DNA of 64,000 nucleotides, from the NCBI RefSeq assembly GCF_036365525.1, contig NC_090404.1, positions 6,510,001 to 6,574,000 of the forward strand. The letters run 5' to 3'. The stretch comes from Heterodontus francisci. Its lineage: Eukaryota. Shown one piece after another: positions 1 through 64,000 of the stretch. How positions within the stretch are numbered: the stretch's first letter is position 1; each line of letters begins with the position of its first letter. The position numbers and the translations under genes were made by a program. The notes beneath the pieces were generated by a model that worked only from the letters and a program-made list of their open reading frames with translations, did not search any database and had not been told where the DNA came from.

Positions 1-800
1 ACCTCTCTGCTAAGGGAAAAATAGATCCTTCCTCTCCACTTGATCTAGGCCCCTCATAATTCTATATATCTCAATTAAATCTCCCTCGCTCTCCTGCTGC
101 AAAGAAAACAACCCCAGCCAATCCAATCTTTCCCTGCAGCTGAAATTCTCTATTTCTGGTACATTTTCGTAAATCTCCTCTCTGCAATCATATCCTTCCT
201 GTAATATGATCAGAACTGTATGCAGTTCTCCATCTGCAGTCTAACTAGTGTTTTATATAGTTCTAGCATGACCTCCCTGCTGTTATATTCTGTGCCTTGG
301 CTAATAGAGGAAAGTATTCCGTATACATATGCCGCCTTAACCACCTTATTGAGCTACCCTGCTATCTTCAGGGATCTGTAGACATGCACTCCAAGGTCCC
401 TCTGTTCCTCTACATTTTACAGAATTCTACCATTCACTGTGCATTCCCTTGCTTTGTTTGTCCTCTACAAATGCATTACCTCACACTTCTTGGTATTGAA
501 TTCCATTTGCCACTTTATGCCCCCCTGACCAGTCCATTGATATCTTCCTGCAGTCTACAGCTTTCTTCCACATTGTCAGCCATACTGCCATTTATTGTAT
601 CAACAACCTTCTTAATCATGCCCTCTATATTTAAATCTAAATCAATGATATATACCACAAAAAGCAAGGGACCAAGTACTGAGCCCTGCTAAACTCCACT
701 GGAAATAGCCTTCCGGTCACAAGACCCCCATCGACTATTATAATTTGCTTCCTTGCACTGAGCCAATTTTGGATCTGTTACTTTTCTGACCAGTCTGCAT
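1..800 (-). mobile_element. CR1-type LINE fragment (RT C-terminal part), degenerate
   Basis: Reverse complement resembles the other CR1 copies in the window (QGSVLGPLLF and WQMEFN-like motifs); no long ORF. Confidence 0.75.
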
Positions 801-809
801 GTGGGATTT

Positions 810-1140
810 GTAAATGTGGAGAGAATGTTTCCACTTGTGGGACAATCCAAAAACAGGGGCCATAAATACAAGATAGTTACTAATAAATCCAACAGGGAAA
901 TAAGGGGAAATGTTTATACTCAGTGAAACTCACTACAGCAGCAAGTGCTTGTGGCAAAAAAGCTGAGATACTTTCAAAAGGAAACTAGACGAGTACATGA
1001 GAGCAAAGGGAATAGAACGATATGCTGAAGGGATGAGATGGGATAGATGGAATGGAAATAGAAACACCAGCACAGGCTAGTTGGACCGAATGGCTAGTTG
1101 GACCGAAGGGCCTGTTGTCTGCTGTATGTTCTATATAATT
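810..1140 (+). mobile_element. CR1-type LINE 3' end fragment
   Basis: Ends in the CR1 3'UTR signature ggaccgaagggcctgttgtctgctgtatgttctat. Confidence 0.65.
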
Positions 1141-1526
1141 CTGTGTGAACTCCTTTTACAGGGTTTTACAAGGGGAGGATTTGCAGATGGGAAGCTCAAA
1201 TCAAAAACCGCATCAGGATCTGACACGCACTCATTTAATCAGGACCTGAATATCATCGGCCTTTGGATGTGGAAAGAGGAATGTTTGTCTGTTCTGTCTG
1301 GGAAAAGATTTCAAACATCAATGTGACTGGAAAAGCACCGAGACACACAGATCCGAATGAGCGTGCTCCAGTGCGTTGACTGTGGATAGAGCTTTAACCA
1401 GTTACACAGACAGAAAACAAATATTGCTCCATTCACAGCGGGGAGAAACTGTACGCGGGTTGTGTGCGTGTGGTCGAGGCATTCAATTGATCATCCAACC
1501 TAGAGAGACATTAGGACACCCGCACT

Positions 1527-2117
1527 ATGGAGAAACCTTGGAAATGCATGGACTGTGGGAAGGGATTCAGTTACCCATCAGAGCTGGAAATTCATCGGCG
1601 CAGTCACACTGGGGAGAGGCCGTTCACCTGCTTCGCGTGTGGGAAGGAATTTGCACAGTTATCCACCCTGCTGACACACCAGCGTGTTCACACTGATAGG
1701 AGACCCTTTAAATGTTCGGCATGTGAGAAGAGTTTCAAAAGCAGAAGGGAAGTCCTGAAACACCAACACACTCACACTGGGGAGAGGCCCTTCCTCTGCT
1801 CTGTGTGTGGGAAAGGATTCCCTAGGTCATCCAACCTACAGAAACACCAGATAGTTCACACTGGGGAGAGGCCATTCACCTGCTCCATCTGTGGGAAGGG
1901 ATTCACTCAGTCATCACACCTGCTAACACACCAGCGTATTCACACTGGGGAGCGGCCATTCTCATGCTCTGTGTGTGAGAAGGGATTCACCCAAAAATCC
2001 AGCCTGCTGACACACCAGCAACTTCACACTGGGGAGAGGCCATTCATCTGCTCCGTGTGTGGGAAGGGATTCGCTCGTTCATCCAACCTGGTGAGACACC
2101 AGCGAGTTCACAAGTGA
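1527..2117 (+). CDS. C2H2 zinc-finger protein (ZNF-1), 7 tandem fingers, no effector domain seen
   Basis: 196-aa ORF with seven CxxC-x12-HxxxH fingers and TGERPF linkers, ending HQRVHK*. Cassette acceptor ctccttttacag ends at 1161; the paralogous 3'UTR follows. Confidence 0.85.
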   Translation: MEKPWKCMDCGKGFSYPSELEIHRRSHTGERPFTCFACGKEFAQLSTLLTHQRVHTDRRPFKCSACEKSFKSRREVLKHQHTHTGERPFLCSVCGKGFPRSSNLQKHQIVHTGERPFTCSICGKGFTQSSHLLTHQRIHTGERPFSCSVCEKGFTQKSSLLTHQQLHTGERPFICSVCGKGFARSSNLVRHQRVHK

Positions 2118-4699
2118 CTGCAGGGATTGGATTCTGCTGTTATTACTGTTTCTAATCACATCCAGGACTGAAGCATGTTCATTCTGACAGTTGGTGTTCC
2201 TTTTTCCCAATGTTAATAAACCATAACTGGGCTGGAGTTTAATATTCTGGATAAATGTGAAAACAATCAGCTTTGGTTTAAAAATATTGTAGATTTTTGT
2301 CTTTCCCACCTGAGTGTTTAACATCACCTAGCTGGAGCTCAAAGGACAATCTTGGGAGGATCGACAGGAACAGAACTTCAGCCTGAACGCAGTCCTTTAG
2401 GATCACACTGAGAGGGGTGAATGGCACCTTTGTCTTTTTCCTCTCTGTACTGAGAGTAAAGTCTCAGTGTCGGTTAATCCTGAGGCATGTAAGAAATGTG
2501 TCCCAGCCCCACACTCCCATGGTTCAGAGCTCCGAGGCACGGAACAGAAGGCTCCTTTACAACTGTGTTTAGAGTCAGGAAGAACGTTGAAGAATGCTGG
2601 AAATGTGATGTCAAATCAGAGATTGGTGTAAAACTGTGATTCGTTCTAAAGCCTGGCTACCCGACCCAAACCCGACTAGACCCGACGACGTGTTGGGGTC
2701 GGGTCAGGCCTCTCTTCTGATTCCAGCATTTGGGCCCTGGTCGGGTCGGGCTGGACAGTGCTGCCTCTGAGAAGTAATCTTCAATTCAACATTAAGGTCA
2801 AGGCGGGAAACATGCAGTACGGACTCCACACTCTGCAGCGAGCATTTCTATGAAATCATCGCACTCCTGCTGTAGCTTCCATGCATCCAAAGGTGTTTCT
2901 ACACTACAGTACACTATGGATGTAAAACGAATGCTGTCTACTGGAAAATGTTTAGCAGTGGAAAGTTCTGTAGCTGGAAAAGGTAAATCTTCCAATTGGA
3001 AACATTTGAATACTGTTGCGATAGTAAAAGTTCAAGTGGATTCGTACAATGCAAATCTTGCAAACTTCGACTAAAATATGACAGCAAAAAGACGAGACAT
3101 GCATCTTTGCAGCGGCACACTGAAAAAGGTAGTACTCTACCCGCAGCAGGTCCAAGTCAGTCATACCTAACTTTGTTTGTACAGACGAGCGAAAAAAAAA
3201 CATACCCGCACACAAGAAATCAGAAATTACAGACAAATGCGTGAGTCTCTGTTGCAAGGGTATTCGACCTTTCCAAACTGTCTCTGATGAAGGGTTTGTT
3301 GAGCTAGCACAAGAGCCTAACAATGTGGGTGCTACATATGGTCCAGTATCAACATCAAGTGTGTTACCAAATCCAACTACAGTTTCAAGGTATCGTGATG
3401 TGGCTGAAGAAAAAACAACTAATTTCTCATTCCTGACACACTGAAGGATGTGAATGTGGGAATGACAACTGACGTGGACGGACCACTGCCATAAAATCCA
3501 TTATATGTTGATAACTTGTCATTACGTCACAGTAGGTTTTAAACTTGATGCCAAAGTTTTAACAGTAATGTTTCCACTGGAGGACGCCGAACCTGCCGAA
3601 AACATCAGGAGTGAGATTTTAAAGCTGCTAGTGAATACTTTTGGATTCGACCCAGTAAATTTAAATAAATTAATCTGGGTGACAGATCAAGGCGCTAACA
3701 TAGTGCTTGCTGTTAGACCATTTTGACGTCTAGATTGTCAGGACCACTGATATAACACTGTCCTTCGACATTCACATGATCCAAAGGAATTAGCTTCCGA
3801 AGCTCCGGATGTTGTAGAAACTATACATCACGCCAAAGCCTTGGTGACCTATGTTAAACAGTAAACGTTTTGACATGATTTGTTTCTGTTTTATCTGGTT
3901 ATTTTCACAGTGCTGTTTGTGGGAGCTTGCTGTGGACAATGGCTGCTGCGTTTCCTACTTTACGACAGTGACTACAATTCACAAAGACCTTCATTGGGTG
4001 GAAAGTGGTTTGGGACGTCCTGAGGTTGTGAAAGGTGCTAGAGAAGAGCAAGTCTTTCTTTGTAGAGAGAAAATGGATAATCTCACGAGAATACTGCTTA
4101 AAAATCATGAGGGAGTCGAGACGTTGTTTGAAAGTCCGGAAGAGACGGGCTGATATTTCTGACAGAAAAGAGAAATACAGTGTGTATCTGATCATTATCT
4201 ACAAAAACTTAGTTCGGCTCCTAGAGTTGGGATCTTTAATTTTATGTACTCAAGGAGTTGGAAGAAAGATGTCCAATAAATACATAACTGCATTTTAATC
4301 ACTTAGATTATTTGTTTTACATTTCAATACTTCAAAGTATGGGCTTCTAGGATGCTTTATCTCTTCTAAGAGTGAACTGTAATCGTTATAGAAGCAATTA
4401 ACAAGCAGCACTTACTGATTTTTTTTTTTTTTGTTGCAGCATTGACAGGTAAATACTTACAAAGATCTCAAAGGATAGAGGGACACTCTGAAAGCTTTGG
4501 AGGGTTGGGATTCACCCATGACATCAATTAATCTAGGCAAGAATGTTTTTTTTAAAAGTGCTACTTGCCTTTATGTAAAATTGTATTAAATGTCAATACT
4601 AGAAATTGTTCAACATACTTCGTCAATATTAACATGTTTTTTTGACTTTGTAGGCTATTCGAGGTGCTGGCCATTATGTGTATGCTGATCAACCAGAAA

Positions 4700-6573
4700 C
4701 CATAGTCAGAGTTATACAGCACAGAAACAGGCCCTTTGGCCCATCATGTCCATGCCAGTTATCAAGCACCGATCTATTCTAATCCCATTTTCCAGCACTT
4801 GGCTCGTAGCGTTGTATGCTATGGCATTTCAAGTGCTCATCTAAATACTTCTTAAATGTTGAGGGTTCATGCCTCTACCAGCCCTTCAGATAGTGTGTTC
4901 CAGATTCCAAGCACCCTCCGGGTGAAAAATATAATCCTTAAATCCTCTCTAAACCTCCTGTCCCTTACCTTAAATCTGTGCCCCCTGGTTATTGACACCT
5001 CCGCTAAGGGAAAAAGTTTCTTCCTATCTATGCCCCTCATAATTTTGTATACCTCAATCAGGTCCCCCCTCAGCCTCCTCTGCTCCACGGAAAACAACCC
5101 TAGCCTATCCAGTGTCTCTTCATAGCTGAAATGCTCCAGCCCAGGCAACATCCTGGTGAATCTCCTCTACACCCTCTCCAGTGCTAACACATCCTTCCTA
5201 TAGTGTGGCGAACAGAACTATACACAGTACTCCAGCTGTGGCCTAACTAGCATTTGATGCAGCTCCATCATAACCTCCCTGCTCTATATTCTATTCCTCG
5301 GCTAATAAAGGCAAGTATCCCATATGCCTTCCTAACCACTTTTATTTACCTGTAACGCTTGCTTCAGTGATCTATGGACAAGTACACCAAGGCCCCTCTG
5401 CACTTCCTATGATCCTATCATCCATTTTATATTCCCTTGTCTTGTTAGTCCTCCCAAAATGCATCACTTCACACTTCTCAGGATTAAATTCCATTTGCCC
5501 ATCTTACCAACCCATCTATATCATCCTGTAATCTAAGGCTTTCCTCCTCACTATTTACAACACCAATTTTTGGCATCTGCGAACTTACTGATCATATCTC
5601 CTATATTCACGTTTAAATCATTAATGTACAGTACAAACAGCAAGGGTCCCAGCACCGATCCTTGCAGTACACCACTGGTCACAGGCCTCCAATCGCAAAA
5701 ACAACCCTTGACCACCACCCTCTTCCTGCTGCCACTAAGCCAATTTTGGATCCAAATTGCCCTGGATCCAATGGGCTCTTACCTTCTTGACCAAACTCCC
5801 ATGTGGGACCTTATCAAAGCCTTACTGAAGTCCATGTAGACTACGTCAACTGCTTTACCCTCATCTACACACCTAGTCACTCCTTGAAAAATTCAATCAA
5901 AATTGTGAGACATGTTCTCCCCCTGACAAAGCCATGCTGACTATCCTTGATTAATCCCTGCCTCTCGGAGTGGAGATTAATCCTGTCCCTCATAGATTTT
6001 TCTGATAGTTTCCCGAACACTGATGTTAGACTCACTGGCCTGTGATTACCTGGTTTATCCCTGCTACCTTTCTTGAATAATGGTACCACATTCTCTGTCC
6101 TCCAGTCCTCTGGCACCTCTCCTGTGGCCAGAGAGGATTTCAAAATTTGCGTCCAAGCCTCTGCAGTCTCCTCCCTTGCCTCACATAACAGCCTGGGATA
6201 CATCTCGTATTGGCCTGGGGATTTATCCACTTTTAAGCCCGCTAAAACCGCTAATACCTCCTCCCTTTCGATGCTAATTTGTTCCAAGTATATCACAATC
6301 CCCCTCCCTGTCTCTACACCTATATCGTCCTTCCCCATAGTGAACACAGATGAAAAGTAATCATTTAAAACCTCACCTATGTCTTCCGGCTCCACACACA
6401 GATTGTCACTTTGGTCCCTAATGGGCTCTACTCTTTCTTTGGTTATCCTCTTGCCTTTAAAATACTTATAAAACGCCTTGGGATTTTCCTTTATCTTGCC
6501 CACCAGTATATTTCATGCCCGTTCTTCACTCTCCTAATTACTTTAAGTACCCCCCTACACTTTCTATACTCCT
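4700..6573 (-). mobile_element. CR1-type LINE, 3' part of ORF2
   Basis: Minus-strand ORFs 5877-6503 (KSPGQYEMYPRLL..HGFVRGRTCLT) and 4867-5151 (RRLRGDLIEVYKIMRG); CR1 3' tail near 4700-4760. Confidence 0.9.
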
Positions 6574-7099
6574 TTTTGCAGGAAGTTCAGTCCCCATCCC
6601 TTGCCTTTCGGGAATTCAATCACCCTCCCTTATTTCCAACCCATGCGGGAGTTCAATCACCCTCCCTTGTTCTGTTACCGGTGAGAGTTTGTTCTCCCCC
6701 TCCACGTGCAAGTGGTTACCAGACGAGATTCAAGACTGAAGTTTCTTTGTTTGAACACTGGTTTATTCAACCATGCAGGGGAGCCACATGAATCAAATTG
6801 AAACGGGTAAGCTCTCCGAAACACAATGGTCATACACGTTTACAGGATTACTTATCAGACATTGTTTACATAACCAATCAGATTATACAGAGTGACTTAA
6901 ATGAGCCAACCACGACTCGTACATCCCTGCGCCACATTTAACTTTGTTTTAACATGATCATAATGAAATAGTTAGAGGGTCCCCTCGGCGGTCAGCATGA
7001 CAGCCTATCCGAGGGGCTGCATGTACATACTAATAAAATGACTCCAATTAGCGACCAACACACATCTCCTGAGCACCAGTTTGTTATCAGAAAGCCACA
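6574..7099 (-). repeat. 3' LTR of the ERV (~526 bp)
   Basis: Starts TGTGGC on the minus strand directly after the polypurine tract AGGGGGGAGG (7100-7109). Carries AATAAA (ttTATT at ~6762) and aligns with 12488-12758. Confidence 0.85.
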
Positions 7100-7389
7100 C
7101 CTCCCCCCTGCTTGTCCAATTCTGTCTGTGTCAGCAATTTTGTGTATCCAAGGTCTTTTAAAGCTTGTTCTTTGTTTCATGTATCCTTTTAACTTATTCT
7201 TTGTGTCATATATCTTTTTAGTGTATTTTTTCTTTTTCAATCCCCCATTTTGGCCCTTGGCAGGTGCCAAGTTGACCAACGGTTGAGGAATCTTACCCAC
7301 ATATCCTTTGGATGGCCAGTCCTCCAGATCTAGGTAATTTCCCTAAACCATTAAATTGTATTTATCGTATCCTATCAATCCCTGTCTTT

Positions 7390-9600
7390 TCTATCCCCTT
7401 AATTTGCGTGGTCGCTGCGCCACATCCCTTCTGTGCGAATAATATCTTCATGTGGTTGAATGTCCATCATTGGTAGCAACATAACCCTATCGTGATCAAC
7501 AATACTATAACTGACAACATGGATGCCATTGTCCTCGCTATCTTCCACTACCCAGCCAATCTCCGGGCAGTGGTGGTGCTAGTGGCAGAGTTAATCAACC
7601 TCTTGGCAGATCCCGTGGCCAAATTAACCTGTACTCGGCCTTTCTCATCCAGCTCGTGAGAGGTGGCTGCGTACCGTTGGGCTATTCGGATAGCTTCTGA
7701 ATTGCTTGCCTAGCCACTCCCCCTGGGGTCTGGTCGATAAAGGTTTTGTCATCCCAACAGGCCCCGAACACACACCCTGACATTCAACCGGGGAAGTGGA
7801 ATTCCCCTATTGTGAATGGGTTGGTAATTTGTAAGCAGAAGCTGGTCGGGTCGGTGCAGATGAGGTCGCTGTATGCAAATTCAGGTTCACTAGTGATGAA
7901 GCACCACTGAGTGGGTGAGACTTGTATGGCTCGAAAAATGTCTTTATCAGTATTACTGATGGGGTAACCCTACTGATCGTAGTTACGGACATCAAGGCAT
8001 GGCAGGAGCACACAATATAATTTTTGGACTCGGCACAACACCCCTGGGTGCTTGGGTGGGAATTGTTTATGTACGATGTACCTGTGCGATCCTATTCAGT
8101 ACACCCGGCCTCCCTGGGGAACTCCCAGGGATGTGAACTGATAGCTGTTAGTGAAGGTGCCGATTGGGTGGTGGTCTTGTGGGACAGCCATGGTGAACTT
8201 CGTAATTCCTTCCGTTCCTCCCTCCTGGAGTTGTGTAACTACCAGTTCTTGCTGGTCTCGATGTAGATTTATAAGGTTCAACCGATGGATGGATTTGAAC
8301 ATGTGTTCAGGATCGCCCCAAATCGGATGTTCTGTATATTGGATCGGACATCGTCTATAAGGTCTCTAGCTAACGTGTCGCAAGCCCGCCCCTTCGTCTG
8401 TGAATCTGTTACGTTTAGGATACTTGTAGCAGTTTTATTTAATGTCTGTAGCAAGCCTTCCCTTTAAGACATCCGTAGAGGTTAAGGCATACTCAGTTCC
8501 CTTCGCTGTGAACTGTATTCCCCTTGCATTTTCAGTTGCCCCCAGGAGGCGTACCCGTTTAACTCAGGTTCGTATGGAGTTTATGGCTGAATTGGCACTC
8601 CTGAATATTCTGCTAAAATCCCACAGTATGCTTCTTTTCCTCCTCCCTTTGTGAATTCACGGGTTGATTTATATTCCCGGGGCAATCCGGAACTTATAAT
8701 CCCGTTTTAACTTCACCATCTGGTGGGCTGCCCAACGCCCTGAACTGGGATGTTCCCTGCAGTGGGTATTTAATATTGGGGCCAGCCTGGTGAGGTTATA
8801 AGATGCCTTTATAGTGACCATAGTTACATTGTGCAACAGCAGTTTCTTACTCCCTATCCTAATTAACCCATTTATCGGTGGATTGACTACTTCGGGGCAT
8901 CGGGAGTGGGTTTCTGATATCCACGGGTGCTTAAATTATAACATCTAACATCTACACATCCATATCACTCTATAACATTAATACACATATCTTGACAATA
9001 CTGTCCGTCTAAATCAGGTTCCCATACAAAAGGGGGGGGGAGGGGGAATCTATCCACCCTGCAGTTACATTGATTCCTACATTAGTCAGTAATGGGCTGT
9101 ACGTGGGATGTGTTAACTTGCATATGTACCACCACTTCCCCAGTCCTTGTCTTAAACCCCCTAGAGGTCTAAATTACCATCAGTATCCACGGTGTACATT
9201 ACTTGGGTGTACTGTATGGGGATTGGCGTATCATGATTGAAGGATGGGTGTTCGAACTGCCATCCTAGACCGCTAGCTGGGGTTGCTGTGTAGCCGAAGT
9301 CATTTGCCCATACACACCCAGGGTTTACTTGACTTTGTCAAGGTGACAGTGATCATTGTCCCAACCTGTGCTGTAACCATCTGGTCTGGTGGCTATCGCT
9401 AGTAACCCTGTCGGAGATCCATGTTGTCGGCTTCCTGATCCATTCTCCCGTCCCTCCTTTCGGCAGCTGTACATATTGGCCCCGAGTGTAAACAGGTGCG
9501 TTGGTTGATGTGTCTTTTTGGGACTTCCCAGGCTGAGATCTCACCCACATCCCAACTGGTATAGATGACCTGTAGAGACATTCGCCCCGGTAATTCCAGA
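7390..9600 (-). pseudogene. env: Retroviral env remnant (stops and frameshifts)
   Basis: Minus strand reads GRRKR|SILWDFSRIFRSANSAINSI (furin site 8633-8644), then GRACDTLARDLIDDVRSNIQNIRFG, and a hydrophobic helix MASMLSVIVLLITIGLCC at ~7475-7530 just upstream of the PPT. Confidence 0.7.
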
Positions 9601-9606
9601 ATGCAG

Positions 9607-10191
9607 TTAGTTCTTAAGAATCTTTAACTGTGTATAATATTTCCATTTAATTCCTGTTTTCATGTCTATGAGCGCACACATATCACCTGTCATAATTACC
9701 TCATGTGGTCCATGCCATTGGGGTTGAAGTCCGCCGTGTTCTGGACCCCTTCTGACCATTACCTTATCTCCCACCTGCGGAATCTTCTGTTTTTCCAACT
9801 GCTGATCCAATTCTATGTCCTTAGCTGCCTGTCTGTCCTTAACCTCTTGTCTGAGCTTGTGTAGCTCTTTACTCATTTCTCTGACATACTCTCGGATTCT
9901 ACCTTTAAGCGGGCCTGCGTCCGCCTATCCGACCATTATTCCTTTTGGTAACTGCATTGCCCATCTTGTCATTAGCTCAAATGGTGTAAATCCTGTATTC
10001 TTATTTGGGGTGGCCGGTAGATGCTTCAGAATGCTGGGTAAAACTGTTGCCCAGCTATTCCCTTTTCCTTGTATTGCTATAGCTTTCGAGGTCTTTAAAG
10101 TCCTGTTCATTCTTCCATTCCAGAACTTTGAGGATGATGGGGGATGTGGAATTTCTGTTTTATCCCCAGATTCCTTTATTAGCTCTTGCAT
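9607..10191 (-). pseudogene. pol: Retroviral integrase remnant (core end and GPY/F-like C-terminus)
   Basis: HPPSS..RMNRTLKT, SWATVLP..L..TPNKNTGFTPFELM and VGDKVMVR..LQPQWHGPHEV, interrupted by a stop. Confidence 0.85.
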
Positions 10192-12467
10192 CAGCCCAAT
10201 CTAATTGCCAATTCCCATTAATTATAATTAGATTTCATTCATGCGCCCTGGAGAAACTGTACAGTCTTAAAACTTTAAAACAGAAATTAAATATTCCCAT
10301 TTGATTCCAGGCATTACCATATTTTGTTTGTTTTTTTACCTCGATCCTGGATGACATTTTAATTTCTTAAAAGTAAATTGCACTGGATTTTCGACATCTC
10401 AGATATTCCAAATTCAAATAAGTGTTGCTGGAGTGACAGGTTTTATTATTCCATTTAATATCTCCCCAAAAGAAACTTTGTTTTTTTTTATAGTTGGGAA
10501 CCACCTACATTGCTTTTGTTTTTTGTTTTCTAAAACTTTGTCCTGTTAAATGTCAGATAATGTTCCCTTTGCTTTAAATAACCACTCATATCAATTTAAT
10601 TTTATCGATTCCAATTTCTTATACCCAGACTTGATGGTATTTGCATTTTTTTTTACATTAAAGACAGAAGTGCTTGCAACTATCTCTCCTTCTCAAGCAT
10701 TTTGTCTCATTGATAAAGATGCTGTGACATTTATTGTCCTCAGTTATGTTCTTAAATTCTTAAAGCTGCTGGATCTCTTGCTATGGCATCAGAATGCATT
10801 GTAGCTCTCTCCCAAAGCCCAATAGGTTAATTTTACTTGCAGCAATGCAAAAATTAAATGGAAAAACAATAGCTGTAGCAAGGTTAATTTCTTTGCTTGT
10901 CTCCAAGGGGGCAGAGCAAAACATTCTCAGCTGCGTCACTTTGCGTAACCTTTTTCTTTATGATCAAAAAAAATAAACTCCATTTTAAACTTGTTATTTT
11001 TGATATCTTTTGGGTTTTAAAACAACAAAATCATTAGTTACATTATCAACTTCAAAGGAAACCATCTCCATTAAAGAAGACAGTAGTTTAGATTAAACTC
11101 CCATTGTTTCCAAACTTTTAGCATCTTTTGCAAGAGGTTTCTAATCCAAGGATTTTTTTTGTATACGACCAAGATGATTCCAAATTCCAGTTCACGGCAA
11201 TAAACATTTAAATGTTTTTCTCAACTTAACATGTTAGTTAACCTTAATAGTATAAACTTAGTTCAGACATTAACTTATAATACTTTAACTCCAGACAGAA
11301 CAGAATAGCACGTGCTTTTTTTTTAAAGACAGGTAAATTACGTCATTTTTCTTGTTCTTTCTTCAGGCGCCTTTTCAAATGACTGTAATAAACCCAAAAA
11401 CTAAAGAAAAAGTTATTGAACATTCTTACAACAGAAACCTTATCAGCTTCTTATGCAAATGTTAATCTTTCCCATATCTCCTTTGCTTATCCTTCTCCCC
11501 CTTAAAACAATATCCAATTTCTGACACTTGCTACTTACAAAGTCAGTAAAACATGTCTTTGAGTTTAAACTGCAAAATAAAGCAATAGCAGATTTTAAAT
11601 GTTTGCTCAATTAAAGCAGTGTTTTAAACTTCAAATTGGATTTCTGCCAGACATCTTCAGACTTTCAAGGCTGAAGCTTATCTCTTAGAAAATTGTTCAT
11701 TGGCTTTTCACAGTTGCAAAACCAACTTTTAAGCTGGAAATAAAACTTTAACTTTAAATATAATTCAATTTCATATCCCATTCCTGGGTGCACAATCTTA
11801 AATTGAAATGAACACACTCAACAATCACTTTTCACACTCATTCAGTTCCAAGCAACTTAGAAAATTGATTCCTGTAATAGTTTATAAATTCAAAGTATCA
11901 AAATCTGTGTCAAATTCCTTGTCCTGTTGCCAAGGAACACACACAGGTTCAACGAGTTCACAACCAAAACATGACTCAAGGTTCCCACAAAATATACATG
12001 TGTAAAGATAGAAAAAGTAACAGACTCATGCTTTCAACATTAAAGCCAGACAACAAAGACTTAATGATGGTCAGTTCTACAGAACACAAGCTGCACATCT
12101 CAGACATTAATTTCATTCGTGGAGGCTTCCAACATTCACACATTTGAATCAAAAGACACAGTAACTTGTCTCCTATATTACAGATCAGTTTCTGATGTTT
12201 TCGAGCAAAGAAGAGGGACATGGTCCCTTCTCCTCCCCATTGCTCAACGAACTCGAGTTCCCCCTTTCCCGCTGCAGCCATTTAGTTACTCACGTGCCCT
12301 GGACCCCCTCAGTCCCACAAGCTTACAAACTTGAGTCTCTTTCTCTTACCCTCTTCTGGTTTGGATCTGCCAACTTGGGCTTCCCTATCGTCCACCATGT
12401 CCCATGAATATTTTTCAAAGGAAATACTCACCGAAACATGGCCGGTCCGCGTGGAGAGTCCTGATGG

Positions 12468-12485
12468 ATCCTGCCGACTATGCCA
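12468..12485 (-). promoter_or_regulatory. Primer-binding site, tRNA-Ser
   Basis: Minus strand TGGCATAGTCGGCAGGAT, 2 nt after the LTR terminal CA; 17/18 complementary to the vertebrate tRNA-Ser 3' end (ATCCTGCCGACTACGCCA). A donor-like GGTGAGTA follows at ~12425-12432. Confidence 0.9.
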
Positions 12486-12487
12486 AT

Positions 12488-12758
12488 TGTTGCGGGAAGT
12501 TCAATCACTCTCCCCATGCGGGAGTTCAGTCACCCTCCAGTAGCCCCTTCTGGGAGTTCAATCACCCTCCCTTGTTCTGCTACCCGTGAGAGTTCATTCT
12601 CCTCTCTCCACGTGCAAGTGGTTGCCAGGCAATACTCAAGTTTCTTTGTTTGAACACTGGTTTATTCAAGCATGCAAGGGAGCCACACGAATCAAATTGA
12701 AACGTGCAAGCTCTCCAAAACACAATGGTCATACGTGTTTATAGGATTACTTATCAGA
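12488..12758 (-). repeat. 5' LTR of the ERV, U3 side truncated
   Basis: Aligns with 6574-6858; homology stops at a short CR1 3'-tail insertion (12759-12848). Confidence 0.85.
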
Positions 12759-12848
12759 TTGGATTAGAATAGATAGGTGCTTGATGGCCGGCACAGACAC
12801 GGTGGGCCGAAGGGCCTGCTTCTGTGCTGCATAATTCTATGACTCTAT

Positions 12849-14300
12849 CTGCTCCTGTATCTCTCCCTGACTGCACATCTGTTTTACACTCCCAGCAAAG
12901 TGATTGCCCCCTTTTTGTTTTTAAGTTCTACCCATATGGCTTCATTTGAAGAACCTTCGAAGATATCATCCCTCCTTACTGCAGTAATTGACTCCTTGAT
13001 CAATAATGCAATGCCACCTCCTATTTTACAACTGTTGCCGCCCCCCTCCCGACCCCCGTCACGCCTGAAGATTCTATACCCTGGAATATTGAGCTGCCAG
13101 TCCTGCCCTTTCCTTAACCATGTCTCTGTGATAGCAATAATATCATATTCCCATGTGTTAATCAATGCCCTCAATTCATCTGCCTTACTTGTCAGACTCC
13201 TTGCGTTAAAATAGGTGCAATCCAGCCTTGCATTATTCCCTTGTGCCTTAACAGGTCTATATTTGCTCTGCCTTCTAGACTGACATAGTTTCTCTTCTAT
13301 ATTTGGCTGTGCATCACCCTTCTCTCTGGATCCCATTCCCCCTGCCAGATTAGTTTAAACACCCCCCCCCCCCCCCCCCCCCCAACAGCAAGGATGTTGG
13401 ACCCGTTCCAGTTCAGGTGCAACCCGTACACGTCCCACCTTTGCCAGAAACCCAGCGATCCAGGAAACTATACCCCATCCTCCTGCACCATCTCTTCAGC
13501 CATGCATTCATCTGCTCTATCCTCCTATTCCTATACACACTAGCACGTGGCATCAGGAGTAATCCAGAGATTAAAACCTTTGAGGTCTTTTTAATCTGCT
13601 ACCTAGCTCCCTAAATTCTTGTTGCAGGACCTCATCCCTCTTTCTACCTATGTTGGTACCAATGTGAACCACGACCTCTGACTCTTCACCTGCCCCCTTC
13701 AGAATGTCCTGCAGCTGCTCCGTGACATCCTTAACTCGAGCACCAGGAAGGCACCATACCATCCTGGAGTCACATTTGTGGCCACAGAAATGCCTATCTG
13801 TACCCCTTACGATAGAATCCCCCATCACTATAGCTGTCCCACTCTTATTGTTTTTCCTCCCCTCCTATGCAGCTGAGCCACCGGTAGTGCCACAGACTTG
13901 GCTCTTGCTGTATTCCCCTGAGAAGCTATCTCCCCCAACAGTATCCAAAGCGGAAAATCTGTTAGAGAGGGAGATGAACCCAGGGGACCCATGCACTATC
14001 TGCCTAGTTCTTCTACTCTACTCGCCCATTCCCTTTCTGCCTGAGCAGTCTTCACCTGAGATATGACCACCTCTCTGTACATGCTATCCACGATGATCTC
14101 AGCCTCGCGGATGCTCCAGTGTCCCCAATCGCTGCTCCAGATCTGGAATGCGGATCTTGAGTAGCTGCAGCTGGAGACACTTCCAGTGTCCAGGGAGAAC
14201 ACGTGTGCAGGAAGTGTTCCTGACTTCCCACATTGCACAGGAGGAACACACCACGCTGCCAAGTTGCCCTGCCATGACTTGCCCTTAATCTACTCAAAAA
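12849..14300 (-). mobile_element. CR1-type LINE 5' part (ORF1 esterase-like and ORF2 endonuclease N-terminus)
   Basis: GDSIVRG..CLPGARVKD..VVHIGTN (SGNH-like ORF1, 13571-13828) and YFNARSL..DIIAITETWL (APE endonuclease, 12884-13336). Probably the same element as 4700-6573. Confidence 0.88.
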
Positions 14301-16051
14301 TTAGAGATTATGTACACTCGGGACCTTGATTCCCCTAACAAACACTACTTACGATATAAAAAAAACTGTAGACCTTCCCTTTCTCTTCAGTTACTAACCT
14401 ACATATTTATTGATACTTCCTAACAGCAGTTACTCACCAACCAATCACCTTGCAGATTTCCTGTGATGTCACTGTTCACTTTGTTTACAAACTCCTGCAC
14501 ACCTCGGCTCCTCACCGCTGCTTTCCCAAACGGTAAGTCTTCAATCAAACAATACTCCGAATCTGCAGTACTGTACATTAACAATCAAACAGCACTGGGA
14601 AAGCCTGCTTTCTGATCTGCCTTTTTTCCAATCAATCAATCTTTCCTTTCACTGAAATTTAGTTTCCAGTCCAGTCTCTCTATTGAATTCACTGACCTTC
14701 GGAATAGCAATAAGAAAATGATAATTGGCCTCTGTGTTGCTCATGTTCAAATCTTCATGGCCTTGCACACCCCCTGCCCCGCCCAACCCCACCACTCCAA
14801 ATCTCTACAGCCCGACAACCCTCCGTAAACTGTGTTGACTGAAAAAGGGAGAGGGTGAGGAAATAACGAGGTTTGTCCCCCTGATCACTATGCAACGAAC
14901 TCGGCCACAAAGCGCTCGTGTGTGAAAGTTGAGGTGGGTGGCATGCCATTGTTTCCTAGTGAGGAGATCAAGCTCAGATTCCCAACTCCATCTGCACGAT
15001 TCTGCAGGAATAGCCTGTTGCCGGAACAAATGAACAAGATCACAACATTTGGACAAGGTAGAGCACAATAACCTGTTTGATATCATTAACTTTATTACGG
15101 TGATCGGGTCGGGCGCAAAACAAAAAGGACTCTGGTTCGGGTTGGATGTGGTCGGGTCGGGCCTGGGTCAGGTTTCAATTTTATACTCCCAGATCCCAAG
15201 AATGTATTTTAAAAATCTGTATAAGTAAAATGGATTAAAAGCCTCTACAGAAATACTTGTTATTAAAACAACAGTCTATTACAGCGTACTGAGACGGTCT
15301 GCTCAGCAACCTAATCTCCTCTAGAATTTACCTCCCTTGACAGTCACATTGGAAGTTGTTGGGCCAGACTGGGTTCAGAAGTACTCCGGGTTAAACCCAG
15401 CAGCTTCTCCTCCATATCCACTCCAGCATAAACTAATGCAGCAGGTGGTCAGGGACCGACTTCCACATCCAACACCCACCCCGATACAAACCAGCTCTTA
15501 ATTGGTCTGTCTGTGTTTCTAGACTCGGTTCTGTGAGCAACGCCTGCAATAAAACAAAAGCAAAATACTGTGGATGCTGAAAATCTGAAATAAAGAGAGA
15601 AAGTGCTGGAAATAATCAGGTCAGGCAGCATCTGTAGAGAGAGAAACAGAGTTAATATATCTGTGTGAGCAGAATGAATACAGGGTATAAAAATGGTGCA
15701 GAATTTGATGGTCAATATAAGCTCAGAAATGGAAGAGAAATGGACTATAGCGCAGGAAAAACAATTCCTGACCACGAAAGATACTGTGGGAAGATAAAGC
15801 TGGTAATCCAGCAGTGCATGGTCAGGAGGATGGGCGGTGGCGGAAACCTCATTTAGTCATCGTTGGTAGAAATAACAGCAAAATCTCAAACACGGCTCAA
15901 TACAACCATTATTAGAGGGAGGGGAGGTTAGACAATGGCAGAGAGGTGATCAGGGAGGGCAGAAGTGAAACACAGCAATGGATGCACATGGATTCAAATC
16001 CACAGCAAAGGAGCACATCAGCCCCAGAGCCATAAAACCTCACAAATAACA

Positions 16052-17535
16052 TACTGTGTTATCAAGAAACAGCTGAAGGCACTGGATACGGCAAAGGCTA
16101 TGGATCCTGATAACTTCCCGGCTGTAGTACTGAAGACCTGTGCTGCAGAACTAGCCGAGCTGTTCCTATACAGCTACAACACTGGCATCTACCTGACAAT
16201 GTGGAAAATTGCCCAGGTATGTCCTATCCACAAAAAGCAGGACAAGTCTAACCTGGCCAATGACCACCCCATCAGTCTACTCTCAATTAAAGTAATGGAA
16301 GGTATCGTAAATGGTGCTATCAAGCAGTACTTGCTTAGCAATAACCTGCTCAGTGTCACTCAGTTTGGATTCTGCCAGAGCCATTTGGCTCCTGACCTCA
16401 TGACAGCTTTGGTCCAAACATGAACAAAAGAGTTGCCCTGGATATCAAGGTCACATTTGACCGGATGTGGCATCAAGGAGCCTTAGCAAAACTGGAGTCA
16501 ATGGCAATTGGGGAAAACTCTCCACTGGTTGGGGTCATACCTAGCGCAAAGGAAGATGGATGTGGTTTTTGGAGACCAATCATCTCAGTCCCAGGGCATT
16601 GCTGCAGGAGTTCCTCAGGGTAGTATCCTAGGCCCAACCATCTTCAGCTGCTTCATCAATGACCTTCCTCCATCATTCGTTCAGAAATGGGGTTGTTCAT
16701 TGATAATTGTACAATTTTCAGTACAATTTGTAACTCCTCAGATAACGAAGTAGTCCATGTCCATATGCAGCAAGACCTGGACAACATCCGGACTTGGGCT
16801 GATAAATGGCAAGTAACTAGCATGCCACACTTGCGCCAGGCAATGACCATCTCCAATAAAAGAGAATCTAACCATCTCCCCTTGACTTTTAACGATATTA
16901 CCATTGCTGAATCCCCCACTGTCAACATCCTGGGGGTTACCATTGATCAGAAACTGAACTGGAGTAGCTATATAAATACTGAGGCTACAAGAGCAGGTCA
17001 GAGGCTCGGAATACTGTGGCAGGTAACTCGCCTCCTGACTCCCCAAAGACCTGTCCACCATCTACAAGGCACAAGTCAGGAGTGTGATGGAATACCCTCC
17101 ACTGGCTTGGATGAGTGCAGCACCAACAACACTCAGGAAGCTCAACACCATCCAGGACAAAGCAACCTGGGAACCCCATCCACCAACTTAAACATTCACT
17201 CCCTCCACCACCAATGCAGAGTGGAATGAAGACCAAGTTGGCAAAAATGGACTGGGAAAATGAATTGAAAGGTAAGAGAGTAGAGAAGCTGTGGCAGACA
17301 TTTAAGGAGATAGTTCATAACTCTCAACAAGATATATTCCAGTGAAAAAGAAAGACTTTATGAGAAAGATGCAACATCCGTGGCGAACTGTGTGTACCAT
17401 ATACAAGATGAACTGCAGTAACTCACCAAGGCTCCTTCGACAGCACCTTCCAAACCCACAAACCCTTCCATCTAGAAGGACAAGAACAGCAGATAAAGGG
17501 GAATACCACCACCTGCAAGTTCCCCTCCAAGCCAC
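16052..17535 (+). mobile_element. Non-LTR retrotransposon 'family B' (CR1/Jockey-group RT), 5'-truncated, with a small CR1 insert
   Basis: KAMDPDNFPAVVLKTC, GVPQGSILGPTIFSCFINDL and WADKWQVT motifs; same family as 33163-35715. Confidence 0.8.
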
Positions 17536-17539
17536 TCTC

Positions 17540-17812
17540 TGTCGTCACCAAGACGGCTGCACATGCAATCTGCTCCCCTCTCAACCAAGAGAGCGGCCGT
17601 TGACCTGGGCCTAATTCCGGGAAAAAGCCCCAGAATGCAAATGCGGGAGTTGGAGGTTCATATTTGGGGCTTGCGGCCTACACCAGGTGTTTCTGAAGCC
17701 TCCCCGTCCAGCCGCCAACTCTCACCCGCTGCAAAACCATCTCCAGCACTGGCATAGCTCTGATCAAAGTGACACTGCGCATGCTCCAGATACTGTCCAG
17801 AACTGTGACTGT
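17540..17812 (-). promoter_or_regulatory. Inverted copy of the ZNF-cassette promoter-like module
   Basis: Reverse complement aligns with 51955-52250 (gagcatgcgca..ctttgatcagag..gaaacacctggtgtaggccgcaagcccc). Confidence 0.6.
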
Positions 17813-17919
17813 GTACTGGGATCCTGTAGTGTGAATAAGCTCCATGCACATCTCCTGGTTTCCCCTTCATCCAGCTTGTTTGTTACATCCTCAAAGAACT
17901 CTAATAAATTTGTCAAACA

Positions 17920-20230
17920 AATCCAGAGCTCCCTGGATGACAAAAGAGGTAGAGATTAAGATTAGGAAGAAAAAGTGTGCTTATGACAGATGCCAGGTAA
18001 AAAATACTATTGAGAACCAGGCTGAATATAGAAGGTCCAGAGGGGAAGTGAAAAAGCAAATAAGAGAAGCAAAGACAGAGCATGAAAGGAGACTGACAGC
18101 TAGCATTAAGGGAAATCCCAAAGTTTTCTCTAGACATATAAATAGGAAAAGAGTAGTAAAAGGTGGAGTGGGGCCGATTAGAGACCAGAAAGGGGTTTAC
18201 ACATGGAAGCAGAGAGCATAGCTGAGGTATTAAATGAATATTTTGCACCTGTCTTTACCAAAGAAGAAGATGCAACCTAGGCAATGTTGAAAGGAGGTAA
18301 GTCAGACACTTAGGTTTAAAATTGATAAAGAGTGAGTATTAGATTGGTTGTCTGTACTTAAAATGGATAAGACACCTGGAGCAGATGAGATGCATCCAAG
18401 TATACTGAGGGAAGTGAGGGTGGAAATCGCAGAGGCACTGGCCATAATTTTTCAGTCTTCCATAGACTCTGGGATGGTGCCAGAGGACTGGAGAATTGCA
18501 AATGTTACACCCTTGTTCAAAAAAGTGTGTAAAGATAAGCCAGCGACTACAGGCCAGTCAGTTTAACTTCAGCGGTGGGAACACTTCTAGAAAAAATAAT
18601 TCGGGACAAAATCAATAGTCACTGGACAAATACAAGTTAATTAAGGAAAGCCAGCATGGATTTCTTAAGGGAAAATCATGTTTAACTAACTTGCTGGAGT
18701 TTTTTGAGGAGGTAACAGAGAGGGTTGATGAAGGCAATGCTGTTGATGTAGTGTACATTAACGCCTGGCTCGGATATAAAATTAAAACCCGACCCGGGCC
18801 AATCCGAACCCAACCCAGGACTGAGTCCTTTAATTTTTTTAAATGCCAAACCCGACACATGTTTGGACGGGTAGCCAAGCTTTACTGCAGAGTGCGGAGT
18901 CTGGACTGCACATTTCCCGCCTTGACGTCCTGAATGTTCGCTTGAAGATTACATCCCGGAGCAAGGCAGCGCTGTCCACGTCCAGCCCGACCCGACCCGA
19001 GCCCGTATGTTCGACCCAATACGTCATCAGGTCTGGTCGGGGTCGGGTAGCCATGGTTTAGTGTACATGGACTATCAAAAGGCTTTTGATACAGTCCCAG
19101 ACAACAGACTTGTGAGCAAACTTGTAGCTCATGGAATAAAAGGGACAGTAGCAACATGGATACAGAATTGGCTGAGTGACAGGAAACAAAGAGTAGTGGT
19201 TAATGGATGTTTTTCGGGCAGGAAGAAGGTATGTAGTGGAGTACCCTAGGGATCAATGTTGGGACCCTTGCTTTTCCTGATGTATATTAATGTCCTGGAC
19301 CTTGGTGTACAGGGCACAATTTCAAGGTTTGCAGATGATATGAAACTTGGAAGCATCGTGAACTGTGAGGCGGGTAGTGTAGAACTTCAAAAGGACAAAG
19401 TTGGTAGAATGGGCAGACAGGTGGTAGAAGAAGTTCAATGTGGAGAAATGTGAAGTGATTTCATTTTGGTAGGAAGAACATGGAGAGACAATATAGAAGA
19501 AAAGATACAATTCTAAAGTGGGTGCAGGAGCAGAGGGACCTAGGTGTATATGTGCATAAGTCATTGAAGATGGCAGAACAGATTGAGAGAGCAGTTAATA
19601 AAGCATACAGTACCCTGGGCTTTATTAATAGGAGCATAGAGTACATGAGCAAGAAAGTTATGTTGAACTTGTATAAGGCAATAGTTCAGCATCAGCTGGA
19701 GTATTGCGTCCAGTTCTGGCTGTCGCACTTTAGGATGGACAAGAGGGCATTGGCGAGAGCACAGAAAAGATTCTCGAGAATGATTCCAGGGATGAGGAAT
19801 TTCAGTTATGAAGACAGATTGGAGAAGTTAGGACTGTTTTCCTTGGAGAAAAGAAGGCTGAGAGGTGATTTGATAGAGGTATTCAAAATTATGAGGGGCC
19901 TGGCCAGAGTAGATAGAGAGAAACTGTTCCCACTCGTGGAAGGATCGAGAATGAGAGGGAACACATTTAAAGTATTTGGTAAGAGAAGCAAAAGTGACAT
20001 GAGGAAAAGCTTTTTCACGCAGTGAGCTGTTAAGGTCTGGAATGCGTTGCCTGAGAACGTGGTGGAGGCAGTTTCAATTAAAGCATTCAAAAGGGAATTA
20101 GACAGTTATAATGAAAAAGAATAATGTGCAGGGTTATGGGGAGAATGGAACTGAGGGAATTGCTCTTTTGGAGAGCCAGTGCGGACATGATGGGCCGAAT
20201 GGCCTCCCTCTGCACTGTAACGATTCTGTG
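17920..20230 (+). mobile_element. CR1-type LINE, degenerate, interrupted by a MITE
   Basis: ORF fragments DKTPGADEMHPSIL, YMDYQKAFD, RFADD and RRLRGDLIEVFKIMRG; 3' tail at ~20190-20230. Confidence 0.9.
18759..19060 (-). mobile_element. Non-autonomous hAT MITE with 8-bp TSD
   Basis: GTGTACAT is duplicated at 18751-18758 and 19061-19068; both ends and an internal stretch match the hAT at 2647. Confidence 0.9.
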
Positions 20231-20234
20231 AACA

Positions 20235-21300
20235 TAGTTACCCTTTCATAAAACCATGTTGACTGTTTGATTGCATTATGAGTTTCTAAATGTTCTGCTA
20301 CTAGTTCCTTAATAATGGACCAATTACTAATGACAGACATTAAGTAAATCGGCCCCGCACCCCGTTTCTTGAATAGACTCTCAAACTGAATGTGAAATTC
20401 TATTATGTTACGATCACTCTTGCCTAGAGGAATCTTTACGATGAGGTCATTCATTAATCCTGTCTGACAGCACATTACCAGGTCTAAAATAGCCTGCTCA
20501 CAGGTTGGTTCCAGAATGTATTAATCTCAGAAACTGCCCCAATATACTCTATAAACTCATCCTCCAGGTTACCTTTGCCAATTTGACTAGTCTAATCTAT
20601 ATGAAGATCAAAATCACTGACGATTATTGCAATACCTTTCCTACAAGCCTCCGTTATATCTTGATTTGTATTCTGTCAAATAGTTTAGCTACTGTTAGGG
20701 GGCCTATAAACTGCACCCTTATATTTCTTATCTCCATCCAAACTGATTCTACATCCTGGTCTTCCAAGCCAAGATCATTTCTCACTACTGTACTGATCTC
20801 ATCCTTTATTAACAGAACTAACCCACCTCCTTTTCCTTCCTTCCTATCCTTCCAAAATGTCAAATATCCTTGAATATTTAGTTCATAGCCTTGGTCACCT
20901 TGCAACCACATCTCTGAAATGGCTATCATGTCATCGCCATTTACTTCTATTTGTACTATCAATTAATCCATCTTGTTATGAATGCTGCGTGCATTCAGAT
21001 AAAGTGCCTTTAATTTTATCTTTTTACAATTTTTTTCTACTGTTACATTATTTGCTCGTGCACTCTTCCTCTTGTATGCTCTATCCCTTCCTGTCCCAGT
21101 CTGGTTATCATTACCTGTATTGCTACCCTGCACTATTGCCAAATTTCCCCTCACCTGAACTCTGCATGGACTATTTAGTTTAAAGCCCCTCTGCAGTTCT
21201 AGTTATACAATGTGCCAGGTCACTGGTCTCAGCGCAGTTCTGGTGAAGACTGCTGCAATGGCGCATCTCCCTCTTTCCCTAGTACTGGTGCCAGTGCCCC
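20235..21300 (-). mobile_element. CR1-type LINE fragment (endonuclease N-terminus)
   Basis: LYLNARSIHNKMD and IAISEMWLQGDQ..GKGGGLVLLIK on the minus strand. Confidence 0.8.
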
Positions 21301-21329
21301 TTGGATCAAAACCTGCGCTTGCGCTACAC

Positions 21330-21875
21330 AATGGTCGCACGTTCCAAACACTAATGACAGGGCGTTTGGATATTGACGTCCTTTGGTGTGGGTAGGGAAC
21401 ATTTCTCTCGGAGAAGGTCAGGAAAAATACCGCCATTGAAAGTCCGAACTGAATTAGAAGACGTCTCGCGACAAATCAATGACTTCAACAGCACACCAGT
21501 CGCGCATGCTCAGTTTTCGCAAAATGACTCCCATGGCGGCGCCCCTGTCCGCCCTTTCACCCCTGCTTGTACTGGTTTGCGCAGATGGTTGTCTGCGTGG
21601 TAACATCATTGCGCATCAGCAATGGCGTGGTGAGGTCATCCTGGGCAGCGCAATTGCTCAATGGCGCAATTTTTGGAACGGGGAGGGTGGTAAGTGGGAG
21701 CGGACCGGCGATAATAAGTCGCGATTGAAGCACCGATCGCGGGGAGCCGTTTTCGGGCTGAGGAAACGGTTGGACGTCATCACGTGGTGACGTTGATGCG
21801 CGCATGCGCGGCTTCATACTGGCAAATGATCTGACGCACTGATGACCGTTCTGCGCATGCTCTGCGTTCGGCTAC
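21330..21875 (+). promoter_or_regulatory. CpG island, probable promoter of ZNF-2
   Basis: Sharp local CpG enrichment with NRF1-type GCGCATGCGC (~21800), E-box/CRE tcacgtggtgacgt (~21780) and TCGCGA motifs. The link to ZNF-2 is inferred from position. Confidence 0.65.
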
Positions 21876-22889
21876 TTTTGGTTTTTGAAATCACTGAGTC
21901 CAGGGTTTCTGAGATCTTTCCAGTTGCAGCTCCAGTAGGAGGTTTGGAATTGAAATCAGGGAAATAGTTTCAGAGGTGAGGAATTTTGATTAGTTATCGA
22001 CAATTTAGAACGTCTATTGCTGTGCTATCTGAGAGGTTCCATGGCTCTGGGGCTGATGTGCTTCTTTGTTGTGGATCTGAATCCATGTCCATCCATTGCT
22101 GTGCTTCACCTTTGCCCTCCCCGATCTGCCCTCTGCCATTGTCTAAATTCCTCTCCCTCTACTAACGACTGCAGTTTAGAGATGTTTGATAGTTTGCTGT
22201 TACTTCCCCTGACCATGCACTGCTGGATTAGCAGCTTTATCTGCCTACAGTATCAGGAATTGTTTTTCTTGCACTATATTCCATTTCTCTTCCACTTCTG
22301 AGCTTATATTGACCATCAAATTCGGCATCATTTTATTCCCTGTAATTCGTTCTGCACACCCTGAAACGTTAACTCTGCTTCTCTCTCCACTGATGATGCC
22401 TGACCTGCTGAGTATTTCCTGCATTTTCTCTCTTTATTTCAGACTTCCAGCATCCACTATTTTTCTTCTAGGAGAGATTAGGTTGCAAAAGAGACAAGTA
22501 TTTCTATTGAATCTTTTAATCCATTTTACATCCAGATTTTGAAAATTGATTCTTGGGATATGGGGGTCACTATCAAGACCAGCATATATTGTCAGTTCCC
22601 AGTTACCCATTGAGGAGGTGATCTTGGGCCGTCTTCTTGAACTGCTGTAGTCCATGTGGTGAAGATGCTCCCACAATGGTGTTGGGTAAGGAGTTACAGG
22701 ATTTTAACAGTGATATATGTCCACTAAAACACAACTTGCATTTAATAAAAAATTTTCCAAGGTATTTCACAGGAGTGTCAGAAAGTGACATTTGACATCA
22801 AGCCACATTAGGAGATATTAGGGGAGATGGCCAAAGGCTTGATCAAAGAGGTAAGTTTTAAGAAGTATCTTAGGGGAGAAAAGTGAGGT

Positions 22890-25688
22890 TTCAATGTGAC
22901 AAGTATAACAGGTAAGGCAGATGAACTTAGAGCTTGGATTAGTACTTGGAAATATGATGTTGTTGCTATTACAGAGACTTAGTTGAGGGTATTGGCACCT
23001 AAATGTTCCAGGCTTTAGAAGCTTCAGGCGGGATAGAAGGGGATGTAAAAGGGGTGGGGGAGTTGCATTACTGGTTAAGGAGAATATCACAGCTTTACTG
23101 CGGGAGGACACCTCAGAGGGGTCATGCAGCGAGGCAATATGGGTGGAGCTCAGGAATAGGAAGGGTGCAGTCACGATGTTGGGGGTTTACTACAGGCCTC
23201 TCAACAGCCAGCGAGAGGTAGAGGAGCAGATATGTAGACAGATTTTGGAAAGATGTAAAGGTAACAGGGTTGTGGTGGTGGGTGATTTTAACTTCCCCTA
23301 TATTGACTGGGACTCACTTAGTGCTAGGGGTTTGGATGGGGCAGAATTTGTGAGGAGCATCCAGGAGGGCTTCTTGAAACAGTATGTAGATAGTCCACTA
23401 GGGATGGGGCCATTCTGGACTTGGTATTGGGGAATGAGCATGTGGTCGAAGTTTCAGTGGGGAAGCATTTCGGGAACAGTGACCATAATTCCATAAGTTT
23501 TAAGGTACTTGTGGATAAGGATAAGAGTAGTCCTCGGGTGAAGGTGCTAAATTGGGGGAAGGCTAATTATAACAATATTAGGCAGGAACTGAAGAATTTA
23601 GATTGGGGGCGGCTGTTTGAGGGTCAATCAACATCTGACATGTGGGAGTCTTTCAGACGTCAGCTGATTAGAATCCAGGACCAGCATGTTCCTGTGAGGA
23701 AGAAAGATAAGTTTGGCAAGTTTTGGGAAGCTTGGATAACACGGGATATTGTGAGCCTAGTCAAAAAGAAAAAGGAAGCATTTGTAAGGGCTGCAAGGCT
23801 AGGAACAGATGAAGCACTTGAGGAATATAAAGACAGTAGGAAGGAACATAAGCAAGTAGTTAGGAGGGCTAAAAGGGGTCATGAAAAGTCATTGGCAAAC
23901 AGGATTGAGGAAAATCCCAAGGCTTTTTATACATATATAAAGAGGGAAAGGGTTGGCCCACTCAAGGACAGAGATGGGAATCTATGTGTGGAGCCAGAGG
24001 AAATGGGCGAGGTGCTAAATGAGTACTTTGCATCAGTATTCACCAAAGAGAAGGACTTGGTGGATGATGAGCCGAGGGAAGGGAGTGCAGATAGTCTCAG
24101 TCATCTCATTATCAAAAAGGAGGAGGTGTTGGGTGTCTTGCAAAGCATTAAGGCAGATAAGTCCCCAGGGCCTGATGGGATCTACCCTCGAATACTGAGG
24201 GAGGCAAGGGAAGAAATTGCTGCGGCCTTGACAGAAATCTTTGCATCCTCATTGGCTACAGGTGAGGTCCTAGAGGACTGGAGAATAGCCAATGCTGTTC
24301 CTTTGTTTAAGAAGGGTGGCAAGGACAATCCAGGAAATTATAGGCCGGTGAGCATTACGTCAGTGGTAGGGAAACTATTAGAGAGGATTATTCGGGACAG
24401 GATTTACTCCCATTTGGAAGCAAACGAACTTATTAGCGAGAGACAGCATGGTTTTGTGAAGGGGAGGTCGTGTCTTACTAATTTGATTGAGGTTTTTGAG
24501 GAAGTGACGAAGATGATTGATGAAGGAAGGGCAGTGGATGTTATCTATATGGACTTTAGTAAAGCCTTTGACAAGGTCCCGCATGGCAGACTGGTACAAA
24601 AGGTGAAGTCACACGGGATCAGAGGTGAGCTGGCAAGATGGATAAAGAACTGGCTCGGTCATAGAAGACAGAGGGTATGAGTGGATGGGTGTTTTTCTGA
24701 ATGGAGGGATGTGACTAGTGGTGTTCCGCAGGGATCAGTGCTGGGACCTTTGCTGTTTGTAGTATATATAAATGATTTGGAGGAAAATGTAGCTGGTCTG
24801 ATTAGTAAGTTTGTGGACGACGCAAAGGTTGGTGGAGTTGCGGATAATGATGAGGATTGTCAGAGGATACAGCAGGATATAGATCGGTTGGAGACTTGGG
24901 CGGAGAAATGGCAGATGGAGTTTAATTCAGACAAATGTGAGATAATGCATTTTGGAAGATCTAATACAGGTGGGAAGTATACAGTAAATGGCAGAACCCT
25001 TAGGAGTATTGACAGGCAGAGAGATCTGGGCGGACAGGTCCACAGGTCACTGAAAGTGGCAACGCAGGTGGATTAGGTAGTCAAGAAGGCATACAGCATG
25101 CTTGCCTTCATCGGTCAGGGCATAGAGTATAAAAATTGGCAAGTCATGTTGCAGCTGTACAGAACCTTAGTTAGGCCACACTTAGAATATTGCGTGCAAT
25201 TGTGGCCGCCACACTACCAGAAGGACGTGGAGGCTTTGGAGAGGGTACAGAAGAGGTTTATCAGGATGTTGCCTGGTCTGGAGGGCATTAGCTATGAGGA
25301 GAGGTTGAAAAAACTCTGATTGTTTTCACTGGAACGACGGAGGTGGAGGGGCGACATGATAGAGGGTTACAAAGTTATGAGCGGCATGGACAGAGTGGAT
25401 AGTCAGTAGCTTTTTCCCAGGGTGGAAGAGTCAGTTGCTAGGGGACATATGTTTAAGGTGCGAGGGGCAAAGTTTAGAGGGGATGTGCGAGGCAAGTTTT
25501 TTGCACAGAGGGTGGTGAGTGCCTGGAACTTGCTGCCAAGGGAGGAGGTGGAAGAAGATACATGAATACGAAGGGAATAGAGGGATATGGGCCCCGGAAG
25601 TGCAGAAGCTGTTAGTTTAGGCAGGCATCAAGATCGGCGCAGGCTTGGAGGGCCAAATGGCCTGTTCCTGTGCTGTAGTGTTCTTTGA
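22890..25688 (+). mobile_element. CR1-type LINE with near-complete but broken ORF2, inserted in an older L2-like fragment
   Basis: Endonuclease (GDFNFP, SDHN) and RT (YMDFSKAFD, GVPQGSVLGP, FVDD) in ORFs 23143-25319, with a 3' tail. Flanks 22720-22890 and 25689-25930 read as one L2-like 3' end. Confidence 0.92.
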
Positions 25689-26609
25689 GAGGCAGAGAGG
25701 TTTCGGGAGAGATTTCCAGAGTTTAGGCCTTGGCAGCTGAAGGCACGGCCACCAATGGTGAAGCAATTAAAACCAAGAATGCTGAGGAGGCCAGAATTAG
25801 ATGAGTCCAGCTATCTCTGAGGGTTGTAGGGCTGGAGAAGGATAAAGAAGTGGTGTGGAGCGAGGCCATGGAGGGATTTGAAAACAAGGATCAGTGTTTT
25901 AAAATTCAGGTGCAACATAACAGGGAGCCATTTCAGTCTCAGTGTTTAATGGATATGTGGTCGGCAGTTCATCTTGGGCTCAAATATGACACCGAGATTG
26001 TGAACCTCAGAGTTGACACGGAGAGGTGGGGATTTGGTGTCTCAGGAGTGGAGTTGACAGCCAAAACAGAAGACAATGGCTTCATTCTTTCCAATATTGA
26101 AATGCAGGAAACTTCTCGAGAACTAGATGTCAGACAAGTCAGGATGGTGTGTGACTTGGGGGGGAACCTGGAGAAGATGGTGTTTACATACACCTGCTAC
26201 CCTGGTCCTTCTAGCTTGTGGAGGTTAGGGGTTTGGGAGGTTTTGTCAAAGTCCTTTTCCCCCTACCTCTCCCATCTCTCTCTCTCTCTCTCTCTCTCAT
26301 AGAGGCCAGAGTCTTGTGTAGGCCCAGACTGGGTGACGATTTCCCTTCCCTGAAGGACATTAGTGAACCAGTTCAGTTTTTACAACAATTCAGCAACTTT
26401 CAAGATCTCTTTTCCAAGTGCCAGCCCACAAACTACCATATTCATTCAGCTCAATTTCACAACCTGCCTTTGTGTTTTTGTGGGATCTTTCACATGCCCA
26501 TTTTCCTGTTTTCAATCAGTTTCACAGGGGAAGGGATATCCAGACATCACATCAGGACCTGATGGAGTTGCCCAATTTACCATAACCTGAATATCATAGA
26601 ATTTTGAAC

Positions 26610-27647
26610 ATGGAACAAAAAAGCACCATTGACAGTGGAGAGAAAGTGTACACATGTTCTGTGTGTGGGCGAGGCTTCAGCCATTCATCTGGCCTATCAA
26701 GACACAAGTGCAGTCACACCAGGAAGGAGCCAAGGAAATATATGGACTCTGGGAAGGGATCTAATTACCCGTTTGAGCTGGAAACTCATCGGCGCAGTCA
26801 CACTGTGGAGAGGCCGTTCGCCTGCTCCATGTGTGGGAAGGGATTCACTCAGTCATCCCACCTGCTAACACACCAACGAGTTCACACCGGGGAGAGGCCA
26901 TTCACCTGCTCCATGTGTGGGAAGGGATTCACTCAGTCATCCCACCTGCTAACACACCAACAAGTTCACACCGGGGAGAAGTCTTTCAGCTGCTCTGAGT
27001 GTGGAAAGGGATTCACTACTTCATACAACCTTCTGACACACCAACGAGTTCACACTGGGGAGAGGCCGTTCACATGCTCCGTGTGTGAGAAGGGATTCAC
27101 ACAGTTATCCACCCTGCTGACACACCAGCGTACACACACTGGGGAGCGGCCATTCACCTGCTCCGTGTGTGGGAAGGGATTCATTAATTCATCACATCTG
27201 CTGAGACACCAGCGAGATCACACTGGGGAGAAGCCATTTACCTGCCCTGTGTGTGAGAAGGGATTCACTAATTCAACCCACCTTTTGACACACCAGCGAG
27301 TTCACACTGGAGAGAGGCCGTTCACCTGCGCAGTGTGTGAAAAGCGATTCACTCAGTTATCCACCCTGCTGACACACCAGCGCATGCACACTGGGGAGAG
27401 GCCATTCAGCTGCACTGTGTGTGCGAAGGGATTCACAAATTCATCCCAGCTGCTGAGACACCAGCGAGTTCACACAGGGGAGAGGCCATTCACCTGCTCC
27501 GTGTGTGGGAAGGGATTCACTCAGTCATCCACTCTGTTGGTACACCAGCGAGTTCACACTGGGGAAAGGCCGTTCACCTGCTCCATCTGTGGGAAGAGAT
27601 TTGCTCGTTCATCCAACCTGCTGACACACCAGCGAGTTCACAAATAA
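26610..27647 (+). CDS. C2H2 zinc-finger protein (ZNF-2), 11 canonical and 1 degenerate finger
   Basis: Open frame from the ATG at 26610 with TGERPF linkers, ending HQRVHK*. Candidate acceptors end at 26519 and 26528; the paralogous 3'UTR carries AATAAA near 27761. Confidence 0.88.
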
Positions 27648-27859
27648 CTACAATGGTTGGATTCTCCTGTTAATAACATTCAGGACTGAACCATGTTCAT
27701 TGGGGTCTGTTTATGCTGATCTAGCCCAGTTACAGGGGTTAATATTCTGGATAAAAGTCAAATAAATCAGTTTAGTGTTAAACACACAGTGTGTCGAGAC
27801 TTTTTAATATCTCTAACACAACTCACTTCCTTTTGAAGTGCTCTCCCCATCTTTTCCAT

Positions 27860-28945
27860 CCTCAACATTCGCGCTACACAAGTGCCAGGCAATGACCATC
27901 TCCAACAAGAGAGAATCTAACCATCTCCCCTTGACATTCAATGGCATTACCATCGCTTAATCCCCCACTATCAACATCCCAGGGGCTACCATTGACCAGA
28001 AACTGAACTGGAGTAGCCAACAGAGTGGCACAGTGGCGCAGTGGTTAGCACCGCAGCCTCACAGCTCCAGCGACCCGGGTTCAATTCTGGGTACTGCCTG
28101 TGTGGAGTTTGCAAGTTCTCCCTGTGTCTCCGTGGGTTTTCGCCGGGTCCTCCGGTTTCCTCCCACCACCAAAGACTTGCAGGTGGATAGGTAAATTGGC
28201 CATTATAAATTGCCCCTAGTATAGGTAGGTGGTAGGGGAATATAGGGACAGGTGGAGTTGTGGTAGGAATATGGGATTAGTGTAGGATTAGTATAAATGG
28301 GTGGTTGATGGTCGGCATAGACTCCGTGGACCAAAGGGCCAGTTTCAGTTGTGTATCTCTAAATAAATAAATACCGTGGCTACAAGAGCAGGTCAGAGGC
28401 TAGGAATCCTGAGGCGAGTAACTCACCTCCTGACTCCACAAAGCCTGTCCACCATCGACAAGGCACAAGTCAGGAGTGTGATGGAATACTCTACACTTGC
28501 CTGGATGGGTGCAGCTCCAACAATACTCAAGAAGCTCGACACCATCCACAGACATTCACTCCCTCCACCACCGACACACAGTGGCAGCAGTGTGTACCAT
28601 CTACAAGATGCACTGCAGCAATGCACCAAGGCACCTTAGACAGCACCTTCCAAACCCGCGACCTCTACCAACTAGAAGGACAAGGGCAGCAAATACATGG
28701 GAACACCACCACCTGCAAGTTCCCCTCGAAGTCGCATACCATCCTGACTTGGAACTATATAGTCATTCCTTCACTGTCGTTGGGTCAAACTCCCGGAACT
28801 CCCTTCCTGCAGCACTGTGGGTATACCTACCCCAAATGGACTGCAGCGGTTCAAGAAGGCAGCTCACCACCACCTTCTCAAGAGCAATTGGGGATGGGCA
28901 ATAAATGCTGGCCTGGCCAGTGACACCCACATCCCATGAATGAAT
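27860..28945 (+). mobile_element. Family B LINE 3' fragment containing a SINE
   Basis: ATRAGQRLGILRRVTHLLTPQSLSTI..VRSVMEYS; ends catcccatgaatgaataaaaaaaaaa. Confidence 0.85.
28021..28372 (+). mobile_element. tRNA-derived SINE (HE1/V-SINE-like)
   Basis: A-box tggcgcagtgg, B-box ggttcaattc, conserved core and CR1-like tail; five near-identical copies in the window. Confidence 0.9.
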
Positions 28946-28949
28946 AAAA

Positions 28950-31640
28950 AAAAAACTCCAACAAGAAGTGCGAGGAGCTCATGGACTTCTTTGTCACTAA
29001 GTTTGAGACCATCCAATCAGCTGCCTCTGCTGCTTCACTCCCTTCCAGTAGTCCACTGGACCAAACTGCCTCGAAAGTGCCCCTTTCTCCAAGCCCAGCA
29101 CTTTCATCTTTATCTAGTTTCTCTCCTCTCTCCCCTCCTGCCCACTCAGAGCTTGTCTTGTCCATGAGACCCACCTCCTGCTCCCTCAACCCTATTCCCA
29201 CTAAACTGTTGACTTCCCAACTTCCCCATGTTCACTGATATTATTGATGGATCTTTCTCTTCAGATACGTCATCGAACCAGAGAAAGTTTATGGCACAGA
29301 AAGAGGCCACTTGGCCCGTGTCTGTGCCAACCAAAAAAAATGATCCACCCACTCTAATCCCACCTTCCAGCATTTGGTCCGTCACCCTGCAGATTACGGC
29401 ACTTGAGGTGCATATCCAGACTCCTTTTGAATGAGTTGCAGGTTTCTGCCTCAACTACCCTTTCAGGCAGTGAGTTCCAGACCCCCACCACCCTCTAGAT
29501 GACAACAAATTTCCTCATCTCTCTAATCGTTTTACCAATCACTTTAAATCTGTGCCCCCTCGTCACTGACCTCTCTGCTAAGGTGAATAGACTCTTCACC
29601 TCCACTCTATCCCAGCCACTCAAAATTTTGTACATTTCAATCAGATCTCCCCTCAGCCTTCTCTGTTCCAAGGAGAACTAAGCCAGCCTATCCAATCTTT
29701 CCTCATAGCTGCAGTTTTCCAGTCCCAGCAACATCCTTGTAAATCTCTGCACCCTCTCTAGTGCAATTACATCCTTACTGTAATGTCTTGACCAGAGCTG
29801 CACACAGTAATCAAGTTGTGGTCTAACCAGTGAGTTATTCAGTTCCAGCATAACCTCCCTGCTCTTATATTCTATACCTCGGCTAATCAAGGAAAGTATT
29901 CCATATCCCTTCTTAACCACCTTATCGACCTGTCCTGCTACCTTCAGGGATCTGTGGACATTCACTCCAAGGTCCCTCACTTCCTCTACACTTCTCAGTA
30001 TTTTCCCATTAATCGTGTATTCCTTTGTCTTGTTTGACTTCCCCAAATGCATCACCTCACACTTCTCCAGGTTGAAGTCCATTTGCCACTTTTCTGCCCA
30101 TCTGACCAGACCATCAATATCCTCCTGCGGCCTACAGCTATCCTCCTCACTATCTACCACAGGGCCAATCTTTGTGTCGTCTGTAAATGTCTATCCCTCT
30201 CTCTTAAGTTTGCCATCATCCCCTCAAAAAAATCCCTCGGCCCCACTGTCCTTGCAAACTACTGCCCCATCACCAACCTCGCTTATCTCTCAAGTCCGTG
30301 AAAGTGTTGTTGCCTCCTAAATCCTTGCCCATCTTTGAATTCCTCCAATCAGGTGTCTACCTTCCCACCACAGTATCGAAACCGTTCTTATCAAAGTCTC
30401 AAATGAGATACCATGCGGCTGTAACCAAGGTAAACCATCCATCCTTGCTCTTCTCTATCTATTTGCAGAACTTGACAATGTTGACCACAGCCTCCTTTAC
30501 CACCATTTTTCTGTTGTTCCCCAGCTGGGTGGGGCTGCACTCACCTGGTTTCATTCCTGGTTATCTAATCATAGCCAGAGGATCACTTGCAATGGTTTTT
30601 CTTCCCACTCCTGCACAGTTACTTCTGGTGTTCCCCCAACGATCTGTCCTTGCCACCCCCACCCCGCACTTCCTATTTCTCCTCTACGTACTGCCACTCA
30701 GTGACATTGTCTGAAAACACAGTGTTAGTTTTCACATGTATGCTAATAACAGCTGGCAATACCTCACCACCACCTCTTTCAACTCCTCCACTTTTGCTAA
30801 ATTATCTGACTGCTTGTCTGACATCCAGGACTGGATGAGCCGGAATTTCTTGCAGTTATATACTGGGAAGACAAAGGTCTTTGTTCTGTACTACAGACAT
30901 CATTCCATAGCTACCAACTGCAACCCTCTCCCCGGCAACTGTCTGAGACTGAACCAGACTGTTCACAATCTTGGTGTCATATTTAACTCCAAGATGAGCG
31001 CCATCCTACTCCCATCTGCAGAACATTGCCCGACTCCGCCCTGGCCTCATTGTTGAAATCATCATTCATGTCTTGGTTTCCTCTAGATTTGACTATTCCA
31101 ATGCACCCCTGGGCAGCTGTCCACATTCTACCCTCCGTAAACTTGAGGCTATCCAAAACTCTGCTGACTGTGTGCTTACTCACACCAAATCTCGTTCAGC
31201 CATCACCCTCCGTGCTTGCTGACCTACATCAGCTCACAGTCAAGCAATGTCTTGATTTTAACATTCTCATCCTTCTTTCCAAATCCCTCCGTAGCCTCGC
31301 TCCTGCCTACCTCTGTCATCTCCAGGTCCACATCCCTGAGAGATATCTGACATTATCGAATTCTGGCCTCTTGAGCATCTCAGATTTGAATTGCTCCATC
31401 TTTGGTGGCCACACTTTCAGCTGCCTAGGCCTGAGGCTCTGAATTCTCTTCCTAAACCTCCCTACCTCTCTTTCCTGATAGGTGATGCTTCTTAAAACCT
31501 CCCTCTTCGACCAAACCTTTGGCCATCTGCTCTAATACCTCCTTATGTGACTCAGTGTTAAATGTTGCTTTATAACTTTCCTGTGAATTGCCTTGGGATA
31601 TTTTATTCCAATAAGTTGTTATATAAATACAAGTTGTTCT
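28950..31640 (+). mobile_element. L2-like LINE, degenerate, with a CR1 inserted at ~29270-30190 (-)
   Basis: MDFFVTKFETI, CSLNPIPTKLL, a degenerate YADD (MYANN) and WMSRNFLQL; the CR1 ORF 29678-30160 lies on the minus strand. Confidence 0.75.
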
Positions 31641-32049
31641 TGTTTCCTGGCAGCCAGTTTGTACACAGTAAGATTCCACAGACAGCAATGGGACGATTGG
31701 CCTATTCGTCAAGTTTTTATGGTTCTGTTGGTTGAAGCAGGAATGTTTGTCCCACTGCACCAGGAGAACTCCCCTGTGGACACTATGTGGAGTTGCTGAG
31801 GTCTCCTGATTGAGTTGTCGGGCCTGTAGTGTAGCTTGAAGAAGTGCTGTCTGGGATCTTTCCTCTTAGTTCACCGACTCCCAGCTGAAGTCGTTTTTGC
31901 AGTAAAATCGTTAACTTTGAATATCAATCCCCAATTTAAATTTTGGAGTAAAACTTACAACTTTAAATGGGCTGTAAAAGAGGAATAAAGTTCTTGTGTT
32001 GATTTGGCACCTTTCCCACCCTCAGAACATCCCAAAGTGATTCAGAAGG

Positions 32050-32790
32050 AAGAATGAGGCGAGGCAGTATGAACTAAATGGTATAATTTTAAACAGTGCA
32101 GGAACAGAAAGTGCTGGAAGTGTATGTACACAAATCTTTGAAAGTGGCAGGACAGGTTGATCAAGCTCTTTTTAAAAAAGGCTCATCAAGTCCTTAGCTT
32201 TATTAATGGAAGCATGGAGCACAAAAGCAAGGAAGTTATACTGAATATAAAACACTGGTTAATCCTCAACTGGAGCATTGTGTTCAATTCTGAGCACCAC
32301 ACTTTAGGAAAGATGTCAAGGCCTTAGAGAGGGTGCAGGGAAGATTTACTAGGATAGTCTCAGCGATGAGGAGTTTCAGTTATGTGGAGAGACTGCAGAA
32401 GCTGGGACTGTTCTTAGAGCAGAGAAGGTTAAGGAGAGAGTGCATACAGGTGTTGAAACTTTTGAGGGGTTTTGATCGACATGGGGAGAAATTGCAGGAT
32501 GGTTGATAACCACGCGACACAGATTTAAAATAATTGGCAAAAAGCCAGGGTGGAGATGAAGAGAGATTTTACTCAGTGAGTTATGATGATATGGAATACA
32601 TTGCCTGAATGGCTGGTGGGAGCAGATCCAGTGATAACTTTCAAACGTGATTAGGATTTTTATTTGATAAGGAAAGATTTGCAGGGCTCTGGGGAAAGAG
32701 CAGGGGAGTGGGACAGATTGATAGCATTTTCACTGCCAGTACAGTACAATGGGCCAAATGGACACCACCTCTGCTCTATGATAGAATGGA
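32050..32790 (+). mobile_element. Old CR1-type LINE 3' fragment
   Basis: Similar to the 3' ORF2 and UTR of the other CR1 copies (LVNPQLEHCVQF..LERVQ). Confidence 0.7.
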
Positions 32791-33162
32791 ATGGAACAGG
32801 ATAGAGGAGGCTGGAGGGAGCGGGTTGATAAACTCTGGGGCAACACAGGCTTCAGACACACTGAGTGCAGTCCCAGGCCCCAATATAAAACAGGGAACAT
32901 TATCCGATTTACAAACACCTGGTGTAGGCCTCAAACCCAGAATAAGAAGCTACTGGTCCCGCATTTACATCGAGCCGGGCAGCAGCTGTGGGGTTTCTCC
33001 CAGTGACAGGCTCAGGTTAACAGCTGCCATCTTTACAGGAAGCCAGGAGCAGAGAATGTTATGAATTTCTATCCTGGACTGACAGTGCTGGCTTTTGTTA
33101 TCTCCTTTTACAGGGGATTAAAAGGGGAAGATTTAAAGACGGGAAACACAAACCAAGCAGCA

Positions 33163-35715
33163 CTTTATTTTTATTCATTCATGGGATCTGTGTATCGCTG
33201 GCTAGGCCAGCATTTATTGCCCATCTCTAATTTCTCTTGAGAAGGTGGTGGTGAGCTACCTTCTTGAACCGCTGCTGTCCATGGAGTTAGGTACACCCAC
33301 AATGCTGTTAGGAAGGGAGTTCCAGGATTTTGACCCAGCGACAGTGAAGGAATGGCGATATAGTTCCAAGTCAGGATGGTGTGTGACTTGGAGGGCAACT
33401 TGCAGGTGGTGGTATTCCCCTGTGTCTGCTGTCCTTGTCCTTCTAGTTGGTAGAAGTTGTGGCTTTGGAAGGTGCTGTCTAAGGAACCTTGGTGCATTAC
33501 TGCAGTGCATCTTGTAGATGGTACACACTGCTGCCACTGTGCGTTGGAGTGAATGTTTGTGGACAGGGTGCCAATCAAGCGGGCTGCTTTGTCCTGGATG
33601 GTGTCGAGCTTCTAGAGAGTTGTTGGAGCTGCACCCATCCAGGCAAGTGACGAGTATTCCATCACACTCCTGATTTGTGCCTTGTAGATGGTGGACAGGC
33701 TTTGGGGAGTCAGGAGGTGAGTTAATAGCTGCAGGATTCTTAGCCTCTGACCTGCTTTTGTAGTCACGGTATTTATATAGCTACTCCAGTTTCTGGTCAA
33801 TGGTAACCCCCAAGGTACTGATAATGGGGGATTCAGTGATGGTAATGCCATTGAATGTCAAGTGGAGATGGTTAGATTCTCTCTTGTTGGAGATGGTCAA
33901 TGCCTGGCACTTGTGTGGTGCGAATGTTACTTGCCACTTATCAGCCCAAGCCTGGATATTGTCCAAGTCTTGCTGCATTTCCACACAGATTGCTTCAGTA
34001 TCTGAGGAGTCGCTAATGGTGCTGAACATTGTGCAATCATCAGCGAACATCCCCACTTCTGACCTTATGATTGAATTAAGGTCATTGATGAAGCAGCTGA
34101 AGATGGTTGGACCTAAGACACTACCCTGAGGGACTCCTGCAGTGATGCCCTGGAGCTGAGATGATTGACCTCCAACGACCACAACCATCTTCCTTTGCGC
34201 TAGGTATGACTCCAACCAGCAGAGAGATTTTCCCCCTGTTTCCCATTGACTCCAGTTTTGCTCGGGCTCCTTGATGCCATACTCGGTCAAATGCTGCCGT
34301 GATGTCAAAGGCAGACACTCTCTCCTCACCTCTTGAGTTCAGCTCTTTTGTCTACGTTTGAACCAAGGCTGTGATGAGGCCAGGAGCTGAGTGGCCCTGG
34401 CAGAACCACGATGGGCCAAAGGGCCGGTTTCTGTGCTGTATAACTCTATGACTCCATGGAACCTAAACTGAGCGTCACTGAGCAGGATATTGCTGTGCAA
34501 GTGCCGCTTGATAGCACTGTTGATGACACGTTCCAGCACTTTACTGATGATTGAGATTAGACTGATGGGGCAGTAATTGGCTGGGTTGCATCTGTCCTGC
34601 TTTTTGTATATAGGACATACCTGGGTAATTTTCCCCTTGCTGGATAGATGCCAGTGTTGTAGCTGTACTGGAACAGCTTGACTGGGGGTGCGGCAAGTTC
34701 TGGAGCACAGTCTTCAGTACTATTGCTGGAATATTGTCAGGGCCCATAGCCTTTGCAGTATCCAGTGCTTTCAGTCGTTTCTTGATATCACGCGGAGTGA
34801 ATCGAATTGGCTGAAGTCTGGTATCTGTGATGCTGGGGACTTCAGGAGGAGGCTGAGATGGATCATCAGCTCGGCACTTCTGGCTGAAGATTGTTGCAAC
34901 TGCTTCAGCCTTATCTTTCGCACTGGTGTGCTGGGCTCCCCCATCATTGAAGATGGGGATATTTGTGGAGCCACCTCCTCCAGTTAGTTGTTTAATTGTC
35001 CACCACCATTCACGGCTGGATGTGGCAGGACTGCAGAGCTTAGATCTGATCCATTGGTTATGGGATCGCTTAGCTCTGTCTATCGCATGCTGCACGCAAG
35101 TAGTCCTGTGTTGTAGCTTCACCAGGTTGACGCCTCATTTTGAGGCATGCCTGGTGCTGCTCCTGTCATGCTGCCCTCCTGCACTCTTCATTGAACCAGT
35201 GTTGGTCTCCTGGTTTGATGGTAATGGTAGAGTAGGGAATATGCCGGGCCATGAGGTTACAGATTGTGGTTGAATACAATTCTGCTGCTGCTGATGGCCC
35301 ACAGCGCCTCATGGATACCAAGTTGTGAGTTGCTAGATCTGTTCGAAATCTATCCCATTTAGCACGGTGAAAGTGCCACACAACACGATGGAGGGTATCC
35401 TCAGTGTGAAGGTGGAACTTTGTCTCCACAAGGATTGTGTGGTGGTCACCCCTACCAATGCTGTCATGGACAGATGCATCTGCGGCAAGCAGATTGGTGA
35501 GAATGAGATCAAGTATGTTTCTCCCTCTTGTTGTTTCCCTCACCACCTGCCGCATACCCAGTCTATCAGCTGTGTCCTTCAGGACTTGGCCAGCTCGGTC
35601 AGTAGTGGTGCTACTGAGCCACTCTTGGTGATGGACATTGAAGTCCCCCAACTAGAATATATTCTGTGCCCTTGCCACCTTCAGTGCTTCCTGCAGGTGG
35701 TGATCAACACGGATC
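33163..35715 (-). mobile_element. Family B LINE, endonuclease to 3' end, degenerate
   Basis: GDFNVHHQEWL..ILDLIL..GDHH, KAMGPDNIPAIVLK, GVPQGSVLGPTIFSCFINDL and MFADD. Confidence 0.9.
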
Positions 35716-36117
35716 AGCTTCAAGATCTGACAGAGTCACATGATCCATCAGGGCCTGAATATCAAATGTTTGTTCTGTCTGTGGGGAAAAGATTTCAGTC
35801 ATCAGTGTGGCTGGAAAGGCACTGAGACACACACACCCGAGTGAGAGTGTTCCAGTGCACTGACTGTGGAAAGAACTTTAACCAGTTGCACAGCCTGAAA
35901 AAAGCATCACACTATTCACAGCGGGGAGAAACTGTTCAACTGTTCTATGCGTGGACAATGCTTCAAGTGAGTGTCCAATCTGGAGAGACACAAGGACACC
36001 CACACCAGGGACAAACGTGGAAATTTGGGGACTGTGGGATGGCATTCTATTACCCGTCCGAGCTGGGAACTCCTCAACGCAGTTACACTGGGGAGAGGCT
36101 GTCCACCTGCTCCGTGT

Positions 36118-36557
36118 GTTTAGTTTAGTTTAGAGATACAGCGCTGAAACAGGCCCTTCGGCCCACCGAGTCTGTGCCGACCATCAACCACCCATTTATA
36201 CTAATCCTACACTAATCCCATATTCCTACCACATCCCCACCTGTCCCTAACAAAAACAAGAAATGCTGGAATCACTCAGCAGGTCTGGCAGCATCTGTGG
36301 AAAGAGAAGCAGAGTTAACGTTTCGGGTCAGTGACCCTTCTTCGGAACCATATATTTCCCTATATTTCCCTACCACCTACCTATACTAGGGGCAATTTAT
36401 AATGGCCAATTTACCTACCAACCTGCAAGTCTTTTGGCTTGTGGGAGGAAACCGGAGCACCCGGAGAAAACCCACGCAGACACAGGGAGAACTTGTAAAC
36501 TCCACTCCGCTGGAGCTGTGAGGCTGAGGTGCTAACCACTGCGCCACTGTGCCGCCC
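36118..36557 (-). mobile_element. tRNA-derived SINE with a Penelope mini-element inside
   Basis: Reverse complement of the SINE at 28021 with a (tttag)n tail. Confidence 0.9.
36250..36348 (-). mobile_element. Penelope-type terminal-repeat mini-element with a hammerhead-like core
   Basis: Minus strand gtt-CCGAAGA-a-gggtc-act-gaccc-GAAAC-GTT-aac; near-identical to 60817-60915. Confidence 0.65.
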
Positions 36558-37185
36558 AGTGTGGGAACGAATTCACTCAGTCATCTGCCTTGAGATACCA
36601 GCGAGTTCACAAGTGATTGCAGGGGTTGGATTCTGCTGTTAGTCACATCCAAAACTGATCATGTTCATTCTGACAGTTGATGTTTGTTTTGCTAATGTTA
36701 ATAACACCAATAACTAGACTGGAGGTTAATATTCTGGATAAATGTCAAATAAGTCAGCTTTATTTCTAACACATAGTGTGTGGAGTATTTGTTTCCAGGA
36801 ATATAGGAGATTAATTGAAATGCTGGTGTTTACTGTTCCATTTTTGGGCCTTTCTTCCTCTGTTAAGGAAAGACTTGCATTTTTGTAGCATGACATCAGG
36901 ACATCTCAAAACACTTTACAGCCAATGAAGTGTAAAGGCAGCTTTACCCCAAATAGCCAACTCCTGCTCTTATTTCTTTCATTTTCTGTATCTAACACTT
37001 TTTTGTTCTTGATGGGGACAGTGGAGAGGGAGCTTTACTCTGTATCTGATCTGTGCTGTACCTGCTCTGGGAGTGTTTGATGGAGACAGTGTAGAGGGAG
37101 TTTTACTCTGTATCTGATCTGTGCTGTACCTGCTCTGGGAGTGTTTGATGGAGACAGTGTAGAGGGAGTTTTATTCTGTATCTAA

Positions 37186-38130
37186 CACAGTGGCGCAGTG
37201 GTTAGCACCGCAGCCTCACAGCTCCAGCGACCCGGGTTCAATTCTGGGTACTGCCTGTGTGGAGTTTGCAAGTTCTCCTGACAATCTGAGTTCTTTTTGC
37301 CCTCAGTCTGGTTCAGTAAATATACCGAGTCGGATGTGTAGTTAAAATCAATTACTTTATTTGCGCAGTCGCCGGCGGACTTACTCTGACACAGCGGCAC
37401 TGACTTCACCGGAGTCTGTCGGGTCCACCAGAGTAAGTGTTGTTCGTGATACAGATACTACTGTTTATACATTAAGATTCATGCTACACCTCCTTGTTTA
37501 ACCAATCAGTGCAGTACAATTCAACTTCAACCATGCGATAACGTGCAGTACATCTGTTACTGAGGTTAACAATACCCTCCATTCTCAATACATACTTGTT
37601 ACTAATATAATATTGTTTTACACAAGCAAGATAAAAAGCAGGAGCAGAGGAGTCAGCAACGAACATTCTGGCCTCACTCCCCACATCTGTCATGGTTCTG
37701 CTGATACCTTGTGACTGATGGTTGTGGTTAGATTAGCTACAAGCTGCATTCTGTTATTGCTGTTTCTTTAAAATTAAGTTACACTAGCAAAGCTCAGCAA
37801 ACTGCTCCTATTATTCCTAACTTGGCTAAATTTCCCAGTAAGCATAGTGCCATGCCTTTCTGCTCACTTCCACACTCCCTGTGTCTGCGTGGGTTTCCTC
37901 CGGGTGCTTCGGTTTCCGCCCACATGCCAAAAGACTTGCAGGGTGATAGGTTAATTGGCCATTATAAATTGCCCCTAGTATAGGTAGGTGGTAGGGAAAT
38001 ATAGGGACAGGTGGGGATGTGGTAGGAATATGGAATTAGTGTTGGATTAGTATAAATTGGTGGTTGATGGCACAGACTCGGTGGGCCGAAGGGCCTGTTT
38101 CAGTGCTGTATCTCTAAACTAAACTAAACT
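37186..38130 (+). mobile_element. tRNA-derived SINE split by a solo LTR
   Basis: SINE head 37186-37278 and remainder 37875-38130 join seamlessly. Confidence 0.9.
37279..37874 (-). mobile_element. Solo LTR (596 bp)
   Basis: TG...CA termini, a 4-bp TSD CTCC (37275-78 and 37875-78), and minus-strand TATA-like and AATAAA signals. Unrelated by eye to the ERV LTRs at 6.6 and 12.5 kb. Confidence 0.85.
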
Positions 38131-38923
38131 AACCTGTGCTGTACCTGTGCTGGGAGTGTTTGATGGGACAGTGTAGAGGGAGCTTTACTCTGTATCTAAC
38201 CCATTTGTTTTTCCTGTTTTTTTTTAACCCCGTGCTGTACCTGTCCTGGGAGTGTTTGATGGAGACAGTGTTGAGGGAGCTTTACTCTGTATCTAACCTC
38301 ATGCTGTACCTGTCCTGGGAGTGTTTGATGGGCCAGTGGAGAGGGAGCTTTACTTTATCTCTAATCTGTGCTGTACCTGCTCTGGGAGTGTTTGATGGGA
38401 CAGTGGAGAGGGAGCTTGAGGGAATAAGAGAGGAAAAAATGTTCCATAGAAACTAGAATTGTCTATTTTGAATTTCTATCGTGGACTTACAGTGATGACT
38501 TTTGTAAACTCCTTTTACAGGATATAAGAAGGGGAGAATTTGCAGACGATGATTTTATTCTCACTCTGCACACAGGGGGTTTTTCTCCTGAAGATGCTGG
38601 TCAGTGCTGGGGTTACTGTTTACATCTCACTGAATTGTAACTGAAATGATCTGAAATTGTTGAACTCAGTGTTGTGTCTGGAAGGCTGAAGTGCCAACTT
38701 GCAAGATGAGCTGCTGTTCCTCGAGCTTCTGTTGAGCTTCATCAGGACAGTATAGGAGGCCCAGGGCAGAGTGGGAGTGGAAGAGAGAATTAAGATGACA
38801 GGCGACCAGTTCAGGGTCATGATTGCGAACTGAATGGAGGTGTTCCACAAAGTGATCACCCAATCCGCATTTTGTCTTCCCAATGTATAGGAGACTGCAT
38901 TGTGAGAAGTGACTACAGTATAC

Positions 38924-39244
38924 TAAAGGCCTGCGACCCGACCCGAACCCGACGGGACCCGACGACGTGTGTTGGGGTCGGGCCGCTCTTCCAGGTCCGG
39001 CTTTCGGGTCAGGTCGGATCGGTCCGGGTCCGGGTCGGACACTCGCGCTATTAATTGGACTGAAAGGTTGTTGAAAAATAAACGAATTCGGAATCGTAAG
39101 GTAGGTAAAGTGAACATTCCGGTGATCGAGTCGGGCTCGGATCAAGCTGGGGTTGGGTCGCGTGCGGGGAATAAATGGAGGGACTCGGGCTTGTGTCCGA
39201 TGCGGTTCTGTCTGTTTTTTTTCCCTGGCCTGAGCAGGCCTTTA
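38924..39244 (+). mobile_element. Non-autonomous hAT-type MITE
   Basis: Perfect 11-bp TIRs TAAAGGCCTGC...GCAGGCCTTTA with acccg/gggtc subterminal repeats; absent from the paralogous site near 52919. Confidence 0.88.
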
Positions 39245-39334
39245 ACAATATATAAAATTGAAATAAGTACAAGTAAATTTCTGTTTCACCTTGAGGGAGT
39301 ATTTGAGGCCGTGGACAGTGAAAAGGGAGGATTT

Positions 39335-40535
39335 GGAATTGTAGAAAGTTTACGGCACAGAAAGAGGCCACTTGGCCCATTGTGTCTGTGCCAGCTGAAA
39401 AACAAGCCGAATCCCACCTTCCAGCATTTGGTCCATAGCCCTGCAAGTTACAACACTTGAGGTGCATATCCAGACAGCTTTTAAATGAGTTGAGGGTTTC
39501 TGCCTCTACTACCCTTTCAGACAGTGAGTTCCAGACCATTACCACCCTCTGGGTGTAAGCACTGTTCCTCGTCTCCCCTTTAATCGTTATACCAATCACT
39601 TTAAATCTATGCCCCCTAATCACTGACTTCTCTATTAAGGTAAATAGGCCCTTCACCTCCACTCTATCCAGGCCCCTCAAAATTTGGTACATTTCAATCA
39701 AACCTCCCCTCGGCCTTCTCTGTGCCAAGGAGAACAACCCCAGCCGATCCAACCTTTCCTCATAGTTGCATTTTTCCGGTCCTGGCAACATCCTTGTAAA
39801 TCTCCTCTGAACTCTCTCTAGTGCAATTACATCCTTTCTGTAATGTCCTGACCAGAACTGCACACAGTACTCAAGTTGTGGCCTAACCAATGAGTTATAC
39901 AATTCCAGCATAACCTCCCTGCTCTTCTATTGTATACCTCGGCTAATAAAGAGAAGGATTCCATATGCCTTCTTAACCACCTTATCTACCTGTCCTGATG
40001 CCTTCAGGGATCTGTGGACATTTACTCCAAGGTCCCTCACTTCCTCTACACCTCTCCGTATTCTCCCAATAATTGTGTATTCCTTTGCCTTGTTTGACCT
40101 CCCCAAATGCATCACCTCGCACTTCTCCAGTTTCAATTCCATTTGCCACTTTTCTGCCCATCTGACCAGTCCATCAATATCTTCCTGCAGACTACAGCTA
40201 TACTCCTCGCTGTCAACCGCAGGGCCAATTTTTGTGTTGTCTGCAAACTTCTTGACCATGCCCCCTACATATACATCCAAGTCATTAACAAAGATCGCAA
40301 AAAGCAGGGGACCCAGTACTGAGCCCTACGGAATGCCACTGGAAACAGTCCTCCAGTCGCTAAAACAGCCATCAACAATTACCCTTTGTTTCCTGCCACT
40401 GAGCCAATTTCGTATCTGCCTTGCTGCGTTTCCCTGGATCCCATGGACTTTTACTTTTTAACCAGTCTGCCATGTGAGACCTCGTCAAAAGCCTTGCTAA
40501 AATTCACATAGACCACATCAACTACACTACCCTCA
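39335..40535 (-). mobile_element. CR1-type LINE 3' part
   Basis: YVNFSKAFD, KFADNTK and LVRPQLEYCVQFW in minus-strand ORFs. Confidence 0.9.
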
Positions 40536-41158
40536 GCAATCTTCCTTTTTAGAAGGGCAGGTGTTATATCTCCTTTGCTTACATGGGAAAGGAAATAGGT
40601 GTTGGATGTAATAGAGGTTTGGACCAGGGTGTTGCAGAGGGAACGGTCTGACCAGAATGCTGAAAGGGGAGGGGAAGATGTATTTGGTGGTGGTATCACA
40701 CTGGAGGTGGGGGAAATGATGGAGGATGATGTGTTAAATGTGGAGGTTGGTGGGGTGGAAGGTGACGACAAGGAGAACCCGATTGTACGTCTGAGAGACA
40801 GGGAAGGGGTGAGAGCAAAAGTGCGGGAAATGGAATGGAGCTGGAGGGAGGGGGCTAAGAAACTCTGGGGCAACGTGAGCTTCACACACACCGAGTGCAG
40901 CCCCAGGCCCCAATATAAAACAGAAAACATTATGCGATTTACAAACACCTGGTGTAGGCCTCAAAACCTGAATTAGAAGCCACCAGTCCTACATTTCTTC
41001 TGAGCGATGCGACAGTTGTGGGGCTTCTCTTGGTGACAGGCCTGAGTTAACTTTATAGGGCGCATGTGCAGCCATCTGGGTGAGGAAGCAGGAGGAGAGA
41101 ATGCTGTGAATTTCTATCCTGGACTGACAGTAATGGTTTTTGTAAACTCCTTTTACAG

Positions 41159-42131
<973 letters not shown>

Positions 42132-42439
42132 CTGCAGGGGTTGGATTCTGCTGTTGTTGCTGCTGTTAATCACATCCAGGACTGAACCATGTTGATTCTA
42201 ATAGTTGGAGTTTGTTTCTGCTGATGGTAATCACCCCTATAAGTGGGCTGCAGTTTAATATTCTGGATCAATGTCAAATAAATCAGCTTTGTTTCCAACA
42301 CAGTGTGTTGAGTCTTTGTTTCTCTCCAGGAAAAGAGGAAACTAATTGAAAACCTGCTGTTTACTGTTCCATTTTTGGGCCTTTCCTCCTCTGTTAAAAA
42401 GATTTGTCACGAAAGGCACTACAACAATACATCAGGACA

Positions 42440-43680
42440 TCGCCTTGTGACGATGAGGTCTAGCTGGCGCCAACGACGCGATCTTGGGTGCCTCCATGAA
42501 ACCTGGTGACAGGGTTTAGTGTGAAAGAACGAGTTGGCGATGCAGAGGTTATGATAGGTACACAACTCAAGCAGTCTCTGCCCGTTCTCATTCATCCTTC
42601 CAACGCCATAGTGCCCAAGGCAGGAGGGTCATGAGTCATGGTTGGCCCCAACCCTGGCATTAATGTCCCCCAGCAGGAATAGGTGTTCGGTTTTGGGGAT
42701 GCTGCTAATGATGTTATGGAGTTCCTCGTAGAACTGATCTTTAGCTTCAGGTGGGGAGCAGAGTGTTGAAGCATAGATGCTGAGTAGGTGTACTGGACCA
42801 GAGGTGGTGAGCAGTCGGATGGACAGTATGCGTTCCGAGCCATTTGAGGGAGGCTCTATCATGCTGAGCAAGGAGTTTCCGAAGGCGAAGCCCACTCCAT
42901 GCTGTCTTGGTTCTTCAGGATCCCTGCCCTGCCAGAAGAAGGTGTAGTCTTGCTCTGCTAGGTACCACTCGCTGGGAGGCGTGTCTCCTGAAGTGCTGCA
43001 ATGTCTACATTGAGTCTACTGAGCTCGTTGTTAATGATGGCGGTCTTCCGAGAATCGTTGATCTGTGTAAGGTCCTCTGACAGGCCAGGACACATAGTTC
43101 TGACGTTCCAGCTTGCAAAGCGAAGGGCTGGTACCTTCTTTCCTTTTTTCATGTTGTTTGGTGCGGTGTTGCAGTCCATCTTTCCGGCAATGACCCTGAG
43201 TTCCAAGCACCCATTGAAGCAGGTAGACTGTGGCGGGACAGAACCTTATTGACCAGGGGCTGCCCGGTTTGAGGCGGGCAGTAGCTGTCCAGTGAGGTGT
43301 GATGACCTCTCCCACCAACAAAGGCAACCCGTGGCGCCCAGTTTCTACGCCAATTTAGCTGGACTTATAACCCGCAACTGCTGCCTTCCGTGTTGTTTCA
43401 GTCGCTGTGAGGCAACTATGGAGTGACCTCTCCATGGCTCATGCCTGGGCAAGTTTATGGAGGTTGAGAGTTGCCCAATCGTCAAAACACCCCTCTCGGC
43501 CTTTCTGGTGGGGTCCAAAGGAGTGCAGAGCACGACGTTTGGCACCGGTATGGCTGCAGGAACTGCCGGAAACATGCCAAAGGTGACACATGACCGCCTA
43601 CGGGGTTCCGCTCCGGATTTTCTGTTAGGGTTTACTCCCTTAGCCTTGGTCTCTCCCGAGACGCCCACAAGGCAGTGGGG
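42440..43680 (-). mobile_element. RTE-clade LINE 5' part (5'UTR and endonuclease)
   Basis: FASWNVRTM..VDIAALQETRL, SIYASTL..KDQFYEEL and GDINARVG on the minus strand. Confidence 0.9.
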
Positions 43681-43714
43681 TTGTTAGGGCCCCGACACAG
43701 GAGTAGGATGATGC

Positions 43715-43915
43715 TGGTGGGAGGAGGGGGTGCGAGGGGGAGGGGTGGAGGGAAGGGGGTGCGAGGGGGAGCTGGGAAGGGGGCTGTAAGGGGGTGGAGG
43801 GGGAAGATGGTGCGAGGGGGGTGCTGGGATGGGGTTGTGAGGGGGGTGGGGGGTGAGCTGAGAGAGTGGAGCTGGGAAGGGGAAGGGGGGGAAAGGGAAG
43901 GGGGGGAAAGTGGGT
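43715..43915 (+). repeat. G-rich low-complexity tract
   Basis: Dense GGGG runs with a recurring ggtgcgaggggg unit. Confidence 0.85.
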
Positions 43916-44169
43916 GCAGGTAATAAGCCATTTCCTCAGTTCCCACCATCGACGCCTGGAAATCTCGTCCGCATCTTTCGGGAGGTGAGCGACATCCTCA
44001 TGCGCTGGTACCAGCATTGCCGACAGTGTGCTGCAGATGCTCTCCGAGCCACCTCCCGCGGGCGCTTTGAAGTTGCAGCCGAGGAGCCGTTCGTGGCTTT
44101 TTGGGTGTTCGGGGCACCCGAATAGTGTACCAATCATAGGATATTCTTTCAGATTCTATCAGGGTTACA

Positions 44170-45898
44170 TCCAGCACTACCCCTGAAATAATCAAGAGTT
44201 CCAAGCCTGCTATACTCTCAGCACTACATGAACTGCTATGCCTGTGCTGGGACGAGGGAGCAGTACCTCAGGACATGCGCGATGCCAATATCATCACCCT
44301 CTATAAAAACAAAGGTGACCGCGGTGACTGCAACAACTACCGTGGAATCTCCCTGCTCAGCATAGTGGGGAAAGTCTTTGCTCGATTCACTCTAAACAGA
44401 CTCCAGAAGCTGGCCGAGCGCGTCTACCCTGAGGCACAGTGTGGCTTTCGTGCAGAGAGATCGACCATTGACATGCTGTTCTCCCTTCGTCAGATACAGG
44501 AGAAATGCCGCGAACAACAGATGCCCCTCTACATTGCTTTCATTGATCTCACCAAAGCCTTTGACCTCGTCAGCAGATGTGGTCTCTTCAGACTACTAGA
44601 AAAGATTGGATGTCCACCAAAGCTACTAAGTATCATCACCTCATTCCATGACAATATGAAAGGCACAATTCAACATGGCGGCTCCTCATCAGACCCCTTT
44701 CCTATCCTGAGTGGCTTGAAACAGGGCTGTGTTCTCGCACCCACACTCTTTGGGATTTTCTTCTCCCTGCTGCTTTCACATGCATTCAAGTCTTCAGAAG
44801 AAGGAATTTTCCTCCACACAAGATCAGGGGGCAGGATATTCAACCTTGCCCGTCTAAGAGCGAAGTCCAAAGTACGGAAAGTCCTCATCAGGGAACTCCT
44901 CTTTGCTGACGATGCTGCTTTAACATCTCACACTGAAGAGTGCCTGCAGAGTCTCATCGACAGGTTTGCGGCTGCCTGCAATGAATTTGGCCTAACCATC
45001 AGCCTCAAGAAAACGAACATCATGGGGCAGGACATCAGAAATGCTTCATCCATCAATATTGGCGACCACGCTCTGGAAGTGGTTCAAGAGTTCACCTACC
45101 TAGGCTCAACTATCACCAGTAACCTGTCCCTAGATGCAGAAATCAAGAAGCGCATGGGAAAGGCTTCCTCTGCTATGTCCAGACTGGCCAAGAGAGTGTG
45201 GGAAAATGGCGCACTGACACGGAACACAAATGTCCGAGTGTATCAGGCCTGTGTCCTCAGTACCTTGTTCTATGGCAGCGAGGCCTGGACAACGTATGTC
45301 AGCCAAGAGTGATGTCTCAATTCATTCCATCTTCGCTGCCGCCGGAGAATACTTGGCATCAGGTGGCAGGACTGTATCTCCAACACAGAAGTCCTCGAGG
45401 CGGCCAACATCCCCAGCATATACACACTACTGAGTCAGCGGCGCTTGAGATGGCTTGGCCATGTGAGCCGCATCTAAGATGGCAGGATCCCCAAGGACAC
45501 ATTGTACAGCGATCTTGCCACTGGTATCAGACCCACCGGCCGTCCATGTCTCCGCTTTAAAGACGTCTGCAAATGCGACATGAAGTCCTGTGACATTGAT
45601 CACAAGTCGTGGGAGTCAGTTGCCAGCATTTGCCAGAGCTAGCGGGCAGCCATAAAGGCGGGGCTAAAGTGTGGCGAGTCGAAGAGACTTAGCAGTTGGC
45701 AGGAAAAAAGACAAAAGCGCAAGGGGAGAGCCAACTGTGTAACAGCCCCGACAAACAAATTTTTCTGCAGCACCTGTGGAAGAGCCTGTCACTCTAGACG
45801 TGGCCTTTATAGCCACTCCAGGCGCTGCTCCACACACCACTGACCACCTCCAGGCGCTTGCCCATGGTGTCTCGAGATAAGGAGGCCAAAGAAGAAGA
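44170..45898 (+). mobile_element. RTE-clade LINE 3' part with a long RT frame
   Basis: 345-aa ORF 44275-45312 (NYRGISLL, QCGFR, FIDLTKAFD, KQGCVLAP, LFADD) and a (gaa)n tail. Confidence 0.93.
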
Positions 45899-46059
45899 AA
45901 ACTCTTGTTCTCAACAGTTCCCCCAATGGGAACAGTTTCTCTCTATTTATAGTCCCCTCATGATTTTGAATATCTCTATCAAATCTCCTCTCAGCCTCCT
46001 CCTCTGTAAGGAGAACAGCCTCAGTTTCTCTGATTGCTTGCCCCTCTACTGAGATTACA

Positions 46060-46300
46060 TTTGTGCCTGGGTATCCCTGGAGAGGGAACATACAGTGTCA
46101 GTCAATTTGCTTGAGGCCTTCTGCAATCAGTGGAGCGCAGGCTGTGGAGTGCATCATTGTTGCCGAGAGCAGCATTTTAATTTATTTTGTTTTATTTCCT
46201 TGTTTTAATAAAGTTATTTATTTAAAATACACATAAAAGGGGCCTGGGAAATAAAGACCCCGTCAATAAAATAAAAAGGGCCTGAAAAAAAAGAAAAAAG
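46060..46300 (+). mobile_element. Tx1-type LINE extreme 3' end
   Basis: Homologous to the reverse complement of 55742-55960; A-rich tail at 46285-46299. Confidence 0.7.
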
Positions 46301-46305
46301 ACACT

Positions 46306-46376
46306 GTTTGATACACAGTAAAGAGCCCTCTACCGTCTACACTGTCCCATCAAACACTCCCAGGGCAGGTACAGCA
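46306..46376 (-). repeat. Single inverted unit of the 67-bp satellite
   Basis: ctacactgtcccatcaaacactcccagggcaggtacagca is the reverse complement of the satellite core. Confidence 0.9.
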
Positions 46377-46379
46377 TTG

Positions 46380-47635
46380 AGTTTTAATGCTGCCTGATTG
46401 AGGACTGCTGAGTGCAGCAGCAAGCCTCAGCTGACAGTGCTGGTGGCAGATGGAGGTTGTGCAACTGGGGAGATGAGATGCAACTGAACAGAGAGAGAGA
46501 GCGAGAGCTGCAGCTTTTATAACAACATTTACAAAGAAAGAAACTTTTGGAAACATGGCTCTGTTTGGAGGTGGGTGTTAGAACACCAGAAATTTTCTTT
46601 GTTTTGGACTGTTGGAGGAAGAAGAGTCTGGAATAACGGGGTGGGACTGCCAATTTTGAAGGGCGCTGTGCAGTTTCATTAAACACACAGGAAGCTCCCT
46701 CCCCACCCCAGTTGCCCAGCCTGGGTCAGCTGGAGCTTTCTGGCTAAGGAGACAGATAGTGTCTGGGCAACTTCAGCTGACCAAGGTGAAGATGCCTCCA
46801 TCAACCACAAGACCCAAAGACCAAGAGTGCTGGCAAAAGACTGTTTAAACTGTTCTCTATATACCACCTCAGTGGAGCAAGTCATCACTCTCAGCCTGTC
46901 TTTCCCTTTTTCTGTTTCGGTTCAGTCTCTCTCCTAATATATTTACTTATTTATTATTTTTCTTGCAAGCCCTTTTTTTATTTTTGACATTTGTGGGCCT
47001 ACATTTGGGGTTGGACCCAATGACAAATCCATCTGCGCCCGTGTCAGGGCCCACTCACACCTATGTGGCTGCAGCCTCAGTGGCCACCCATGTGGCCCCA
47101 TTACCTTTCAAATTACTCATCAGTATCTATGGTGTGAAGAGCTCTGCCCGTCCTAATATGTCTGTTGAAGCTTGCATGAAGGCGAAGGCCAAAGTCGTTG
47201 GTCCCTCAGCCTTTGTTGCAACCTTTACGGTGTAGGGGAAAGCTGTCTTTTTCTAAAGACCGAAGGGCCGGTATCCCTGGCCCTAACCAAGGGGTTCACT
47301 GTGGGAGGGACTTTCCTGCTTGTGGAGCACATAACTCTATCCAATCCCTTTATTCCTAGTGAGCTCCTCTCCCTCACCTGCACCAGCTGGGGGAGGTGAG
47401 GTCGGAGATCACCCCAGTCCCACTTTGTTTTGGGAAAGCAGCCTTCGACATGCCTACTCCTTCCGTCGCCAGCTATTTATGCATGGTGCCATGTCTGCAA
47501 GGGGGTGGGACATGTTCGTAAGAGCTGCCCCAACCTCCGGGCCAACTCCACCTCAGCAGCCCAGGGTAGCACTGCTGCAGCTCCCACTGCTCCCTCTACA
47601 CGTCCAACCGTCACTATGCAGGCAGTTCCGGAGGC
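46380..47635 (+). mobile_element. Tx1-type LINE 5' part (5'UTR and ORF1 remnant)
   Basis: YGVK..MSVEACMKA..VVGPSAFVA..GKAVFFLK..GFTVGGTFL..TLSNPFIP and a CCHC knuckle CHVCKGVGHVRKSCP, resembling Xenopus Tx1 ORF1. Confidence 0.75.
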
Positions 47636-47712
47636 TGTTAATAATCACATCCGGACTGGAGCATAGCAGAGGATCCTTGAACTTGGGTTTCTGGACCAAT
47701 TACTGAGAAATT

Positions 47713-48056
47713 GTTTAGTTTAGTTTAGAGATACAGCACTGAAATAGGCCCTTCGGCCCACCGAGTCTGTGCTGACCATCAACCACCCATTTATACTAAC
47801 CCTACACTAATCCCATATTCCTACCACATCCCCACCTGTTCCTATATTTCCCTACCACCTACCTATACTAGGGGCAATTTATAATGGCCAATTTACCTAT
47901 CAACCTGCAAGTCTTTTGGCTTGTGGGAGGAAACCGGAGCACCCGGAGAAAACCCACGCAGACACAGGGAGAACTTGCAAACTGCACACAGGCAGTACCC
48001 AGAATTGAACCCGGGTCGCTGGAGCTGTGAGGCTGCAGTGCTAACCACTGCGCCAT
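47713..48056 (-). mobile_element. tRNA-derived SINE
   Basis: Reverse complement of the SINE consensus seen at 28021 and 60096. Confidence 0.9.
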
Positions 48057-51000
48057 TGACAGAGAGAGGGAAGGGCTGGAAGAGATGGAGAGAGAGAGAG
48101 AGAGAAAAAAGATTAAGAACTTGTAGAAATATGGAGAGGCAGAGAAATAAAGGATGTCGAGAGATAGAAATACAGAGATATAAAGAAAGACATGGAGAGG
48201 ATGAGATAAGAACAGCCAGGGAGGTGCAGAGATAACATTGCAGGAAGAGATGGAGAGGGTGAAATATATAGGTTATATTGGGTGCTCTGGAGCAGCGCTT
48301 CTCAACCTTTGTATTTCAACTGTCCCTCTCCCCCTTATAAAAATATCTCAAACCACCTAAAACACCAGATTTTTTCTGTAGGTAAGAATGAGTGACACAG
48401 AGAAACATCTATCTTTATTATTTTTTCCCTCTGGAGGAAGCTCTTATCCAAGGATTCCTCTTGCCAAAACACACACCCACTCTCTCTGCATCGACATGCT
48501 GCAGCTTCTAAAAAATCTCCTGCAGACAGAGAAATGGAACAATGGTAAAAAGAAAGCAAAGACTTTTTAAAATAAAAGGCACAGCAAAATCTCAGGATTC
48601 CTTTTCTCCCTGTCCCCCACTAACGTGGACAATCTCAGCAACACCATTTGCACATCCCCCGCTATAAAGATTGAACAGATTTAAAATGTGAGAGGGGCTA
48701 TTAGTTGCTGAGATCTTGCCCATTGTCATGTTAATCAAGGCTGCTTTGACCAGAGACATTCCAGGGAGCTGCTTTTTGATGATCTGTGAACTTATCGCTA
48801 CAAGGTCATTGTTGAGAACATTTGCTGCATCTTTCAGCTGATCAATAGGAGGACAGTGACATGACCAGGCCCCAGTCTGTCCAGAAGCTGCTAAACTCTC
48901 TTTAAAACTGCCATTAAGGTGCTAATTCCCTATCATTGTCCCAGGATTTATCATTACAAATCAGACCTTTGGGAAGGGCATGAGAATGGGGGCTTCCCTA
49001 CACAGGCTGGGAACTGGGCAGTCACTAAACACTGGAGACCCCCAGAGCCTGTCTCTCTCCCTCTGTGTTTCACCTGTCATTTCAATCTGTTTCTCTCCCT
49101 CTATTTCACTCTGTGTCTCACGATTAGTTTATGCCTCACTTTAAAAACAAATACTACTGATCCCCTGTCCCTCTACTGTTCACTGCCTCTTTACCTACTC
49201 AGCCCAGTAATGGAGTTTTGTGCATTCAATGTTACAGTGGGAAGAAGCTGCTGATTGCTTCAGGAGATCTTTTAAAATCACTGTCCCAGGATTTATTTTC
49301 GCAAATCAGACCTTCTGGAAAGGTGTGACTGAGAGGATTTACTCCAGAGGCTGGGAGCTGGGCAGTGATGACACACTGGAGACCCATAGGTCCTGTGTCT
49401 CTTCATCCCACTGTCCCTCTGTATTGTTGTCACTCCCACTGTTTCCCTCACTCTTTTCTTTCTCTCTTCCGTCTCTCTCATTCAGAGAGAAAGACAGAGG
49501 CAGAAATCCACAATCAGAAATTCAGTGACGAGTTAAAATGGAACATAGGAGCAGGGGTAGGCCATTCAGCCCATCGAGTCTGCCCTGCCATTCAATGTGA
49601 TCATGGCTGATCATCCACTTCAATGCCTATTCCCCCCACTATCCTCACATCCCCTTATGTCGTTTGTAAAATGGCTGCTTCACATTGCATTTAAACCTCA
49701 AAATTCATCTCACTGCCTAAATCATAAATATTATTCAGAAATTATAACAAACTTTGTGACAGCACTCCTGATGCTGTTAAATTTAGACAATGAATTAATT
49801 TCTGAAATGTGGTCATTGCTACAAAGGCCAAAAGGCTGAAGGCAATGTGTGCACAGCAAGATCCCACAAGTGGCAACGTGATATTAGGCAGATAAATAGG
49901 AGCCACTCCTTTCCCATCCTCTCCCACTTCTAATCACATTCTTGTCTGTGGTATTTTATTATTTATTACAAGTTTAAATAGAAAAAAGAATAGAAGACTG
50001 GGGAGAAATAGGGAGAGAGAAAGCTAGAGAGAGGGACAGAGAAATCCACAATCAGAACCACAGTAAAATGAAGTAAAGTGGGGTTCATTTAACCCTCAAA
50101 TTTCATAGCACTGCCTGAGACACAAGCATTAATTGGGAATGATAACAAGCCTCTACACAGGCTCAGGACTTACTTCATGCCCTCCTGATTGCTTTACAGT
50201 CAATAAATTAATTTTTAAAGTTTGGTCGCTGTTAAAATGCCGGAAACACTGCAGACAATTTGTGTACAGCAAGCAGCAATATGATTATGTCCAGATGGGG
50301 CATGGGCTGCATTCCTTCCCCATCCTCACGCCTGCTGTAAACTCACCGACCCCAACCCATGTGTATTTCAAGTCTGGGGACATCCCCTCAGCCCCCAGAA
50401 AGTGCTTGATTCCTCATTAAACTGGGAAGAAGCTGATGATTCCTTTGGGAGACTTCTTAAAATCATGGTCCCAGCATTTATTTTTTCAAATCAGACCTTC
50501 TGGAAGGATGTGACTGAGGGGCCTTTCTCTGGATGCTGGGCACTCACACTGGAGACCCCAAATCCTTTGTCTCTTCATCTCCCTGCCCTCTGTTTTGCTG
50601 TCTCTCCCACTATTTCCCTCACTCTGCCTTTTCTCTCTCTCTTTCTGTCTCCTTTCTCTCTGTCCTCCCATTTCTCTCAGAAAGATGGAAAGGCACAGGG
50701 AGAGAGAGAAATTCACCATTGCACTGTCTAAAACACAAGCATTATTTGGGAATTATAACAGGTTGAAGATAACAACTTTAATTTGTGCACAGCAAGATCC
50801 AACAAACAGCAATCTGGTCATAGCCAGATAAATCTGTTTTAGGTAGGAATTGATGAAAAGACAAGGCAGGAACATTTTAAAATAAAATAGCACTGCAAGA
50901 ATCCAGGATTCCCTCTATCAGTTACACAGACAATCTCTCAGCAACATCCAAATCCAAGTCACAGTTATAAACTAGGGGCATAAAAGATTAAAACTGTCAC

Positions 51001-51319
51001 CTACACCCTATGTGTGTATCTCTCTGTCTCTTCATCTCTGTGTCTCTCCTTTCTCTCTCTATTCCTGTCTCTCGCTAATTCTATTCTCCTAAATTTCTTT
51101 CTGAGTTGCACCTCTGTCCCTCTTTCTCATTATCTCTTTCACTGTCTCTCTCTGTCCATATCACTGTCTCTTTCGCTCTATCTCAGATGTAGTCTTAATT
51201 GAAGTGTGGTGCCAAATATTTCTGTCTAACCATTTGAAAAAAATGACATCAGATTCTGTGTGTGGCATGGTTATAATGTATTAAAGATTTCAAATAGAGA
51301 GACTGTGAGGTGGAAAGCA

Positions 51320-51760
51320 TCTGTTCTGTCATTCAATAATATTGTAACTGATCTACCTGCCACCCACCCTCCCACACTGTTCACATATTCCTTGATTGTC
51401 CTAGTATCCAAAAATCTATCGCTTGCTGTCTTCAATGTACTCAGGGACAAAGCATACACAGCCCTCTGAGGTAGAGAATTTCAATCCTGAGTGAAAAAAG
51501 TTTCTCCTCATCTCAGTCTTAAATGGCTGAAGTCTTATTCTGAGATTGAGACTCCTAGTTCTAGACTCCCCAGCCGGGGGAGACATCTTTCCAGGATCTA
51601 CCCTATGAATTATGAATTTTATATGTTTCAATCAGATCACCTCGAATTCTTCTAAACTCGAGCGAATAGAGGCCTGGTCTATTCAAGTTTTCCTCATGGG
51701 ACAATCATAGAATCAGTCCAGTGAGTCTACATTGCACTCCCTCTCAGGCAAGTATATCCA
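51320..51760 (-). mobile_element. Old CR1-type LINE 3' fragment
   Basis: GESRTRSLNLRIR..FKTEMRRNFF and SIFKT-like motifs on the minus strand. Confidence 0.7.
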
Positions 51761-51939
51761 AAGCTGTTATAAATTACATGTAGGACTCAGTTATCGAAAA
51801 GTATGGTTTCTGTATGAGTAATTTGTAAATTAATGTCAATTTTATCACAAAAAAATAATTTTCTATTCCGTAATCAGCATTTTCAATGGCGGGGCTGCTA
51901 CCCAGCATTCTTGGCAGAATAGAATATGCCCTATTCACT

Positions 51940-52290
51940 CTATTGGAGCGCAGCGCGCAGACGCAGTGCTGGACTGTAATCTGGAGCATGCGCACTGTCA
52001 CTTTGATCAGAGTTGCGAGTGCTGGAGACGCTTTTGCAGCTGGTGAGAGTCGGCGCGGTGGAGGGGAGGAATGGAGCCGGCAGGTGGGCGGGAGGCTTCA
52101 GAAACACCTGGTGTAGGCCGCAAGCCCCGAATAAGAACATCCAGGTCCCGTATTTGCTGCTCCGGGGCTTTTTCCCGCGAACAACAGTTTAACGGGCGCC
52201 ATCTTGGCTGAATGGGGCGTAGAGCGCATGCGCGGCAACCTGATGACGACACGAAAAGTGGGCGGAGCTTCAGGGTCCCAGTGCACATAG
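51940..52290 (+). promoter_or_regulatory. CpG island, probable promoter of ZNF-5
   Basis: CpG-rich with NRF1-type GCATGCGC twice (~51986, ~52226), YY1-type CGCCATCTT (~52197) and a GC box GGGCGGAG (~52260). Confidence 0.7.
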
Positions 52291-52619
52291 GGGCTGGAGA
52301 ACTAAACCCAGTCAGAGTACAGGAGGGAGAAAGCTGGCAGTAGAGGAAAGAGATGGTGAAATGGGTTTGGATTTCAGCACAGGGAGGAGTGAGAGTGTGT
52401 GGGACAGGGAATTACAGCTTTGGGGGAACAAGGGGAAAAAAATGTTCTACAGAAATTAGAATTGTCTGTTCTGAATTTCAAGCCTGTACTGACAGTGATG
52501 ACTTGTAAACTCCTTTTACAGGTGAGGATGATTTGCAGACATTGATTTTATTCGAACTCTGAACACAATGGGTTTCTCACCACCTATCCTGAAGTTGCCG
52601 GGATCACTGTTTACATTCC

Positions 52620-53250
52620 ACTGAATTAGCACGGAAATAATCTGAAATTGTTGAACTCAGTGTTGAGTCCGGAAGACTGAATCACTAAATTGAAAGGTAA
52701 GCTGCTGTTCCTCGAGCTTCTGTTGACCTTCATTCAAACAGTTTAGGAGGCTGGTGAGAGAGAGGGCAGAGTGGGAGCAGAACAGAGAATTCAGATGACA
52801 GACGATCAGGGCAATGCTTGCGAGCTGAACGGAGGTGTTTCACAAAGTGATCACCTAATCTGCATTTGCTGTCCCCGATGTAGAGGAGCCCACATCGTGG
52901 GCAGTGAATATAGTATACTAAATTGAAAGAAGTATAAGTAAATCGCTGTTGCGCCTTCAGCAGGTGTTCGGGTCCTTGGACACTGAGAAGTGAGGAGTTA
53001 AAAGGGCAGTTGTTAAATCTCCTGTGCTTGCATGGAAAGGGGAGGGGGTGGTGGATGCGATACAGGTTTGGACAGGATGTTGCAGAGGGAATGGTCCCAC
53101 TAGAATGCTGAAAGGAGAGGGGACGATGTATTTGGTGGTGACATCACACTGGAGATGGGGGAAATGATGTGGAGGCCATTGTGGTGGCAGGTGAGGATAA
53201 GATAAACCCTATCGTGCTTCTGGGATGAGAGCAAAAGTACAGGAAATGTA
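52620..53250 (-). mobile_element. Penelope-like element remnant
   Basis: Colinear with 38630-40835 once the MITE and CR1 are removed. Confidence 0.7.
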
Positions 53251-53955
53251 ATGGAGCTGGAAGGAGGAGGCTGGAGGGAACAGGTTAGTAAACCCAGGGG
53301 CCAACGCAGGCTTCACACACACCGAGTGCAGCCCCACTATAAAGCAGGGAACATTTTCCAATTTACAAACACCCAGTGTAGGTCTCAAACCCAGAATAAG
53401 AAGCTACCGGTCCCATGTTTGCACCAAGCAGTGTGATGGCTCTGGGATTTCTCCCGGTGACAGGCCAGAGTTAATAGCTGTCAACTTTCTAGGAGGAAAT
53501 GCGCAGCAGGGCACCTGCGTGGCCATCCTGGGCCAGGAAGCAGGAGGAGAGAATGTTGTGAATTTCTATCCTGGACTGACAGTGATGGCTTTTGTAAACT
53601 CCTTTTACAGGGGATTAGAAGGGAAGGATTTGAAGACGGAAGCGCAAACCAAGCAGCAAATCAAGATCTGACAGAGTCACACGATTCATCAGGACCTGAA
53701 TATAAAATGTTTTTCTGTTCTGTCTGTGGGAAAAGATTTCAAACATCAGTGTGACTGGAAAAGCACCAAGACCCAAGACACACACAACCAAGTGAGAGTG
53801 TTCCAGTGCACTGACTGTGGAGACAGCTTTAAGCAGTTACACAGCCTGAATAAAATCACACCATTTACAACAGGGAGAAGCTGTAAACCTGTTCTGTGTG
53901 TGGATAGGGCTTCAAGTGAGTGTCCAACTTGGAGAGAAACAAGGACCCCCACACC

Positions 53956-55209
53956 ATGGAGAAACCGTGCAACTGTGGGAAGGGATTCAATTCCCCATCC
54001 CAGCTGGAAACTCATTGGCACAGTCACATTGGGGAGAAGCTGTTCACCCCCTCCATGTGTGGAAAGGGATTCACTCCGTCTTCCGATCTTCCGAGACACC
54101 AACTTGTTCAGTCCGATCAGAGACCCTTTAAATGTTCTGACTGTGAGAAGACATTTAAAAGAAAAAAGGATCTATTGACACACCAGCGAGTTCACACTGG
54201 GGAGAGACCGTTCACCTGCTCTGTGTGTGAGAAGGGATTCACTCGGTCATCCTCTCTGCTGAAACACCAGCAAGTTCACACTGGGGAGAGGCCGTTCACC
54301 TGCTCCCTGTGTGGGAAAGGATTCACTCAGTCATCTGATCTGCTGACACACCAGCGAGTTCACACTGATGAGAGACCTTTTAAATGTTCTGACTGTGGGA
54401 AGAGCTTTAAAAGCAGAAATGAGCTGCTGACACACCAACGAGTTCACACTGAGGAGAGACCTTTTCCATGTTCTCACTGTGAGAAGAGCTTTAAAAGCAG
54501 AAATGATCTGATGCAACACCAACGTATTCACACCGGGGAGAGGCCGTTCACCTGTTCTCTGTGTGGGAAAGGATTCACTCGGCATTCAAATCTGCTCGCA
54601 CACCAACGCACTCACACTGGGGAGAGGCCGTTTACCTGCTCTGACTGTGGGAAGGGATTCACTTATCCATCCAACCTTCAGACACACCAACTTGTTCACA
54701 CCGGAGAGAGACCTTTTATCTGTTGTGACTGTGAGAAGTGCTTTAAAAGTAGAAATGAGCTGCTGCTACACCAACGCACTCACACTGGGGAGAGGCCGTT
54801 CATCTGCTCCGTGTGTGGGAAGGGATTCACTCAGTCGTCAAACCTGCTGAGACACCGACTTGTTCACACTGATCAGAGACCTTTTAAATGTTCTGACTGT
54901 GACAAGAGCTTTAAAAGTAGAAATGAACTGCTGCAACACCAACGCACTCACACTGGGGAGAGGCCATTTACCTGCTCCGTGTGTGGGAAGGGATTCACTG
55001 ATCGATCCAACCTGCAGAGACACCAGCAAGTTCACACTGGGGAGAGGCCATTTACCTGTTCTGACTGTGAGAAGAGCTTTAAACGTAGAAATAATCTGCT
55101 GAAACACCAATACACTCACACTGGGGAGAGGCCGTTCACCTGCTCCACGTGTGGGAAGGGATTCAACAATTCATCAAACTTACTGAGACACCGGCAAGTT
55201 CACAAGTGA
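53956..55209 (+). CDS. C2H2 zinc-finger protein (ZNF-5), 13 canonical and 2 degenerate fingers
   Basis: Open frame from the ATG at 53956 (MEKP, equivalent to the ZNF-1 start) to HRQVHK*. Acceptor ends at 53610; AATAAA near 55351. Confidence 0.9.
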
Positions 55210-55591
55210 CTGCAGGGGTTGGATTCTGCTGTTATTGCTGCTGATAATCACATCCAGACTGAACCATGTTCATTCTGACAGTTGGAGTTTGTTTCTGCTG
55301 ATGTTAATGACCCAAACTGGGCTGGAGTTTAATATTCTGGATAAATGTCAAATAAATCAGCTTTATTGCCAACACAGTGTGTGGAGTATTTGTTTCCAGG
55401 AAAAGAGGAGACTAATTGAAATGCTGCTGTTGACTGTTCCAGTTTTGGGCCTTTTCTCCTCTGTTAAAGAAAGACTTGTATTTTTTAGCTCCTTTCATGA
55501 CACCAGGACGTCTCAAAACACTTTACAGCCAATGAAGTTTAGAAGGAGCTTTACCCCAAATGGCCAAGTCCAGCTCCTATTTCTTATATTC

Positions 55592-55741
55592 TCTGTATCT
55601 AACTGGTGCTGTACCTGCCTGGGAGTGTTTGATGGGACAGTGTAGAGGGAGCTTTACTCTGTATTTAACCTGTGCTGTACCTGCTCTGGGAGTGTTTGTT
55701 GGGACAGTGTAGAGGGAGCTTTATTCTGTATCTGATCCCCC
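55592..55741 (+). repeat. 67-bp satellite, about 2 units
   Basis: Same unit as 36985-38416, at the same position relative to the ZNF 3'UTR. Confidence 0.9.
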
Positions 55742-57855
55742 TTTTTTTTGAAGGTGGCCTTTATACTCAGGCCCCCTTTTATGTACAATTTATAAAAATA
55801 ACTTTACTTAAAATCAGATAAATAAAACAAAAACTCAAATTAAAATGCAATTCTCCGCATCTATGATCAGTCCAGCCCCTATGTCACCCACTAGTAGCCG
55901 AAGGCCTCAAGCGAACCGGCGGACACCGCATACTCCTTCTCCAGGGACACCTGGGTGCAAACCTAACCGCAGAAGAGGGGCAGGCAATCAGGGCAGATGG
56001 ATCCCCGATGGCCTGCTGCATGGATCTGTGAATTGCCACCTTGGCCAGACCCATGAGCAGACTGACGAGGAGAACATCCTCCTGGCCCAACCCACTCCAC
56101 ACCGGGTGCCCAAAGATCAAGAGTGTGGGGCTCAAGTGCAACCAAAACTTGAGAAACCACCCCTTTAAATACTCAAAAATGGGCTGCAAACTCACACACT
56201 CCACATAAACATGGAACACAGACTCACCCAGGCCGCAGAAATTACAGGCGGCCTGGGTGTCTGTGAACCTGCTCAAAGGTCTATTGCACAGGACTGCCCT
56301 GTGCAGCACCCTCCACCCCAGGTCCCCGATGTAAAGGGGGAGGGCTCCCACATAGAGAGACCTCCTGCAGGGTTTCTCTTCACCACCAGGTGGCAACACA
56401 GACTGCCACGGCGTGTCCAGGTGGCAGATGAGGGTGAGGAAGTGGAGAGTGTGCAGGAGCAGCCCGCACAGAAAACCCCTCCATTTCCGAGAGGCAGCTC
56501 AGTTTGCACGGGACCGGCTTCTGAGGAGGGTTTCGGGGCCTGGGTCTGATGAGCAGTTATGGTTGAGTGGGGTCAGCTCGGCCAGGAATGTTTAACACTC
56601 CCGAGCCCCCTTGTCACCCGCAGTGAGGGATGGTCTGGCGGCTTTGGCTACTCCTCTGCCCATCGGTCCGTTTACAAAGCTGGCCGCCCGGACATTCAAA
56701 GCACTCTCCTCCGCCGGTGGGGGAGCACCCTGACTGGAGGCAACCATGTTCCAGACTCTGAATAGATCCCGGTAAAAGACACGCAACTCCCTCAGAGAGG
56801 CACGGCTAATGTTCTCCGCCAGGAGCTGTGTGTCATATTGAAGACAGTGCCCCGGTGGAAAAAATACATTGCCAGCGCACAGCATCTGGGAGGACGCTCA
56901 ATGTACAGATATCTCTGCAGTGTCCGAAGGCAAAGAGTCACAGCCTGTGTACGGTTGCACAACAGTGACTGGCCAATCTCCTCAATTGGGAGACTCAGGA
57001 CCGTGGCAGAGACCCAGTGTTTCCTCTTGCCCCAGAAGAAATCAACAAGCTTCTTCTGGATCTTGGTGGCAAATGGACCAACGTGATCAACTGGTACCAC
57101 AGCATCGAGGCCATCAGTTGATTTATGACCAATGCTCGGCCCCTGGAGGAAAGCACTCAGAGCAGTCCTGTCCAGCGCCCTAGCTGAGAGGTGACTTTCG
57201 CCTCCAACTCCTGCCAGTTTGCCAGCCAGGCTTCCTCGGTGGGGCTAAGGTGGATTCCCAGATAGAGGAGGTGCGTGGTGCTTCATGCAAAAGGTCTCAC
57301 CTCCCCCGGCAGGGGGTCCACCTGCCACTGACCTACCAGGAGTCCGGAGCATTTCTCCCAATTGATCCTCGTGGAGGAGGTGGCAGAAAAGGTCTGCTAG
57401 CACTCACACATCCTCCGCAAGTCAACGGGAACCATGACCATGAGGAGCACGTTATCAGCATAAGCCGAGAGAATGACCCACATGTCGGACCCGCATAGAG
57501 CCAAACCCGACAACCTCCTGCAAGAGCAGGCATGGTTCCACGTAGATGGTATATATTTCGCCGGACATGGGGCATCCCTGATGTACAGCTCTCCCAAAGC
57601 AAAGGGATGTCGTCAAGGACCAGTTAACTTTGACCAGACACTCTGCAACAGCATATAAAAGTCAGACCTGGGTCACAAAATGCAGCCCAAGTCCAAATGC
57701 GTGTAGAATCCCGAAAACATATTCATGATCCACCCTGTCGAACACCTTCTCCTGATCGAGGGAGAGGAAGATGACTGACAGACCAGTCTTCTGGGAAAGA
57801 TGGATCATGTCCCAGACCAGGTGGATGTTGGCTTGGATGGACTGGCCCAGGACCT
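55742..57855 (-). mobile_element. Tx1-type LINE ORF2 3' part, degenerate
   Basis: SLDQEKVFDRVDHEY, AYADNV, FFWGKRKHWVS and a terminal CCHC (WRVLH..CNFCGLGESVFHVYVEC); T8 tail at 55742-55749. Confidence 0.88.
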
Positions 57856-57856
57856 T

Positions 57857-58245
57857 ATAGGACTGAGAAGGCTGGGGCGAGATTTGATTGAAATGTCCAA
57901 AATTTTGAGGGGCCTGGATAGAGTGGAGGTGAAGGGACTATTCACCTTAGCAGAGAGGTCAATGACTAGGGATGATTGGTAGCAGAATTAGAGAGGTAAT
58001 GAGGAAAATTCTTTTCACCCAGAGGGTGGTGGAGGTCTGGAACTCACTGCCTGAAAGGGTAGTTGAAGCAGAAACCCTCAACTCATTCAAAAGGAGTCTG
58101 GACGTGCACCTCAAGTGCCGTACTCTGCAGGCCTGTGGACCAAATGCTGGAAGGTGGGATTAGAATGGGTGAATTGTTGCTTGGCCAGCACAGACACGAT
58201 GGGCCAAGTGGCCTCTTTCTGTGTCTTAAACTTTCTATGATTCTA
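57857..58245 (+). mobile_element. CR1-type LINE 3' end
   Basis: RRLGRDLIEMSKILRG, FTQRVVEVWNSLP and the CR1 tail. Confidence 0.85.
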
Positions 58246-59007
58246 GAAACATATATGAGGGAATTTGTTGGAGACAGTGTCTGTTGAAATAGTGCATTTG
58301 AATTCGGCTTTTGTCTATAGTCTGGCCTTTTTGTGTGCATTTTAGTGTTTGTGTATGTATGTATGAGTATATCTTGCTCTGCATAACTCTGTGTTTGTGT
58401 ATCCTTGTGTGTGTGAGTGTTAATAAGTGTGTTTATTTGTTTGTTTGTGTACACGAGTGTGAGTGTATTAATGTCCTTGTTTATGTGTTGACGGGGTGTT
58501 GGTTAGCTCAGTTGGTTATACGGCTAGTGTATAATACAGGAAAAATGCCAACAATGCAAGTTCAATCCCTGTACCAGCTGTGGTAGTTCATAGGGGCTTG
58601 CTTCCTCGCCTTTTCCTACACTTGAAGATTGATCACTCTCAAGCTATCCAGCTGTCTTTCTAATGGAGAGATAGGTCTTTAACGGGGAGATAGGCCTATG
58701 GTCCTTTGGGACTATGGCTCAAGCAATACGTTGATGGCTGTGTCTATGTGTCAATGTGCATTGATGTCTGTATTCAAGTGACTGTGCACGTGTACGTATG
58801 TATGTTTGTGAGCATGTTTGTGTGTGAGCATGTTTGTGCTTCAATTTGTTTGTTAATCTATGTTTATGTGTCAATGTATGCATATGGGTGTGTTAGTGTG
58901 TTTGTGCCCCATAAATGTGATAATGTTTATGTGTTGATAGCTACATTTAAGTATTAATGCGTGTGTGAATATGTGGACATGAGCACCATTGTCTGTGTTT
59001 ATGTGAG

Positions 59008-60490
59008 TCCTTTCCTTTTTGGCCTCCTTGTCTCGAGAGACAATGGGTAAGTGCCTAGAGGTGGTCAGTGGTTTGTGAAGCAGCACCTAGAGTAGCTATA
59101 AAGGCTAATACTAGATTGACAGACTCTTCCACAGGGGCTGCAGGTGAAGTTGGTTGTCGGGGCTGTTACACAGTTGGCTCTCTTCTTACACTGCTGTCTC
59201 TTTTCCTGCCAACTGCTGAGTCTCTTCGACTCGCCACTCTTCAGCTTCACCTTTATGGCTGTCCGCCAGCTCTGGTGATCACTGGCAACTGGCTCCCATG
59301 ACTTGTGGTCAATGTCGCAGGACTTCATGTCACATTTGCAAACGTCTTTAAAGTGGAGACATAGATGTCCAGTGGGCCTGATACCAGTGATGAGCTCGCT
59401 CTACAATACATTCTTGGGGTTCCTGCCATCTTCCATATGGCTCACATGGCCAAGCCATCTCAAGCACTGCTGGCTCAGTAGGGCATACATACTGAGGATG
59501 TTGGCTGCCTCGAGGCCTTCTGCATTGGAGATACGGCCCTGCCTGATGCCCAGGATTCTTTGAAGGCAGCAAAGATGGAATGAGTTGAGATGTCGCTCTT
59601 GGCTGACATACATTGTCCAAGCCTCACTGCCATAGAACAAGGTACTGAGGACGCAGGCTTGATATACTCGGACTTTTGTGTTCCGTGTCAGTGTGCCATT
59701 TTCCCACACACTCTTGGCCAGTCTGGACATAGCAGTGGAAGCCTTTCCCATACGCTTGTTGATTTCTGCATCGAGAGACAGGTTACTGGTGATAATTGAG
59801 CCTAGGTACGTGAACTCTTGATCCACTTCCAGAGCGTGGTCGCCGATATTGATGGATGGAGCATTTCTGATGTCCTGCCCCATGATGTTCATTTTCTTGA
59901 GGCTGATGGTTAGGCCAAATTCAATGCAGGCAGCCACAATCTTGTCGATGAGTCTCTGCAGACACTCTTCAATGTGAGATGTTAATGCAGCATCGTCAGC
60001 AAGAGAAGTTCCCTGATGAGGACTTTCCGTACTTTGGTCTTCGCTCTAAGATGGGCAAGGCTGAACAATCTGCCATCTGATCTTGTGTGGAGGAACAGTG
60101 GCACAGTGGTTAGCACCGCAGCCTCACAGCTCCAGCAACCCGGGTTCAATTCTGGGTACTGCCTTTGTGGAGTTTGCAAGTTCTCCCTGTGCCTGCGTGG
60201 GTTTCCTCTGGGTGCTCCGGTTTCCTCCCACATGCCAAAGACTTGCAGGTTGATAGGTTAATTGGCCATTATAAATTGCCCCTAGTATAGGTAGGTGGTA
60301 AGGAAATATATAGGGACAGGCGGGGATGTGGTAGGAATATGGGATTAGTGTAGGATTAGTATAAATGGGTGGTTGATGGTCGGCACAGACTCGGTGGGCC
60401 GAAGGGCCTGTTTCAGTGCTGTATCTCTAAAACTAAAAAAACTTAAACGCATGAGCGAGCAGCAGTGAAAAGAAGATCCCAAACAGTGGA
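59008..60490 (-). mobile_element. RTE-clade LINE 3' part containing a SINE (60096-60440, +)
   Basis: Reverse complement closely matches 44750-45895 (FTYLGSIIT..YGSEAW). Confidence 0.9.
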
Positions 60491-60816
60491 GTGAGTATTT
60501 GTATATATATATATATATGGATATGTCAGTATATTGATGTTGCTGTTTACTTGTGTGTGTGAATGTGTCTATTTATCTACGTGTTTGCGTGTACGTGTGT
60601 GAGTCTGTTAATGTGCGAGTATGTACATCCATGTATGTGTGTTAACGTGTATCTTAGTGTCTACCTTTATGTCTATGTTTCTGTGTACGTGAGACTGTAC
60701 TAAGGTGAATGTTTATCTTTGTTTATGAGTGTGAATGCGGGACCATTTATATCAGCGTTTGGGTCTGTTCCAGTGTGTAGTGTATGTGTGTAGTTGCGCA
60801 TATAAGTGTTTTTGTG

Positions 60817-60915
60817 ACAAAAACAAGAAATGCTGGAACCACTCAGCGGGTCTGGCAGCATCTGTGGAAAGAGAAGCAGAGTTAACGTTTCGGGTCAGTG
60901 ACCCTTCTTCGGAAC
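60817..60915 (-). mobile_element. Penelope-type mini-element with hammerhead-like core and 10-bp TSD
   Basis: TGTTTTTGTG is duplicated at 60807-60816 and 60916-60925; near-identical to 36250-36348. Confidence 0.75.
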
Positions 60916-61687
60916 TGTTTTTGTGTCCGTGTGCGTGTGTAATTTTATTATTTTTCAAAGTTTCACAGAGAACCAATAACCCAGTATGGCCTTGACAGTG
61001 TGCATTGTAGAGAATATTCTTCACCGTTCTATGTATAAATGTGTTCTGGGCGAGACGGAATAGGACATCTGCTGAATGCATGCAGCAATGCGACTGATGG
61101 GAACATCAGGAACACAAGCGTGAAAAAAACAGAGGAGGATTCTATCACCAGTTAGATTTGGACTATTAGAATTCTATCTGGTCGCATAAGATTAACAGGG
61201 AAAAGTTTAAAGATATTATATTGCATACATATATATTTTACAGTATGATTCCCATGTGGAAAGTTCGAACATTCGCAGAGTGCGCGAGAAGCCGACTTTG
61301 TACCGATGGCAACTGAGTCCATCTAATAGAGAGCAGTTGTCTTCTCATCTCTCTATCGGGGGGAGTAGGAGTATAGTGGGTTAACAGATGGCCTTACTCC
61401 TTTCTGTGTTGTAGAAATTGGGGAGCGAGGCTACAGTCGGTTTACCAACCCATTCCGAATTGTAATTCTCAATGGCAAATGTTTTAATTTCTCAACTGTC
61501 AGCATGACCTGACCAGCTCATTTGCGGTCAAGTAATGTGGGAAATTGTTCTGGTGTTAGTGAAGATATAATATTAATTAATAAAAATCTAAGAGTTGAAA
61601 ATCAATCTCTTGTTAATTTATAAAAACTCGTGGTAAATCAGTGCTCGTCGAGGGAAGATGATCAGTGGTGGGACACAGCGGCCTGTC

Positions 61688-61704
61688 AGCGCCATCTGGT
61701 GGTC
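61688..61704 (-). promoter_or_regulatory. CTCF motif upstream of V1
   Basis: Minus strand GACCACCAGATGGCGCT, a close match to the core CCACCAGRKGGCGC. Confidence 0.75.
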
Positions 61705-62024
61705 GGTTTTAAAGAATTCCCTGAGCGGGTCTCACAGAGTCTCACAGACGTTGTTCACTATTTGTGTTCTCTCTGTTTCCATTTCCGGTTTGATTCAGGA
61801 TGACGCGCTGATGCTCTGATGCATGAGTTTTCCTCCCACCCTCCATCGCTGCTGAGCCTGAACCTCCCTCACTCTTCACTTTGTGATCACAAGTGCCAGA
61901 GACCCGCGGACACAGTGTCCTGGTGTCGGGTTCACTTTGATACAAAACAGCGCTGCCTTCTCCGGGAGCCTCTCTCCGACTGGATCTCCCGACAGTTACT
62001 TTACACAAGTCGATAGGATCCGAC

Positions 62025-62502
62025 ATGAAGCTGAGGTTCACTTTAGTTATTATCTCCCTGGATTTCTTACTCGGCCCTCCGTGTGAGTGTGGTCACTATC
62101 TCTGTTTGTCAGGAATATTTTACACATTTATATATTATATTATATTCTGTTCTGTTGTATTTTATTGCGTTATGTTACATTGTGTTCTATTATATGAATT
62201 ATATAATATATTTCCATATTTTTTCTCAGATGCCACTGGCAGTGAAGAGGTATCACAGTCTCCTGAGTCAATGGTTGTTATCGAGGGAGACTCTGCATCG
62301 TTGACCTGTTCCACCACAGTAGCAGGACAGATCCTACAATGGTACAGACAATACCGGGACCGAACCGTGCAGCACCTGGCGAGCGGTACCAGTGATCAGA
62401 ACAGGATCACGGCTCGGTTCATTGCAGCAGAGAAGCGCAGCACTCTGACTGTGAGCGACACTCGAATGACAGACACTGCCACCTATTTCTGTGCGATGGA
62501 GA
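62025..62502 (+). CDS. T-cell receptor alpha/delta-type V gene segment (V1), germline
   Basis: Leader exon 62025-62082, phase-1 intron GTGAGT..TCTCAG at 62083-62229, V exon 62230-62502. It encodes VSQSP..ASLTC..QWYRQ..STLTV..DTATYFCAME and is followed by a 23-RSS. The alpha/delta assignment is by resemblance only. Confidence 0.9.
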
Positions 62503-62541
62503 CACAGTGTAGCAAAGATCAGTGGGGACCATACAAAAACC
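62503..62541 (+). other. Recombination signal sequence, 23-bp spacer
   Basis: CACAGTG (62503-09), 23 nt, ACAAAAACC (62533-41); perfect consensus. Confidence 0.97.
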
Positions 62542-62805
62542 TGCCGGGGCTGGTCCTGACCCTGCGTCGCCTGTGCAGTTAACAGAGCGCTGTCAGTTAT
62601 ATAACACTCCTTATTTTCCGTCGAGCTCCAAGATAGTTACTGAGGCGGTGTAACTCGGGGCATGGAGATGAGTCTCAAGATTTCCTAGACTTAACAACAG
62701 TTTGAATTGAAACCTGACAGTGTTTGTTCTCCGTGGATCTGACATCAAACTAACCCTGCCGATAAAGGTACCAACCAGCACTTAACGGAGCTGTAAAATC
62801 GCGGA

Positions 62806-62844
62806 GGTTTTTGTACGGGGTCTTGGCTTTTATCTGACGCTGTG
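62806..62844 (-). other. Recombination signal sequence, 23-bp spacer
   Basis: Minus strand CACAGCG (62844-38), 23 nt, ACAAAAACC (62814-06). Confidence 0.95.
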
Positions 62845-63339
62845 CCTCACTGCACAGTAATAGAGCGCCCCGTCCTCCACACTCAGGCCGCTTATATTGA
62901 GGTAACCGTACTTTTTCGACTTATCAGCAGCCGCCAAATATCGTCCTGAGATTTCGTTTCCCTGAAGTGCTACTACTTTCCTAATAATCCAGGTTGGAGG
63001 CTGTGCAGGTTCCTGCCGATACCATTGCATGTAGTCAATATCCGGGTTTGTATATTTGCAATCTAACTGCACCGAGCTCCCTCCTGACACGGTTATTGTC
63101 ACCGGAGACTGAGTTACTGGATCTGCACATAGTCCGCCTGAAAAGATAGAGGAACAAAGAACAGGAGGTTAAATAGGATTGATCTAATCTTCTATTTATC
63201 TGTGTGAGTGTATGTGACCTCCCATCTACCCAGCCAATTAAATTAAATCCTCCTACTTTGCATCAAACTGCTAACCTGCTTTGATTAACCTAATCCAATA
63301 CTTACTGTCCAACACAACAGCCAGTATTATGAGAAACAT
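62845..63339 (-). CDS. T-cell receptor alpha/delta-type V gene segment (V2), germline
   Basis: Leader exon 63339-63306 (MFLIILAVVLD), phase-1 intron GTAAGT..TTTCAG at 63305-63138, V exon 63137-62845. It encodes DPVTQSP..VQLDC..QWYRQ..GRY..LNISGLSVEDGALYYCAVR. Confidence 0.92.
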
Positions 63340-63541
63340 GTCTGACTAAATCCCTCGCAGTGAATTGGAATGGAATGAGCCAGATATTGAGAAGGGGTGA
63401 GAGGTAACTCGGGGACTGTGCAGCTCATCGTTCCACCCACACACTGCAGGGGGCGGCCCCATTGTGACCTCACTCAGCCTGCGATCCCTATTGGCCTTGG
63501 CGCTGGCATCACATGACTTCGCAATTACCATGTTTGAACTT

Positions 63542-63558
63542 GGCGCCCTCTATTGGTG
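63542..63558 (-). promoter_or_regulatory. CTCF motif upstream of V2
   Basis: Minus strand CACCAATAGAGGGCGCC; a CCAAT box (~63490) and CRE-like AGTGAGGTCA (~63465-63474) lie between it and the ATG. Confidence 0.65.
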
Positions 63559-63699
63559 GATTCTATTCAACTCGGTTTAGAATGGGCCCATTGGGTGGAT
63601 TGATTTACATATCAAAACAGCTGTCAAACATTGCCTCCCAGAAAGCTAAATTACAGTTGATTAGACCCAGCCCTTACTGTTATTGGTAATAATACCAGA

Positions 63700-64000
63700 A
63701 TGTGATGCTAAACCTTTCTTAATCACTGTTTAGACATCAACTAGAGTTCTGTGTCCAATTCTGGGCACCACGAATTTGAAAGAAAATCAAGACATTGGAG
63801 AAAATGTGGAAGAGATACACCAGAATGGTACCAGGGATGAAGGACTTTTATGTGAACAGACTAGAGACAAAGAGATCGTCCTCTGTATATCAAAGGCCTT
63901 TAAGGAGAGGCTTAATTGAGCTGCTGGAAATTACAAGTGGATTTGATCGAGTAGATCACACGTAAGTGTTTTCACGAGCAGAAAATTCTATAACCCAAGC
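63700..64000 (+). mobile_element. Old CR1-type LINE fragment
   Basis: LFRHQLEFCVQFWAP and RMVPGMKD-like translation. Confidence 0.7.

What the first reader, a model, noticed from the sequence alone, without database searches (positions are those of the whole stretch)
62025..63339. Tail-to-tail pair of intact TCR V segments with facing 23-RSSs
Seen: two divergent, open V genes on opposite strands whose nonamers are only 264 bp apart, with no D segment or 12-RSS between them. Known: the 12/23 rule prevents them joining each other, so if both use the same J cluster one must rearrange by inversion. Mammalian TRAV arrays are almost all co-oriented. Inference: the locus may be built from compact inverted V doublets using both deletional and inversional joining.
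Basis: partly seen in the sequence, partly recalled or inferred. Interest (0 to 1): 0.7.

Follow-up and report, generated by a model that had tools for sequence, protein, structure and literature searches.

The report
Facing shark T-cell receptor V pair
Two intact, spliced shark T-cell-receptor gene segments face each other 3.3 million bases from their joining partners, so one would join by deleting and the other by flipping the DNA between, a mixed-direction layout already tabulated for other sharks and likely spread here by duplication rather than built as a special module.

Summary
Two open TCR alpha/delta V genes lie tail-to-tail, both spliced in an RNA-like run, with 23-RSSs 264 bp apart and no 12-RSS between. 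The locus is a shark one. Ninety J-alpha and C-alpha lie 3.3 Mb away on the minus strand, so V2 is in deletional and V1 in inversional orientation. About half the array is inverted: 79 of 104 plus-strand and 80 of 110 minus-strand V hits look intact. The doublet recurs 12 times (4 fully intact), so it is not a misassembly. The 'compact module' idea is weak: the gap is the eroded remnant of a third, dead V (about 300-760 bp in the copies measured), and tandem pair types (13) outnumber facing types (7). Inversional joining was not seen directly: both V-J junctions recovered came from deletional-orientation paralogs (2 of 2). Published supplementary tables already list expressed TRAV on both strands in bamboo shark and bichir, and facing pairs in bamboo and great white shark. 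The scan had earlier noted another tail-to-tail pair (e1-9829699) and the inverted second delta unit (e1-9964271) in this genome. The pair is real and useful as a test case, but mostly ordinary for sharks.

The parts
61689..61702 (-). CTCF-like motif upstream of V1 (consensus recalled; binding untested)
   Evidence: conserved in 5 of 7 paralogous doublets aligned, absent or cut in the other 2
62025..62082 (+). V1 leader exon
   Evidence: splice 62082>62230 GT..AG in run X5
62230..62502 (+). V1 TCR alpha/delta V exon, open, Cys23/Trp41/Cys104 present; inversional orientation to J-alpha and D-delta1
   Evidence: most top single-domain PDB hits are TCR alpha chains; J map
62503..62541 (+). V1 23-RSS, consensus
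   Evidence: the only X1 DNA contig over 62541 reads A there instead of C, possibly the other allele
62624..62689 (+). 66-bp relic of a third, decayed V gene whose leader, intron and exon survive in longer-gap paralogs
   Evidence: the L002 gap matches V genes elsewhere at about 66-75% over about 390 bp, tblastn E 8e-7; the window piece is 80% identical to it
62806..62844 (-). V2 23-RSS (heptamer CACAGCG, consensus nonamer)
   Evidence: same heptamer in all 10 intact V2-family members listed
62845..63137 (-). V2 TCR alpha/delta V exon, open; deletional orientation to J-alpha and D-delta1
   Evidence: a family member is joined to J-alpha in run X6
63306..63339 (-). V2 leader exon
   Evidence: splice across the intron in run X5
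63443..63456 (+). CTCF-like motif upstream of V2 (consensus recalled; binding untested)
   Evidence: the 20-bp stretch is 85-100% identical in 7 of 7 paralogs

Best explanation
These are two intact, spliced TCR alpha/delta V segments of different families in a 10-Mb shark V array of mixed orientation; V2 would join the shared D-delta1/J-alpha elements 3.2-3.3 Mb away by deletion and V1 would likely join the same elements by inversion, and the pair is likely a by-product of an old local inversion, segmental duplication and loss of a third V between them. Shown: the anatomy, the splicing, the position and strand of J, D and C, 12 copies of the pair, the relic V in the gap, and J-alpha joins by both families. 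Inferred from the 12/23 rule and geometry: the two RSSs cannot join each other; using V2 deletes V1; using V1 leaves a chromosomal signal joint with V2 still beside it; V2 could also reach the inverted second D-delta by inversion, whereas a V1 join to that D would put the coding joint on an excised circle. Inferred from mouse work: using both orientations over megabases would need an Igk-like, diffusion-type capture rather than purely linear RAG scanning.
For: J/C map: 90 J-alpha (minus, C34:3.190-3.272 Mb), C-alpha TM exon (minus, 3.184 Mb), 17 J-delta and D-delta1 (minus), a second D, 7 J and C-delta (plus, 3.443-3.462 Mb); V array at 3.51-13.9 Mb. No second J-alpha/C-alpha was found; the C1869 hit is a 100% identical duplicate over 20 kb. 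Plus-strand V genes are kept as well as minus-strand ones: 79 of 104 against 80 of 110 are open, full-length and have an RSS within 3 mismatches; mean RSS mismatches are 1.30 against 1.40. Framework pN/pS is 0.43 among the three plus-strand V1 copies and 0.45-0.49 overall. In 4 of 12 copies both members are intact, and one member of any facing pair is inverted whatever the scaffold orientation. V1 and the plus-strand paralog in L005 are transcribed. The bamboo-shark table lists 'F, transcribed functional' TRAV on both strands (8 plus and 12 minus of the 53 rows before TRAJ_001) and a facing F/F pair 1.08 kb apart; bichir has 20 F TRAV opposite to TRAC and 27 with it (PMC10322711 supplement).
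Against: No inversional junction and no signal joint was observed. The two V-J-alpha junctions in run X6 match minus-strand paralogs (L001 V1, 3 of 3 diagnostic letters; L011 V2, the only one of 10 paralogs fitting all criteria), which is deletional orientation; n = 2, contigs only, one sample. Neither junction comes from the window's own genes. Orientation can change by later inversions, so pN/pS does not prove selection while inverted. The bamboo-shark table also lists minus-strand J behind TRAC, uses concatenated scaffolds and allows 5 mismatches in V mapping, which weakens it as proof. The V census is a lower bound from three capped searches (150 rows each).
Confidence: 0.7

Rival explanations
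1. Tail-to-tail doublets are selected modules: a pair offers one V in each orientation, so whichever way an earlier inversion has flipped the block, one member is always available for deletional secondary (editing) joins.
For: Facing pairs outnumber back-to-back pairs (25 against 4 within 3 kb; 7 against 2 pair types); 14 of 25 facing pairs pass the automated intactness test for both members; facing pairs are also tabulated in great white and bamboo shark; a CTCF-like motif flanks both outer ends.
Against: 12 of 25 pairs are copies of one ancestral pair; tandem types (13) outnumber facing types (7); leaders and promoters bias short exon-to-exon gaps toward facing pairs; 8 of the 12 copies have lost one or both members; solo V1 and V2 copies stay intact; the gap ranges from 264 to 764 bp and is a decayed V; V1 and V2 have different nearest paralogs (L001/L008 against L009), so the pair does not evolve as a unit.
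Confidence: 0.12
2. Only deletional-orientation V genes are captured efficiently (linear RAG scanning); plus-strand V genes such as V1 are rarely used, or become usable only after a rare inversion.
For: 2 of 2 junctions recovered are from minus-strand paralogs. Among V1/V2 doublets with one dead member, the dead one is on the plus strand in 3 of 3. Mouse Igh scanning uses only convergent RSSs (PMC11153149 abstract).
Against: Across all facing pairs the dead member is plus in 4 and minus in 2; intactness and RSS quality are equal on both strands; both strands are labelled expressed in bamboo shark and bichir; salmon uses TRAV of both blocks at comparable frequency (PMC8559430 passages).
Confidence: 0.11
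3. V1 avoids a long inversion by joining, deletionally, a 12-RSS of an IgM minicluster D or of a NAR-TCR cassette embedded in the array.
For: IgM constant exons lie on both strands throughout 3.6-13.8 Mb, the nearest listed plus-strand one beyond V1 at C34:7.009 Mb; IgH-TCR-delta trans-rearrangement is known in sharks (PMC12227049 section 6). The RSS spacing of IgM D segments is recalled, not tested.
Against: The only V1-family junction seen goes to J-alpha; shark IgH rearrangement is described as usually within a cluster; no such product was seen.
Confidence: 0.05
4. The facing arrangement is a local misassembly.
For: No single laid contig spans the whole pair, and the DNA runs may be the assembly's own sample.
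Against: DNA run X1 covers 30 of 30 bins, with overlapping contigs 62467-62736 and 62708-62833 across the gap; 11 other copies of the same junction exist at roughly 78-90% identity, two of them flipped.
Confidence: 0.02

Closest known systems
Elasmobranch antigen-receptor complex / TCR alpha-delta locus (PMC12227049: passages, section 6 and Table S1 read whole; PMC10322711: passages and parts 1-2 of the TRA locus table)
   Same: Order IgH-like C cluster - C-alpha - J-alpha - C-delta - IgH-like V - megabase V array interleaved with IgM; TRAV on both strands; facing pairs listed (great white LOC121270143 plus / LOC121270144 minus, 828 bp apart; bamboo shark TRAV39_3 plus F / TRAV49_2 minus F, 1,080 bp apart).
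   Different: In the main text of PMC12227049 and PMC10322711 the word 'orientation' does not occur, so the layout is tabulated but not discussed there. Here the array is about 10 Mb, the pair is 264 bp apart nonamer to nonamer and is amplified 12-fold, and there is a second, inverted D-J-C-delta unit. Whether the published pairs are orthologs of this pair was not testable.
Teleost and bichir TRA/TRD with inverted V blocks (PMC8559430 passages; PMC10322711 table)
   Same: V segments opposite to J-C are expressed, implying inversional joining; both orientations are used in salmon and bichir.
   Different: There the orientation comes in large blocks; here the strand switches at 120 of 230 neighbouring V hits.
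Mouse Igk locus (PMC11153149 and PMC13190342, abstracts only)
   Same: 23/12 V-J joining over 3 Mb with V in deletional and inversional orientation; near-consensus V RSSs; secondary joins possible.
   Different: A different receptor, with V clusters rather than kilobase-scale alternation; no Cer/Sis-type platform was looked for here; many J-alpha RSSs are far from consensus (0-5 mismatches); the mechanism is untested in sharks.
Single inverted V behind the constant gene in TCR beta and delta loci (mentioned in PMC12227049; names TRBV30 and TRDV3 recalled)
   Same: Inversional V joining at TCR loci.
   Different: One V downstream of C, against about half of a large upstream array here.

Membership tests
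Functional TCR alpha/delta V segment | Split leader, GT-AG intron, open V exon with Cys23/Trp41/Cys104 | tested here: met
   both splices seen in run X5
Functional TCR alpha/delta V segment | 3' RSS with 23-bp spacer | tested here: met
   0 and 1 mismatches to consensus
Functional TCR alpha/delta V segment | In cis with D-J-C-delta and J-alpha-C-alpha | tested here: met
   The TM exons score as TCR delta/alpha constant in PDB but do not by themselves separate alpha from delta; alpha was assigned from 90 J without D, delta from the D with 12/23 RSS
Functional TCR alpha/delta V segment | Found rearranged to J-alpha or D-J-delta | tested here: inconclusive
   Met for both families (in-frame joins to J-alpha at C34:3255772 and 3236320), not shown for the window's own two genes
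Inversionally rearranging V segment | V opposite in strand to J/C, on the side the J-RSS faces | tested here: met
   V1 plus; J-alpha, D-delta1 and C minus, with 12-RSSs facing the array
Inversionally rearranging V segment | Coding joint from the inverted gene and retained chromosomal signal joint | tested here: inconclusive
   0 of 2 junctions from an inverted V; no signal joint among the joints listed; contigs only, loose-end lists truncated
Igk-type diffusion-mediated locus | CTCF platform near J and orientation-independent primary capture | not testable with these tools
   Needs chromatin and repertoire data. CTCF-like motifs upstream of V occur in both orientations: 13 sense and 7 antisense among 112 V at 1 mismatch, shuffles about 0.3 each
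Conserved doublet module | Constant spacing and co-evolution of the two members | tested here: not met
   Gap 264-764 bp with a decayed V inside; discordant nearest paralogs; intact solo members exist
Elasmobranch antigen-receptor complex | TCR alpha/delta V interleaved with IgM clusters | tested here: met
   17 of 20 C1 loci fetched are near-identical IgH CH exons between 3.6 and 13.8 Mb on both strands; the IgM label is recalled from the sequence and agrees with PMC12227049

The most novel reading that the evidence does not exclude
Shark TCR alpha/delta assembly is orientation-blind across 10 Mb, an Igk-like diffusion mode that would be the ancestral one, and facing V pairs are kept by selection because after any inversion or editing round one member is deletional. 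Pairs 264-600 bp apart would then be natural internal controls that separate orientation from position.
Probability: 0.15. Interest if true: 0.65.

Novelty: new member of a known kind. Interest (0 to 1): 0.35.

Why it matters
If V1 and V2 are used at similar rates, RAG captures V segments of both orientations across more than 3 Mb in the oldest jawed-vertebrate lineage, which bears on whether linear scanning or diffusion is ancestral. Four intact pairs give the same position and chromatin with opposite orientation, two polarities included, so the test is unusually clean. As a structure, however, mixed-strand TRAV is already in published tables for sharks, and this pair's compactness is a local accident.

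Tried and rejected
Pfam PF09291 (TCR alpha constant) found nothing in the genome or the controls, so it is uninformative. A genome-wide 12-RSS pattern gave 370 matches against 371 in the reversed control, and the listing stopped before C34. A near-length protein search with V1 found no relatives; the representative-library search returned mostly multi-domain gene models without names. PDB hits for V2 were antibody fragments and did not classify it. No RNA holder is on record: X5-X7 are guessed RNA, X5 is treated as RNA because it has splice joints and no intron depth, and X7 and X12 laid nothing. Contigs from X5 can be chimeric between paralogs, so read-through of the RSSs is noted but not assigned to a gene. 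My early impression that the inverted member dies first (3 of 3 V1/V2 pairs) did not hold over all facing pairs (4 against 2). Stronger RSSs on inverted V: not seen. A shared CTCF-like site in the 200 bp behind the RSS: 0 of 112 at 1 mismatch. C1869 as a second alpha locus: rejected as an identical duplicate. Look-alike stretches in other genomes: none indexed. Deiss 2019 and Ott 2021 were not held and may describe orientation in nurse shark. Nine paper searches ran; none listed a paper on facing TRAV pairs in sharks, but subscription papers are not covered. Most supplements of PMC10322711 were not read.

Full report
Observation. The two genes are as described. V1 lies on the plus strand (leader 62025-62082, exon 62230-62502) with a consensus 23-RSS at 62503-62541. 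V2 lies on the minus strand (leader 63339-63306, exon 63137-62845) with CACAGCG-23-ACAAAAACC at 62844-62806. The nonamers are 264 bp apart and both spliced frames are open. The exact RSS pattern was found in 0 of 100 shuffles, and no 12-RSS lies between. The two V domains share 28 of 93 residues; both are V-set. They are the only V genes in the 64-kb window, which otherwise holds LINE-like and C2H2 zinc-finger ORFs. Run X5 has the predicted leader-to-V splice for each gene and no depth in the two fully intronic bins; DNA run X1 covers all 30 bins, with overlapping contigs across the gap. X1 may be the assembly's own sample.

Context. The window is C34:6.51-6.574 Mb of a 6-Gb genome. The closest named homologs are from sharks and rays. 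Three capped protein searches gave 231 distinct V hits between 3.5 and 13.9 Mb, 121 plus and 110 minus, with a strand switch at 120 of 230 neighbours. This census is a lower bound. IgH constant exons of one type (IgM by recall) are interleaved on both strands. Using the constant region of a sawshark protein and 400 kb of contiguous sequence, I mapped: C-alpha TM exon at 3.184 Mb (minus), 90 J-alpha at 3.190-3.272 (minus), C-delta1 at 3.302-3.304 (minus), 17 J-delta and one D with 12/23 RSSs (minus), IgH-like V segments pointing outward on both strands, then a mirror-image D, 7 J and C-delta2 (plus, 3.443-3.462; C exons 219 of 283 nt identical). No other C-alpha was found apart from an identical duplicate contig. 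V2 is therefore deletional and V1 inversional toward J-alpha (3.30 Mb) and D-delta1 (3.23 Mb). By geometry, the second D is reachable productively only by minus-strand array V genes, and by inversion.

Does the doublet repeat? Yes: there are 12 V1/V2-type facing pairs, 10 in this polarity and 2 flipped. Four have both members intact (6.572, 6.610, 8.897, 11.244 Mb); the automated test called a fifth, but its V1 has lost Cys104 and a base. Intact solo copies exist (one V1, three V2), and one further V2 faces a V of a different family. Heptamers and nonamers are 88-100% conserved across 7 paralogs, against 63-87% for the gap. Six other facing pair types occur within 3 kb, but 13 tandem types and 2 back-to-back types do too, and short exon gaps favour facing pairs because leaders and promoters lie outside. 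Of 231 hits I had sequence for 214; the 17 left out were plus-strand copies from a stop-bearing family and a tandem array, which affects the plus-strand fraction in both directions.

Why so compact? In paralogs the gap is 518-764 bp (about 300 in one) and contains the leader, intron and frameshifted exon of a third V, on the V1 strand, about 66-75% identical to V genes elsewhere in the array. The window retains 66 bp of it after deletions of about 280 and 40 bp. Solo V2 copies carry the same relic, so the older unit is likely relic-V facing V2, with V1 as the upstream neighbour. V1 is closest to the copies at 6.611 and 5.985 Mb (97%, 96%), V2 to the solo copy at 5.525 Mb (93%), so the members do not travel as a fixed unit.

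Are inverted V genes used? The indirect evidence says yes. 79 of 104 plus and 80 of 110 minus hits are open, full-length and have an RSS within 3 mismatches. A stricter RSS-anchored finder gave 52 of 56 and 60 of 70, with equal RSS quality. Framework pN/pS is 0.43-0.63 for V1 and 0.29-0.52 for V2 groupings (pairs not independent, no significance test). V1-type and L005-type plus-strand transcripts are present. Direct evidence is missing. Run X6 gave two in-frame V-J-alpha junctions: one carries the three letters diagnostic of the minus-strand V1 at 6.611 Mb, the other fits only the minus-strand V2 at 10.137 Mb among 10 paralogs. Both are deletional. Two of two is what equal use would give one time in four, so it neither supports nor refutes inversion, but it is the only direct evidence and it does not favour my reading. 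A perfect-match V1 contig in X6 stops at 62498 without a loose end, which cannot be interpreted.

Known systems. PMC12227049 (passages, section 6, Table S1 whole) describes TCR alpha/delta V between IgH clusters, and its table gives both strands in great white shark, stingray and epaulette shark, with a facing pair 828 bp apart in great white. PMC10322711 (passages; TRA table parts 1-2; legend) labels TRAV on both strands as transcribed in bamboo shark, including a facing pair, and in bichir; caveats are concatenated scaffolds, minus-strand J behind TRAC and 5-nt mapping tolerance. PMC8559430 (passages) states inversional TRAV joining for teleosts and comparable use of both salmon blocks. PMC11153149 and PMC13190342 (abstracts) give the mouse mechanism: Igh scanning uses convergent RSSs only, Igk uses both orientations by diffusion, and secondary joins mostly scan in deletional orientation. 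PMC5931798 (passages, one supplement part) and PMC12529555 (passages) added nothing on shark V orientation. Deiss 2019 and Ott 2021 could not be read.

Verdict. It is, however, an instance of a layout already tabulated for sharks, and the doublet is more likely a duplicated accident than a building block. Its value is as an internal control for orientation effects on RAG capture. Interest 0.35.

Noticed in passing
G000:C34:3,296,000-3,466,000 (L057-L074): Two D-J-C-delta units in mirror image (inverted repeats about 78-89% identical), with IgH-like V segments between them pointing outward; both C exons and TM exons are open. Found independently here; the scan had noted it before (e1-9964271).
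   Followed up: partly
window 61689-61702 (-) and 63443-63456 (+): CTCF-like motifs flank the pair on its outer sides and point away from it. Such motifs are enriched upstream of V genes in the array in both gene-relative orientations.
   Followed up: partly
window 62372-62896: Run X5 has contigs reading through both RSSs and the gap without intron cover, suggesting spliced germline transcripts that could overlap convergently; contigs give no strand.
   Followed up: no
window 62033-62230: A second splice from within the V1 leader gives an out-of-frame product.
   Followed up: partly
window 62541: X1 and X5 contigs read A instead of C at the last nonamer base of the V1 RSS: a likely allele or an assembly difference.
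   Followed up: no
G000:C34:8,685,000-8,724,000 (L016, L136, L137): Tandem array of 16 plus-strand V hits at a 2.56-kb period; the unit inspected and its family have an atypical RSS (CACACTG, apparent 24-bp spacer).
   Followed up: no
G000:C34:9,327,877-9,329,670 (L147): Facing pair made of two members of the same V family, both intact: a local inverted duplication.
   Followed up: no
G000:C1869:12001-32000 (L203, L204): 20 kb that is 100% identical to the C-alpha/J-alpha end of C34, likely a false duplicate contig.
   Followed up: yes
window 26586 (+) and 53920 (+); 23394, 39926, 44140: Long C2H2 zinc-finger-like ORFs and LINE-like ORFs fill the V-free part of the window and would be deleted or inverted by joins of these V genes (labels from sequence appearance).
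   Followed up: no
L125, L126, L120 (C34:8.399, 8.433, 7.931 Mb): Open V genes with consensus RSS that lack Cys23.
   Followed up: no
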